Source: a virus | Lineage: Duplodnaviria > Heunggongvirae > Uroviricota > Caudoviricetes | Reading direction: 5' to 3' (one strand) | DNA: 15,189 nt | IMG/VR virus record: IMGVR_UViG_2651869755_000008 | Shown here: one piece after another, positions 1 through 15,189 of the stretch | Layout of the letters: every line of letters starts with the position of its first letter | Numbering within the stretch: the stretch's first letter is position 1 | Made by a program: the position numbers and the translations under genes | Notes under the pieces: generated by a model | Database searches by the model: none | Told to the model about the DNA's origin: nothing | Seen by the model: only the letters and a program-made list of their open reading frames with translations

Positions 1-192
1 CGGTGGAAATGGACAACAGATTACAACCGTCGCTCGATAGCGGAAACGGCGATGTACCGGGTAAAACAGCTGTTCGGGGGTTCACTGACGCTGCGTGACT
101 ACGATGGTCAGGTTGCGGAGGCTATGGCCCTGGTACGAGCGCTGAACAAAATGACGAAAGCAGGTATACCTGAAAGCGTGCGTATTGCCTGA
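1..192 (+). CDS. 3' end of an unidentified gene, 63 codons open from the window edge, stop TGA at 190..192
   Basis: Open frame from position 1 (frame 1), ending ...GIPESVRIA*. Codon usage looks enterobacterial. Not in the ORF track because it is partial. Convergent with the integrase. Product not recognised. Confidence 0.4.
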   Translation, partial: RWKWTTDYNRRSIAETAMYRVKQLFGGSLTLRDYDGQVAEAMALVRALNKMTKAGIPESVRIA

Positions 193-233
193 AAACACAA
201 CCCGCTACGGGGGAGACTTACCCGAAATCTGAT

Positions 234-1214
234 TTATTCAACAAAGCCCACCCTGGGCATGAAAACAAAATGCAGTTTTTGCTTTTCGGTTCTGCCGTAC
301 TCCCGATGATAAAAGGTGATTTCGCTTTTGCGATGATGCCCGGTCAGTTTGTATTGCTCCTTCAGTGCTTCAAGAGCAGGCTGCAGTAGTGTTACTGTCC
401 GGATCCCGGCATTTGTTTTTGGGGGACCGAACATATCAAGTATCGTCAGGTTTCTTCTGACATTCACTATTCCCTTTTCGAGATCCACATCCTCCCACGC
501 CAGAGCTGCCAGTTCCCCGTGACGAAGTCCTGAGTAAACTGCAAATTTCCACATGTTCTGGCTCTGTCCTTTTTCACTTTCCATTAATGCATTGAATTCT
601 GTTTTAGATAACGGATCAGGCTTTATTCTGTTTCGCTGTAATTTTTTTACTCCTTCAAATGGTTTGGTTGATATAAATCCCGACTGATACGCAAAACGTA
701 ACAGCGAACAGAGCAGGGCGATATAGTTATCAACTGTGCGCACGGTTCTTCCTTTTTTGTTGGATCTTGGATTATCCAGGTAAAGCGTTTCTCCATGCAG
801 CAGTTCATTCCGGTAGTTTAAGATATCGCTATAACGAATATGTGATATCAGGGTACTTTCACAAATTATTATTCTGAGTGTTTTTAATTGTGATTTCGTT
901 TTCTTCATTGTGTTTGTTGTTAACTCTGTCTCTTTAATTTTTGTCCAGATATCACAAAGCTCTCCGAACGTTTTTATGACTCTCGTTGTCACCATTTTTG
1001 CCCCAGTGCTGGACTGGGGAAAACGTCTTAAATACTCAAATTCACCGGAGTTTATTTCATGAACTATCAGCGCTCTTAAATTTCCGGCCTTTTTAATATT
1101 ACTGTTTGTAATCTCCCAGCCTTTTAATGTTTCCCGACATCGTTTTCCTCGAAACATGAACCAGATGCGAATGTATCTACCTCTAATCTCGACACCTGTT
1201 GGTAATTTAGACAT
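234..1214 (-). CDS. intR: Phage tyrosine integrase (Rac IntR-like), apparently C-terminally truncated at 326 aa
   Basis: ORF-track protein has an integrase N-terminal arm-binding region and the box I motif VYSGLRHGELAALAWEDVD. The HxxR and catalytic Tyr motifs expected about 60-90 aa further on are absent, and I found them in no minus-strand frame of 1..233. Start ATG at 1214 lies 1 nt after the xis stop. Confidence 0.75.
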   Translation of the reverse strand: MSKLPTGVEIRGRYIRIWFMFRGKRCRETLKGWEITNSNIKKAGNLRALIVHEINSGEFEYLRRFPQSSTGAKMVTTRVIKTFGELCDIWTKIKETELTTNTMKKTKSQLKTLRIIICESTLISHIRYSDILNYRNELLHGETLYLDNPRSNKKGRTVRTVDNYIALLCSLLRFAYQSGFISTKPFEGVKKLQRNRIKPDPLSKTEFNALMESEKGQSQNMWKFAVYSGLRHGELAALAWEDVDLEKGIVNVRRNLTILDMFGPPKTNAGIRTVTLLQPALEALKEQYKLTGHHRKSEITFYHREYGRTEKQKLHFVFMPRVGFVE

Positions 1215-1215
1215 A

Positions 1216-1431
1216 TCATGAGTCTTTGATAAACTGATTTATCTTTGGATAGTTGTACCAGATAATCCCTCGTTTGCTGTCTGGCTTACCTAAAGGAGAT
1301 ACTCGTTTGAAGTGGAAGCCCTCCACCCAACAGTTCTGGCGGTATGCTTCAATTTGTCTGGCCCCCAGACCAGTGCGAAGCATCAGGCCGTATTCAACCA
1401 TCCACTCTTCATTAAAGATTACTTGTGCCAT
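1216..1431 (-). CDS. xisR: Excisionase-like small protein (YdaQ/XisR-like), 71 aa
   Basis: Internal ATG at 1431 preceded by GAGGTGA; the ORF-track N-terminus begins with TTG at 1455 and has no SD. Product [15 protein letters not shown]... is 71 aa, matching my recollection of Rac YdaQ. Sits immediately upstream of int in the same orientation. Confidence 0.75.
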
Positions 1432-1530
1432 CGCATCACCTCTGGCAGGCGCCAATGTTAGACTGAAATTGACGCCCGATGTTGATTATTAATAATCAGC
1501 TATGAAGTTTTAATTTGAATACAATGCAAT

Positions 1531-1719
1531 TCACGAGGACTGAAGTTTCTCGCAATTAAAATTTATCAGTTTTACTTTCTGCTCTCTGGAAACGCCTGCT
1601 TCTTTTTTACCTGAGAGCATTTTTTCGCATTCTGATTTCGTTAGTTTAGATTTTGAATATCTTGTCCAGTTAGTAGGAGTGCCACCTTCCTTTTCAATAG
1701 TGGCGGTAATTTTATACAT
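1531..1719 (-). CDS. ydaC: Small prophage protein, YdaC-like (start uncertain)
   Basis: ATG at 1719 preceded by GGAGGTG 5 nt upstream; overlaps the ralR stop by 8 nt. The longer 86-aa ORF-track version would overlap ralR by 80 nt. Position between xis and ralR matches Rac order. Confidence 0.55.
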   Translation of the reverse strand: MYKITATIEKEGGTPTNWTRYSKSKLTKSECEKMLSGKKEAGVSREQKVKLINFNCEKLQSS

Positions 1720-1906
1720 GAACACCTCCGTTATTATTTCCAGTGGTTCGTTTATTCCATCTTTCGAGTGCTTCTTTTTCACTTCCACCATAACCGGTTC
1801 GGGATTCGCATCCGTTACACTTCGCTCGGTAATATCCTGAAATGACTTTCACCGTTACTGATGGACAACCACAAAATGGACATGGTTTAACATTGTCATA
1901 TCTCAT
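1712..1906 (-). CDS. ralR: RalR (Lar) restriction-alleviation protein; toxin of the RalR/RalA type I toxin-antitoxin pair
   Basis: Product MRYDNVKPCPFCGCPSVTVKVISGYYRAKCNGCESRTGYGGSEKEALERWNKRTTGNNNGGVHV (64 aa) with a CxxC...CxxC motif, recognised as Rac RalR. The ORF track extends 13 codons upstream (start 1945); the internal start is chosen to fit the known length. Confidence 0.85.
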   Translation of the reverse strand: MRYDNVKPCPFCGCPSVTVKVISGYYRAKCNGCESRTGYGGSEKEALERWNKRTTGNNNGGVHV

Positions 1907-1962
1907 AATTTTTCTCATAAAAAATATTTCAAGTTGGCGGTGCATTACACCGCCAGGCTGAA

Positions 1963-2772
1963 TTATTCCTCTGAATTATCGATTACACTGTATTCCCCGG
2001 TTAATACAGAGGAATCTGCAGGATCGATTGTCAGTGGTTCCTTTTCATCCATTGATACTGCACGCTGGATCTCAATTGATACGGGCAGATATTTGAACAG
2101 GCGACGAATAGCCGTTTTCTTTGCCATTTCTTCCCAGTGAGTTACCCACGGCCCGTTATTACCAGCTTTACTCAGGCTGCGCACCAGCTCAATCTGTTTG
2201 CGCGTCATAACTTCAAACTGAGTACCTCCGTCTTTCAGTCTTGCGACAGCATAGACGTGGGTAACCGGGGCATCTTCGTTTTCTCCCGGGCGGTGTATTA
2301 ACTTTTCATCAAGGCCAAATTCGAAGCTAAACTCGTCACCTTCACGGACAACACGGGCTGACAGGCTGGCGATTTGACCAGAACGGCGAGCCAGATCAAT
2401 CATGCCGCGATAGCCAATGATTAGCTGAACGTTCTTTTTACCGCTCTTTTCGTTTTTATTACCAAAAGGCAGTAAATATGCATGACCGAGGGCGCTACCT
2501 GGCTCAAGTCCGAGCTGTGAACACTGTACGATCGCACTGACAAAACTCATAGTGTCACAGTTTCCTAACGCCGGAACTTTACGAATTTCTGTGGTGGCGA
2601 TACGGATCATACGTTCAGCCGTCATATGGCGTGGAAGAGCTGCTGCCAGTTGCTCTTTCATTGATGGCTGGTTAATAAAACTAATCACGTCGCTATTTTT
2701 AACTGCTGCTGGTGCACGGTTTCCCTGAGTTTTTTGCAGATCGGCTTTTGCGATTGGTGGTTGCTTAGTCAT
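1963..2772 (-). CDS. recT: RecT single-strand annealing recombinase, 269 aa
   Basis: Product from [21 protein letters not shown]... recognised as RecT. ATG at 2772 preceded by AAGGAA; overlaps the recE stop by 8 nt, the classic recET arrangement. Confidence 0.95.
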
Positions 2773-5365
2773 TTGCATATTCCTTAGCCCAGCGGGGCAG
2801 TGATAATGTCTTAATAGCTGGCCATTCATCGGTATTCAGGCAGTCAGACAGGGTTCGCAGATTGCGGTGATATTCCTGTTGACCTGCCAGTTTTGCTTCT
2901 TCGCCCATCATGAAAATTTCAACCGGATAACGTCCGCATTCAATAGTTGTGCTGGCAACCAGAAAAACGAAAGTTGGCTGCACTCCAAACTGTGCTTCAT
3001 AACCGTCACTGTAGAATGCATCCTGAACGTGATAGCGGTAGTCGTAATAAGCGGTTTTGAATCGTTGAATATCCGCCGTAGTTTTCACGTCCATGATCCA
3101 GTGAAATTCAGGGATAATTTTGTCCGGACGGCACCGACACAAAATTCCTGTTTCAGGATCTTCCCAGTAAATTGATGATTCAGCGTGTCCGGCGCTTTCA
3201 ACAAGCCATTGCCCCAGCGGCAAAGCCATAACGCTTTGATACATGAGTTCAATTTTCCGGCCTTCTTCCGCAGTGATAACCGTTTTTCCTGTGCTTGCGC
3301 ATTCCATCAGAAACGCTTTCTCTTCTTCTTTTCCGGCGTTTGTACGGCGGTTAAATTCAGGTGCTACGATAAAGCGGTTACTGAATTCTTCCGGTTCAAG
3401 TACCCGGCAGTGGAAAGCGGTTCCTAAATCGAGCGTTTTTGTCTTTGTGGTGTCCACGGGGGCATTTTTACGCCACAAATATAGTGCCGGAGTATCAGCA
3501 ATGTCATCGAGCTGAGACTTACTGACACCGGGACCCGCGTGGTAATTCTCATTCGAAATTCCGTAATAAATACCTGGCTCTATGTCTTCTACGATTACGG
3601 GATCTGCGACTTCGCCAGTTTCATCACTGCAATCGCGATGCGGATCGCTGCCAGCATTCTCATTGTGCGGATGTTCAGCGCCTTCCATTTCCTCCGGATC
3701 ATTTTCCTTAGCTTCAACCTGACTCTCTTCATCGAATGTTTCCTGGTATGTTGCGTCGCCCATCACCGCACCACAGTCAGGGCAGTTATCCCCGCCAGTC
3801 TGGCCGCAGGCATTGCAGGCTATTTCCGGTTCCTGTTGCACTACTGGCTCAGGTTGATTCATATCCGGGCTGGTTTTTTCCGTTTCTGGCTGGTTCTGGT
3901 ACACACAATCGCGAGTCTGGATCCCCTTTACCCATTTCGGATCGTTCGGGTCGCTAATTCCGTCAACAAATTCACCACGTGATGCAGCAAGCAATTTATC
4001 GGCATCGACAGGATTTTTTGATGGAATGTTTTTCCGGGCTTCATGGAGTTCTGCCCGCAGTTCCTGATATTTCGCATCAACAGAATTTACCTGTGACTGA
4101 GCATCCAGCGGCTGCGTGTCCTGATGATGTTCAGTTGCGTCCGGTTCCATTGTTTCAGCCTCTCCCTGTTCAACTGCCGTTGTTCCAGATGGTTGCGGTT
4201 TTTCTTCATCATCCTGTTTTCCTTCTTCTGTTACTCGCTGCGGCATCGGGGCAGAGGAGCGACCGCAGGCAATATCCACGATTTCCGGATCAGGGTTGGC
4301 ATGATCGGTTTCAGTCAGTACTTTGTTCAGATATTCAGTGACGTGCGCGGGGATGACCTCGATCCCAATTGGTGCTTCTTTTACGGACGCAACCACGATG
4401 GCGCGGGAATAATCCAGCCCGCCAGGCATGGTGATGAATTTGTCGCGGAAAACAGAAAAGGGCGGTTTATTTTCAGCGATAATTTCCTCAATGCGTTTAG
4501 CGTGTGCCGGATGAAGGTTATAGATGTCCAGATCCATTGAACGGGCCAGTACGCCAGTGGCTACGTCGCGCGCCAGTGACGTCAGATCGTGTACGAAACC
4601 TTCGCCGCGATCGGTGAGGTTTCCGCCGCCAGCATTAGCACCGGAAGCCGTGCGAGTGATGTGTGAAACACGATTACCCTTCATCCACTCTTTTGTCAGC
4701 AGTCCTCGATCGGTGTAGTCAGCGTTCAGGTATGCTTCGAAAAAAGCAGTTATCAGTCCCAGGTTTGAATTACCAGGATTAGGGAAAACTTTGTCAGTGT
4801 CACGAACCAGTTTGTGGAGTTCGCGAATTTCCAGCGGGTCGAGCAGGCTGGTTTTGTGGGAAACAGCCAGAGCAGTAACAGCCGGTAGTTCTTCAGCCCG
4901 AGCAATGTGTAATGCCTGGAGTCCGTCGCGTGAAACGTGCGTTACCGGTTTTTCGCTGCCGTGTTGAGCAAGCCAACGAATGGGCAGTTCCTGGCCAGAA
5001 ATTGGGAGTAGCATATTCTCCTCAATCTCAGTCATGTCTTCGCCGTTGACGTTGGTATTGCCTTGATAGTGAGCGTTGTCTGGTGCTGCTCCCGGTTTTA
5101 GTTCCCATGTCATGGAGTCTTTGCTGAGTTGATAGCGTTCACTCCAGGTAAAATCGATCTCACCTTCAGCGGGCAGGTCATTAACGACAGGAAAATTCGT
5201 GGCAACAGCTTTAAAATAGCTGCTCAGTTTTTTACCTGACTTAACGATCAGGTAGTCCAGAGTGGCACAGGTCGATTCAAAATCGTTGCTTGCCCACAGG
5301 ACGACGTCAGGTTCACCGGATGATTTTTTCGCTTTCCGTAACAGGAAGAGTGGTTTTGTGCTCAT
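2765..5365 (-). CDS. recE: RecE exonuclease VIII, 866 aa
   Basis: The 866-aa ORF with a long acidic low-complexity middle region and a C-terminal nuclease domain is recognised as Rac RecE; the length matches my recollection. Immediately upstream of and overlapping recT. Confidence 0.95.
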
Positions 5366-5466
5366 TGTTTTTTAACCTCAACTCAGATTAAAATTCGTTT
5401 TGTTCAGTGAATGATCTTGCCGGATACACACTGTTCATAGCCTGCGCCATACGCAGGCTATTTCTT

Positions 5467-5742
5467 TCAGATTTCACCTTTTAATTTCATTGCAATTAGA
5501 GTTGCCAGAAATTCGGCTTTTTTTTCTGCGGGCAGATTTTTTCCGATATGCACCAGGCACATTTTTTTGACACCTTCATCAAGTGTTTTTACGTTGCCTG
5601 ATGGACCATCGATATCAACCACAGTGAATGGGGTTTCTTTATTTTCTGTTTTAATTACGTAGCCAATGCGCTTTCCTTCCAGATTCACCTCGTGAACAAT
5701 GTCATCGGTAGTTACAACAGTGGCTTCATAATTGGTAATCAT
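5467..5742 (-). CDS. racC: RacC, 91 aa, function unknown
   Basis: Internal ATG at 5742 preceded by AAGGAG; product MITNYEATVVTTDDIVHEV... recognised as RacC. The ORF track adds 16 upstream codons with no SD. Confidence 0.8.
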   Translation of the reverse strand: MITNYEATVVTTDDIVHEVNLEGKRIGYVIKTENKETPFTVVDIDGPSGNVKTLDEGVKKMCLVHIGKNLPAEKKAEFLATLIAMKLKGEI

Positions 5743-5816
5743 GTTTTTCTCCTTAATTAAGGTTGAGCGAATACCTGCCATTTCTGGCATAAATTCAGTT
5801 TCGAATAGTCAATTAA

Positions 5817-5987
5817 TTAAAGTTCATGTGCCATCTGGTCTTTTTCGGCACAAGCTTCACTGCAATATTTTCTCGGTTCGTCTTTTGATAAAATCCCGTG
5901 CATGAAGTGAAGCATTCTTTCAATAGCTTTGCTTTCTTCAACGTCTTTTTTGCAAAGGTGGTAAGCACATTTTATTTTCTTAGTCAT
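5817..5987 (-). CDS. ydaE: YdaE small Cys-rich (zinc-binding type) protein, 56 aa
   Basis: Hand-translated minus-strand [59 protein letters not shown], below the ORF-track length cutoff. Its ATG overlaps the kilR TGA stop (TGATG), suggesting translational coupling. Confidence 0.75.
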   Translation of the reverse strand: MTKKIKCAYHLCKKDVEESKAIERMLHFMHGILSKDEPRKYCSEACAEKDQMAHEL

Positions 5988-6208
5988 CACCATGACTCCG
6001 CCTTTACAGGTAAACCATCACGACCGAGGAAGACTTTAATCATGCGGTCAGTAATGAATGTTTTTGTGGTCAGGTTACGAATATATAGTTTTCGCTTTTT
6101 AATATTGTTTGCCGAGGCAATATATGTCCGGCCTTCATGAAGAACATAATCGCCAGGAGTCACACACTGACGTGGTATTTCATCAGTTCCGAAGTGATGT
6201 GCAATCAT
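5987..6208 (-). CDS. kilR: KilR, FtsZ-targeting cell division inhibitor, 73 aa
   Basis: Product [38 protein letters not shown]... recognised as Rac KilR. ATG at 6208 has GGAGAT 5 nt upstream; the ORF-track ATG at 6220 has no SD. Confidence 0.85.
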
Positions 6209-6389
6209 AATTATCTCCATTTTTACAAATGAACTTTGTTGATGCGGTGTCTGGTGCCTCCAGGTGACTGCAACCAGTTAACAATTACAGTCGGCTTTCC
6301 CACCCAAACCAATAAGGACTAACATGACTTTTAACTGTGCCACGTGCGCTTAGCCGCATTCACCGCATCACAAAATTCACTTTAAAAAG

Positions 6390-6431
6390 GGCGGACATCA
6401 GCCGAACTTCAAGAAAAAAACTGATGCCGCC
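6390..6431 (-). terminator. Intrinsic-terminator-like hairpin on the minus strand, upstream of kilR
   Basis: Minus-strand RNA would read GGCGGCAUCAG - 19-nt loop - CUGAUGUCCGCC followed by CUUUUUAAA: an 11-bp stem with one bulge, then a U5 tract. The plus-strand version has no U tract. The loop is longer than in typical terminators. Confidence 0.4.
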
Positions 6432-6649
6432 AGGACTACACACAGCAATGTCGTTATTTACAACCGGAGGCGCACTCCCACCATTTAAATTTAACAGACA
6501 AGACCGACTCTTTATGGATATCGGAAATGCGCCTTCGTGTTGTGCCCGGTTTTATTTCACCACCTCCGGGCTTCGGTGGTCTCGGCTATACCCCTACAGC
6601 GAGAGCTTGTGTTAACATTTCAATACCCTTACAGTTGAGAGTTATTGAT

Positions 6650-7138
6650 ATGTTGGATGTATTTACTCCATTGTTGAAACTTTTTGCTAACGAGCCACTC
6701 GAAAGACTTATGTATACGATTATCATTTTTGGTCTCACTCTCTGGCTGATACCGAAAGAGTTTACTGTCGCATTCAATGCTTATACTGAAATACCTTGGC
6801 TCTTTCAGATTATCGTTTTTGCCTTTTCTTTCGTGGTCGCCATTTCCTTCTCAAGATTGCGAGCACATATTCAAAAGCATTATTCATTACTACCAGAGCA
6901 ACGAGTATTGCTTCGTTTATCTGAGAAAGAAATCGCTGTATTTAAAGATTTCCTTAAAACAGGAAATCTTATTATCACTTCTCCTTGCCGTAACCCGGTT
7001 ATGAAAAAATTAGAACGGAAGGGCATCATTCAACATCAGAGTGATAGCGCAAACTGTTCTTATTATCTCGTCACCGAAAAATACTCCCATTTTATGAAAT
7101 TATTCTGGAACAGCAGGAGTAGACGTTTTAATCGTTAG
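6650..7138 (+). CDS. sieB: SieB superinfection exclusion protein, 162 aa, membrane
   Basis: Internal ATG at 6650; product MLDVFTPLLKLFANEPLERLMYTIIIFGLTLWLIPKEF... has two hydrophobic segments and is recognised as Rac SieB. The 203-aa ORF-track version begins at an upstream start inside the untranslated region. Confidence 0.85.
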   Translation: MLDVFTPLLKLFANEPLERLMYTIIIFGLTLWLIPKEFTVAFNAYTEIPWLFQIIVFAFSFVVAISFSRLRAHIQKHYSLLPEQRVLLRLSEKEIAVFKDFLKTGNLIITSPCRNPVMKKLERKGIIQHQSDSANCSYYLVTEKYSHFMKLFWNSRSRRFNR

Positions 7139-7290
7139 CTTACTGTGTGCTTCTCCAACCATCGGCGCGCACCAGTTTCGGTTTTAAATGTTTTGCTTTT
7201 GGTATACGTCATGGCAGTGAACGTTCCATCCTGGTTGGGGAACACGCCGCACACCAGGGATTCGTTGTTGCCGAGGTCGATTTTTTGCAT
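7135..7290 (-). CDS. ydaF: YdaF small protein, 51 aa
   Basis: Hand-translated MQKIDLGNNESLVCGVFPNQDGTFTAMTYTKSKTFKTETGARRWLEKHTVS*. Length and position (between sieB and racR, minus strand) match Rac ydaF. Its 3' end overlaps the sieB stop by 4 nt, convergently. Confidence 0.7.
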   Translation of the reverse strand: MQKIDLGNNESLVCGVFPNQDGTFTAMTYTKSKTFKTETGARRWLEKHTVS

Positions 7291-7313
7291 TTTGCGAATC
7301 TCACATCTTGTTG

Positions 7314-7436
7314 CTACGTATAGCGACTTCTGCCTGCCAGAGATCCTAGTCGTTGCTGCGTAAAGCCTGCACAGCCTGGTTGTAAGTGATACCGCAACAA
7401 TCCATCAAATACTGAACTACTTCGTAATGCACCATC
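7314..7436 (-). CDS. ydaG: YdaG-like small protein, 40 aa
   Basis: Hand-translated MVALRSSSVFDGLLRYHLQPGCAGFTQQRLGSLAGRSRYT* with a strong SD (AAGGGGAG) 5-6 nt upstream. Position matches Rac ydaG, but the length (40 versus a recalled 44 aa) and identity are not verified. Confidence 0.45.
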   Translation of the reverse strand, partial: DGALRSSSVFDGLLRYHLQPGCAGFTQQRLGSLAGRSRYT

Positions 7437-7603
7437 TTATCTCTCCCCTTAACGCCGGGTGGCGGAACTAACTGCTGCACTGCAAAATTTGAATCCCGCC
7501 GTCATGTTCATACGCCTCGGGCTGGCTACTTAACCCCTGACCACTGCCTGGTAACTCGAAGTATTGCCCGGCGTTCTGTGGGGCGGGGTGGGTTGGTAGG
7601 TAT

Positions 7604-7648
7604 ATAATGTACTTTATGTTCATCATTGTAAAGTACTTTAAGTACATT
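7604..7648 (-). promoter_or_regulatory. Candidate leftward promoter flanked by ATGTACTT-type palindromic motifs
   Basis: On the minus strand, TTTACA (plus 7627..7632), a 17-nt spacer, then CATTAT (plus 7604..7609). The site is overlapped by ATGTACTT (7607..7614), the palindrome AAGTACTT (7633..7640) and AAGTACAT (7641..7648). Called by eye only. Confidence 0.3.
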
Positions 7649-7722
7649 TTATGTATAAAAAAATGAGACGGGATAAAGTGAAGCACAAACCCGGAGGGGG
7701 ACGCTACCGGATTTATGCTGGT

Positions 7723-8142
7723 TTAAGAGGCTTTTTGTTTTTTCTTTCGTGCTAACTCTTCGTAAATTGCATTGTACTTCTGTTTTTTCTCCTCAAGAGT
7801 TTTTAAAAGTTCATCTGTCTCACTGTCAGGGAGCTCGTCCAGAAGGTCAATGATGATTTTTTGTCTTGGATTTAACTCCTGATAGAAACGTATCTGTCCA
7901 CTTTCTTCTGTATCCTCTCCCAAAAGATAGGTTGGTGTTGTTCCAATGAGTGTTGCTAATTCCCTTAATTTCTCTCGGCGAGGAATTGTTTCACCATTAA
8001 ACCATTTGCTAACCGCTTTTGGTGTTAATTTCATTCGACGGGCAATTTCTGCCTGCCTTCCATGTTGTTCATAACCAGCGTTTTCACAGGCTAGCGCAAG
8101 CCTACTGGCGAACTCTTTACGCGCTTTATCTTCATGAACCAT
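7723..8142 (-). CDS. racR: RacR-like prophage repressor with an XRE-family HTH, 139 aa
   Basis: N-terminal HTH-like segment (QAEIARRMKLTPKAVSKWFNGETIPRREKLRELATLIG), no LexA-like peptidase domain, divergent from ydaS-ydaT as in Rac. No in-frame ATG upstream before a stop. Confidence 0.8.
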   Translation of the reverse strand: MVHEDKARKEFASRLALACENAGYEQHGRQAEIARRMKLTPKAVSKWFNGETIPRREKLRELATLIGTTPTYLLGEDTEESGQIRFYQELNPRQKIIIDLLDELPDSETDELLKTLEEKKQKYNAIYEELARKKKQKAS

Positions 8143-8221
8143 AAGTTCAATGATATTCGCTCTTGAATGTACTGTCAGTTCTGTTATAGCATGTACTCAA
8201 AGTTCACATTGTGAGGATGAT
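8143..8221. promoter_or_regulatory. Divergent racR / ydaS promoter-operator region
   Basis: 79-bp intergenic region with repeated motifs: AAGTTCA at 8143..8149 and 8200..8206, ATGTACT at 8167..8173 and 8191..8197. The placement mirrors a lambda OR-type switch region. Confidence 0.55.
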
Positions 8222-8476
8222 ATGAACCAGAAAACACTTGAAGATGTAATCAAAACTGTTCGCGTTTCTGTTGTGGCCGACGTTTGTGGTGTCAGCCAAA
8301 GAGCAATCTACAAATGGATGGATAACGGAAAATTGCCTCGCACAGAATATACCGGCGAAACAAATTACGCTGAAAAAATCGCTCATGCATCAAACGGATT
8401 ATTTTCTGCCGATGCAATTTTAACTATTGGCAGAAATAAAACTACTACGAAAAAGCTGATGGGAGTTGATTCATGA
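8222..8476 (+). CDS. ydaS: YdaS-like Cro/HTH protein, 84 aa
   Basis: ATG at 8222 with GAGG 6 nt upstream; HTH-like VADVCGVSQRAIYKWMDNGKLP. Its stop overlaps the ydaT start (ATGA). The ORF-track N-terminal 24 codons have no SD. Confidence 0.75.
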   Translation: MNQKTLEDVIKTVRVSVVADVCGVSQRAIYKWMDNGKLPRTEYTGETNYAEKIAHASNGLFSADAILTIGRNKTTTKKLMGVDS

Positions 8477-8895
8477 AAATCAAGCATGAGCACATCGAAT
8501 CAGTGTTGTTAGCCCTGGCAGCCGAAAAAGGGCAGGCGTGGGTCGCTAACGCAATTACTGAAGAATATCTGCGCCAGGGGGGCGGCGAATTGCCCCTGGT
8601 ACCAGGCAAGGACTGGAACAATCAGCAGAATATCTATCATCGTTGGTTGAAAGGTGAAACGAATGCGCAAAGGGAAAAAATTCAGAAACTGATCCCTGCG
8701 GTTCTGGCAATTCTTCCTCGCGAGCTGCGTCACCGACTCTGCATCTTCGATACCCTGGAACGCCGTGCATTACTGGCGGCACAGGATGCACTGAGTACGG
8801 CAATTGATGCGCATGATGATGCAGTCCAGGCCGTTTACCGTAAAGCACATTTCAGCGGCGGCGGTTCTCCTGGCGATTCTGTCGTAGTGCATTGA
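8473..8895 (+). CDS. ydaT: YdaT, 140 aa, co-transcribed partner of YdaS
   Basis: The 140-aa product MKIKHEHIESVLLALAAEKGQAWVANAITEEYLRQ... matches my recollection of Rac YdaT in length and position; translationally coupled to ydaS. Confidence 0.8.
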   Translation: MKIKHEHIESVLLALAAEKGQAWVANAITEEYLRQGGGELPLVPGKDWNNQQNIYHRWLKGETNAQREKIQKLIPAVLAILPRELRHRLCIFDTLERRALLAAQDALSTAIDAHDDAVQAVYRKAHFSGGGSPGDSVVVH

Positions 8896-8939
8896 TTGAA
8901 ATTAATCGTACCGAACTGTTTTGTTCGGTATCAGTTAAA

Positions 8940-8960
8940 TGTAACGCTGCGAGCGTTACA
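8940..8960. repeat. Palindromic iteron-like site TGTAACGCT-gcg-AGCGTTACA
   Basis: Perfect 9-bp inverted repeat with a 3-bp spacer, 13 bp upstream of the ydaU start. Confidence 0.6.
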
Positions 8961-8972
8961 AGGTGAAAACAA

Positions 8973-9761
8973 ATGGCTTCAAACTGGATAAAGCTCGAAG
9001 TTATTACGCCGGATAAGCCGGAAATATTCAGGCTTGCTGAGATTCTGAATATTGATCCAGATGCCGCATTAGGGAAAGTCATTCGCTTCTGGGCATGGGC
9101 GGATCAACAAATGATAGACGGTAACGCAGAGTGTAACGCTCGCGGCGTTACAAAAAGTGCAATAGATCGCATCACTTTTATGGCTGGTTTTGCTGATGCG
9201 TTAATTCAGGTTGGATGGCTGGTCGAAACTAATGGTGTGTTGTCGCTTCCTAACTTTGAGCGCCATAACGGGAAAAGCTCTAAAAAACGGGCGGTTACAA
9301 ACGAGAGAGTAACAAAAATACGAGAACTGAAACGAAAAGGTAACGCTGCCAGCGTTACAAAAACGGATCAAAAAGCGTTACCAGAGGAAGAGAAAGAGGA
9401 AGATATAAATACTTATCTCCCCCTAAATCCCCCTCGCCAAAAACGAGCGTCTAAAAAATTCGAACCGGAGGCTATCGAGCTGCCTGACTGGTTGCCGGAA
9501 ACACTCTGGCATGAGTGGGTTCAGTTCAGGCAGGCATTGCGAAAACCGATTCGAACGGAGCAGGGCGCTAACGGGGCGATACGGGAGCTGGAAAAATTCC
9601 GCCAGCAGGGTTTTTCACCTGAGCAGGTGATTCGACACAGCATCGCCAATGAATACCAGGGCTTGTTCGCGCCAAAAGGTGTTCGACCTGAGACGTTACT
9701 CCGACAGGTTAACACCGTCTCGTTACCGGATAGTGCGATCCCGCCAGGCTTCAGGGGGTAA
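8973..9761 (+). CDS. ydaU: YdaU-like replication initiation protein (lambda O analogue), 262 aa
   Basis: Sits directly upstream of the DnaC-like gene in the lambda O/P arrangement; AAGGTGA SD. Contains palindromic repeats inside the coding region. Family assignment is from memory of Rac YdaU. Confidence 0.75.
   Translation: MASNWIKLEVITPDKPEIFRLAEILNIDPDAALGKVIRFWAWADQQMIDGNAECNARGVTKSAIDRITFMAGFADALIQVGWLVETNGVLSLPNFERHNGKSSKKRAVTNERVTKIRELKRKGNAASVTKTDQKALPEEEKEEDINTYLPLNPPRQKRASKKFEPEAIELPDWLPETLWHEWVQFRQALRKPIRTEQGANGAIRELEKFRQQGFSPEQVIRHSIANEYQGLFAPKGVRPETLLRQVNTVSLPDSAIPPGFRG
9132..9152. repeat. Palindromic iteron-like site TGTAACGCT-cgc-GGCGTTACA, inside ydaU
   Basis: Near-perfect copy of the 8940 palindrome; a GGTAACGC half-site lies at 9120..9127. 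Confidence 0.6.
9339..9359. repeat. Palindromic iteron-like site GGTAACGCT-gcc-AGCGTTACA, inside ydaU
   Basis: Third copy. Further half-site-like GTTACA / GTAACA at 9293..9316. Confidence 0.6.
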
Positions 9762-9767
9762 CTGACC

Positions 9768-10514
9768 ATGAAAAATATTGCGGCAGGCGGCATTCTTGAA
9801 CGTATCCGCAGACTGGCCCCGCCACATGTAACCGCCCCATTCAAAACGGTAGCGGAGTGGCGCGAGTGGCAACTTTCCGAAGGCCAGAAACGTTGTGAGG
9901 AGATCAACCGTCAGAATCGTCAGTTGCGGGTGGAAAAAATTCTGAATCGCTCTGGCATCCAGCCATTGCACCGCAAATGCTCGTTTGCGAATTACCGGGT
10001 GCAGAACGACGGTCAGCGATACGCGTTGAACCAGGCGAAATCTATCGCTGATGAACTGATGACCGGGTGTACAAATTTTGCGTTCAGCGGAAAACCTGGT
10101 ACCGGAAAAAACCATCTGGCGGCGGCTATCGGGAATCGCCTGCTGAAAGATGGCCAGACAGTGATTGTGGTTACCGTGGCTGATGTCATGAGTGCTCTAC
10201 ACGCCAGCTATGACGACGGGCAATCAGGCGAAAAATTTTTGCGGGAACTGTGCCAAGTGGATCTGCTGGTTCTTGATGAAATTGGCATTCAGCGCGAGAC
10301 AAAAAACGAGCAGGTGGTGCTGCACCAGATTGTTGATCGCCGGACAGCGTCGATGCGCAGCGTGGGGATGCTGACAAACCTGAACTATGAGGCGATGAAA
10401 ACATTGCTCGGCGAGCGGATTATGGATCGCATGACCATGAACGGCGGACGCTGGGTGAATTTTAACTGGGAGAGCTGGCGTCCGAATGTCGTCCTGCCAG
10501 GAATTGCGAAGTGA
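9768..10514 (+). CDS. ydaV: DnaC-like helicase loader / replication protein (YdaV), 248 aa
   Basis: Walker [12 protein letters not shown] and Walker B LLVLDEIG in an AAA+ DnaC/IstB-like context; directly follows ydaU. Confidence 0.85.
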
Positions 10515-10536
10515 TTTTTACCGGGAGGAAATTTTA

Positions 10537-11298
10537 ATGGAGACTGTTTTTGACGCACTGAAAGCAATGGGAAAAGCCACGTCGGTAGAACTGGCTGCGC
10601 GACTTGATATCAGTCGTGAAGAGGTACTGAACGAGCTGTGGGAACTGAAAAAGGCTGGTTTCGTTGATAAAAGCGTATACATCTGGCGTGTGGCTGATAA
10701 CAACGTTCAGCAGGAACAGCCAGAGCAGGCAGAACTGCCGGAAGAAACCACCACGGCAACAGTCGCAAAAATTTCGGAGTGCGATTTAACTGCGACGATT
10801 GAACAACGTGGCCCACAAACGGCGGATGAACTGGCTACGTTTTTCGGCATCACATCACGCAAAGTGGCTTCAACGCTGGCAATGGCAATCAGTAAAGGTC
10901 GTCTGATTCGCGTTAATCAGAACGGTAAATTTCGTTACTGCATGCCGGGCGATAATTTACCAGCAGAGCCGAAAGCTGCATCGGTAGCGGAAACTGATGG
11001 TAAAGCCTTTCCTCAGCCAGCCGGTGTTGCGTTACCAGCACAGGAAGCGGCAACACAGGAAGAAATTAAAACAGATACTATGGGGGACATTGTGCAGTCA
11101 CTACCATCGTTCACTGAAACGCGAGCCAATGACCTGATTTTACCATCGCTGCATATGGCAAACCGCGAACTGCGCCGGGCGAAAAGTCATGTCCAGAAGT
11201 GGGAGCGAGTCTGCGCCGCGCTGCGTGAGTTGAACAAGCACAGGGATATTGTACGACAGATTACTGATTCTTCCCGCCATGTTGCATCGGAAAAGTGA
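10537..11298 (+). CDS. Prophage protein with two winged-helix-like repeats (DUF977/YdaW-like), 253 aa
   Basis: ATG at 10537 with GGGAGG 8 nt upstream. Two similar HTH-like segments ([28 protein letters not shown] and [32 protein letters not shown]). Family name is a recollection, not verified. Confidence 0.55.
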
Positions 11299-11313
11299 TT
11301 GCCGGAGGCACCT

Positions 11314-11643
11314 ATGGCAAAAGTATTTACACCAGAAGAGCGGGAAAAAATTAAAGGGCAGGTTGTTGAACTTGTACGTCTGAGCGGTCGCGAGACGTTA
11401 CGGGCTCTGGAGGCTAAAACCGGTGCATCAAGGTATTACATAAGCACTCTTGCCAGAGAACTGGTCGCCAGTGGTGATGTTTACAATTCTGGCTACGGAT
11501 TATTCCCGTTTGAGCAGGCGCGTAAAGACTGGCAAAACGCCCGCAAAAAACTATCAAGGGCAAAGATGAAGAAACCGGTTGTGGTAGATCCAAACCTAAT
11601 CTGGTCATTACCTGATGGAGAAATCCGTCGCCTTAGTCTTTGA
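11314..11643 (+). CDS. Hypothetical small prophage protein, 109 aa
   Basis: ATG at 11314 with GGAGG 5 nt upstream; normal GC and codon usage; last gene before the AT-rich island. No recognisable family. Confidence 0.5.
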   Translation: MAKVFTPEEREKIKGQVVELVRLSGRETLRALEAKTGASRYYISTLARELVASGDVYNSGYGLFPFEQARKDWQNARKKLSRAKMKKPVVVDPNLIWSLPDGEIRRLSL

Positions 11644-11678
11644 TACTATGTTTATAATGTTGAAAAAGAGTCTAATAG

Positions 11679-11708
11679 TTGACATTGTATGAAATATGAT
11701 TGTTATAT
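11679..11708 (+). promoter_or_regulatory. Candidate sigma-70 promoter for the island gene
   Basis: TTGACA at 11679..11684, 18-bp spacer, TTATAT at 11703..11708, about 40 bp upstream of the 11745 start. By eye only. Confidence 0.3.
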
Positions 11709-11744
11709 AAAATGATTTTTTTGGAGACTGTTTAAGGTAAACAA

Positions 11745-12548
11745 ATGAAACCAGAATACTTAAGGAAAATAGAATCATTGCAACGTGAGGTTGATGATTT
11801 CCATCCAGTGCTAAGAGCGCTTCTACCACGTTTGCCGACTGTTACACATGTTGAATATAAGCAAGGACCATCAGAAAAAGGTGCTGATTTTGTCATAATT
11901 AAACGAGATGAGGCATTAGATGAGGAAATATATATTGGGGTTATTTGTAAGGTTGGAAAGATAATTCAGTCAAATAGTGAGGTCGAACGACAAATAGAAG
12001 AGTGTCAATTATACCCACGCTTTATTTCTTCTGGCTCTAAGAACATACATTTGAATGAAATTTGGGTTGTTACTAATTCATCAATCTCAAATAATGCTCA
12101 AGAAAAAATCTACTTAAAATTCAAATCTACAAATATAAAGTTTATAGAAGGTGAGAAAATATGTTCTTTAATCAGTAAATATTACCCAGAGTTTTGGGAT
12201 TTCGAATCCATTAATTATGAGCAATACTTAACAGATACATTGCAAACCATAAGTGATACTCCTGAAAGTTCTTTTTTTGGTAGTGTTGGCATAAATAACC
12301 TTATTGATAGATATGTAAGCAAGGAAGATCATAAAAAACGCAGGCACAGGCCGTTAAAACTGTATAGTGTTGTGAGAGCCGAGAGATTTATTTTTTTAGA
12401 GGGAACTGTTGGCTCCGGGAAAAGTACTTTGCTGAAACAGCTAATTAAAAAAATAAAAGAAGAATATTCTTACGAAAAAGACTACATCCTTCCAGTATTT
12501 TGCCAATACAAGGATGTTCTAGAAAAAAACTCAATATTGAAAATATAA
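11745..12548 (+). CDS. N-terminal part of a frameshifted Mrr-like nuclease / NACHT NTPase gene (Mrr-like domain plus Walker A)
   Basis: AAGGT SD. N-terminal ~150 aa resemble the Mrr-cat restriction-endonuclease fold (VLRALLPRL...KGADFVII...SEVERQIEEC...NEIWVVTNSSISNNAQEKIY...NIKFIEGEKICSLI). Walker A GTVGSGKST lies near the C-terminus. The frame ends 6 codons after an A7 run. Confidence 0.75.
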   Translation: MKPEYLRKIESLQREVDDFHPVLRALLPRLPTVTHVEYKQGPSEKGADFVIIKRDEALDEEIYIGVICKVGKIIQSNSEVERQIEECQLYPRFISSGSKNIHLNEIWVVTNSSISNNAQEKIYLKFKSTNIKFIEGEKICSLISKYYPEFWDFESINYEQYLTDTLQTISDTPESSFFGSVGINNLIDRYVSKEDHKKRRHRPLKLYSVVRAERFIFLEGTVGSGKSTLLKQLIKKIKEEYSYEKDYILPVFCQYKDVLEKNSILKI

Positions 12549-14002
12549 TACAAAGTGTATTAAGTAAGTACAAAATACAACATGATGGGAATATTTTATT
12601 AATTGTTGATTCGGTGGATGAAGTAAAGGAATCACTTGAGGAAAGGCAAAACAACTTCAGGGACATTGTAGAGAAAGTATCCAGGAGTGATAAAGTTCGA
12701 TTACTAGTTGCTTCAAGAATTATGGACTCTCTTCAGGACTATGAAGTTATCGATCAGATGTTTGCAAGATACTCGATAATACCACTTAGCACAGGTCAAA
12801 TAATCGACTTTGTAGATAAAATCTGCAATGACATTAAAATAACAAACAAGCTTAAGAATGGTATAGAAAAAACACCACTATTTAAATTCATTCCCAGGAC
12901 TCCAGTGAGTGCTATTCTTCTAGCAAGAATACTCTCTGATGAGATTAAAGAATTACCATCTACAATGACAGAACTATACTCAAAATACAGTGAGATAGTA
13001 TTGGGACGATGGGATACATCTAAGGGATTATTATCGCAAACAGAATATGATGTAATAAGTAATATATTAGTAGAAATTGCGATGTTTATGATGGATAACT
13101 CTCTAAACTGCATATCAATTTCTGAAGTGCAGGACATGTTTTTAAATTATTTGGCCAAAAGAAACTTGAATGTTGATGAGGACAAACTTTTCAAAAGACT
13201 AATTTATCGCAGTGAAGTAACAACAGTTAATGTTAGAACTAATACGTTCTCATTTCTACACAGATCATTCATGGAGTATTTTTACGCTGAAGGACTTAGG
13301 AAGCGTGGCTTAATAGACATAAATGATAATATTTATGATATTTATTGGGCAAATAGTTATTTCTTCTATTTTGGTTTATTAAGAGACAATGAATATCTTA
13401 TTGATAAAATTAATGAACTTAAACCTAGTAACGATAAAACAAGATTTTTAAGGTTATTTTATAACGGTTCTTTTTATTTGGCTTCATATCTAACTCCGTA
13501 TAAAAAAATAGCAAGGGGAGTCCTTTTATCATATATAGATGCAGGTAAATTATATGTTGATATTCTCCATGGAAATACCGACATCCCGCTGAAGGAGTTT
13601 TCACCAGTAGCTCTTCTTTGTATTTTTACAAAGTGTTTAAGTAACAATTACGCATATGATTTTTTCAAATCTGCCTTGGAAGACTTGTCAGTTCAAATTG
13701 AACAATATGAGGAAATTGGGGAACATATTGATTATGCACGTTTCTTCATAGCATCAACACTGAATGAGCTCGGGGATAAATCCGCATTTGATAGCTTAGT
13801 GGAAAAAAATAAATTAGGTGTTTTGATTAATTTAGGGATAACTCACGTTACAGACGACTCAGGGCTACTAAGTACTACGGTTGATAAGTACCTGAAAAAA
13901 TTCAATAAAAAAGTACGAAGTAACCATGATATGTCTAATTATATATCTAAGTTATATGAGGAATCTACTGGTTCCTTACGTACAAACCTACAAATTCAAT
14001 AA
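12500..14002 (+). CDS. C-terminal part of the same gene (NACHT Walker B to C-terminal helical domain); frame differs from 11745..12548
   Basis: NACHT-type Walker B LLIVDSVDE, sensor-1-like RLLVASR, TPLF / PRTPVSAILLARIL, and FSFLHRSFMEYFYAEG matching the conserved NACHT motif seen in NLRs. The only start before these motifs is the TTG at 12500 with no SD, so independent translation is unlikely. Confidence 0.75.
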   Translation: MPIQGCSRKKLNIENIIQSVLSKYKIQHDGNILLIVDSVDEVKESLEERQNNFRDIVEKVSRSDKVRLLVASRIMDSLQDYEVIDQMFARYSIIPLSTGQIIDFVDKICNDIKITNKLKNGIEKTPLFKFIPRTPVSAILLARILSDEIKELPSTMTELYSKYSEIVLGRWDTSKGLLSQTEYDVISNILVEIAMFMMDNSLNCISISEVQDMFLNYLAKRNLNVDEDKLFKRLIYRSEVTTVNVRTNTFSFLHRSFMEYFYAEGLRKRGLIDINDNIYDIYWANSYFFYFGLLRDNEYLIDKINELKPSNDKTRFLRLFYNGSFYLASYLTPYKKIARGVLLSYIDAGKLYVDILHGNTDIPLKEFSPVALLCIFTKCLSNNYAYDFFKSALEDLSVQIEQYEEIGEHIDYARFFIASTLNELGDKSAFDSLVEKNKLGVLINLGITHVTDDSGLLSTTVDKYLKKFNKKVRSNHDMSNYISKLYEESTGSLRTNLQIQ

Positions 14003-14013
14003 TAAATAGATTG

Positions 14014-14048
14014 TCACATTGAAGGTAACGTATCGACCTTCAATGTGA
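14014..14048 (+). terminator. Rho-independent terminator-like hairpin after the NACHT gene
   Basis: Perfect 13-bp inverted repeat TCACATTGAAGGT / ACCTTCAATGTGA with a 9-nt loop, followed by TTATTATCCTCTT; 12 bp after the stop. Confidence 0.5.
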
Positions 14049-14941
14049 TTATTATCCTCTTAATAATATAGCCTAGGCTACTTTCGACTTTCTGAGGCAC
14101 AGAGATTGCAGAATGTATCAATCATAGTGAAGCTATCGTAAATGTCCGCACGTTTCTACAGATAGTCAGATTTGAGTGAACTGCCTCCGCAAAATGCTGG
14201 TTGGGGCCTGACTTAATACATCTGAAGAAGTGTTGGTTATGTTTGGCTGTTATGAATCAGATAATTGATATGTTGATTAGAGGAGAAGATAGAATCAACA
14301 TGGTTGTTTTTCGTATAACTATTTGTTTTACTTTTAGTTTATGCATTCTGTGTGTTAGGAGTAAGTTATTAAAGTTTAACCAAAAAATCTTGATGTCGTC
14401 CACATAGATTACTGTTACTGAACCTTATTGTGTGCATTAGTTGTGTTTTGAAATTTCAATTTAATTATTTATGATGTGTATTTTTAACGATAAATGTTTT
14501 CTGGGTAAAAGACAGTGGGGGATGAGATAGGCAATATATCATTAATCTTGATTATCTCCAGGATGCCTTTACTGTTCATATAAATAAATCACATGCGCAT
14601 CAAGTAATGTAAAGGCATCCTTTTAGTTATATCTTATTAAATGTTAATGCTTTGAGTGGAAAACATGATTCCAGCAATTATCATATGGCTACTTTATAAA
14701 AATAATGCCCATATAAAACAACAAGTGAAAAGGATTACGGATAAAAAAGGAGCGAGATGTGCAAAGTTGTTATTTTCCATGTTTAACCACCTTAAACAAT
14801 TGATGATGACGGGATGATTGCATCTGCAATGCTTTTATTGAAATGTTATGATAAAAAAGAACTTTTTCATAACATTAAAATGCAATTTATCTAATCGTTT
14901 TTAATAATAAGTGTGGTATTTCTATCCTTGTACCAGCTATT

Positions 14942-15189
14942 TAGACTGGCCCCCTGAATCACCAGACAACCAATATCACTTATTTAAGTGATAGTCTTAA
15001 TACTAGTTTTTAGGCTAGTCATTGGAGAGCAGATGATTGATGTCTTAGGACCGGAGAAACGCAGACGGCGTACCACACAGGAAAAGATCGCAATTGTTCA
15101 GCAGAGCTTTGAACCAGGGATGACGGTCTCCCTCGTTGCCCGGCAACATGGTGTAGCAGCCAGCCAGTTATTTCTCTGGCGTAAGCAAT
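14942..15189 (+). mobile_element. Left end of an IS2-like insertion sequence (IS3 family), continuing past the window edge
   Basis: TAGACTGGCCCCCTGAATC...CCAGACAACCAATATCACTTA matches my memory of the IS2 left terminal inverted repeat, followed about 90 bp later by the insC start. Confidence 0.8.
15033..15189 (+). CDS. insC: IS2 OrfA (InsC) transposase N-terminal HTH part, partial (52 codons to window edge)
   Basis: Hand-translated [52 protein letters not shown], recognised as the IS2 InsC N-terminus. Confidence 0.8.

Follow-up and report, generated by a model that had tools for sequence, protein, structure and literature searches.

What ends the integrase gene at the left margin of this Rac-type prophage? 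The window analysed here is the whole of contig LJYC01000055.1 (assembly GCA_001306715.1, 15189 bp) of E. coli JA37. This strain was isolated from the blood culture of a patient with urosepsis, and its genome was assembled with A5 from MiSeq 2x250 reads into 193 contigs (PMC4722275). An earlier note on this DNA, made from its letters without database searches, had drawn attention to a 326-aa integrase frame that appeared to lack its catalytic C-terminus, and had suggested that the prophage was excision-defective or that its left end had been rearranged or deleted. Two questions follow. Is the frame a short integrase in its own right or the remnant of a longer one, and, if it is a remnant, what interrupted the gene and what would the interruption mean for the mobility of the prophage? 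Our answer, to which we assign a probability of roughly 90%, is that IS903B transposed into intR of the Rac-type cryptic prophage of JA37, and that excision should be abolished unless an integrase is supplied in trans. The coordinates of the features discussed below are collected in Table 1.

An intR reading frame that runs into IS903B

The minus-strand frame is as the earlier note had it, an ORF from 234 to 1214 whose product ends in ...HFVFMPRVGFVE*, and the length of about 411 residues that it gave for Rac IntR was also accurate: intact IntR is 411 aa long in K-12 and close relatives, and intR spans 1236 nt and is followed by ttcA. Over residues 1-322 the product aligns with the intact protein WP_000040851.1 at 322/322 positions, and with K-12 IntR at 320/322 positions and no gaps. 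Both its sequence and its gene neighbourhood, with xisR adjoining and the Rac early genes beyond, mark the remnant as an ortholog of K-12 IntR. Its tail had been described as unlike that of an integrase, which turns out to be wrong, as residues 293-322 (HHRKSEITFYHREYGRTEKQKLHFVFMPRV) are the same as in intact IntR. The only foreign part of the product is GFVE and the stop codon, which derive from the terminal repeat of IS903B, GGCTTTGTTGAATAA, as read on its minus strand. In frame with intR, this strand of the repeat gives GGC TTT GTT GAA TAA, or Gly-Phe-Val-Glu-stop.

Positions 1-248 of the window are identical (100%) to annotated IS903B ends in more than 4900 plasmid records. They match the IS903B copy of NZ_CP074756 at 245/248 positions, and the similarity to that copy stops exactly past base 248. 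A megablast of window positions 1-1500 against 5426 complete E. coli genomes approaches the same point from the other side, with similarity to intact intR-xisR loci starting exactly at 249. The true junction is at 248|249, exactly at the final base of the IS terminal repeat, and this repeat (GGCTTTGTTGAATAAATC) recurs in identical form at either end of the IS903B copy (1057 bp) in NZ_CP074756. A convergent plus-strand ORF ending at 192 had been remarked on; its stop is indeed there, and the ORF is the 3' end, 63 codons long, of the IS903B transposase gene. The encoded fragment matches the IS5 family transposase model NF033579 (NCBIfam) over profile positions 239-289 of 289 (E=2.6e-15), and Pfam DDE_Tnp_1 (PF01609) over profile positions 155-199 of 200. 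The statement that no minus-strand frame of 1..233 contains HxxR does not survive, since one frame has both HAFR and HSLR; these motifs lie antisense to the transposase and are unrelated to any integrase.

The right end of the contig has much the same form as the left. From about position 14940 on, the window matches IS2/IS3-family transposase regions in many places across thousands of genomes, and each end of the contig lies about 248 bp, or about one read length, inside an IS copy. Contigs that halt roughly one read length into a multi-copy repeat are typical of short-read assembly. Both ends are assembly breaks, and the left end is no prophage boundary. That the left side is unlike the K-12 arrangement, as the earlier note had observed, is true; the change falls at 248|249 rather than at 193 or 233, and it arises because of the IS plus the contig end, a cause that had been missed. 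ttcA and attL go unseen at the left because assembly broke down at the multi-copy IS. We derived the 26-bp K-12 Rac att core, TTGTTCAGGTTGTATTGTTCTTTCTT, from the annotated prophage ends; this core and its flanks have only chance matches in the window, and IS903B holds the position where it would stand. The IS2-like insertion at the right separates the NACHT and DUF1367 genes of the prophage and is also present in LC-1302-2020.

Table 1. Positions of the IS, intR and xisR features in the window, and of the IS903B copy in intR of a second strain
Feature	Position	Strand	Remark
IS903B, right-hand 248 bp (IS5 family, IS903 group)	1..248	+	100% identical to plasmid copies
IS903B transposase 3' end, last 63 codons and stop	1..192	+	open from base 1
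IS903B 18-bp terminal inverted repeat, GGCTTTGTTGAATAAATC	231..248	-	supplies GFVE and TAA to the intR frame
Truncated intR ORF, 326 codons	234..1214	-	249-1214 are native IntR residues 1-322; 234-248 are IS-derived
CACCCTGGG, codons P320-R321-V322 of intR	249..257	.	putative 9-bp target; twin expected at the other IS end
xisR (ydaQ) excisionase gene, intact, 71 aa	1216..1431	-	Pfam DUF1233 putative excisionase, E=8.9e-21
IS2-like (IS3 family) element, left end	14942..15189	+	contig stops inside the element
IS903B copy in intR of F2_407_2_2 (NZ_CP074756)	L002 3583-4639	.	intR annotated by PGAP as two pseudogene halves

Catalytic residues and the prospects for excision

The arm-type DNA-binding domain of the remnant is complete, with Pfam Arm-DNA-bind_2 (PF12167) matching residues 5-69 over its whole profile (E=2.5e-26). 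The catalytic domain is cut short. Pfam Phage_integrase (PF00589) is covered over profile positions 6-110 of 172 in the remnant versus 6-165 of 172 in intact IntR, where the match extends to residue 391 (profile position 165), and this bears out the suspicion that the catalytic C-terminus is missing. The absent part comprises the 89 residues 323-411 (CNGKQKPYYSVSSLGARWNAAVKRAGIRRRNPYHTRHTFACWLLTAGANPAFIASQMGHETAQMVYEIYGMWIDDMNDEQIAMLNARLS). Catalytic residues were mapped by aligning intact IntR to the solved Tn1549 Int (6emy, 6en0). In this alignment Arg231 (in SGLRHGEL) and Lys266 (in PPKTNAGIR) are kept in the remnant, while the Y355-H356-T357-R358 box, of the (Y/H)xxR type, His381 and the tyrosine region Y388/Y391 are gone with residues 323-411. 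The complete catalytic set consists of Arg-I, Lys-beta, (H/Y)xxR, His/Trp and the nucleophile Tyr, and only R231 and K266 represent it here. One residue differs between the Tn1549 Int chains (F in 6emy, Y in 6en0) and is presumably the nucleophile of that enzyme; it aligns opposite I390, beside Y391. With a register uncertainty of one residue, the nucleophile of IntR is most likely Y391, and possibly Y388.

A tyrosine recombinase without its second Arg, its His and its Tyr nucleophile cannot carry out strand cleavage. The product of the remnant, which has lost the (Y/H)xxR box together with the second His and the nucleophile Tyr, should be catalytically dead. Since its catalytic set is incomplete, the 326-aa ORF belongs among the pseudogenes of the family and not among its functional members, and we read it as an IS-disrupted intR pseudogene rather than an unusual integrase.

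The excision system of Rac has been described in K-12. There attL lies within the 5' end of ttcA, adjoining intR; the att region is bound by the excisionase, YdaQ (XisR); excision can be induced through overproduced excisionase and integrase; and the prophage is still excision-proficient (PMC4632033). The xisR gene of JA37 is identical (100%) at the DNA level to the annotated xisR of WP_000079604.1 in two other loci (L001 and L004). Judging from the missing catalytic residues, self-excision of the JA37 prophage is probably abolished. To call the prophage excision-defective, as the earlier note had, was reasonable, given that the HxxR-type box is lost along with the second His and nucleophile Tyr; the IS903B insertion that caused the loss had escaped it.

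It is conceivable that the remnant, if expressed, acts as a catalytically dead binder of att sites that blocks related integrases in trans or alters ttcA expression, in which case the Rac genes would be locked into a bloodstream isolate as a selected trait and not through neutral decay. This idea is prompted by the intact arm-binding and core-binding domains and by the translational coupling to xisR, which is kept. We consider it very unlikely.

Insertion, rearrangement or assembly error

In the mechanism that we favor, the 1057-bp IS903B would have entered intR of JA37 at the boundary of codons 322 and 323, oriented so that its transposase gene and intR converge. The terminal repeat would then add Gly-Phe-Val-Glu and TAA to the intR frame, and the resulting 326-aa product would retain the arm- and core-binding domains together with the first half of the catalytic one, and be without residues 323-411. 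Excision that depends on IntR and XisR would be abolished, barring a related integrase in trans. We modelled a simple insertion in silico. It would duplicate the 9 bp CACCCTGGG and leave a residual 90-aa ORF that starts from the GTG of V322; the left junction would read TTACACACCCTGGG|GGCTTTGTTGAATAAATC, with GTTACACACCCTGGG running straight into GGCTTTGTTGAATAAATCGAAC, and the last 270 nt of intR, the 26-bp att core and ttcA would lie leftward of it. A target duplication of this length is seen for IS903B in NZ_CP074756, where the 9-bp GATATCGCT flanks the copy on both sides. We assume such a simple insertion, in which 9 bp are duplicated and the 3' piece of intR is kept, as the default expectation.

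IS903B might instead have mediated a deletion, inversion or other rearrangement, such that the intR 3' end, attL and ttcA are no longer found beyond the IS. The halt of the contig within the IS leaves room for such an event, and other strains have breakpoints in the same part of intR, among them an MFS-IntR fusion (P0001) whose breakpoint is 2-3 bp away. Simple insertion is nevertheless the usual result of IS903 transposition, and in the intR of another strain IS903B has inserted cleanly, duplicating 9 bp and leaving both halves of the gene in place. The expected 90-aa C-terminal ORF also bears on the matter, as it occurs on no contig attributed to the JA37 assembly: a protein-collection search, an exact look-up and the contigs of 24 of 92 index blocks yielded no JA37 partner contig carrying it. 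This look-up is a weak argument for rearrangement, as those 24 blocks are the ones that were read and the gene may have gone uncalled. On balance we regard a rearrangement as unlikely.

The 90-aa ORF is recorded in all 92 of these index blocks, and the contigs that were read start 0-2 nt before the GTG and come from other samples; one contig of the set carries a Nextera adapter. The set reflects a selection of contigs that happen to end at that codon, and it does not speak for an insertion hot spot at V322.

The join between intR and IS903B could also be an assembly artefact, a chimeric contig end in a genome whose intR is intact. The assembly is a short-read draft, and the IS sequence attached to intR amounts to only 248 bp, about one read length. 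A chimera is unlikely because the join coincides to the base with the end of the IS inverted repeat, as in real transposition, whereas a random mis-join would miss that point. The opposite contig end is of the same kind, and there the IS2-like insertion is confirmed in a closed genome. An artefact is, to our minds, scarcely credible. Finally, the naturally short integrase family with catalytic residues present that the earlier note had allowed for can be dismissed, as alignment finds residues 1-322 identical to 411-aa IntR proteins, the catalytic set is down to its first Arg and its Lys, and the last 15 nt of the ORF are IS903B sequence.

Age of the insertion, other intR disruptions and known systems

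We return to transposition of IS903B into intR as the preferred reading, and to the question of when it took place. Over positions 249-15189, the window differs from LC-1302-2020, whose intR is intact, by one substitution and one 1-bp deletion. Because LC-1302-2020 has the IS2-like insertion together with an intact intR, the IS2-like insertion predates the split between JA37 and LC-1302-2020, and IS903B arrived later. The IS903B|intR junction is absent from 5426 complete E. coli genomes (searched with a 120-bp junction query) and has no match in the GTDB species representative genomes (exact-pattern scan), and an exact look-up in the protein collection finds the 326-aa product recorded on one contig only. 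As far as these sequence comparisons reach, the IS903B event looks recent and strain-specific.

Both differences between the two strains can be placed. The substitution, the only one in 14.9 kb of prophage DNA, is at position 5539 in the region of racC, which has recE and ydaE on either side; it is T in the window and C in LC-1302-2020. The gene for a NACHT-domain NTPase, a single 752-aa CDS in LC-1302-2020, is here split into plus-strand ORFs of 267 aa (11745-12548) and 500 aa (12500-14002) by the 1-bp deletion, which falls in the A-run at 12523-12530, which is A7 here and A8 in LC-1302-2020. This deletion could be a real frameshift, a phase-variable tract, or an Illumina or assembly error.

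Other disruptions of intR are plentiful. In the protein collection, C-terminal fragments of IntR from E. coli and Shigella form a cluster of 384 distinct sequences. On the P0067 contigs, intR is present as separate ORFs with no transposase called between them. In the near-complete genome GCA_900450175.1 (L018, 4031-5273), intR is called as overlapping ORFs of 325 aa and 90 aa with no transposase gene between, which suggests a frameshift near the same codon. A different kind of event is seen in GCA_964206315.1 (L005, 6001-6444) and in two Logan runs, where IntR residues 324-411 are fused to part of an MFS transporter in a 147-aa ORF. At these fusion loci the intR breakpoint is 2-3 bp from the JA37 insertion point, the Rac early region has been replaced, and there is no IS at the junction; the proximity of the two breakpoints may be a coincidence or may reflect a local breakpoint hot spot. 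This fusion, P0001, was also considered as the other side of the JA37 IS903B and was rejected, as the samples that contain it are different ones, the breakpoint is 2-3 bp off and there is no IS. Decay of intR is common, and the kind of event that we describe in JA37 is already known.

The significance of the JA37 insertion beyond annotation is small: the label of the ORF should read IS-disrupted intR pseudogene. JA37 would be a natural intR-null, whose Rac genes, recET, kilR and ralR among them, probably stay locked in the chromosome, and whose ttcA could not return to its ancestral form. Repeated insertion of IS903B and the hundreds of IntR fragments fit the familiar loss of mobility genes from cryptic prophages.

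Set beside known systems, the prophage is closest to Rac of K-12, whose right-side gene order it shares (xisR, DUF1187/rcbA, ralR, recT, recE, racC, ydaE, kilR, sieB). It departs from K-12 at IntR (b1345), where the remnant lacks residues 323-411 and gains four IS-encoded residues, and where, in this contig, IS903B follows in place of attL and ttcA. The interrupting element is IS903B, common on Enterobacteriaceae plasmids, with 100% identity over the terminal 248 bp, including the inverted repeat and the transposase 3' end; the full element is 1057 bp long, whereas the window contains only its last 248 bp, without the left repeat. The nearest counterpart to the event itself is found in strain F2_407_2_2 (NZ_CP074756), where IS903B lies in the same prophage integrase gene, with its transposase in the same orientation relative to intR. 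That insertion differs in being an independent event near codon 131, with the duplication GATATCGCT, and in a closed genome in which both halves of intR and ttcA are visible. Judged by the sequences of the two loci, IS903B has disrupted intR independently in at least two strains.

Follow-up and report, generated by a model that had tools for sequence, protein, structure and literature searches.

The window, by which we mean the whole 15,189-nucleotide stretch of DNA that was analyzed (a window position equals the corresponding position of locus L001 minus 1022), is the Rac prophage of Escherichia coli, as established from its open reading frames and BLAST matches, which give the gene order recT, recE, racC, ydaE, kilR, sieB, ydaF, and ydaG. 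Positions 249..7598 are collinear with Rac of strain K-12 at 99.7% identity, with the hairpin region considered here identical in the two. The immunity region (7599..8466) is dissimilar to K-12 racR/ydaS, so the prophage comes from a strain other than K-12. The features that bear on the hairpin, which lies on the leftward strand between sieB and kilR, are as follows.

5987..6208, minus strand: kilR, encoding an FtsZ/cell-division inhibitor; the next gene after the terminator (annotation, translation)
6209..6383, minus strand: structured kilR 5'UTR (minimum free energy [MFE], -63.6 kcal/mol; z, -4.15)
6384..6481, minus strand: KilS sRNA (kilS, b4833), 98 nt (RefSeq annotation; northern blot, RIL-seq, and transcription start site [TSS] data in PMC8175672)
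6389..6384, minus strand: C6389 and UUUUU (6388..6384), then AAAG (sequence; the published KilS 3' end is 6384)
6401..6390, minus strand: 3' arm of the hairpin, CUGAUG-U-CCGCC, with U6395 bulged (sequence)
6420..6402, minus strand: hairpin loop, 19 nt, UUUUUUUCUUGAAGUUCGG (sequence)
6431..6421, minus strand: 5' arm of the hairpin, GGCGGCAUCAG (sequence)
6434..6450, minus strand: RNase E site (6450) and the 16-mer AUUGCUGUGUGUAGUC (6449..6434), a putative seed (published site; rprA alignment)
6488..6496, minus strand: candidate extended -10 element, TGtTAAATT, ending 6 nt before the TSS at 6481 (read from the sequence)
6650..7138, plus strand: sieB, divergent from kilS (Pfam SieB)
7135..7290, minus strand: ydaF (DUF1391), an upstream leftward gene (annotation, Pfam)
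7346..7480, minus strand: ydaG, an upstream leftward gene (annotation; no Pfam family)
7632..7604, minus strand: promoter-like site upstream of ydaG (promoter scan)

A stable hairpin followed by a short U-run

On the minus strand, positions 6431..6390 form an 11-bp stem with a single bulged U, in which 8 of the 11 base pairs are G-C; the loop measures 19 nt, or 15 nt if two G.U pairs are counted, and C plus five U residues lie directly 3' of the stem. The original prediction, which had been made from the window alone, described a GC-rich 11-bp stem with one bulge, a 19-nt loop, and a U-run, and was accurate in every detail; its distance of about 180 nt to kilR compares with 176 nt to the kilR ATG at 6208. 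The folding calculation that it had proposed as a check gives a stable structure, with an MFE of -19.5 kcal/mol for positions 6440..6375 (z = -3.06; 1 of 200 shuffles was as stable) and -18.7 kcal/mol for the 42-nt hairpin by itself. The stem forms with a probability of ~1.0 in every upstream context, all 11 pairs having ensemble probabilities of 0.97 to 1.00 in RNAs that start 57, 93, 172, 312, or 512 nt upstream, and no competing fold is predicted for any of these RNAs. A structural attenuator, which had been raised as a caveat, is unlikely because an alternative fold that would compete with the stem is absent.

Intrinsic terminators typically have a loop of 3 to 8 nt and a U-run of about 7 to 8 residues, and a long loop and a short U-run usually reduce the efficiency of termination. 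The present hairpin offers the GC-rich stem and the U-run on the transcribed strand, as well as in vivo 3' ends within the U-run (at the last U, 6384, by published RNA-seq and northern data), but its loop is long (19 or 15 nt) and its U-run comprises only 5 U. A consensus terminator scan, restricted to loops of 3 to 8 nt, did not report the hairpin because the loop exceeds that limit. The custom scan that replaced it, requiring T5 preceded by a hairpin of -15 kcal/mol or lower, finds two such hairpins in the window, compared to 1.0 +/- 1.0 in shuffles, and about 10% of dinucleotide-shuffled windows contain a T5-linked hairpin at -19 kcal/mol or lower. By sequence alone, the hairpin is therefore only moderately unusual and no more. 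The plus strand has no U-run after the hairpin, so it cannot terminate sieB or other plus-strand transcripts.

The hairpin ends the KilS sRNA

The hairpin is not a new feature: it forms the 3' end, and very probably the terminator, of KilS, an sRNA of the E. coli Rac prophage that has been both published and annotated. The RefSeq record of MG1655 (NC_000913.3) lists kilS between kilR and sieB (1418405..1418502, minus strand), and window positions 6481 to 6384 (minus strand) are identical to it at 98 of 98 nt, such that the hairpin corresponds to kilS nt 51 to 92 and the annotated 3' end, 1418405, to window position 6384, the final U of the U-run. The definition of KilS comes from Bar, Argaman, Altuvia, and Margalit (Front Microbiol 2021; PMC8175672), who predicted it from Hfq RIL-seq data, verified it by northern blotting, found it to be lost in an hfq deletion and to accumulate in stationary phase, and classed it as “kilR 5'UTR.” Their northern probe 1 (GCGGACATCAGCCGAACTTCAAG) falls inside the hairpin. 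The same paper gives a primary TSS at 1418502, i.e., window position 6481 (Thomason 2015 data in Table S6), an RNase E site at 1418471, i.e., window position 6450 (Clarke 2014 data), and a 3' end at 1418405 (Table 2 and Table S6), which is an estimate from RNA-seq and northern blotting rather than a dedicated 3'-end map; it reports yncL as the reproducible RIL-seq partner of KilS and mentions none of DicF, RprA, or Rac. The Term-seq supplements of PMC7815308, whose tables are possibly incomplete, hold no entry for kilR, sieB, or positions 1418404 to 1418406.

These data agree with the original prediction in that a terminator-type hairpin on the leftward strand upstream of kilR matches the KilS 3' end, and 3' ends, which had been anticipated near 6385..6390, are represented by the published end at 1,418,405 (window position 6384). 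They differ as to the RNA that ends here, which had been taken to be a transcript reading through from ydaG-ydaF; the known RNA is a separate sRNA of 98 nt that starts at a TSS of its own, 6481. Its promoter may include the TGtTAAATT at 6496..6488, which has the correct spacing to that TSS, and at which a consensus promoter scan makes no call. KilS together with this promoter is found in 1,755 of 5,426 complete E. coli genomes. The match carries no annotation in any of the 30 records sampled from the 1,755, and some phage records place an overlong sieB open reading frame across the element.

Relationship to the DicF terminator of prophage Qin

The Rfam DicF model (RF00039) matches positions 6389..6444 (minus strand) over its full length with 39.1 bits (E = 1.2e-6), the gathering threshold being 48. 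When Rac is aligned with Qin, GGCGG.AUCAGUUUU, CCGCCCUUUUUAAAGUGAAUUUUGUGAUG, and CCGCCCUUUUUAAAG are conserved, as are ~75 nt beyond at ~95% identity; the two diverge in the 5' single-stranded part and in both the upper stem and the loop. The gene order in Qin is dicA, ydfA (DUF1391), ydfB, ydfC, dicF, dicB, and that in Rac is the repressor gene, ydaG, ydaF (DUF1391), sieB on the opposite strand, kilS, kilR, with ydaG/ydaF as counterparts of ydfA/ydfB of the dicB operon. KilS thus has the terminator, the 3' flank, and the position ahead of a division inhibitor that mark the DicF family, and it has neither UUUCUGGUGACGUUU nor the ftsZ-pairing 3' sequence.

In Qin, the 53-nt DicF is made by Rho-independent termination and a 72-nt form is produced by RNase III from the read-through dicBF mRNA; factor-independent release is reported for this terminator, and DicF binds Hfq and pairs with ftsZ and pykA through its 3' end, which is largely the hairpin (PMC5069750). 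Judged by alignment and gene order, the KilS hairpin, together with its 3' flank, corresponds in Rac to the DicF terminator, which is known to be leaky before dicB. Pairing of the KilS loop with the ftsZ ribosome-binding site was considered separately: it yields 11 pairs (3 of them G.U), and shuffled loops were as good in 49 of 300 cases. This test was dropped because it is also insensitive for true DicF (74 of 300).

A conserved hairpin with variable 5' segments

The 3' flank is shared by 120 loci in viral contigs, with either seed class, and these loci contain 25 distinct variants of the hairpin. All 25 fold, at -10 to -22 kcal/mol, before CUUUUUAAA; their upper stems are, by subfamily, CAUCAG/CUGAUG, GGUAUC/GAUACC, or in the DicF register. 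The changes among them include C-G to U-A, and one variant has an inserted A that pairs with the U that is bulged in KilS. Scored against one common structure, the 25 variants show no significant covariation (86.7% of cells are paired, and shuffles do as well), with only one pair showing a double change (C-G to U-A), and these values are to be read with the reservation that the search pattern partly fixed the lower stem and 3' arm and that the subfamilies differ in the register of the upper stem. Covariation is not used here as support for the hairpin.

At least three classes of the 5' single-stranded part can be distinguished: one is DicF-like, one is KilS-like, and one starts with CAUGUUGAUU. 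Seed class and downstream gene are mostly, but not strictly, linked (67 DicF/DicB and 22 KilS/KilR loci, plus mixed combinations). The hairpin and U-run also occur in RprA-like and e14-type elements despite different downstream sequences.

The case that the hairpin exceeds chance rests on its identity with the KilS 3' end, its homology to the DicF terminator, and the 25 folding variants. The notion of a functionless hairpin arising by chance draws on the ~10% of dinucleotide shuffles that hold a similar T5-linked hairpin and on the weak formal covariation, but it is already contradicted by the fact that an RNA detected by experiment ends at this very hairpin, and a hairpin that is homologous to the DicF terminator and conserved in 1,755 genomes and 25 variants makes it exceedingly improbable.

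An RprA-like segment directly upstream of the hairpin

The Rfam RprA model (RF00034) aligns to positions 6410..6521 with 28.1 bits, well short of its threshold of 70. KilS AAAUAACGACAUUGCUGUGUGUAGUCC aligns with RprA AAACAACGA-AUUGCUGUGUGUAGUCU, 25 of 28 positions being aligned, and the two RNAs have in common a 16-nt exact match, AUUGCUGUGUGUAGUC, that lies directly 5' of each terminator. Processed RprA consists of the last 47 nt of RprA and begins exactly with AUUGCUGUGUGUAGUC; the RNase E site of KilS (window position 6450) lies one nucleotide before the shared 16-mer, at the same aligned cut position as in RprA. Exact matches to rprA extend over 11 to 20 nt in variants of the KilS class and over at most 6 to 9 nt in those of the DicF class. 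KilS, then, resembles the RprA family in carrying AUUGCUGUGUGUAGUC at the processed 5' end beside a terminator, but it scores below 70 bits and lies in a prophage rather than at the ydiK-ydiL locus.

Among the RprA targets common to TRIC-seq and RIL-seq is yncL (bioRxiv 10.1101/2025.09.11.675593). For KilS and RprA alike, the motif that they share is predicted to base pair with ACUAUACACA..GCAAUG, immediately upstream of the Shine-Dalgarno sequence of yncL, the pairing segments of the motif and the 5'UTR being UGUGUGUAGU / ACUAUACACA; the predicted energies come to -20.8 and -15.7 kcal/mol, and shuffled seeds were as good in 4 of 300 cases. RNAduplex energies for KilS with the rpoS leader involve long internal loops and are uninformative, and we make no claim for this pair.

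Processed KilS would present (C)AUUGCUGUGUGUAGUC, the same 5' sequence as processed RprA, and would act on targets like yncL. We regard as evenly balanced the proposition that KilS is a modular prophage sRNA in which an RprA seed is set on a DicF-type terminator scaffold, serving as a mimic or competitor of RprA within a lambdoid family of seed-swapping sRNAs. The terminator would then be a conserved Hfq-binding chassis for seed exchange, and the leader of the division inhibitor would also be kept. The link to the RprA seed is apparently undescribed: we found no earlier description of an RprA-like prophage RNA, or of a connection among KilS, DicF, and RprA, in the searchable literature, which leaves outside the older papers of the Bouche laboratory (1994 to 1996).

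A third element in prophage e14

A scan of genomes for the motif shared by KilS and RprA, placed next to GGCGG, turned up another class, GCUGUGUGUAGUCUUGGCGGUACC...GGUACCGCCCUUUUUACA, in E. coli, Shigella, Citrobacter, Serratia, Enterobacter, Klebsiella, Erwinia, and others; this genome-wide pattern scan gives many chance matches outside Enterobacterales, and only enterobacterial matches with a terminator were interpreted. The K-12 copy lies in prophage e14 (NC_000913.3, about 1,201,161 to 1,201,315, minus strand), within the doubtful open reading frame ymfH and upstream of xisE-intE, and the sequence ahead of it is akin to the kilR leader. The e14-type element is present in 1,779 of 5,426 E. 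coli genomes, its loci match no Rfam family at curated thresholds, and “ymfH” is listed as an untested sRNA candidate by Bar et al. (PMC8175672).

The kilR leader and formation of the KilS 3' end

The kilR leader is closed by a long-range stem of ~22 bp (6361..6382 with 6227..6249) that begins 2 nt past the U-run and in which C-G / U.G / U-A variation is visible among the variants. Over its first ~75 nt, the leader is ~95% identical to the dicF-dicB spacer of Qin, and it resembles Rfam STnc100 (28 bits, under the gathering threshold of 47). In Qin, the RNase III cut that forms the end of the 72-nt DicF may plausibly fall in this long stem. An antiterminator role of the leader like that of HK022 put was also considered and set aside, as the phage search gave Rac/Qin-type, Stx, P7, and D6 elements and not HK022.

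The presence of this stem raises a further explanation of the hairpin, namely, that it is a processing or stability element to which longer RNAs, cut downstream by an enzyme such as RNase III, are trimmed by exonucleases. The 22-bp stem immediately past the U-run, the shortness of that U-run, and the longer DicF 3' end that RNase III yields in Qin are all compatible with such trimming, but the mapped KilS end coincides with the last residue of the U-run and not with the base of the stem, the Qin hairpin is reported to terminate in a Rho-independent manner, and the hairpin and U-run are kept in 25 of 25 variants and in RprA-like and e14-type elements with other downstream sequences. We judge processing to be a very unlikely origin of the element; the KilS 3' end is probably formed by termination rather than by trimming.

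No sign of lambda-like antitermination ahead of kilR

The original prediction placed its emphasis on gating: the hairpin would be a regulated checkpoint, akin to lambda tL, that blocks kilR, racC, recE, and recT until antitermination or an RNA switch intervenes. The hairpin does sit in the leftward operon before kilR and recET, a promoter-like site lies upstream of ydaG (7632..7604, minus strand), and dicB is expressed by read-through of the homologous DicF terminator. Against this stand several observations. Among the open reading frames in 5467..8142, Pfam identifies neither an N-like protein nor another antiterminator family, the only families being DUF1391, SieB, and HTH (ydaG and a 72-amino-acid open reading frame have no Pfam family), and the minus strand contains no boxA-like sequence (CGCUCUUUA), all five one-mismatch matches lying on the plus strand in numbers no greater than chance. 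The stem probability of ~1.0 with 57 to 512 nt of upstream RNA gives no predicted antiterminator fold, the RNA with a documented end at this site begins only 98 nt upstream, at a TSS of its own, and the known control of kilR operates via Rho/NusG. A regulated checkpoint is thus unlikely, and the proposed lambda-like antitermination finds neither of the components that were sought.

The claim of a gate before the kilR operon survives in a weaker form. The Qin hairpin gives both a terminated 53-nt DicF and a read-through dicBF mRNA, so a partial gate is a fair analogy, but the published control of kilR is by Rho and NusG: kilR is silenced in a Rho/NusG-dependent manner, and repression of nusG by OxyS relieves the silencing (PMC5793797; PMC12482147). 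Since kilR is expressed once NusG/Rho activity falls, the hairpin must either leak substantially or be bypassed by kilR transcription, and in light of the published silencing, it is best seen as a leaky insulator acting in series with Rho/NusG and not as a checkpoint.

A model for the hairpin

Taken together, the evidence makes it very probable that the hairpin is a Rho-independent terminator and, at the same time, the 3' structural module of the Hfq-dependent 98-nt Rac sRNA KilS. Transcription of the minus strand would begin at 6481, and leftward early transcription from the ydaG-ydaF side could also enter. Once transcribed, the stem GGCGGCAUCAG / CUGAUG(U)CCGCC would fold and, with U5, would release most polymerases at 6384, an efficiency that we infer; leftward early transcripts from ydaG-ydaF would very likely be terminated at the hairpin too. 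A stable hairpin with a U-tail is the standard 3' module of Hfq-binding sRNAs. The released RNA would use its own hairpin and U-tail in this way, for Hfq binding and the stabilization of KilS, which would account for the Hfq-dependent accumulation of KilS. Cleavage by RNase E at 6450 would expose AUUGCUGUGUGUAGUC, directly 5' of the hairpin, for pairing with targets such as yncL. Polymerases that read through would pass into the structured 176-nt leader and on to kilR-ydaE-racC-recE-recT; because read-through is needed to reach kilR, the hairpin would also insulate the toxic kilR, as a leaky gate in series with Rho/NusG, and it is in this sense that we infer its share in the silencing and gating of kilR.

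DISCUSSION

The feature is functional, and its first reading was partly right: terminator, strand, and position were correctly recognized, and the emphasis was misplaced, since the hairpin is the 3' end of an sRNA. By itself, the hairpin adds little, since the sRNA that it very probably terminates has been published and is annotated in the reference genome. There is value for annotation, in that the KilS element is unannotated in 30 of 30 sampled carriers. It is because of kilR leakage that K-12 cannot do without NusG and Rho, and as an intrinsic terminator and a structured leader stand between any upstream promoter and kilR, both are to be weighed alongside Rho. If true, the modular reading would make KilS a clear case of seed exchange among phage sRNAs combined with mimicry of a host sRNA. 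For the possible mimicry of the RprA seed, yncL and other RprA targets offer a direct test, and the link between a DicF scaffold and an RprA seed merits a test at the bench.

The KilS hairpin can be compared to four known systems, as follows.

(i) The tL terminators of lambda, which are governed by N and nut, are likewise intrinsic terminators in a leftward early operon, before kil and recombination genes. In Rac, by contrast, an N homologue and boxA were not found, the repressor module belongs to the DicA/RacR type, and one and the same hairpin serves as terminator and as sRNA 3' end.

(ii) MotR, which arises from the motA 5'UTR and represents sRNAs formed by premature termination, resembles KilS in having its own TSS and in ending at a terminator before the downstream open reading frame.

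(iii) RprA, like KilS, is Hfq dependent and has yncL as a reported partner, with one predicted site common to both sRNAs. Its terminator hairpin is unrelated to that of KilS, as is its 5' half, including most of the region that pairs with rpoS.

(iv) DicF is the counterpart of KilS in terminator and position. Its terminator has the same stem base (GGCGG/CCGCC), the same AUCAGUUUU opening the loop, the same tail (CUUUUUAAAG), and the same next ~75 nt; dicF, like kilS, lies between small open reading frames of the DUF1391 type and a division-inhibitor gene; and DicF is also associated with Hfq and has a long terminator loop, which is thus a trait of the family. The two differ in their 5' single-stranded parts, UUUCUGGUGACGUUU in DicF being unrelated to the RprA-like sequence in KilS, and probably in the origin of their 5' ends, that of DicF being cut by RNase E from the operon transcript, whereas KilS has a mapped primary TSS and an internal RNase E site and may in addition be processed from longer transcripts. 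The gene that follows dicF is dicB and the gene that follows kilS is kilR, with mixed combinations occurring elsewhere.

Prophage source of the window and the region around sieB

Positions 249..7598 of the window are 99.7% identical to K-12 Rac, while no nucleotide similarity to K-12 Rac was detected in the immunity region (7599..8466, with repressor and cro-like genes) or at the right end of the window beyond 10986. The source is a Rac-like prophage carrying a different immunity module.

The K-12 annotation places the start of sieB at window position 6650. Some phage records instead start the gene at an upstream ATG at 6527, and this long open reading frame (6527..7138, plus strand) overlaps the promoter region of kilS, which encodes the small RNA KilS; matches to a KilS query in such records are labeled "superinfection exclusion protein B."

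Two other hairpins were recorded in the window. Apart from the KilS terminator, the sole T-run-linked hairpin of −15 kcal/mol or below lies within the replication-gene region (~10111..10165, minus strand; −15.4 kcal/mol, then TTTTTT). A perfect 10-bp palindromic hairpin (ATAGCCTGCG...CGCAGGCTAT, 5437..5461) occupies the racC-recE intergenic region and was called terminator-like on the plus strand by a terminator scan.

The kilR leader and an element of prophage e14

Two features lie outside KilS itself:

Window 6209..6383, minus strand: kilR leader, the 5′ untranslated region between KilS and kilR, with strong predicted structure (z −4.15)
Locus L213, ~3620..3775 (NC_000913.3, ~1,201,161-1,201,315), minus strand: second element with the GCUGUGUGUAGUC motif of KilS, in prophage e14, within "ymfH"

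Between Rac and Qin, the flanks of the kilR leader are better conserved than the adjacent genes. The leader resembles the Rfam family STnc100 (28 bits, under threshold). Stx phages and two P1-like phages, P7 and D6, also carry related sequence. By analogy with DicF, the small RNA upstream of dicB in Qin, the leader likely contains an RNase III site.

In the e14-type element, which is preceded by kilR-leader-like sequence and located upstream of xisE-intE, the GCUGUGUGUAGUC motif is joined to a GGCGGUACC...GGUACCGCC terminator. The same combination was found in loci L128, L198, L201, L131, and L132, among others. Many Enterobacterales carry the element, including 1,779 of 5,426 E. coli genomes, and it has no match among Rfam families. 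"ymfH" was listed as a small RNA candidate by Bar et al. 2021 (PMC8175672).

Seeds and possible targets of KilS-type small RNAs

Among small RNAs with the KilS-type terminator and 3′ flank, we distinguished at least three classes of 5′ seed (IMG/VR contigs L004 to L123), namely, DicF-like, KilS/RprA-like, and CAUGUUGAUU-type. These classes are shuffled with respect to the downstream gene, which may be kilR, dicB, or neither, and this shuffling suggests modular exchange of seeds.

The terminator loop of KilS (AGUUUUUUUCU, 6402..6422, minus strand) could pair with the Shine-Dalgarno region of ftsZ (GGAGAGAAACU), a prediction similar to the pairing of the DicF 3′ end with ftsZ; its predicted energy is not better than that of shuffled loops (49/300).

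A 16-mer of KilS (AUUGCUGUGUGUAGUC, 6434..6449, minus strand) is identical to the 5′ end of the processed form of the host small RNA RprA. One common binding site in yncL is predicted for both RNAs, and yncL is a reported partner of each (KilS, PMC8175672; RprA, bioRxiv 10.1101/2025.09.11.675593). The 16-mer occupies the same position beside the terminator in RprA and KilS, and the RNase E site reported for KilS (6450) is at the position equivalent to that of RprA.

Follow-up and report, generated by a model that had tools for sequence, protein, structure and literature searches.

The DNA analysed here, which I call the window (15,189 bp), matches at 100% identity a prophage that E. coli LC-1302-2020 carries at its ttcA locus. 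Its genes follow the order intR, xisR, ralR, recT, recE, racC, ydaE, kilR, sieB, ydaF, two HTH genes and ydaT. The leftward operon begins with ydaG (7301-7435, minus strand) and continues with ydaF (7135-7290, minus strand, DUF1391). Further to the right lie a cluster of palindromic motifs at 7604-7647, the gene of an immunity repressor (7723-8142, minus strand) and the divergent gene of a Cro-like protein (8222-8476, plus strand). Between racC and recE there is a perfect palindrome (5437-5461, ATAGCCTGCG-CCATA-CGCAGGCTAT) with a 10-bp stem, which is possibly a bidirectional terminator that would limit read-through from the leftward promoter into recET. In the right arm, RefSeq annotates a NACHT-domain protein (approximately 11745-14003, plus strand) adjoining a truncated DUF977 gene, and this may be defence-type cargo.

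The immunity cassette

The repressor (WP_000233319.1) has 139 aa, with a Pfam HTH_3 domain in its N-terminal part, a helical C-terminal part and no Pfam match to Peptidase_S24. Its AlphaFold model (mean pLDDT 83) is all helical, an XRE-type HTH being followed by three helices, and a fold search of this model against the PDB gave matches to the HTH domain only (best E = 3e-3) and no structural relative for the helical C-terminal part. Residues 4-102 are 46% identical to HK022 CI over 99 residues (E = 9e-32), and the recognition helices, PKAVSKWF in the window repressor and PKAISKWF in HK022 CI, differ by one conservative change. In a translated search of the phage collection, residues 1-73 show about 51% identity to the CI of 933W/phi24B.

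The relatives that share this N-terminal domain come in a long form of 235-240 aa and a short form of 138-139 aa. In the alignment the long relatives carry SAGPG and S24, whereas the window repressor stops after 139 residues and has a tail of another, helical kind, so that it lacks both S24 and the Ala-Gly cleavage site. Both combinations, the HK022-like DNA-binding domain joined to S24 or to a helical tail, are represented among proteins P0012, P0015, P0021 and P0034. The swap is probably a case of domain shuffling that changes the route by which the repressor is inactivated. As the 139-aa protein is without S24, RecA-mediated cleavage is not expected and, since this domain also serves cooperativity and looping in CI-type repressors, both of these are assumptions where the window repressor is concerned. 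The Cro-like protein (84 aa) is 62% identical to HK022 Cro (E = 1e-34) and 47% identical to 933W-type Cro.

DNA homology with K-12 ends at approximately 7593-7598 and resumes at the start of ydaT, and the roughly 870 bp in between form a different cassette. Judged by this homology, the window prophage is a Rac backbone at ttcA with a non-K-12 immunity cassette (approximately 7598-8465). The left-hand break coincides with the predicted +1 of the leftward promoter, so the operators would travel with the repressor gene. At the right-hand edge of the cassette a perfect YdaT box, TTGATT-CATGAA-AATCAA (8466-8483), spans the ydaT start codon; it has the CP-933P-type consensus, while K-12 has ATGATT. 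A 72-aa open reading frame (7468-7686, minus strand) that spans the operator cluster was rejected as a gene because both the break in K-12 homology and the predicted start of the leftward transcript fall inside it.

Operators and putative promoters

The cluster at 7604-7647 contains two 17-bp inverted repeats, 24 bp apart from centre to centre. The first, OL1 (7607-7623, ATGTAC-TTTAT-GTTCAT), has no mismatch to ATGWAC-N5-GTWCAT, and neither has its inner 15-mer (7608-7622). The second, OL2 (7631-7647, AAGTAC-TTTAA-GTACAT), has one mismatch, as has its 15-mer (7632-7646). With a weight matrix made only from the five annotated HK022 operators, and from no site of the window, OL1 scores 16.3 bits and OL2 17.5 bits. 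No OL3 is apparent, as the matrix finds no further site of at least 3 bits within 7560-7730; the position 53 bp from OL2, where OL3 would be, scores 10.2 bits in HK022 and 15.6 bits in Klebsiella phage 2b.

A candidate promoter on the minus strand, PL, overlaps these repeats. Its -35 hexamer TTTACA (7632-7627) is abutted and overlapped by OL2, and its -10 hexamer CATTAT (7609-7604), which agrees with the consensus at only four of six positions, is overlapped by OL1, which also covers the 17-bp spacer. From the geometry of the hexamers, transcription is predicted to start at about 7597. The preliminary description had placed a leftward promoter over these motifs, and a consensus scan does find TTTACA-17-CATTAT at 7632..7604. 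The scan returns 2 promoter-like sites against 1.9 in shuffles, and as the counts of the generic terminator and promoter scans equal those of shuffles they carry no weight alone; the call of PL is therefore taken from homology and not from the scan.

This homology is with phage HK022. With 7590-7730 as a blastn query, the phage collection yields the oL/pL features of HK022 and O276, and positions 7603-7661 are 82% identical (E = 4e-7) to the part of HK022 annotated as 'oL repressor binding site (x2), promoter (x2)'. The HK022 immunity record X16093 (Oberto et al. 1989) lists two oL sites, TGTACTATTGGTACT and TGAACTTTAAGTACA, a pL with -35 TTTACA and -10 CATCAT, and three oR sites. In the alignment OL1 pairs with the HK022 oL site at 1286-1300 and OL2 with that at 1262-1276 (coordinates of L005), and the minus strand reads CATAAAATGTACTTAAAGTACTTTACAATGATGAACATAAAGTACATTATATACC in the window and CATAAAATGTACTATTGGTACTTTACATTAATGAACTTTAAGTACATCATAAGCC in HK022. 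Both operators, TTTACA and CATYAT stand in identical register in the window and in annotated HK022, and the pL hexamers of O276 do likewise. This base-for-base alignment with the HK022 oL sites and the pL -35 and -10 bears out the earlier suggestion of an OL-like operator over a leftward early promoter. I consider it highly likely, on these comparisons, that 7604-7647 represents OL1-OL2 and PL of an HK022-family immunity module that replaces racR-ydaS in a Rac-type prophage.

As had been anticipated, operators of the same type recur in the divergent region, ahead of the repressor gene. They begin at 8134, 8167 and 8191. OR3 (8134-8150, ATGAAC-CATAA-GTTCAA, 19.7 bits) lies over the repressor start codon, and its 15-bp core TGAACTTATGGTTCA is identical to OR3 and also to OR1 of HK022. 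OR2 (8167-8183, ATGTAC-TGTCA-GTTCTG, 14.6 bits) lies at a spacing of 33 bp to OR3 and of 24 bp to OR1 (8191-8207, ATGTAC-TCAAA-GTTCAC, 16.3 bits), which covers the -10 and the start of the rightward promoter. The oR sites of HK022, at 430, 454 and 487 of L005, have the same 24- and 33-bp spacings. A candidate PR, TTGAAT-16-TATAGC (8163-8190, plus strand), was positioned from the annotated pR hexamers of HK022, with which it aligns, and is below the threshold of the consensus scan. That scan does yield a candidate maintenance promoter for the repressor, CTGACA-17-TATCAT (8178..8150, minus strand, 10 of 12 matches), which would start the message at or beside the ATG, i.e. as a leaderless mRNA. 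A leaderless repressor transcript has been documented for K-12 racR (PMC9638921), and the one predicted here resembles reports for both lambda cI and K-12 racR.

Conservation among relatives

The operators were compared in four E. coli variants, phages 673R7 and Tritos, Salmonella phage S9-5, Klebsiella phage 2b and Salmonella prophages. In eight aligned relatives the OL half-sites are invariant and the N5 centres variable, and the PL -35 TTTACA is unchanged in all eight. The variants of OL1 read TGTAC-TTTAT/TTTGT/TTTGC-GTTCA and those of OL2 AGTAC-TTTAA/ATTTA/TTTTA-GTACA, so changes are confined to the central N5 and to the linker between the operators, and neither the half-sites nor TTTACA are ever altered. 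Phage S9-5, Klebsiella phage 2b and the Salmonella prophages all have three OR sites and, around TTTACA, an OL pair spaced by 24 bp, and the short repressors of the Salmonella prophages are 62-65% identical to that of the window. The layout also persists when the repressor gene and OL are separated by HigB/HigA or by other genes, which indicates that the operator pair travels with the DNA-binding domain, whatever intervenes. The HigB/HigA-like toxin-antitoxin pair was observed between the short repressor gene and OL in three Salmonella prophages (L014, 3553-4220; L015 and L016, 3588-4255).

The leader and the leftward operon

The predicted PL transcript would begin with a 5' leader (7436-7598, minus strand), with a mosaic junction at the predicted +1. 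Some 155 nt of it (7444-7598), very rich in C at the 5' end, are found at 85-99% identity in prophages whose immunity cassettes, of at least four kinds, are unrelated to one another. The four cassettes compared were the HK022-like one, that of K-12 RacR, a CP-933P-like one (HTH repressor, RelB and ParE) and one with a LexA-family CI; each has its own promoter-proximal sequence, and all converge on the common leader, CCACCCACCCCGCCCCACAGAACGCC..., a few bases past the -10. Of 5426 complete E. coli genomes, 3795 match at least part of a query of 7300-8300.

A search of 7100-8300 against Rfam, on both strands and with E up to 1, returned nothing; the consensus fold of seven copies of the leader shows no compensatory pairs, and the fold of the single sequence is ordinary (z = -1.8). 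The leader is possibly a Rho-loading site or some other cis element. A put-like antiterminator was also considered and rejected, as a covariance model of HK022 putL and putR, built from these two sequences only, finds the copies in HK022, O276 and Salmonella S9-5 but gives no match in the window or in the Rac/Qin-type loci (E up to 10). The copy in Salmonella phage S9-5 (L007, 919-987, 68.7 bits) is an unannotated putL homologue just downstream of an HK022-type OL/PL.

Downstream of the leader, ydaG has an in-frame TAG where K-12 has TGG (Trp). On this evidence ydaG is a pseudogene in the window strain, where RefSeq leaves it unannotated, and the earlier naming of ydaG as the first gene driven is not supported.

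These features bring up the question whether the operators, although genuine and of HK022 type, are a relic, with PL inactive or its transcript terminated in the leader, and with kilR, racC and recET no longer controlled. Rac-type prophages are often defective, ydaG is broken, the PL -10 is weak and sieB is convergent to the leftward operon. Moreover, the C-rich 5' end of the leader would suit Rho loading, and in K-12 the expression of Rac kil is known to be silenced in a Rho-dependent manner (PMC4150792). However, the phage isolates vB_EcoS-673R7, 666R9 and 613R10, 99.3% identical to the window over 7590-7730, and Tritos (90%) keep the PL hexamers and the OL sites intact, and of 5426 complete E. 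coli genomes, 1042 contain the cassette, covering at least 80% of 7300-8300, in Rac-like as well as Qin/DicB-like contexts, with the half-sites conserved in those copies examined. In K-12, silencing of racR de-represses the leftward Rac genes, and upon loss of the repressor ydaG, ydaF, kilR, ydaE, racC and further leftward genes rise 40- to 70-fold or more (PMC11014345; bioRxiv 10.64898/2026.09.06.749655), by which the leftward arm is under repressor control in the K-12 cassette. I therefore regard a mere relic as improbable, though PL in this defective prophage may no longer drive the distal genes.

The repressor is not RacR

The preliminary description took the repressor for RacR and the rightward gene for ydaS. 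Both assignments would fit the gene order, which is that of K-12 Rac (ydaF, ydaG, repressor gene, divergent HTH gene, ydaT), and the position of the prophage at ttcA, as for K-12 Rac. However, the similarity of the repressor to K-12 RacR is restricted to a local HTH stretch of 33 residues, 12 of which are shared, and the K-12 DNA homology ends before the operators. The RacR operator has been footprinted as WTAGGC-N3-GCCTAW (PMC9638921); allowing up to two mismatches, I found no match to it in the window, against five in the 6.3-kb K-12 locus (L002), of which two lie where OL would be and the other three in the region of racR and ydaS. As to ydaS, the Cro-like protein has, besides its likeness to HK022 Cro, no Pfam match to YdaS_toxin. 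A K-12-type RacR binding the ATGTACT motifs on both sides of the gene is thus hardly credible, and the names racR and ydaS are, by these comparisons, positional guesses and not identities.

The two RacR-operator matches downstream of racR in the K-12-type Rac (L002, 3309-3323 and 3334-3348; ATAGGTAATGCCTAA and ATAGGCTATGCCTAA) are an observation in their own right. They overlap a near-consensus leftward promoter, TTGACA-17-TATAGT, and the segment (3306-3348) looks like an OL/PL of K-12 Rac's own. This parallel supports an arrangement in which a single repressor has operators to both sides of its gene and the motif is specific to the cassette. In the open-access literature searched I found neither a described RacR site upstream of ydaG nor a description of the immunity cassette of the window.

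The operators are not chance words

The starting point for the locus had been the 7-mer ATGTACT, which occurs four times in the window (7607-7613, 8167-8173 and 8191-8197 on the plus strand and 7641-7647 on the minus strand). This count is weakly unusual, with 1.39 expected and at least four copies in 8 of 200 shuffles. Of the three words noted in the cluster, ATGTACTT was placed correctly at 7607-7614, whereas AAGTACTT and AAGTACAT, though present, are found at 7631-7638 and 7640-7647, i.e. 2 and 1 positions from where they had been put (7633-7640 and 7641-7648). More importantly, ATGTACT is a half-site and not the unit of recognition. The true units are the 15-17-bp inverted repeats (A)TGWAC-N5-GTWCA(T), so that the three words of the cluster amount to two operators, and the two copies that had been listed for the divergent region leave out a third site, over the repressor start codon (8134-8150).

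One could argue that the cluster consists of functionless GTAC-containing words that arose by chance in AT-rich non-coding DNA. The 7-mer count is only mildly unusual, the region has a G+C content of 36%, and promoter-like hexamers are as frequent in shuffles. The inverted repeats, however, behave differently. With up to two mismatches, ATGWAC-N5-GTWCAT has exactly five matches in the window, all within the two regulatory regions. From start to start the OL sites lie 24 bp apart and the OR sites 33 and 24 bp; there are two pairs spaced by 24 bp, and not one such pair in any of 1000 shuffles. This pattern was derived from the window itself, and the test was repeated with the independent HK022 matrix, which ranks the same five sites highest (8134, 7631, 8191, 7607 and 8167, from 19.7 to 14.6 bits), the sixth-best site of the window scoring 10.3 bits. 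For sites of at least 14.6 bits, about 0.04 are expected per dinucleotide-shuffled window against the five found, and none was obtained in 2000 shuffles of each AT-rich non-coding segment alone. As the half-sites are, in addition, invariant in the relatives from E. coli, Salmonella and Klebsiella while the neighbouring bases vary, a chance origin is very unlikely, and the recurrence of these motifs downstream of the repressor gene, as first noticed, is real.

Directly past the repressor stop codon and upstream of OL2 is a stem-loop (7682-7719, minus strand) with a moderately U-rich tail, the RNA fold of which has -21.2 kcal/mol against -9.55 +/- 2.2 in shuffles (z = -5.3). The simple terminator scan makes no call there, yet by its predicted fold it is plausibly terminator-like, and the immunity transcript would end there, short of OL2. 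That the palindromes of the cluster themselves act as RNA, forming the 3' end of the repressor transcript or a terminator for it, can practically be dismissed: they do lie, on the strand of the repressor gene, 76-116 nt past its stop codon, with AAAGTACTTT being self-complementary, but the strong hairpin is the one upstream at 7682-7719, 7640-7670 forms only a weak A-U stem, and fixed half-sites with free centres and 24-bp phasing are the pattern of DNA bound by a dimer and not of a stem.

Discussion

The 7604-7647 region, read as OL1-OL2 and PL of an HK022-family module, has its closest parallel in HK022 itself. Both have 15-17-bp operators that follow TGWAC-N5-GTWCA, a pair of neighbouring OL sites spaced by 24 bp, an OL/PL downstream of the repressor gene that reads away from it, OR1-OR3 at 24 and 33 bp with OR3 over the repressor ATG, and a homologous repressor DNA-binding domain and Cro. 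They differ in that the CI of HK022 has 235 aa and a LexA-like S24 domain as opposed to 139 aa and a helical tail, in the OL3 that is present in HK022 and absent in the window, in the distance between OL and OR (about 700 bp as opposed to about 560 bp), and in what follows PL, which is putL and nun in HK022 and in the window a Rac/Qin-type leader, then ydaG and ydaF. A passage in PMC8053113, citing Carlson and Little 1993, describes HK022 CI as binding cooperatively at adjacent OL and OR operators and as looping between them.

Phages 933W and phi24B share related half-sites (GTAC / GTTC) and an OR3 over the cI start, but the flanks of their half-sites differ (CGTAC...), the CI of 933W is the long form that bears S24, and the operators of 933W fit the HK022-type 15-mer poorly, with one match at up to one mismatch (L004). 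From the work of Koudelka, 933W is likewise said to have two OL sites only. In lambda, too, the repressor gene is located between two sets of 17-bp operators, with one repressor silencing both arms and with adjacent sites 24 bp apart that overlap divergent early promoters. The sequence of the lambda operators is unrelated, however, and there are three OL sites instead of two; the lambda repressor has another oligomerisation domain, and the window is without the N/nutL system. With K-12 Rac, finally, the window shares the prophage backbone, the genomic position, a short repressor without S24 (PMC9638921, PMC5700373), the leaderless repressor transcript, which is predicted here, and an operator pair over the leftward promoter. 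The repressor, the Cro-like protein and the operator (WTAGGC-N3-GCCTAW in K-12) are unrelated, and the two cassettes are presumably alternative, hetero-immune modules.

The analogy with lambda cI, in which one repressor acts on two operator sets and both arms, had already been drawn for this locus; homology supports it, though not under the name of RacR. In the mechanism I propose, dimers of the 139-aa repressor would bind both 17-bp repeats downstream of its gene, probably cooperatively in view of the conserved 24-bp spacing. At OL1 the repressor would occlude the -10 of PL and at OL2 its -35, and with PL blocked, leftward transcription of the common leader, of ydaG/ydaF and onward to kilR, racC and recET would be silenced. 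The same repressor on OR1 and OR2 would shut PR and with it the cro-like gene, ydaT and the replication genes, and on OR3, over its own start codon, it would limit its own synthesis. The Cro-like protein would be expected at the same sites during lytic growth. Such a mechanism is textbook lambdoid regulation, and the cassette is an uncharacterised addition to the well-known HK022/lambdoid OL-PL class.

For those who work with these prophages, the analysis corrects a labelling trap. Many 'Rac' prophages carry the HK022-family cassette and not racR/ydaS, and conclusions on K-12 RacR, such as its operator sequence and the logic of a repressor that holds down a toxin, are not transferable to them. 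For strains with this cassette, it locates the promoter and operators expected to gate kilR, racC and recET, which could be of use in studies of prophage-encoded toxicity, RecET expression and prophage induction in E. coli other than K-12. The cassette also appears as a clean case of modular exchange, swapped exactly from the PL +1 to the YdaT box, with the operators moving along with the repressor.

The short repressor, which has an HK022-like DNA-binding domain and is present in roughly one in five complete E. coli genomes, may recognise, besides its own operators, those of HK022-immunity phages, though I put this forward tentatively and as the less probable outcome. Resident Rac- or Qin-type prophages would then confer an SOS-insensitive immunity against HK022-type phages, or interfere with their induction. 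In that case the repressor would need to be inactivated via an anti-repressor or some other route and not by RecA-mediated cleavage, and the conserved 24-bp phasing of the operators would imply a new cooperativity domain that is not S24.

Follow-up and report, generated by a model that had tools for sequence, protein, structure and literature searches.

Predicted initiator recognition sites in and upstream of a Rac-like prophage replication gene and a candidate origin laid out like that of lambda

The palindromes and half-sites with the sequence GTAACGC in and just before the replication initiator gene of a Rac-like prophage are probably the recognition sites of the initiator itself and, together with the tract at 9383-9418, probably form the origin of the prophage, laid out like the lambda ori in gene O. 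From the comparative evidence, we infer that the predicted sites would be bound, that the DNA would be unwound and that the origin would fire. It was originally predicted, from the letters of the window (the whole stretch of 15,189 bp analysed here), that these are initiator sites and a candidate origin. This is supported by selection on the DNA, by the linkage of the sites to the N-terminal domain and their co-variation with two of its residues, by a conserved purine-rich tract adjoining the sites and by the helicase-loader gene downstream, whereas the identification of the gene as YdaU, the 200-bp unit and the sites at 9293-9316 did not hold. The features are listed in Table 1.

Table 1. Features of the candidate origin region and neighbouring genes in the window.
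Feature	Position	Strand	Basis or remark
Inverted repeat TACCGAAC-N6-GTTCGGTA	8909..8930	+	8-bp arms; between ydaT and the initiator gene
Upstream palindrome TGTAACGCT-GCG-AGCGTTACA	8940..8960	.	non-coding; 9-bp perfect arms
Replication initiator gene, 262 aa	8973..9761	+	PHROG 2509 'replication initiation protein', E=4.7e-88
Extra half-site GTAACGC	9121..9127	+	in-gene, beside the cluster 1 palindrome
Cluster 1 palindrome TGTAACGC-TCGCG-GCGTTACA	9132..9152	.	8-bp arms; inside coding sequence
Cluster 2 palindrome GGTAACGCT-GCC-AGCGTTACA	9339..9359	.	8-bp perfect arms; linker-coding region
Last cluster 2 half-site (GCGTTAC on + strand)	9375..9381	-	7-mer scan; frame A-L-P
Purine tract AGAGGAAGAGAAAGAGGAAGA (9383-9403), then AT-rich stretch TATAAATACTTATCT	9383..9418	+	purine content, GC 35%
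ydaV-like DnaC/IstB-type helicase loader gene	9768..10514	+	PF01695, E=3e-20; PHROG 50

With up to two mismatches allowed, GTAACGC-N5-GCGTTAC occurs three times in the 15,189 bp of the window (8941-8959, 9133-9151 and 9340-9358), compared with 0.04 expected, and none of 200 shuffles of the window reached this count. The 7-mer GTAACGC is present in 10 copies (1.33 expected), of which 8 lie within 8941-9381. On these counts, a chance origin of the palindromes was rejected. All three spaced palindromes were found exactly where they had been placed (8940-8960, 9132-9152 and 9339-9359), the two in the gene encode the peptides CNARGVTK and GNAASVTK as claimed, the half-site given as 9120-9127 is present as GTAACGC at 9121-9127, and the 8-bp inverted repeat at 8909-8930 could be recovered. 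Of the further half-sites claimed at 9293-9316, no more than the 5-mer core GTTAC/GTAAC matches; they were discounted because they do not carry the CG(C) found without exception in the family and because the count of GTAACA in the window does not exceed chance (11 copies, 7.3 expected).

One half-site, GCGTTAC at 9375-9381, was absent from the earlier list. It is read in a different frame from the in-gene palindromes, begins 23 bp after the preceding half-site (9352) and is directly followed by the purine tract. Cluster 2 of the window is small, with a single palindrome and a single half-site. The half-site at 9121-9127 is the product of a 12-nt duplication inserting the residues ECNA, a four-residue insertion relative to all other homologs, and it is not kept even in close relatives, being missing in the L089 and L090 loci and variable at position 9125.

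The initiator belongs to a family of approximately 6,400 clusters at 50% identity, and the half-site hexamer was found at the same two gene positions (offsets ~148-197 and ~343-415) in about 60 of 74 non-redundant homologous loci, ranging from Enterobacteria to Planctomycetota and Verrucomicrobiota. Its density is 12.5 per kb at these two positions versus 0.29 per kb in the flanks, a 43-fold difference. The sites of the window fall at offsets 148-180 and 366-409 of the two-domain initiator, and the cluster 1 palindrome, at the offset kept throughout the family (~148-167), codes for a loop, G-N-A-x-x-V-T, of the N-terminal domain. When IMG/VR was scanned for the exact pattern, 165 of 187 palindromes lay at the cluster offsets of initiator-family genes, and at least 3 of the remaining 22 were in initiator-family genes cut at contig ends. 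Neighbouring half-sites, in any orientation, are 11-12 bp apart in 221 of 318 pairs and mostly 22-24 or 33 bp apart in the others; orientation patterns at cluster 2 include '+--' in 8 loci and '++--' in 15. Recognisable sites are absent from some homologs (L157, L165). The conserved layout is not that of three sites about 200 bp apart acting as a functional unit, as first proposed, but of two in-gene clusters of 7-bp half-sites spaced at 11-12 bp, together with a (GAGAA)n tract.

Judged by their codons and reading frames, the sites are under selection at the level of DNA. At the synonymous positions of cluster 1 in 58 non-redundant loci (kinship ignored), GGT was found in 57, AAC in 58, GCT in 51 and GTT in 57, with a background use of 27% for GGT and 33% for GTT, and this near-fixation holds even in hosts with 55-68% GC. 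The codon of residue 5 is always AGC, GGC, CGC or ACC. The residue preceding Val varies (S, G, R) while the last two bases of its codon are constantly GC, and a Ser at this place is encoded by AGC in every case and never by TCN. Copies of cluster 2 use all three reading frames across the family; in TL-2011b and Samsonia, for example, the palindrome is read in another frame, as V-T-P-T-A-L. The window itself holds a non-coding copy (8940-8960) and an out-of-frame copy (9375-9381). The reading in which GNAxxVT is a feature of the protein, with the DNA palindrome as a by-product of coding, could explain why the two in-gene palindromes of the window share a frame and encode similar peptides, and why GNAxxVT is kept in the family. 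It is nevertheless contradicted by the fixed synonymous sites and the varying residue before Val, by the use of other frames, and by the non-coding and out-of-frame copies; the peptide also lies in a loop that is modelled by AlphaFold2 with low confidence (pLDDT below 50). This reading was rejected and has next to no probability.

The half-sites also occur as putative natural specificity variants. Wherever cluster 1 has GTCACG, GTGACG or GTTGCG, cluster 2 has the identical variant, and homologs with variant half-sites differ as well at two residues of a basic helix in the encoded protein. Of 64 loci with GTAACG sites, 60 encode the motif RxxTxxRV (T109, V113); among the 10 loci with other sites, none does (kinship ignored). 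In L159, a homolog of the GTCACG type, the residues at these two places are S and Q. By these associations, the sites and the N-terminal domain of the initiator stay together across phyla, and the sites co-vary with two residues of the domain. If the predicted recognition is real, GTAACG, GTCACG, GTGACG and GTTGCG could serve as a natural series, each paired with residues at T109 and V113.

Both arms of the palindrome are altered together in variant loci, in the manner of compensatory changes, and this could also be expected if the palindromes worked at the RNA level, by folding into hairpins in the early polycistronic transcript that affect its stability, processing or translation. A stable hairpin of 8-9 bp is predicted for each palindrome, and every copy lies in transcribed sequence. 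However, the arm sequence itself is invariant across phyla by position weight matrix and shows no free co-variation, numerous half-sites stand alone or in direct repeats with no pairing partner (++-, +--, +++-), the spacing matches the helical repeat of DNA, the half-site type tracks two basic-helix residues of the protein, and a search of Rfam returned no known RNA family at E<=1. An RNA role of the palindromes is therefore highly unlikely. The separate inverted repeat at 8909-8930 is a different sequence from the GTAACGC sites and may form a hairpin in RNA; its variants are changed in the left arm only, with G-U pairs preserved on the + strand. A scan of the + strand for intrinsic terminators found none, and the palindromes were flagged solely on the - strand.

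To the right of the last half-site lies a purine tract that is a degenerate version of the (GAGAA)n of the family, followed by an AT-rich 15-mer, in a region of 35% GC with a strong A-skew. The most purine-rich 20-mer of the entire locus falls at this tract in 54 of 73 loci, and Arg codons at the tract are AGA or AGG in 66% of cases versus 17% elsewhere. The junction between the last half-site and the purine tract, GCGTTACC(A/T)AGAGAAGAG, is kept across phyla, and in close E. coli relatives the sequence is variable everywhere to the right of approximately position 9384. On sequence comparison, 9383-9418 is the mosaic junction of the N- and C-terminal modules, and since it comes directly after the sites, the sites and the N-terminal domain are inherited as a single module. 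We also propose 9383-9418 as a candidate element for unwinding and single-strand binding.

The initiator, named 'hypothetical protein' in RefSeq, was modelled by AlphaFold2 as an N-terminal domain (approximately residues 1-125), a disordered linker (approximately residues 131-159) and a C-terminal domain of three helices. The whole protein matched no Pfam family even at E<=10, and its N-terminal domain matched nothing among NCBIfam or PDB sequences; fold searches with this domain gave winged-helix matches, all weak. The N-terminal domain, which is unannotated, is a putative DNA-binding domain. Nearly all named homologs among the matches listed are called 'hypothetical protein', and none of the homologs listed in two database searches had a Pfam domain on the N-terminal part. 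PF17948, the family of the single-strand-binding three-helix domain of DnaT, is passed by relatives from TL-2011b, VW-6S and epsilon15, which share the N-terminal domain with the window initiator, whereas the window protein reaches no Pfam threshold.

By BLASTP, residues 139-262 are 81% identical over 124 residues to K-12 YdaU 162-285, this C-terminal part alone being aligned. The name 'O-like ydaU gene' given originally was therefore appropriate for the position of the gene and its C-terminal part, but not for the N-terminal 138 residues, which hold all of the in-gene sites and are unrelated to YdaU. DUF1376 was rejected as the identity of the N-terminal domain (hhalign probability 0.1%); PF07120 (E=2.7e-26) is matched by K-12 YdaU but not by the window protein. 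As the putative DNA-binding part is not that of YdaU, knowledge of K-12 Rac and oriJ is not transferable to this prophage. By sequence, the C-terminal domain matched DnaT structures in the PDB (2ru8, E=4.4e-5; 9zbt, E=2e-4). The C-terminal domain of DnaT binds single-stranded DNA, and recruitment of DnaB/DnaC by it has been proposed (PMC4132743).

The prophage is Rac-like, lying beside ttcA with intR, recET, kilR and sieB, and the initiator gene is located between ydaT and ydaV. The ydaV-like loader is the predicted partner protein. Of 10 distant loci, 8 have a gene of this kind directly after that of the initiator, encoding a lambda-P-like loader (4), a DnaC/IstB-like loader (1) or DnaB helicase (3), and by gene content the context is that of a replication module. 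The identical initiator protein occurs in complete deposited phage genomes and in one 41-kb circular extrachromosomal phage record. A plasmid search for a minimal replicon based on the initiator gene returned two records, and the one inspected was a 41-kb phage genome; a clean minimal replicon was not found among them.

The upstream palindrome differs from the two clusters in its distribution. It was found in Shigella and E. coli (L089, L090) and in Pantoea (L092), and is missing from Rouxiella, Rahnella, Samsonia and nearly all distant homologs. In about 85 close E. coli copies its arms are constant and the 3-nt spacer varies (GCG, TAC, CAC, GTG, GCA), and the Shine-Dalgarno sequence AAGGTG (8960-8965) of the initiator gene starts where the palindrome ends. 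It is an accessory site specific to the E. coli/Shigella/Pantoea lineage, possibly acting as an operator or as a third origin site, and by abutting the ribosome-binding site it may let the initiator limit its own expression. A reading of the palindromes as YdaT operators was rejected, as the published YdaT site, TTGATT-N6-AATCAA, differs in sequence; the window holds a perfect copy of it at 8466-8483, and a copy with two mismatches at 8892-8909 is not above chance.

An operator-only role is possible, above all for this upstream site, and so is autoregulation, which the original prediction had also raised. In iteron plasmids, Rep dimers repress from inverted repeats, and palindromes suit dimeric repressors. 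Extended to all of the sites, an initiator dimer on the palindromes would repress or block transcription of its own operon and the true origin would be elsewhere; the position of the upstream palindrome at the ribosome-binding site, with arms invariant in close relatives, would fit this, and the conserved in-gene sites, whose origin status is predicted, could be operators too. We consider this unlikely, as most family members lack the upstream site but nearly all have the two in-gene clusters, and a promoter scan of the + strand found nothing sigma-70-like close to the sites. Half-sites in direct repeat 11-12 bp apart, the adjoining (GAGAA)n and the linker position before the C-terminal module are origin-like rather than operator-like, and the homologous loci showed no second repeat-rich region that could be an origin in the roughly 1.5 kb to either side.

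If the sites form the origin, the N-terminal domain, perhaps winged-helix-like, with a basic helix carrying K104, R106, T109, R112 and V113, would bind 7-bp GTAACGC half-sites 11-12 bp apart. As this is about one helical turn, the half-sites would lie roughly on one face of the helix, and the palindromes would take dimers of the initiator. Cluster 2 (9339-9381) would be the main array, with cluster 1 (9121-9152) and the upstream site of the lineage (8940-8960) contributing extra bound protein about 200 bp away, perhaps joined by looping. The assembled complex would destabilise the adjoining purine- and AT-rich tract, and the DnaT-like three-helix domain could then bind the exposed single strand and recruit the YdaV (DnaC-like) loader and host DnaB.

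A more specific version of this origin, which we put forward tentatively as less likely to be right than wrong, is a compact two-element origin within initiator coding sequence from Enterobacteria to Planctomycetota, in which the N-terminal domain recognises the half-site array as double-stranded DNA and, directly beside it, a filament of the DnaT-like C-terminal domain binds (GAGAA)n in single-stranded form. By analogy, it could be a phage counterpart of the bacterial unwinding system of DnaA-box and DnaA-trio. In this two-element arrangement, the DNA elements would dictate the GNAxxVT loop and the EEKRR linker of the protein, and the conserved DNA would also be the recombination joint for swaps of N- and C-terminal modules.

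If the predicted origin is real, a large initiator family of phages and prophages would gain a function and a recognisable signature, namely (GAGAA)n preceded by GTAACGC half-sites 11-12 bp apart, from which origins could be predicted by sequence alone in prophages of many phyla. It would also provide a clear case of a DNA signal constraining an overlapping protein sequence, and E. coli Rac-like prophages would have two or more unrelated modules for origin specificity, joined to a shared backbone of C-terminal domain and loader. In the literature searched on oriJ, ydaU/ydaV, TL-2011b, Eru-type Stx phages and DnaT-like phage initiators, we found no description of such an origin and no experimental report of binding or origin activity for any member of the initiator family; the replication modules treated in the paper on Eru-type Stx phages are other ones.

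The prophage resembles K-12 Rac in its type, its integration site at ttcA and its gene slot ydaT-[gene]-ydaV, and differs from it in the initiator, as K-12 YdaU has a DUF1376 N-terminal domain with no detectable similarity to that of the window protein. K-12 ydaU has no GTAACGC sites; at the corresponding place it has a different repeat of its own, (A/C)AGATGTTCAA, with weak statistics. The oriJ of K-12 Rac has been named as active (PMC3945230), and a sequence-level map of it was not found in the literature searched. Compared with E. coli DnaT, the C-terminal domain is fused to a putative sequence-specific origin-binding domain rather than to a PriB-binding N-terminus.

Iteron plasmids, whose Rep proteins of the RepA, pi, TrfA and RepE type have a winged-helix fold, also have short repeats on one helix face beside an unwinding element, in direct and inverted arrangements, and as in these plasmids, an inverted repeat near the gene start could serve autoregulation. 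Their Rep proteins also bind one strand of the unwinding element (PMC4081077).

In layout the region resembles the lambda origin, as in both cases the sites are within the gene of the initiator that is predicted or known to bind them, for the most part where it encodes the linker between two domains. In lambda, the N-terminal domain of O binds the iterons inside gene O and the C-terminal domain recruits P-DnaB; the four iterons are tightly packed direct repeats of 19 bp, and lambdoid iterons diverge between close relatives. The 21-bp palindrome is about the size of the dyad-symmetric lambda iteron, a strand-asymmetric AT- and purine-rich tract lies directly to the right of the sites, the helicase-loader gene is next downstream, and related phages exchange the sites together with the N-terminal domain, as a single specificity module that ends at a junction immediately behind the sites. 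Unlike in lambda, the N-terminal domain does not belong to Phage_rep_O (at E<=10 it has no match in Pfam), the repeated unit is a half-site of 7 bp that occurs in both orientations at a spacing of 11-12 bp, a second cluster lies about 200 bp upstream in the sequence coding for the DNA-binding domain, the pentamer tract (GAGAA)n is conserved, the C-terminal domain is DnaT-like, and the site sequence is conserved across phyla. The best reading of this comparison is that the predicted origin would be an in-gene origin in the style of lambda O, with a different domain and a different site layout.

The gene under study, annotated 'hypothetical protein', was analysed together with 80 bp upstream of it and lies in a Rac-like E. 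coli prophage that adjoins ttcA. From the ttcA side the gene order is intR, xisR, ralR, recT, recE, racC, kilR, sieB, cI-like repressor, cro-like gene, ydaT, 'hypothetical protein' and ydaV, with the gene after the initiator being DnaC/IstB-like. Positions 8400-9900, the only stretch compared, were 100% identical to E. coli strain LC-1302-2020. In the identical strain (L001), the late region of the prophage is swapped for a gene encoding a 752-aa NACHT-domain protein and an IS3 element, directly after a truncated DUF977 gene; the NACHT-domain gene may be defence-type cargo. The operator published for YdaT (TTGATT-N6-AATCAA) has a perfect copy here, which covers both the ydaT start codon (8473) and the end of the cro-like gene, where site OM is also located in CP-933P (PMC9986795). 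Another copy with two mismatches, at 8892-8909, was not above chance (4 matches vs 2.1 expected).

The product matched PHROG 2509, 'replication initiation protein' (E=4.7e-88). The gene had originally been called ydaU, which holds for C-terminal residues 139-262 (81% identity to YdaU 162-285 by BLASTP) but not for the rest, as K-12 YdaU has the same C-module with another N-domain, DUF1376. A profile comparison of the two N-domains found no relation, and Pfam and NCBIfam searches with the N-terminal part of the window protein gave no match. The C-terminal part is similar to DnaT's single-strand-binding domain (PDB 2ru8, E=4.4e-5), and relatives bearing the same N-domain pass Pfam PF17948. The N-domain family comprises 6,390 clusters at 50% identity (E<=1e-3). 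Among the homologs listed in two database searches, none had a Pfam domain on the N-terminal part and nearly all named ones were 'hypothetical protein'; an identical protein in two deposited complete phage genomes is annotated 'DNA replication protein O'. A lambda-P-like loader, DnaC-like loader or DnaB helicase was encoded by the gene following the initiator in 8 of 10 distant loci. One homolog is in a 41-kb circular extrachromosomal record of Pusillimonas sp. T7-7 (L290, NC_015459.1), which is typed as a non-mobilizable plasmid and is a complete tailed-phage genome where a DnaC-like gene accompanies the initiator. The record may represent a phage-plasmid, or else the assembly may have captured a phage replicating as a circle.

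The three palindromes (GTAACGC-N5-GCGTTAC) were present where they had been predicted, compared with 0.04 expected in the 15.2 kb window, and the 7-mer GTAACGC occurred 10 times (1.33 expected), with 8 of the 10 within 8941-9381. One palindrome copy, the upstream one, is non-coding. The 7-mer count includes the half-site claimed at 9120-9127, which was found, and a further, out-of-frame one after the cluster 2 palindrome, which had been overlooked; those claimed at 9293-9316 matched the 5-mer core only, without the invariant CG(C), and were dropped. The predicted inverted repeat in the ydaT-initiator gap also exists, with a sequence unrelated to the GTAACGC sites. Among E. coli copies its left arm alone varies, from TACCGAAC to TGCCGGAT or TGCCGGAC, and because all three changes keep G-U pairs in the + strand RNA and would break - strand pairing, an RNA hairpin of the early transcript is weakly hinted at, by three changes only.

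Features of the initiator gene, its product and the surrounding prophage (window positions unless stated otherwise)
Feature	Position	Sequence or content
YdaT operator copy	8466-8483	TTGATTCATGAAAATCAA
Inverted repeat, ydaT-initiator gap	8909-8930	
Upstream palindrome	8940-8960	
Initiator gene	8973-9761	262 aa
12-nt duplication	9120-9131	GGTAACGCAGAG preceding TGTAACGC
Cluster 1 half-site	9121-9127	GTAACGC
Cluster 1 palindrome	9132-9152	
Cluster 2 palindrome	9339-9359	
Cluster 2 half-site	9375-9381	
Purine tract	9383-9403	AGAGGAAGAGAAAGAGGAAGA, then TATAAATACTTATCT
Imperfect inverted repeat	9395-9424	AGAGGAAGATA...TATCTCCCCCT
NACHT gene/IS3 replacement	about 11745-14002; L001 12346-14604 and 15635-16863	
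Cluster 1, family-wide	gene offsets about 148-197	
Cluster 2, family-wide	gene offsets about 343-415	
N-domain (AlphaFold2)		helix-turn-helix, beta hairpin, long basic helix (residues 103-123)
Linker (AlphaFold2)	residues 131-159	disordered
C-domain (AlphaFold2)		three helices
Variant half-site, loci L159, L161, L114		GTCACG; peptide GHA
Variant half-site, locus L164		GTGACG; peptide GDA
Variant half-site, locus L118		GTTGCGC; peptide GCA...SAT; both arms changed
Variant half-site, Vibrio phage		GTCACA

Homologous loci were compared from annotated phages, IMG/VR and GTDB (one genome per species), the GTDB set covering Enterobacterales, Pseudomonas, Burkholderiales, Xanthomonadales, Planctomycetota, Verrucomicrobiota and others at 41-96% N-domain identity. 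The hexamer GTAACG/CGTTAC occupied two constant positions within the gene in about 60 of the 74 non-redundant loci and was almost missing from the 1.5 kb flanks on each side, with a density of 12.5 per kb at gene offsets 100-450 vs 0.29 per kb outside. An exact-palindrome scan of IMG/VR gave 187 copies on 120 contigs; 165 of these were at offsets -40 to -30, 140-160 or 340-440 of initiator-family genes, and at least three of the others were in such genes cut at contig ends. Therefore, rather than being frequent genome-wide, the motif is specific to the initiator gene family. In close E. coli relatives, changes within the sites were mostly in the spacers. Roughly 200 bp separate the clusters, a conserved distance that may simply reflect the size of the intervening coded domain; looping between the clusters would be a guess. 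The upstream palindrome, which abuts the ribosome-binding site, is limited to E. coli, Shigella and Pantoea and is the foremost candidate for an additional site of autoregulation.

Cluster 1 encodes a conserved loop, G-N-A-x-x-V-T, and its codons were counted in 58 non-redundant loci with the remainder of the same genes as background. Gly was GGT in 57 (background 27%), Asn was AAC in all 58, Ala was GCT in 51 (23%) and Val was GTT in 57 (33%). The residue preceding Val is Ser, Gly, Arg or Thr, always encoded by AGC, GGC, CGC or ACC, and TCN was never used for this Ser in the 58 loci; the palindrome bases are kept while the amino acid changes. Cluster 2 is located in a poorly conserved linker with copies in all three frames, and the same palindrome reads V-T-P-T-A-L in TL-2011b and G-N-A-A-S-V-T in the window. 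A pure peptide repeat conflicts with these codon and frame data. In the AlphaFold2 model, which has a pLDDT of 73.8, the loop is of low confidence, and this fits a stretch whose sequence would be set by the DNA. The 12-nt duplication at cluster 1 creates the extra half-site and adds four residues (ECNA) to the loop; similar insertions were seen in Rouxiella, Rahnella and Pantoea homologs, and the extra half-site is lost in some Shigella and E. coli copies.

Homologs without GTAACG carry variant sites instead, and in each variant locus the variant half-site is present at both clusters. Epsilon15 (L007) has GCGGAC/GTCCGC in place of GTAACG at offsets 54-100 and 333-368, four per cluster, then the same AGAAGAGAAG tract, and from its sequence appears to be a further-diverged specificity type whose layout is unchanged. 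On the basic helix, 60 of 64 GTAACG loci have the motif R-x-x-T-x-x-R-V (T109 and V113 in the window), as against 0 of 10 loci whose sites differ (Fisher p=1.4e-9, which ignores shared ancestry). As the protein changes with the site type, the sites are putatively read by the N-domain of the initiator itself, with the basic helix probably part of the reading surface. It is unlikely that the sites act as RNA hairpins, since the arm sequence is invariant and not merely paired, many copies are unpartnered, the site type follows protein residues and there was no match to an Rfam family.

In 221 of 318 cases the starts of neighbouring half-sites (consensus G-G-T-A-A-C-G-C-T) are separated by 11 or 12 bp, in any orientation and with one mismatch allowed; the remaining spacings are mostly 22-24 or 33 bp. 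Cluster 2 is usually arranged as ++--, +-- or ++-, the window having +--. Directly after the last half-site is a purine tract, GCGTTACC(A/T)AGAGAAGAGAAGAGAAGA, which in 54 of 73 loci exceeds every other 20-mer of the 3.3-kb locus in purine content. AGA/AGG make up 66% of Arg codons in the tract vs 17% elsewhere, and (GAGAA)n translates in any frame into the EEKRR peptide that typifies the family. The window's version of the tract, together with the sequence following it, has the lowest GC in the initiator gene. It is possible that the sites act as operators only, but this leaves the purine tract, the direct repeats and the linker position unexplained. The imperfect inverted repeat spanning the AT-rich stretch right of the tract recalls lambda ori, which also has an inverted repeat to the right of its AT-rich region; the window repeat, being within a variable mosaic segment, is not conserved family-wide.

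Close E. coli relatives vary right of about 9384, a mosaic junction immediately following the last half-site, because other C-terminal modules are joined there to the same N-domain (376-aa variants). Numerous proteins of 374-380 aa from E. coli and Salmonella (P0011-P0058) have residues 1 to about 149 in common at 86-99% identity, followed by another C-terminal part. The half-site and purine tract may be a recombination joint. K-12 ydaU (MG1655, L002 3972-4078) has its own repeat, (A/C)AGATGTTCAA, four direct and one inverted, at the corresponding position just before the common C-module. This may be the counterpart of the sites and a candidate oriJ, with weak statistics, its 8-mer being weakly above chance (3 vs 0.53; 4 of 200 shuffles reach 3).

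To summarise, the observation is borne out, and on much stronger evidence than could be known at the outset; the original prediction was right in outline, and wrong on gene identity, the functional unit and some half-sites. The most economical reading of our analysis is an origin within the initiator gene that would resemble lambda ori and O in its general workings. The half-site arrays would be where the N-domain loads, the adjacent purine/AT-rich tract would open, and the loader-helicase complex would be brought in by the DnaT-like C-domain, which would also hold the single strand. The C-domain of DnaT binds single-stranded DNA cooperatively and is a proposed recruiter of DnaB/DnaC (PMC4132743). 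In the literature searched, no paper describing the proposed binding, unwinding or firing steps was found. There appears to be no earlier description of the family, its site, the two-cluster layout or the (GAGAA)n element; the kind of system to which they belong is classical.

Follow-up and report, generated by a model that had tools for sequence, protein, structure and literature searches.

A frameshifted copy of the anti-phage gene bNACHT25 in a variable slot of a Rac-like Escherichia coli prophage

The protein bNACHT25 of E. coli ECOR11 (WP_001702659.1) is a clade-6 bacterial NACHT protein, related to NLRs, with anti-phage activity (Kibby et al., bioRxiv 10.1101/2022.07.19.500537; Conte et al., 2025, PMC12169576). 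These two reports give its layout as a PD-(D/E)XK nuclease, a NACHT domain and an NCH1 domain, with residue D48 required for defence (D48A phenotype), and describe protection against MS2 and DNA phages with DnaJ-dependent activation for the intact allele only. Intact bNACHT25 is portrayed there as a STAND/NLR-type sensor, whose NACHT-NCH1 part senses infection indirectly via the host chaperone DnaJ and whose N-terminal PD-(D/E)XK DNase, once activated, breaks down DNA and halts the growth of infected cells. The passages of both reports consulted here mention neither a Rac-prophage location nor a frameshift polymorphism. Prophage defence hotspots have been described in P2/P4 (Rousset et al., 2022; PMC9122126), and a literature search of incomplete coverage returned no description of the slot between the ren-like (DUF977) gene and ninB of Rac-like phages. 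Defence activity and mechanism of bNACHT25 are cited here from the literature; the present comparisons concern its identity, boundaries, distribution, frameshift and adjoining IS2 insertion.

The window is the whole 15,189-nt stretch of IMG/VR record IMGVR_UViG_2651869755_000008. An earlier note, made from the sequence alone, had described positions 11644-14941 as an AT-rich, horizontally acquired defence island carrying one NACHT gene and ending at an IS2-like element. We consider it very probable that the locus is a Rac-like slot with an acquired bNACHT25 cassette that was broken at an A7 run, followed by a simple insertion of IS2. The features are as follows.

11314..11643, + strand: truncated ren-like (DUF977) gene; 105 native codons to 11631, then Leu-Ser-Leu-stop from the inserted module
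11632..14251, + strand: bNACHT25 cargo module, 2.6 kb, 32% GC; the gene with its upstream region and a downstream tail of 0.25 kb
11745..12548, + strand: bNACHT25 fragment 1, 267 aa; Mrr-like PD-(D/E)XK nuclease effector and Walker A GSGKST, ending at the premature stop made by the frameshift
12500..14002, + strand: bNACHT25 fragment 2, the mechanically listed 500-aa ORF; Walker B LLIVDSVDE, rest of NACHT, C-terminal NCH1
12523..12529, + strand: A7 homopolymer, eight nucleotides long (A8) in the intact gene; the frame is shifted here by a 1-nt deletion
14014..14048, + strand: perfect 13-bp hairpin (inverted repeat) 12 nt past the stop codon; fold energy -20.3 kcal/mol, z = -4.4
14235..14692, no strand: AT-rich segment, 30% GC; 93% match, confined to the "KilA-N / Hok / DUF1971" slot type of Rac-like prophages and phages
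14693..14941, + strand: upstream leader of ninB (DUF1367), 28.5% GC; 76% match also to other Rac-like slot types
14937..14941, no strand: CTATT, IS2 target site; its second copy follows the element, beyond the window
14942..15189, + strand: left end of an IS2 variant, with left terminal repeat and orfA start at 15034; the window holds its first 248 bp only

The NACHT gene is bNACHT25, an anti-phage protein that has already been characterised. The near-identical genome L001 differed from the window by one mismatch and one gap over 14,942 bp, and WP_001702659.1 is encoded at the same locus in L001 and in one further genome (L009). Outside the A-run, the island DNA of the window is identical to that of L001, and the gene differs by one missing A only. 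Pfam matched Mrr_cat and the N-terminus of NACHT in fragment 1, the Mrr_cat match being weak (residues 22-143, E = 6e-4, just below the curated cut-off); the catalytic D48 is present, residue 48 of the first ORF being the D of a GADF motif. NCH1 was matched in fragment 2 with 133 bits, and the intact 752-aa form scored 37.2 bits for NACHT and 132 bits for NCH1. Both domains are thus present in the window, split by A7 over two ORFs rather than carried on one polypeptide. Scanned with PADLOC v2, the intact protein had weak P-loop matches only, with no bNACHT or Avs model; it is identity to the published protein, and not a profile match, that supports the defence assignment. No match to bNACHT25 was found by tblastn in 50,697 phage records, a PDB sequence search returned no solved relative, and a scan of genome contigs returned a single relative outside E. 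coli. The hairpin at 14014-14048 is likely the transcription terminator of the cargo gene; a simple terminator consensus scan missed it and gave no more sites than chance, as did a promoter consensus scan.

The description of one NACHT gene was right as to the gene and wrong as to a single ORF, since the two ORFs at 11745-12548 and 12500-14002 reflect a frameshift that had been overlooked. The homologous part of fragment 2 begins after the A-run, and the frameshift splits the gene between Walker A and Walker B. With the A lost, the nuclease and Walker A no longer share an ORF with Walker B and the sensor, so that the window copy is most probably non-functional. The exact 267-aa A7 fragment was present on 195 contigs, the 500-aa fragment on 124 and the intact protein on 117; the frameshift is hence no isolated assembly error, and A7 is at least as common as the intact allele in public assemblies. 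In all, more than 600 contigs of public E. coli assemblies carry the module. Coding homopolymer length varies among very close relatives, with A7 recurrent and A8 likewise found on at least five sequence backgrounds. This recurrence points to a hypermutable tract or to repeated selection for loss.

One explanation, which we hold to be possible but distinctly the less probable, is that the run acts as a contingency switch resembling phase variation, with A8 as the on state and A7 as the off state reached by strand slippage, the window having been caught in the off state. Consistent with this, A7 and A8 are each found on four sub-backgrounds within the 99.9% allele (defined by a W/G SNP haplotype, presence or absence of IS2 and presence or absence of a deletion at 14568), which requires at least four changes if there was no recombination, and A7 turns up on the 97% allele as well (L035). 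The longest run of one base in the gene, A8, is kept in the 97% allele, though missing from the 82% homologue of Enterobacter, and the excess of A7 fragments over intact proteins noted above fits as well. However, the gene also carries other, irreversible lesions, namely T7 to T8 in L002, a second run changed from A7 to A8 in L034, and insertions of IS1 or IS3 as well as deletions at four further loci (L006, L007, L018, L020), and these fit repeated one-way loss equally well. The changes between A7 and A8 could have run either way, recombination between co-resident Rac variants could give the four-gamete pattern, some A7 calls may be long-read assembly errors, and eight nucleotides is short for classical phase variation. 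A related and still more speculative idea is that A8 is a hypermutable site through which populations repeatedly turn a costly, DNA-degrading NLR-like gene off and perhaps back on, and that A7 might leak some full-length protein. In the zero frame the A7 run reads A-AAA-AAC, a heptamer of the canonical -1 slippery kind, and an AAGGA Shine-Dalgarno-like motif lies 9 nt before it. The frame on A7 would be restored by a -1 shift or by a transcriptional slip adding one A, and slippage may do so at a low level.

It is improbable, more so than either of these, that the frameshift is an assembly artefact caused by a homopolymer miscall and that the gene is intact in the strain. Over 15 kb the window departs from L001 only in the A-run indel and in one C/T within a T-run, and homopolymer-type differences of this pattern are typical of long-read consensus errors. 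The identical fragments, however, come from many projects and several backgrounds, the 267-aa form is held in RefSeq as a long-standing non-redundant protein (WP_001774426.1), and three records (L019, L021 and L017) show 100% identity with the window over 11300-14941 and share its A7 run. On the evidence of these contigs and the RefSeq entry, the A7 allele certainly exists.

The abrupt change to AT-rich composition after the replication module was borne out by sliding-window GC. GC content was 0.319 over 11632-14941 compared to 0.461 in the Rac backbone (249-11631) and 0.503 in the adjacent replication module (binomial z = -16.4); it reached 0.22 in the lowest 200-bp window, and in the backbone it never fell below 0.416 in any 3310-bp stretch. 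GC3 was 0.27 in the NACHT gene compared to 0.47-0.60 in neighbouring genes (0.60 in ydaV). The stop of the 109-aa gene lies at 11643 as had been claimed, but homology of this gene to full-length DUF977 genes already ends at 11631, which places the left edge of the island at 11632, inside the DUF977 gene. The full-length ren-like gene encodes 140 aa, and its last 35 codons are missing here; Pfam DUF977 matched the truncated gene over profile positions 1-99 of 134, PHROG assigned it to family 142 ("Ren-like exclusion protein"), and PGAP labels it "incomplete, missing C-terminus" at three loci (L001, L003, L008).

The earlier view of the whole 3.3 kb as one island does not stand. The island is a mosaic whose boundaries are read directly from alignments, comprising the NACHT module (11632-14251) and a last 0.7 kb (14235-14941) that belongs to prophage backbone or to another module. 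Homology with the type carrying full-length DUF977 (L004) ends at 11631 and that with an M8-type NACHT prophage (L003) ends at 14251, and a 17-bp microhomology at 14235-14251 joins the NACHT module to the AT-rich segment. A repeat search around the module found no terminal inverted or direct repeats, and the module therefore lacks a transposon-like structure. About 460 genomes share the last 0.7 kb at 93%, as do Rac-like phage genomes of the phage collection. About 0.9 kb of mostly non-coding, AT-rich DNA does follow the gene, as the earlier note had it (14003-14941, 939 bp). Within 14235-14692 lie a small conserved hydrophobic ORF (14252-14407) and a hairpin with a 13-bp stem (14560-14621). 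The two small ORFs of the spacer (68 and 53 aa) had no Pfam or PHROG match, and Rfam at a permissive threshold gave no match over 11500-15189, so no recognisable hok/sok or other known RNA is present in the spacer.

The island lies in a hypervariable slot of Rac-like prophages, between the ren-like DUF977 gene and a NinB/Orf-like DUF1367 gene (ninB), both flanks being identified by PHROG. The NACHT module was found in about 18 of 5426 complete E. coli genomes, and the flanking DUF1627-DUF977 backbone in at least 1026 genomes of this set, so fewer than 2% of backbones carry the module. In a sample of six further Rac-like prophages, what lay between these flanks differed, and five of the six had other cargo. 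The DUF1627/DUF977 and DUF1367/DUF1364/DUF1133 flanks were kept in seven prophages and one phage, around six different contents. Among the alternative cargo of this handful of loci, PADLOC models picked out a PD-Lambda-2_C-like beta protein together with sce7726, a protein resembling BstA and a Dcm methyltransferase, and several other cargo genes had no PADLOC match. The ren-like gene is complete in prophages with other cargo and cut exactly at the module edge in all NACHT loci in which the junction is preserved. The proposal of an acquired defence cargo in a variable slot is upheld by the rarity of the module, the truncation of DUF977, the foreign composition, the identity with bNACHT25 and the unrelated, partly defence-like cargo of other prophages; most Rac-like prophages do not share this content, nor is its composition uniform with that of the backbone.

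In E. coli K-12, a simple deletion runs from within the DUF1627 gene to rzpR. The ydaW fragment that the earlier note placed after ydaV is the 5' 501 bp of this DUF1627 gene, which is present in full here at 10486-11298 upstream of the island, and the lysis genes and trkG come 6-8 kb past the window end in the near-identical genome. That the cargo is ancestral Rac sequence lost by other lineages is highly improbable, for although K-12 Rac did lose the whole region by deletion, the ren-like gene is whole where other cargo is present and cut at the module edge in NACHT loci, GC3 sets the gene apart from its neighbours, and the module occurs on so few backbones.

The IS2-like end was located correctly at 14942, where the element begins TAGACTGGCCCCCTG... 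In near-identical genomes the complete element is 1331 bp long and 97.6% identical to annotated IS2 copies. The same insertion was present in nine loci, all of 1331 bp with CTATT on both sides, which gives the target-site duplication (5 bp) that the earlier note had proposed to look for; two of these loci (L019, L021) are 100% identical to the window island. IS-free sites in four loci read ccagCTATTtgatatg. IS2 is thus a plain later insertion, which breaks the ninB leader about 125 bp before the ninB start. Delivery or reshaping of the island by IS2, as a composite transposon or through IS-mediated deletion or inversion, was ruled out by the empty-site comparison and is scarcely credible, for although IS2 adjoins the island and the prophage carries several IS copies, the 5-bp duplication is perfect, the flanking sequences are contiguous in L004, IS2-free islands exist (L017, identical to the window; L030, with an intact gene), the 97% allele lineage lacks IS2, and no second IS2 or terminal repeats flank the module; the IS-mediated rearrangement suspected earlier accordingly falls away.

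The stretch is best read as the accessory ("moron") slot which a Rac-like lambdoid prophage, located at ttcA, has between its replication module with the ren-like gene and ninB, and which holds, in this lineage, the single-gene anti-phage cassette bNACHT25. The cassette probably entered by short-homology or illegitimate recombination, which would have cost the ren-like gene its last 35 codons, and a second recombination at the 17-bp microhomology may have joined it to the spacer of another slot type. The IS2 variant transposed into the ninB leader afterwards. In the window copy one A was lost from the A8 run, setting the nuclease and Walker A apart from Walker B and the sensor.

The gene and its defence role are already known, and otherwise the island is an ordinary case of prophage mosaicism. 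The comparison places a well-studied NLR-like immune gene in its natural setting, a slot for exchangeable cargo that is bounded in Rac-like prophages by the ren-like gene and ninB and in which it alternates with other defence-like cargo. Wild bNACHT25 is often broken, mostly at one A8 run, which bears on the cost of abortive-infection nucleases. It also bears on the reading of defence repertoires from annotation, as a pipeline would call the window copy a "NACHT domain protein" though it is probably inactive.

Compared to known systems, the locus is closest to bNACHT25 itself, the island DNA being identical, save one A, to that of a genome encoding this protein, with the same PD-(D/E)XK/Mrr-like nuclease with D48, NACHT and NCH1; the published gene is intact, whereas the window copy is frameshifted at A7 and cut between Walker A and Walker B. 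The proteins of bNACHT32 and of a homologue on an Enterobacter plasmid (L036) are 81-82% identical to bNACHT25 and share its three-domain layout. The plasmid homologue (82%) is likewise a low-GC single-gene cassette on a mobile element (33% GC, with homology confined to the ORF), but it lies between an IS5-family transposase and a PIN/MazE-type pair rather than in a prophage and lacks the A8 run. The IS2 element resembles described IS2 (IS3 family) in its 1331-bp length, 5-bp duplication and two-ORF transposase with programmed frameshift, although this copy is a slightly divergent variant that PGAP calls only "IS3 family". Finally, the P2/P4 hotspots and the variable ren-nin region of lambdoid phages likewise combine conserved phage flanks with interchangeable, often defence-related cargo of foreign composition, the P2/P4 hotspots belonging to another phage family and position than the DUF977-to-DUF1367 slot of Rac-like phages.

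The window holds a Rac-like prophage at ttcA; between position 249 and the right-hand end, it differs from E. coli LC-1302-2020 (L001) by 1 mismatch and 1 gap over 14,942 bases. The gene order is intR, xisR, ralR, recT, recE, racC, kilR and sieB, then repressor/cro-like genes, ydaT, a 262-aa replication protein and ydaV, then the DUF1627 gene, the DUF977 gene, an AT-rich island and IS2, followed by DUF1367, DUF1364, DUF1133 (Q-like), lysis genes and trkG. In PHROGs, DUF977 is named a Ren-like exclusion protein, and DUF1367 is a homologue of NinB/Orf, which puts the island where ren and nin genes meet in a lambdoid genome. For this region K-12 Rac serves poorly as a yardstick, and the K-12 gene order given in the earlier note (ydaV, a ydaW fragment, rzpR/rzoR, trkG) misleads, since the whole region is deleted in K-12; ydaW there corresponds to no more than the initial 501 bp of the DUF1627 gene (92% to 10486-10986), directly adjoined by a lysis pseudogene.

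Positions 1-248 are the final part of an IS5-family (IS903-like) element that cuts the Rac integrase gene intR (249-1214, minus strand), leaving codons 1-322 of 411; intR is intact in L001, and the prophage of the window strain is probably unable to excise. The sole substitution relative to L001 (position 5539, T in the window, C in L001) falls within a T-run of a gene (window 5467-5742) that the L001 annotation calls racC; with the gap in an A-run described below, both differences are therefore homopolymer-associated. The 262-aa protein (8973-9761), without a Pfam match, occupies the replication-initiator position held by YdaU (DUF1376) in other Rac variants bearing the same NACHT island, and repressor/cro modules also vary among island carriers; modules have thus been shuffled extensively, while the NACHT island amid them has hardly varied.

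A sliding-window analysis, as proposed in the earlier note, placed GC at about 0.50 until ~11550 and at 0.28-0.35 from there to the IS2 end. GC over 11632-14941 was 0.319, whereas the remaining prophage backbone of the window had 0.461 and the replication module next to the island 0.503 (binomial z = -16.4), and backbone stretches of equal length never fell below 0.416. GC3 was 0.27 in the NACHT gene compared to 0.60 in ydaV, and the spacer after the NACHT module was AT-rich too (0.29-0.30). The composition change noticed after a 109-aa gene was thus confirmed, as were the stop of that gene at 11643 (by the ORF list), the AT-rich non-coding stretch and the IS2-type terminus. The interpretation attached to these observations is partly supported: the island is a defence cargo slot, but it is neither IS-shaped nor a single 3.3-kb unit, and its gene is frameshifted.

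Features of the island
11632-14251, NACHT cargo module
11745-12548, first ORF (267 aa), with the nuclease and Walker A (GSGKST)
12500-14002, second ORF (500 aa), with Walker B (LLIVDSVDE), the remaining NACHT and NCH1
12523-12529, A-run, seven residues (A7) in the window and eight (A8) in L001
14003-14941, AT-rich non-coding stretch, 939 bp
14252-14407, plus strand, small hydrophobic ORF in the spacer (MNQIIDMLIRGEDRINMVVFRITICFTFSLCILCV...)
14560-14621, perfect 13-bp inverted repeat with a 36-nt loop, then a T-rich stretch (fold z = -2.7), in the backbone spacer
14693-14941, ninB leader, with ~125 bp more past the IS
14942, start of the IS2-type terminus

On the left, prophages whose DUF977 gene is complete (140 aa; L004, L010, L011) match the window up to 11631, and the last three codons and stop of the gene come from the NACHT module. 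On the right, the M8-type NACHT prophage (L003) is similar as far as 14251, beyond the equivalent of which it goes into a hokD segment, and the 7/2-type prophage (L004) is similar from 14235 onwards, the two matches overlapping in a 17-bp microhomology (GGTTATGT...GCTGTT). The segment 14235-14692 is common to ~460 genomes at 93% and is also found in the Rac-like phage records vB_EcoS-666R9, -673R7 and -613R10, preceded in these by a DUF1971 gene, and the ninB leader can also be made out, at 76%, in prophages of the M8 and VTB96926v types. The 3.3 kb is thus a 2.6-kb cargo module followed by 0.7 kb of phage spacer, rather than the single unit first proposed. A repeat search found no terminal repeats of the NACHT module; a perfect 13-bp hairpin lies 3' of the NACHT stop codon (-20.3 kcal/mol, z = -4.4). 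Rfam gave no match in the spacer. The first 43 codons of the spacer ORF are conserved in L004 and in phage vB_EcoS-666R9 (there "hypothetical protein"); it had no Pfam or PHROG match and may encode a small membrane peptide or be a toxin-like gene. Upstream of ninB, the inverted repeat at 14560-14621 might serve as a terminator or bind a protein.

Comparison with other Rac-like prophages revealed unlike contents between the same flanks.

Contents between DUF977 and DUF1367 (or equivalent nin genes) in other prophages
Strain 7/2 (L004): 167-aa hypothetical protein, KilA-N protein with BstA-like C-terminus (5111-5884), Hok/Gef, DUF1971
FDAARGOS_1059: sce7726 and 'beta protein' matching PD-Lambda-2_C, Hok
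O157:H7 MB41-1: Dcm methyltransferase, O-methyltransferase, GHKL-type ATPase
Strain B1: small ORFs, hokD
VTB96926v: 816-aa P-loop NTPase, opposite strand
M8: 97% NACHT allele and hokD

The sce7726/'beta protein' pair lies at L010 7937-9572 (PADLOC match PD-Lambda-2_C), and the uncharacterised 816-aa NTPase, with an HSDR_N-like nuclease motif, at L013 7333-9783, where no PADLOC model matched. The NACHT module occurs in ~18 of 5426 complete genomes compared to at least 1026 with the DUF1627-DUF977 backbone at >=80% coverage. The differing contents, this rarity and a homologue on an Enterobacter plasmid support the earlier reading that the slot is variable and its defence cargo acquired. Interchangeable prophage cargo is well known in general (e.g., PMC9122126); our literature search found no paper describing the DUF977-to-DUF1367 Rac slot.

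The IS2 copy (1331 bp, 97.6% identical to elements annotated as IS2) has CTATT on either side, a target-site duplication, in the nine loci with the same insertion, and four IS-free loci read ccagCTATTtgatatg. IS-free islands exist both identical to that of the window (L017) and with an intact gene (L030), and IS2 therefore came later than the island, with nothing rearranged; the suggested IS-mediated shaping thus gives way to a simple insertion. IS2 may separate ninB-Q from upstream transcription.

The NACHT gene described in the earlier note is present, although as two overlapping ORFs instead of one. Its intact form, a 752-aa CDS in L001 and L009, is WP_001702659.1 (PGAP), and the gene has no other run as long as A8. 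With A7 the frame from 11745 reaches a premature TAA at 12546-12548, and a STAND NTPase split between Walker A and Walker B should be inactive. The frameshift is not private to one assembly, because the 267-aa fragment (RefSeq WP_001774426.1) and the 500-aa fragment have exact matches on 195 and 124 contigs, respectively, compared to 117 for the intact protein.

We surveyed the run in 27 loci with the 99.9% allele.

A-run length by sub-background
SNP haplotype W with IS2: A7 in the window, L019, L021; A8 in L001, L009/L025, L026, L027, L031, L002
Haplotype W without IS2: A7 in L017; A8 in L030
Haplotype G with 14568 deletion: A7 in L014, L015; A8 in L028
Haplotype G without 14568 deletion: A7 in L008, L016, L018, L020; A8 in L007, L023, L024, L029, L032

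Both lengths occur on all four sub-backgrounds, and at least four tract changes are needed if there was no recombination, among sequences only a handful of SNPs apart (retrieval by exact protein match biases SNP counts). The 97% allele of M8-type prophages likewise has A8 in L003 and A7 in L035. This recurrence would also fit a reversible on/off switch, yet we consider a switch unlikely: recombination among Rac variants could imitate recurrent mutation, homopolymers are possibly miscalled in some long-read assemblies, and the gene is damaged in other ways too, by T7 to T8 (L002), A7 to A8 at another run (L034), an IS1 insertion (L018), an IS1-associated truncation (L006), IS3 at the 5' end (L007) and a truncation (L020). 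In our reading, a costly gene has been inactivated again and again, most easily through its A8 run. The recurring polymorphism is the sole point that might merit more work.

An 82%-identical bNACHT homologue on Enterobacter adelaidei plasmid pECC3473_02 (L036 6001-8262) is the only gene of a 33%-GC island flanked by an IS5-family transposase and a PIN/MazE-type toxin-antitoxin pair; its nucleotide similarity to the window stops at the limits of the ORF and, unlike intact bNACHT25, it has no A8 run. Domain searches of the intact protein, in agreement with the published layout described below, scored NACHT at 37.2 bits and NCH1 at 132 bits, with Mrr_cat slightly under threshold; PADLOC v2 has no model for bNACHT25, and a PDB sequence search found no relative. 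WP_001702659.1 is listed as bNACHT25 in PMC12169576 and as bNACHT25 of E. coli ECOR11 in a 2022 preprint (bioRxiv 10.1101/2022.07.19.500537). These papers describe a bacterial NACHT protein of clade 6 whose N-terminal part is an Mrr-like PD-(D/E)XK DNase, followed by a NACHT module and, at the C-terminus, NCH1. In this protein D48A abolishes defence, infection sets off DNA degradation, toxicity results from hyperactive NLR-type mutations, and activation by MS2 coat protein requires the host chaperone DnaJ. The island gene is therefore already known and experimentally characterised, and its novelty is low.

Follow-up and report, generated by a model that had tools for sequence, protein, structure and literature searches.

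The window (the whole stretch of viral DNA that we analyzed, 15,189 nucleotides) contains a gene at 11745-14002 that seems to encode a nuclease fused to a NACHT-type NTPase. The first-pass annotation proposed that this was a single-protein defense system and possibly an uncharacterized variant, which raises two questions: is the protein new, and would this copy protect its host? We are nearly certain that the gene is a natural frameshift allele of bNACHT25, in which a run of eight A's (A8) has become a run of seven (A7), that it is AT-rich cargo of the Rac prophage, and that it is most likely non-functional.

Identity and domains of the repaired protein

In the ORF list, the gene runs on the + strand from an ATG at 11745 to a TAA that ends at 14002, which are exactly the coordinates first proposed. 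Intact alleles have A8 at codons E260 K261 K262, and this is the longest homopolymer of the gene. In the window, one A is missing, and the one-base deletion splits the gene at codon 262 into two ORFs:

12523-12529, + strand: A7 homopolymer, the site of the frameshift (from an alignment with three other genomes and a census of A runs across loci)
11745-12548, + strand: first ORF, 267 amino acids, with the Mrr-like PD-(D/E)xK nuclease, a linker, and the portion of NACHT that contains Walker A (ORF list)
12500-14002, + strand: second ORF, 500 amino acids from a TTG start, with Walker B, sensor 1, the winged-helix His, and NCH1 (ORF list)

If one A is added to the A7 run, then the product has 752 amino acids, and 752 of 752 residues are identical to the protein encoded by the WP_001702659.1 coding sequence in NZ_CP091756. 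(The first-pass annotation apparently noticed the frameshift but gave the length of the repaired protein as 750 amino acids.) WP_001702659.1 is bNACHT25 (Conte et al., PLoS Biol 2025; PMC12169576), whose source strain is E. coli ECOR11 (Kibby et al., “Bacterial NLR-related proteins protect against phage,” bioRxiv 2022). The published residue numbers also fit the repaired protein, with D48 in GADFVI and both H506 and S508 in FSFLHRSF. Because the repaired protein is the same as the tested bNACHT25, it is not new, and the idea of an uncharacterized variant can be set aside.

The intact protein belongs to clade 6 of the bacterial NACHT proteins, and its effector is an N-terminal PD-(D/E)xK DNase (Kibby et al. 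2022; Conte et al. 2025, PMC12169576). Intact bNACHT25 protects against T2, T4, and MS2-like RNA phages (PMC12169576), so a single-protein, prophage-borne anti-phage system of the kind proposed for this locus is already published. It is activated by infection with T2 or T4 or by production of the MS2 coat protein. Activation depends on DnaJ/DnaK and is indirect (“guard-like”), with the host chaperone DnaJ being needed for phage sensing. Once bNACHT25 is activated, cellular DNA is degraded and growth stops; the D48A substitution abolishes both defense and DNA degradation (PMC12169576). The central NACHT NTPase keeps the protein off, an inactive state that is stabilized by two winged-helix residues, H506 and S508; the H506L and S508P variants are hyperactive. 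Sensing is assigned to the C-terminal NCH1 region. A second clade 6 protein that has been tested, bNACHT32 (WP_057688292), is reported to be 81% identical to bNACHT25 and, by its published description, resembles it in combining PD-(D/E)xK, NACHT, and NCH1 domains, in being sensitive to D48A, and in being activated by the MS2 coat protein (PMC12169576). Thus, both the anti-phage activity of bNACHT25 and its nuclease effector have been published, along with the protein itself and a large part of the pathway by which it is activated; what the window contributes is a disrupted copy.

We located the following features of the repaired protein, which include all four of the motifs that were quoted in the first-pass annotation:

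11808-12173, + strand: Mrr_cat-like (PD-(D/E)xK) nuclease region, amino acids 22-143 (Pfam PF04471, below its cutoff)
11886-11888, + strand: codon for the predicted catalytic Asp48 (GAD48FVI), read from the sequence
12402-12428, + strand: Walker A motif GTVGSGKST, amino acids 220-228, which fits GxxxxGK[ST]
12596-12622, + strand: Walker B motif LLIVDSVDE, amino acids 285-293, which holds the D[GAS]hDE signature
12698-12718, + strand: RLLVASR, amino acids 319-325, with the sensor-1 Arg position read from the sequence (we take this to be sensor 1 by the general “TSR” motif of NACHT proteins)
13247-13294, + strand: winged-helix motif FSFLHRSFMEYFYAEG, amino acids 502-517, with H506 and S508
13469-13966, + strand: C-terminal NCH1 region, amino acids 576-741, the presumed sensor (Pfam PF22728, 132 bits, E = 2e-38)

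The layout of nuclease, NACHT, and NCH1 is shared with bNACHT25 of ECOR11, as are D48, H506 (the conserved His of the winged helix, within FSFLHRSF, which in NACHT NTPases maintains the ADP-bound off state), and S508, and the proposed Mrr-like nuclease, NACHT NTPase, and helical C-terminus match bNACHT25 residue for residue. The first-pass annotation also suggested a profile-HMM search. For NACHT, the repaired protein scored 37.2 bits (cutoff 26.7 bits; amino acids 214-353), while the two fragments searched separately scored 24 and 12 bits, so that neither reached the cutoff. For Mrr_cat, the scores were 17 bits with the full protein and 20.3 bits with the 267-amino-acid fragment, both just under the cutoff of 21 bits; this sub-cutoff alignment spans positions 12-115 of the 115 in the profile. 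The D[GAS]hDE signature, which in the repaired protein is DSVDE (amino acids 289-293), separates NACHT from other STAND NTPases, according to the legend of Fig S1 in the Kibby preprint.

Standard resources did not identify the protein. When we scanned the repaired protein against NCBIfam, there was no match to a specific family, and the DS8 and EruA anti-phage models scored far below threshold. In PADLOC-DB v2, no Avs model matched, and there were only weak matches to generic P-loop models (HerA, VakA, mad8, and TRIP13). Both of these libraries fail to recognize bNACHT25. A sequence search of PDB found no relatives at E ≤ 0.01, and a single-sequence AlphaFold2 model of the 267-amino-acid fragment was too poor for a fold search (mean pLDDT of 36). 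Finally, a tblastn search with the intact protein found no match in 50,697 phage records: the bNACHT25 gene was not found among isolated phages and is seen only in Rac-type prophage.

Consequences and frequency of the A7 allele

The first-pass annotation treated the gene as a candidate for a working defense gene. The copy in the window differs from bNACHT25 of ECOR11: it is one A short of A8, is read as two ORFs, and is probably inactive. The deletion would part Walker A from Walker B, and the 267-amino-acid product, which ends with five out-of-frame residues (SILKI) before its stop codon, would be a nuclease domain without its switch. The 500-amino-acid remainder still matches NCH1 by itself (133 bits), but it seems to lack a credible site at which translation could begin. 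Because the NTPase is split between Walker A and Walker B, we expect from the sequence that this copy is most likely non-functional. In support of the view that splitting the NTPase would inactivate the protein, defense by another bacterial NACHT protein, bNACHT01, is described in the Kibby preprint as needing the Walker A lysine. Some full-length protein, with the substitution K262N, might arise by -1 slippage of the ribosome on A_AAA_AAC or by transcriptional slippage, and this would account for at most about 1% of translation or less.

Beyond the window, we found the exact 267-amino-acid product on 195 contigs (in NCBI, ENA, and Logan assemblies) versus 567 for the intact protein, and it was indexed in 407 blocks. 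E. coli also has a second allelic lineage of this gene, WP_033801850.1 (for example, in CFSAN061771), which encodes 752 amino acids at the same position in Rac, with an A8 tract and A7 variants of its own. The two lineages differ at 50 sites (97.8% DNA identity to the gene in the window, 50 substitutions). In the second lineage, 38 contigs have A7 and 117 are intact, so A7 makes up about 25% of the contigs in each of the two lineages; these contigs are non-independent samples. The A7 tracts of the second lineage are flanked by SNPs that are specific to that lineage, 20 nucleotides upstream and 3 and 7 nucleotides downstream of the tract, so A7 arose independently there. Within the first lineage, two haplotypes each carry both A7 and A8, and both tract lengths occur with the IS2 insertion. 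The carriers of A7 include draft and complete genomes and three different Rac backgrounds, and locus L009 aligns to the window over 13.4 kb without gaps and with a single mismatch. The frame downstream of the tract is undamaged, with 0-3 SNPs in 11 A7 carriers. This lack of damage could mean that some function is retained, and it is equally expected if the mutation is recent or recurrent.

These patterns led us to consider whether the tract might be a hypermutable switch. By this account, slippage or -1 frameshifting would yield low levels of the K262N protein, and a costly DNase defense would be tuned down or turned off reversibly. We view this as improbable, while giving it more weight than any other alternative. 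It would explain why A7 has arisen independently in two lineages and reached a similar share of the contigs in each, why both tract lengths coexist on each of two haplotypes, and why, of 12 A7 carriers that we examined (the window among them), 11 have an intact downstream ORF. Furthermore, the A7 allele has the heptamer A_AAA_AAC in the zero frame at 12524-12530, and a -1 shift there enters the frame of the 500-amino-acid ORF and gives K262N. The identical heptamer is the proven -1 frameshift motif of IS1, where it acts in insAB' (PMC4066793). However, in E. coli, such heptamers without a stimulator reach only about 2-10 times a background of 0.055%, and re-pairing from AAC to AAA is disfavored in bacteria (PMC4066793). 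We did not find a stimulatory structure after the A run: the fold of 12523-12640 has a free energy of -14.6 kcal/mol (z = -0.7), and 43 of 200 shuffled sequences were as stable. A run of 8 nucleotides is also short for classical phase variation, and the similar shares come from contig counts that lack independence. The same data are explained, without adaptive switching, if a costly or neutral gene is lost repeatedly at its longest homopolymer.

If switching did occur, then bNACHT25 would be a phase-variable immune gene of the STAND/NLR type, being off, at a trickle, or on within E. coli populations. We know of no described example of such a gene. Phase-variable restriction-modification systems and contingency loci share with bNACHT25 a homopolymer within the coding sequence of a defense gene and recurrent changes in its length, which makes them an analogy rather than a class to which bNACHT25 belongs. 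The bNACHT25 tract has just 8 nucleotides, and the switching at contingency loci would be relevant here by analogy only.

It is very unlikely that the A7 run is an artifact of sequencing or assembly and that the true genome has an intact and functional bNACHT25. Homopolymer indels are the most common error of long reads, and in two other complete genomes (L003 and L015), T7 and A7 runs within this same gene have gained one base. Also, the assembly of one A7 carrier, LD67-1, is visibly noisy: 148 gap openings occur within 4.5 kb. On the other hand, the exact truncated product is present on all of those 195 contigs and 407 index blocks, and identical recurrence at such a scale is unlike error. 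Given this recurrence, together with the independent origin in the second lineage, the frameshift is a real and common allele and not a sequencing error. It is very unlikely that the two ORFs, both otherwise undamaged, act as a split system in which a nuclease/P-loop fragment reassembles with a Walker B/NCH1 fragment, as the break lies within the NTPase core, neither a convincing start nor a ribosome-binding site precedes the second ORF, and gene callers differ on where it starts (TTG at 12500, the equivalent of 12614, or an internal ATG that would give 365 amino acids).

Relation to other NTPase-based immune proteins

Avs (AVAST) proteins have a tripartite layout of effector, STAND NTPase, and sensor, and nuclease-STAND members of this group have a nuclease effector and an outcome that resembles abortive infection, as in bNACHT25. 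They differ in that Avs proteins bind the terminase or portal directly, whereas sensing by bNACHT25 is indirect and depends on DnaJ. Also, the NTPase of bNACHT25 is NACHT-type (D[GAS]hDE and Pfam NACHT) and not Avs-type. The label “Avs-type” in the first-pass annotation was therefore imprecise, and the protein is better described as a clade 6 bNACHT; it had no match among the Avs models of PADLOC v2. We rejected the possibility of an uncharacterized Avs-type (AVAST) variant as having almost no chance of being correct, given 100% identity to a tested bNACHT, the D[GAS]hDE signature, the NACHT and NCH1 domains, and the PADLOC v2 result.

Animal NLRs such as NLRC4 resemble bNACHT25 in having a NACHT module with a conserved His and Ser in the winged helix, and mutations equivalent to those at H443 and S445 of NLRC4 hyperactivate bNACHT25 (Kibby et al. 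2022). Unlike animal NLRs, bNACHT25 has no leucine-rich repeats, and its effector is a DNase instead of a CARD or pyrin adaptor.

Position in the Rac prophage

The Rac prophage of LC-1302-2020 and the window are 99.99% identical, and in that prophage the same gene lies at the same position and is annotated as WP_001702659.1. The order of genes there is intR, xisR, ralR, recT, recE, racC, kilR, sieB, ydaT, ydaV, DUF1627, DUF977, the NACHT gene, and IS2. As the first-pass annotation described, the gene is AT-rich and lies near an IS2 element: between about 11500 and 15000, GC content falls to 0.29-0.37, versus 0.49-0.55 at 9500-11250. The features around the gene are:

11299-11643, + strand: truncated DUF977 gene, located where the Rac prophage of K-12 has ydaW, at the left edge of the AT-rich island (Pfam E = 3e-14)
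14013-14049, + strand: probable terminator, a perfect 14-bp hairpin that starts 11 nucleotides past the stop codon and is followed by UUAUUAU
14943-15189, + strand: left end of an IS2-like element that runs off the window, inserted in the AT-rich spacer that follows the gene

The DUF977 match covers positions 1-99 of the 134 in the profile, and in three related loci (L001, L002, and L003) RefSeq describes this gene as “incomplete; missing C-terminus.” The IS2-like end is 95-97% identical to copies that are annotated as “IS3-like element IS2 family,” and LC-1302-2020 has, at this site, a copy that is 100% identical to it. In the second lineage, hokD is found downstream of the gene, where the window has the segment 14252-14942. 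Two small ORFs downstream of the gene (14201-14407 and 14656-14817) had no Pfam match.

The fold of 14000-14075, which includes the hairpin, is unusually stable (-20.3 kcal/mol, z = -5.0, with 0 of 200 shuffled sequences as stable). A scan with a terminator consensus did not flag the hairpin at 14013-14049 because its T-tract is weak. A promoter scan of 11550-14300 gave 17 sites versus 13.3 ± 4.1 expected, and none of these was in the spacer upstream of the gene (11644-11744). By eye, this spacer has a candidate promoter, with TTGACA at 11679-11684 and TA-rich candidates for the -10 element 18-19 nucleotides downstream. With Rfam, the only match in the window was the RalA sRNA (1535-1713), and no RNA family matched within or downstream of the NACHT gene.

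Our literature search did not find a paper that joins the Rac prophage and NACHT. A modest use of this analysis is to place bNACHT25 in the Rac prophage of E. coli, where it occupies a defined AT-rich cargo slot that follows the replication genes and adjoins the truncated DUF977 gene. That about one quarter of the sequenced copies in each lineage have the same deletion points to repeated loss, or switching, in natural E. coli of an immune gene that is potentially toxic to its own host. Where phage resistance is inferred from the presence of the gene, for instance by defense-annotation tools, the length of the A tract needs to be checked.

The gene at 11745–14002

The first-pass annotation had placed a NACHT gene at 11745–14002, and these coordinates are exact: after a single one-base shift, it reads as one frame from an ATG at 11745 to a TAA at 14000–14002. 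At 12523–12529, the window has a run of seven A (A7), versus eight (A8) in the intact alleles of three other E. coli genomes that we aligned. Among the gene's homopolymers, the A8 run (gene positions 779–786) is the longest. The replacement of A8 by A7 is the single cause of the split into two ORFs. If one A is added to the run, then the gene encodes a protein of 752 amino acids with no internal stops (the "repaired protein"), and all four of the motifs that were originally cited are found in it.

ORFs of the NACHT gene in the window and motifs of the repaired protein
11745–12548: ORF 1, 267 amino acids
12500–14002: ORF 2, 500 amino acids, TTG start, overlaps ORF 1
Amino acids 220–228: GTVGSGKST (Walker A)
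Amino acids 285–293: LLIVDSVDE (Walker B)
Amino acids 319–325: RLLVASR
Amino acids 502–517: FSFLHRSFMEYFYAEG

The repaired protein scores above the cutoff for the NACHT family in Pfam (37.2 bits versus 26.7), and NCH1 reaches 132 bits (E = 2e-38) over amino acids 576–741. Also, the DSVDE in Walker B matches the signature D[GAS]hDE, which is how the authors of the bNACHT work separate NACHT from other STAND NTPases (Kibby et al. preprint). Mrr_cat (Pfam) scores slightly under its cutoff of 21 bits, both for the full protein (17 bits) and for the 267-amino-acid fragment (20.3 bits). This profile weakly supports a nuclease fold, for which we rely on the published D48A result.

Using megablast, we found the NACHT gene in 18 of 5,426 complete E. 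coli genomes, always on the chromosome and annotated as "NACHT domain-containing protein." The intact coding sequence from strain LC-1302-2020 is WP_001702659.1, its translation equals the repaired protein at every residue, and Conte et al. give "bNACHT25: WP_001702659.1" (PLoS Biol 2025, PMC12169576). The source of bNACHT25 was E. coli ECOR11 (Kibby et al. preprint, 10.1101/2022.07.19.500537). The published active-site residue of the nuclease, D48, maps to GAD48FVI in the window protein; H506 and S508, which are the counterparts of H443 and S445 in NLRC4 (Kibby et al. preprint), map to FSFLH506RS508F. The exact identity and the matching residue numbers indicate that, as judged by sequence, the window gene is bNACHT25 itself in frameshifted form and not an uncharacterised relative. 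The first-pass annotation had read the sequence and the function correctly (the gene is a tested anti-phage protein), but its "possibly uncharacterised variant" is this very protein, WP_001702659.1, from a subfamily that had already been tested. Its exact identity to bNACHT25 places the protein in clade 6, as do its NACHT signature motifs and its C-terminal NCH1 domain; the ORF is not intact in the window, so this copy is a disrupted allele. An Avs-type (AVAST) label is unsupported: none of the Avs profiles in PADLOC-DB v2 gave a match, the NTPase belongs to the NACHT type, and the proposed mode of sensing is indirect.

Rac prophage context

From 249 to 15189, the window differs from the Rac prophage of LC-1302-2020 by a single mismatch and a single gap over 14.9 kb (99.99% identity). 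That prophage begins with intR, xisR, ralR, recT, recE, racC, ydaE, kilR, sieB, and ydaF, followed by repressor/cro-like genes, ydaT, and replication genes, among them ydaV. Next come DUF1627, a truncated DUF977, the NACHT gene, an IS2-like element, DUF1367, DUF1364, and DUF1133.

Other features of the prophage in the window
1535–1713: RalA antitoxin sRNA of the ralR/ralA type I toxin-antitoxin pair (Rfam RF02694, 225 bits)
11299–11643: truncated DUF977 gene, left edge of the AT-rich island
14013–14049: perfect 14-bp hairpin 3' of the stop codon (z = -5.0), probably a terminator
14943–15189 (window end): left end of the IS2-like element

The NACHT gene (32% GC) lies within an AT-rich stretch (about 11500–15000, GC 0.29–0.37), and the replication-module genes immediately upstream are at 0.49–0.55. 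In all loci examined, the DUF977 gene on the left edge of the island is a truncated one, which suggests that a single ancestral insertion or replacement carried the NACHT cargo into Rac. Rac copies with the NACHT gene have two differing immunity and early-replication modules (window 7600–9500 versus the loci L004, L005, and L008 from other genomes): either a 139-amino-acid HTH repressor with a 262-amino-acid protein, or a 158-amino-acid repressor with a P22_Cro-like gene and YdaU. The two modules among the carriers indicate mosaic recombination around the cargo gene. Intact bNACHT25 had no matches among 50,697 deposited phage genomes, and our literature search found no paper joining "Rac prophage" and NACHT.

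At the window's left end, positions 1–248 match annotated copies of IS903B (IS5 family) at 100% identity and represent one end of that element. The Rac integrase gene, intR, directly adjoins it and is cut short as a result (ORF 234–1214, 326 amino acids versus 411), and this Rac copy has probably lost excision. At the other end, a segment of about 700 bp (14252–14942; AT-rich) 3' of the NACHT gene has no similarity to the equivalent region of lineage 2, the second of two allelic lineages of the gene in E. coli (the window protein is lineage 1), where hokD is found instead. Its small ORFs (68 and 53 amino acids) matched nothing in Pfam, and the segment itself matched nothing in Rfam. The first 247 nt of the IS2-like element are just 95–97% identical to canonical IS2. 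The element lies at about 16245–17580 in locus L001, and 14 places in the LC-1302-2020 genome match it. It occupies the same site in L001, L003, L009, and L012 and is absent from L004–L006, L008, L010, and L014.

Expected effect of the deletion

Two proteins of clade 6, bNACHT25 and bNACHT32 (81% identical; PMC12169576), each carry a PD-(D/E)xK DNase at the N terminus, a NACHT module in the middle, and NCH1 at the C terminus. D48A abolishes defence, and cellular DNA is degraded upon MS2 infection or with MS2 coat protein alone (PMC12169576). The coat protein was reported not to bind bNACHT25, and defence against MS2, T2, and T4 needs host DnaJ and the DnaJ-DnaK interaction; the authors propose guard-like, indirect sensing. 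Also as published, H506L and S508P cause stimulus-independent toxicity that is rescued by D48A, and orf015 of T5 counteracts signalling by hyperactive bNACHT25. In the related bNACHT01, the Walker A lysine is essential (Kibby et al. preprint).

Because codon 262, where the base is lost, lies between Walker A (220–228) and Walker B (285–293), the 267-amino-acid product keeps the nuclease and the P-loop and then terminates early, after five residues read out of frame. For the second frame, gene callers pick differing starts, none of them convincing. The simplest reading is that the window copy would have lost its function.

The A7 allele might instead be leaky. The deletion creates an in-phase X_XXZ_ZZN heptamer (A_AAA_AAC at 12524–12530, from the zero frame GA_A AAA AAC), and a -1 slip there would enter the long frame and yield a full-length K262N protein. 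The heptamer is correctly phased here, and IS1 is proven to use the same one for -1 frameshifting, with no stimulator known (PMC4066793). We consider functional recoding or adaptive phase variation improbable because, in published data, E. coli heptamers without a stimulator reach merely 2–10 times a background of 0.055% and bacteria disfavour AAC-to-AAA re-pairing, and because we found no downstream stimulatory structure (z = -0.7).

Recurrent disruption of the gene

The A7 frameshift is real. The exact 267-amino-acid product occurs in 407 blocks of an assembly collection index and on 195 contigs (NCBI, ENA, and Logan), and the A7 product spans at least three Rac backgrounds (two immunity regions, with or without IS2). 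Over 13.4 kb, a GenBank chromosome (L009) shows a single mismatch to the window and zero gaps. Across the loci in which we compared A7 and A8 (L002, L004–L016, and the window), the two allelic lineages differ at 50 sites, and the same A7 variant is found in both.

Contigs with each form of the protein
Lineage 1: intact protein, 567; A7 product, 195
Lineage 2: intact protein, 117; A7 product, 38

A7 accounts for roughly 25% of each lineage, which is indicative only, as contigs are non-independent samples. The A7 tract in lineage 2 has lineage-specific SNPs close by on both sides, at 20 nt upstream and at 3 and 7 nt downstream, so it arose independently and not by recombination. Within lineage 1, each of two haplotypes has both A7 and A8, and each form is also seen with the IS2 insertion present.

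Among the 18 complete RefSeq genomes with the gene, 12 copies are apparently intact (10 of these judged from match length and annotation only) and six are disrupted: two by A7, one by +T in a T7 run, one by +A in another A7 run, one cut by IS3, and one half-deleted beside IS1.

Disruptions other than A7 alone, by locus and gene position
L003, 647–653: +T in a T7 run
L015, 1759–1765: +A in an A7 run
L007, 1287–1295: additional IS1 insertion in an A7 carrier, 9-bp duplication
L017 and L018: the remaining disruptions (5' truncation by IS3; 5' half lost beside IS1)

These disruptions are independent of one another. bNACHT25 is already known, and the small testable lead is the recurrent homopolymer frameshift; the pattern is what would be expected if a gene encoding a protein that degrades host DNA were repeatedly inactivated at a mutational hot spot.

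Follow-up and report, generated by a model that had tools for sequence, protein, structure and literature searches.

A frameshifted copy of the anti-phage gene bNACHT25 in an Escherichia coli prophage and probable recurrent decay at its longest homopolymer

The stretch of DNA that we analyzed, hereafter the window, comprises the 15,189 nucleotides of the Caudoviricetes record IMGVR_UViG_2651869755_000008. Near its end, two open reading frames (ORFs) on the plus strand share the coding information for a single protein of the NACHT type. The upstream ORF (11745..12548, 267 aa) ends with a TAA at 12546-12548, and the downstream ORF (12500..14002, 500 aa if counted from a TTG) lies in the -1 frame relative to it; the 49 nucleotides from 12500 to 12548 are read in both frames, as had been seen in the preliminary description of this DNA. 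The features of the locus are as follows.

11745..14002, + strand: the whole bNACHT25 locus, a putative pseudogene with a 1-nt deletion; the fused DNA equals the CDS of WP_001702659.1 and encodes 752 aa with the extra A
11745..12548, + strand: upstream ORF, with a PD-(D/E)XK (Mrr-like) nuclease, the start of the NACHT module including Walker A, and six out-of-frame codons (NSILKI)
11886..11888, + strand: codon for D48, the nuclease active-site residue of bNACHT25 (from the translation; phenotypes of D48A are published)
12402..12428, + strand: Walker A, GTVGSGKST, in the upstream frame; fits GxxxxGK[ST]
12523..12529, + strand: A7 homopolymer, site of the frame break; A8 in intact alleles
12524..12530, + strand: heptamer A_AAA_AAC in the zero frame (from the sequence); the motif is the -1 frameshift site of IS1
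12546..12548, + strand: TAA closing the upstream frame
12500..14002, + strand: downstream ORF in the -1 frame, with Walker B, the rest of the NACHT module including H506 and S508 of the winged helix, and the NCH1 sensor
12596..12622, + strand: Walker B, LLIVDSVDE, in the -1 frame; the NACHT-specific signature D[GAS]hDE appears as DSVDE
13469..13966, + strand: NCH1 (Pfam PF22728, E = 2.2e-38)

The two motifs of the nucleotide-binding fold are thus distributed as first described, with Walker A in the upstream frame (12402-12428) and Walker B in the downstream one (12596-12622). Between them stands the run AAAAAAA (12523-12529), preceded by G and followed by C. The upstream frame reads across it as GAA AAA AAC, which does place A_AAA_AAC (12524-12530) in the zero frame, and the premature TAA follows six codons past the run. 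One A added to the run creates a single ORF of 752 aa, in line with the roughly 750 aa that had been predicted for the fused frames. The locus has a G+C content of 32%, and the window holds six A runs and six T runs of at least seven bases, among which an A7 is by itself unremarkable. We nevertheless assign the break to this run, as the preliminary description had done, because the corresponding loci of other genomes differ there only by having A8 instead of A7. In the intact gene, A8 is the longest homopolymer of all.

The identity of the gene can be established directly. After addition of one A, the window DNA matches every base of the CDS that encodes WP_001702659.1 in strain LC-1302-2020, where it forms a single CDS of 2,259 nt. 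WP_001702659.1 is bNACHT25 (PMC12169576), originally from E. coli ECOR11 (Kibby et al. preprint 10.1101/2022.07.19.500537). The protein belongs to clade 6 of the bacterial NLR-related proteins and carries a PD-(D/E)XK DNase at its N-terminus and an NCH1 domain at its C-terminus (Kibby et al. preprint; PMC12169576). Its published targets are phages T2 and T4 and the RNA phage MS2, and the chaperone DnaJ is needed both for protection from T2 and T4 and for its activation by MS2 proteins (PMC12169576; Kibby et al. preprint). The D48A substitution abolishes defence and also toxicity, and expression of the hyperactive H506L variant leads to DNA degradation and growth arrest (PMC12169576; Kibby et al. 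preprint). This published anti-phage activity is that of the A8 sequence. The D[GAS]hDE motif, to which the DSVDE of the window conforms, has been defined as the NACHT-specific Walker B signature (Kibby et al. preprint).

Domain searches with the fused product agreed with this identification. Pfam recovered NACHT (PF05729) at 37.2 bits against a cut-off of 26.7 and NCH1 (PF22728) at 132.2 bits against a cut-off of 27. The Mrr_cat match over residues 23-143 was weak (17 bits, under the cut-off of 21), and we assign the nuclease domain because the sequence is identical to that of bNACHT25, in which the D48A substitution costs both defence and toxicity. PADLOC returned no match to a bNACHT model and only weak generic P-loop matches (HerA, VakA), which were of no use for classification. 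At the level of sequence, the window appears to contain a broken copy of bNACHT25, a known anti-phage gene of E. coli. Where a single uninterrupted ORF for effector, NACHT module and sensor would be expected, the ORF is broken at A7; by standard decoding, therefore, the window would hold a pseudogene allele and no functional member of the family. The bNACHT papers that we consulted, including the Kibby et al. preprint and PMC12169576, mention neither a natural frameshift polymorphism nor a location in the Rac prophage. The word frameshift appears in just one of these papers, for phage escape mutants, and the word prophage solely where other work is cited.

That the two ORFs had once been one NACHT gene, as initially proposed, is borne out both by the match of the fused DNA to the bNACHT25 CDS and by the homologues. 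Among the best 120, which share 32-99% identity and come from Citrobacter, Providencia, Serratia, Enterobacter, Aeromonas, Pseudomonas and other hosts, nearly all consist of one chain of about 750-830 aa, as do those listed at 37% identity or more, and the few that are shorter are fragments; a conserved split of the gene was found in none of the 120. Comparison of homologous loci for A7 versus A8, a check suggested with the original observation, used a 125-nt probe across the run and covered 17 complete RefSeq genomes of E. coli. The run is A8 in 15 of them, namely 11 genomes with allele 2 and four with allele 1, and A7 in the other two, LD67-1 (allele 2) and 19KM1766N (allele 1). All five JGI metagenome contigs have A8, and so do all four contigs with a Citrobacter-type allele of 92% identity; the A8 loci entering our locus comparisons are those of the E. 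coli complete-genome set and of this Citrobacter-type allele. The single-chain homologues and the tract census together show that A8 is the intact state and A7 a derived, putatively loss-of-function allele.

The gene is a low-GC cargo gene of a Rac-like prophage in E. coli. A megablast search found it in 18 of 5,426 complete E. coli genomes, on the chromosome in every case, and produced no match in phage and plasmid collections. Scanning a single representative genome of each species for the pattern also gave no match, and the tract-bearing alleles are therefore absent from all species representatives. A scan for promoters and terminators was uninformative, with 19 promoter-like sites where 15 were expected.

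How common the broken allele is could be counted directly by exact-sequence look-ups in public contigs, the counts reflecting sampling and clonal expansion rather than independent events. The 267-aa fragment of the window (A7, allele 1) occurs on 195 contigs and the exact intact bNACHT25 of allele 1 on 117, which puts the A7 share of allele 1 at about 62%. For allele 2, the A7 fragment was found on 38 contigs and the intact form on 567, an A7 share of about 6%. An A6 version of allele 1 is present on two contigs, and A9 or A10 on none. Contigs with the 267-aa fragment fall in all size classes, most of them being shorter than 200 kb as is typical of short-read assemblies. The loci encoding this fragment include the drafts GCA_000408225.1 and GCA_000456245.1, which we take to be Illumina assemblies, as well as the third-party assemblies L014 and L019. 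Because drafts and contigs mostly of short-read size carry A7, we conclude that A7 is a real polymorphism in the E. coli population. The preliminary description had named sequencing error and inactivating slippage as the simplest readings; the counts, together with the range of backgrounds described below, favor slippage for the population.

A separate question is whether the A7 of this particular window is real. The isolate could truly be A8, a long-read consensus having dropped one base, and a 1-nt deletion at the longest homopolymer is a typical error of that kind. Apart from the tract base, a single SNP over 14.9 kb separates the window from LC-1302-2020, its closest intact relative. L015 and L018, its nearest relatives with A7, are complete GenBank chromosomes that the RefSeq set we searched does not contain; L015 shows one mismatch to the window in 13.4 kb, and L018 shows three gap openings over 13.4 kb. 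In LD67-1, several neighboring genes are annotated as frameshifted. The indels of L018 and these frameshifted neighbors mean that some A7 calls may be long-read homopolymer errors. Against an error in the window itself, the identical 267-aa product recurs on the 195 contigs, most of them of the fragmented short-read type, and the other 11 runs of at least seven bases in the window are all unchanged relative to LC-1302-2020. On balance, we regard an assembly error in this window as a doubtful explanation that still deserves some weight, and its A7 as probably genuine.

The A7 state does not trace to a single event. When 4.7 kb spanning the gene and its surroundings are aligned (4,747 aligned sites), allele 1 divides into lineages 1a and 1b, which are set apart by SNPs both upstream (9506-9542 and 11324) and downstream (13531 and 13873) of the tract. 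Each lineage contains both states: 1a has five loci with A7 and one with A8, and 1b seven with A7 and one with A8. Inside 1a, a SNP at 9997 and a downstream IS3 insertion unite the window, L015 and L018, all A7, with LC-1302-2020, which is A8; the A7 loci L012 and L019 stand outside this group, and A7 thus occurs on both states of the SNP. This pattern requires at least three tract changes within allele 1. Some of the 1a/1b pattern could also be explained by recombination between prophages. The A7 form of allele 2 has private SNPs at -20, +4 and +8 relative to the run. Allele 3, which is 93% identical, is A7 as well; it adjoins a cytosine methylase and an EcoRII-type restriction-modification (R-M) enzyme and is not located in Rac.

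By this comparison, A7 is found on at least four sequence backgrounds, and the tract has changed at least five times, compared with about 11 substitution events in the 4,747 aligned sites. This would correspond to a rate of tract change some 1,000 times that of an average site, which fits a hot spot at a mononucleotide run; such runs have been called "hot spots for indels" in mutation accumulation work, where per-run rates are not given (PMC8510543). No expansion from A8 to A9 was seen, against at least four contractions, and the asymmetry could be a mutational bias.

Other lesions strike the gene as well. A T7 run at 12391-12397 has become T8 in FDAARGOS_1249 and on 57 contigs in all, an A7 run at 13502-13508 has become A8 in M160133 (two contigs), and an A7 to A6 frameshift on two contigs likewise lies within a homopolymer. 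An 87%-identical allele shows a T6 to T7 change and, separately, a nonsense codon. IS3 sits at the 5' end of the gene in GPEC1446 (12 contigs), IS1 truncates the gene in FLI21, and in L013 an IS1 insertion has been added to A7. Every other frameshift that we found in the gene family is located in a run of six to eight bases, and the A8 run is the most frequently hit site in the gene. Within a nearly identical sub-lineage of 1a, the intact, A7 and T8 states exist side by side. Intact alleles 1 and 2, in turn, differ by 39 synonymous and only 9 non-synonymous codons, and the intact gene is therefore under purifying selection. The gene is thus constrained while it is intact, yet it is repeatedly lost.

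We consider it likely that the best overall account of the locus is inactivation of bNACHT25 by loss of one base, A8 to A7, as an instance of recurrent homopolymer decay rather than a programmed signal. One A would have been lost from the longest homopolymer, most likely through slipped-strand mispairing during replication. The shift is predicted to halt translation after residue 261 plus six foreign residues, leaving a 267-aa fragment that would keep the nuclease and Walker A while lacking Walker B, the winged helix and the sensor. Since the remaining 491 codons have no start signal of their own, the NTPase switch presumably could not form and defence should be lost. The tract itself would be the mutational hot spot of an often-lost gene. 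A frameshift of this type is an ordinary kind of gene decay and calls for no new mechanism.

An alternative is that the run is a phase-variable contingency tract, in which frequent and reversible switching between A8 and A7 turns a costly, suicide-type defence on and off. Tract lengths of A6, A7 and A8 are all found, at least four to five tract changes occurred among sequences more than 99.7% identical, parsimony in lineage 1a gives no choice between loss and reversion, the GAA AAA AAA tract is retained in four alleles of at least 92% identity, and phase-variable R-M genes provide a precedent (PMC4209511, PMC3025981). Persistence in lineage 1b speaks for a slower process: its seven A7 loci have remained A7 through about six SNPs and one IS1 insertion, which would bound switching at no more than about 2,400 times the per-site substitution rate. 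With 2e-10 substitutions per site per generation, this bound would be about 5e-7 per generation or less, far under the approximately 1e-5 or more of classical phase variation. Eight A:T pairs are also short for a contingency tract in a species proficient in mismatch repair. Nor has the tract been maintained; it is kept only in alleles of about 92% identity or more, being replaced elsewhere by END, ENN, EKD or DKN, and the KK codons are already gone at 90-94% identity (END, ENN) and are missing from every homologue further away. AAA and GAA are simply the preferred codons here (46 vs 17 and 38 vs 20, respectively), and usage alone predicts GAA AAA AAA. Finally, irreversible lesions strike the same gene. 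Phase variation in this classical sense is therefore unlikely in our estimation. We give a similarly low probability to a broader version, in which natural mutation of the A8 run would toggle an NLR-like suicide defence on the prophage between ON and OFF (or leaky OFF), with A7 revertible to A8 and perhaps traces of full-length protein made through -1 frameshifting of the IS1 type. If there were such a toggle, A7 lineages would be spared the burden of a nuclease triggered via the DnaJ chaperone network, and their gene would stay otherwise intact.

Rescue of the A7 allele during its expression, either by -1 ribosomal frameshifting on A_AAA_AAC or by insertion of an A by RNA polymerase, so that enough working full-length bNACHT25 is restored, is in our judgment very improbable, notwithstanding several suggestive features. 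The heptamer stands in the zero frame and the stop is merely six codons off; IS1 uses A_AAA_AAC with no known stimulator (PMC4066793); a Shine-Dalgarno (SD)-like AAGGA lies at 12510-12514, nine nucleotides upstream of the heptamer; precedents for a "savior indel plus low-level compensatory frameshifting" exist (PMC5009743); and an A11 run rescues tssM1 in Citrobacter rodentium (PMC4256274). Against this, the A7 layout is unconserved, most orthologous copies being in-frame A8 and distant homologues having no run, and the AAGGA is dictated by K and D codons. A stimulatory downstream structure was not found when the 90 nt of 12531-12620 were folded (z = -0.25, with 73 of 200 shuffles folding as well). 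Unstimulated heptamers exceed the 0.055% background in E. coli only 2-10-fold, and A_AAA_AAC is far weaker there than A_AAA_AAG (PMC4066793, PMC5009743). As for the polymerase, slippage of the E. coli enzyme is undetectable on runs of fewer than eight A (PMC6260861), and the run here is A7; transcriptional slippage generally occurs on runs of at least nine, the length at which selection against runs usually becomes evident (PMC1088944). Least credible of all, to the point that we give it practically no weight, is a genuine two-gene system in which the nuclease/Walker A fragment and the C-terminal fragment would be co-operating proteins. Both ORFs are long, and some genomes annotate them as separate CDSs. 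However, none of the best 120 homologues has a conserved split, and a pair of genes at this junction, each conserved and each having a start and ribosome-binding site to itself, a layout that would have spoken against a single ancestral gene, was seen in no homologue. The division would moreover sever the P-loop fold between Walker A and Walker B. None of the first four in-frame starts of the downstream ORF (12500, 12614, 12722 and 12758) is preceded by an SD-like sequence, and the choices of annotators differ, giving products of 500, 462, 365 or 345 aa. The internal GTG at 12614, the start chosen by PGAP, was rejected because it has no SD and the codon lies within Walker B; for want of a conserved split and of a plausible start or SD, and with the P-loop cut, the two-gene reading was rejected as well.

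Inactivation by homopolymer decay has practical consequences. Both halves should be annotated as one pseudogene, and the strain should be left out of counts of bNACHT25-proficient strains. A single A8 run accounts for most natural knock-outs of bNACHT25 and is its main natural route to the off state; by contig counts, which mirror sampling and clonal expansion, most database copies of exact allele 1 are broken. Surveys that detect defence systems by domain hits can thus overestimate how many of them are functional. Should the repeated loss reflect the cost of a DnaJ-guarding nuclease, natural isogenic A7/A8 pairs would be the material with which to measure that cost. The strain of the window and LC-1302-2020 form such a pair, being one SNP plus the tract apart across 15 kb of prophage.

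The locus resembles several known systems and differs from each. Relative to the described bNACHT25, the copy in the window shares the same architecture and matches it fully once one A is restored; having A7 instead of A8, it should give no full-length protein by standard decoding. Slippage at homopolymers ranges from ordinary pseudogenisation at mononucleotide runs to, at the extreme, contingency loci and the phase-variable R-M genes known from Campylobacter, Helicobacter and Haemophilus (PMC3025981, PMC4209511). In bNACHT25, too, a change of one base in a coding run switches off a defence gene, the change is recurrent, and several lengths (A6, A7 and A8) segregate. In contrast to the contingency loci, the bNACHT25 run is short (8 A:T), its host is proficient in mismatch repair, and its rate appears to be that of a hot spot rather than of a switch; the tract is also unconserved past close alleles and is accompanied by irreversible lesions. 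A poly-A run just before a premature stop, where one additional A restores the frame, likewise characterizes tssM1 of C. rodentium with its A11 (PMC4256274) and the insertion sequences with runs of 9A or 9T (PMC1088944). In these cases of rescue by slippage, however, the runs measure 9-11 bases and frameshifting reaches 20-25% or more, whereas the A7 of the window is under the detectable length (PMC6260861). A further parallel is insA-insB' of IS1, where A_AAA_AAC also occupies the zero frame of a short overlap and the downstream frame is -1. IS1 conserves the overlap as its wild-type layout, and its functional transposase is the fusion protein; for bNACHT25, the wild type has the in-frame A8, the overlap being a derived lesion.

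Nucleotides 1-248 of the window are the terminal part of an IS903B element (100% match; IS5-like IS903B transposase), and the Rac integrase gene intR is broken by it. Four features mark the flanks of the gene and the prophage around it:

234..1214, minus strand: intR remnant ORF, encoding only the C-terminal 326 aa, versus the 411-aa IntR of LC-1302-2020, the closest intact relative of the window
1535-1713: RalA antitoxin sRNA (Rfam RF02694, 225 bits), adjoining the Rac ralR toxin gene
11299-11643: DUF977 gene remnant upstream of bNACHT25, without its C-terminus
about 14943-15189: IS3-family element between bNACHT25 and the DUF1367 gene, starting about 940 nt downstream of bNACHT25

Because IS903B has cut intR to this C-terminal portion, the prophage of the window is probably locked in place. 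A mosaic junction of two Rac lineages, with eight SNPs in 37 bp, lies at 9506-9542; members of lineage 1a, the window included, carry a 139-aa HTH repressor, and those of lineage 1b carry racR, ydaS and ydaT.

The end of the DUF977 remnant coincides with a drop in G+C from about 50% to about 32%, which gives the bNACHT25 cassette the appearance of having been inserted into the Rac replication-region genes. The block of low G+C (29-35%) in which bNACHT25 lies extends about 1 kb beyond its stop codon, over 14003-14942, where we found no ORF of at least 70 aa and no Rfam match; hokD is annotated in the equivalent spacer of LD67-1, a genome with the second allele. The IS3-family element 3' of bNACHT25, which we used as a lineage marker, is common to the window, LC-1302-2020 and two public lineage 1a loci (L015 and L018), and is missing from a third such locus, L012.

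Length changes of the tract at 12523-12529 were asymmetric. Across all contig look-ups, we counted 233 contigs with A7 and 2 with A6, and found neither A9 nor A10 in either allele. A tendency of slippage towards deletion could explain this asymmetry, and so could an advantage conferred by the -1 state.

In other strains, +1 frameshifts have arisen at two further homopolymers of the gene, namely T7 to T8 at 12391-12397 in FDAARGOS_1249 (the 234-aa product is found on 57 contigs) and A7 to A8 at 13502-13508 in M160133 (2 contigs). An 87%-identical allele has been inactivated differently in two samples (L021:1780-1880 and L022:1-120): one has a frameshift (T6 to T7) and the second a nonsense codon (GAG to TAG), and each lesion lies shortly upstream of the A-tract position. 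A 93%-identical allele (contig L020:550-5807) is, like the copy in the window, A7-frameshifted. Rather than in a Rac prophage, this allele sits beside genes encoding a DNA cytosine methylase and an endonuclease of the EcoRII type. Thus, the bNACHT25 gene moves between defence contexts.
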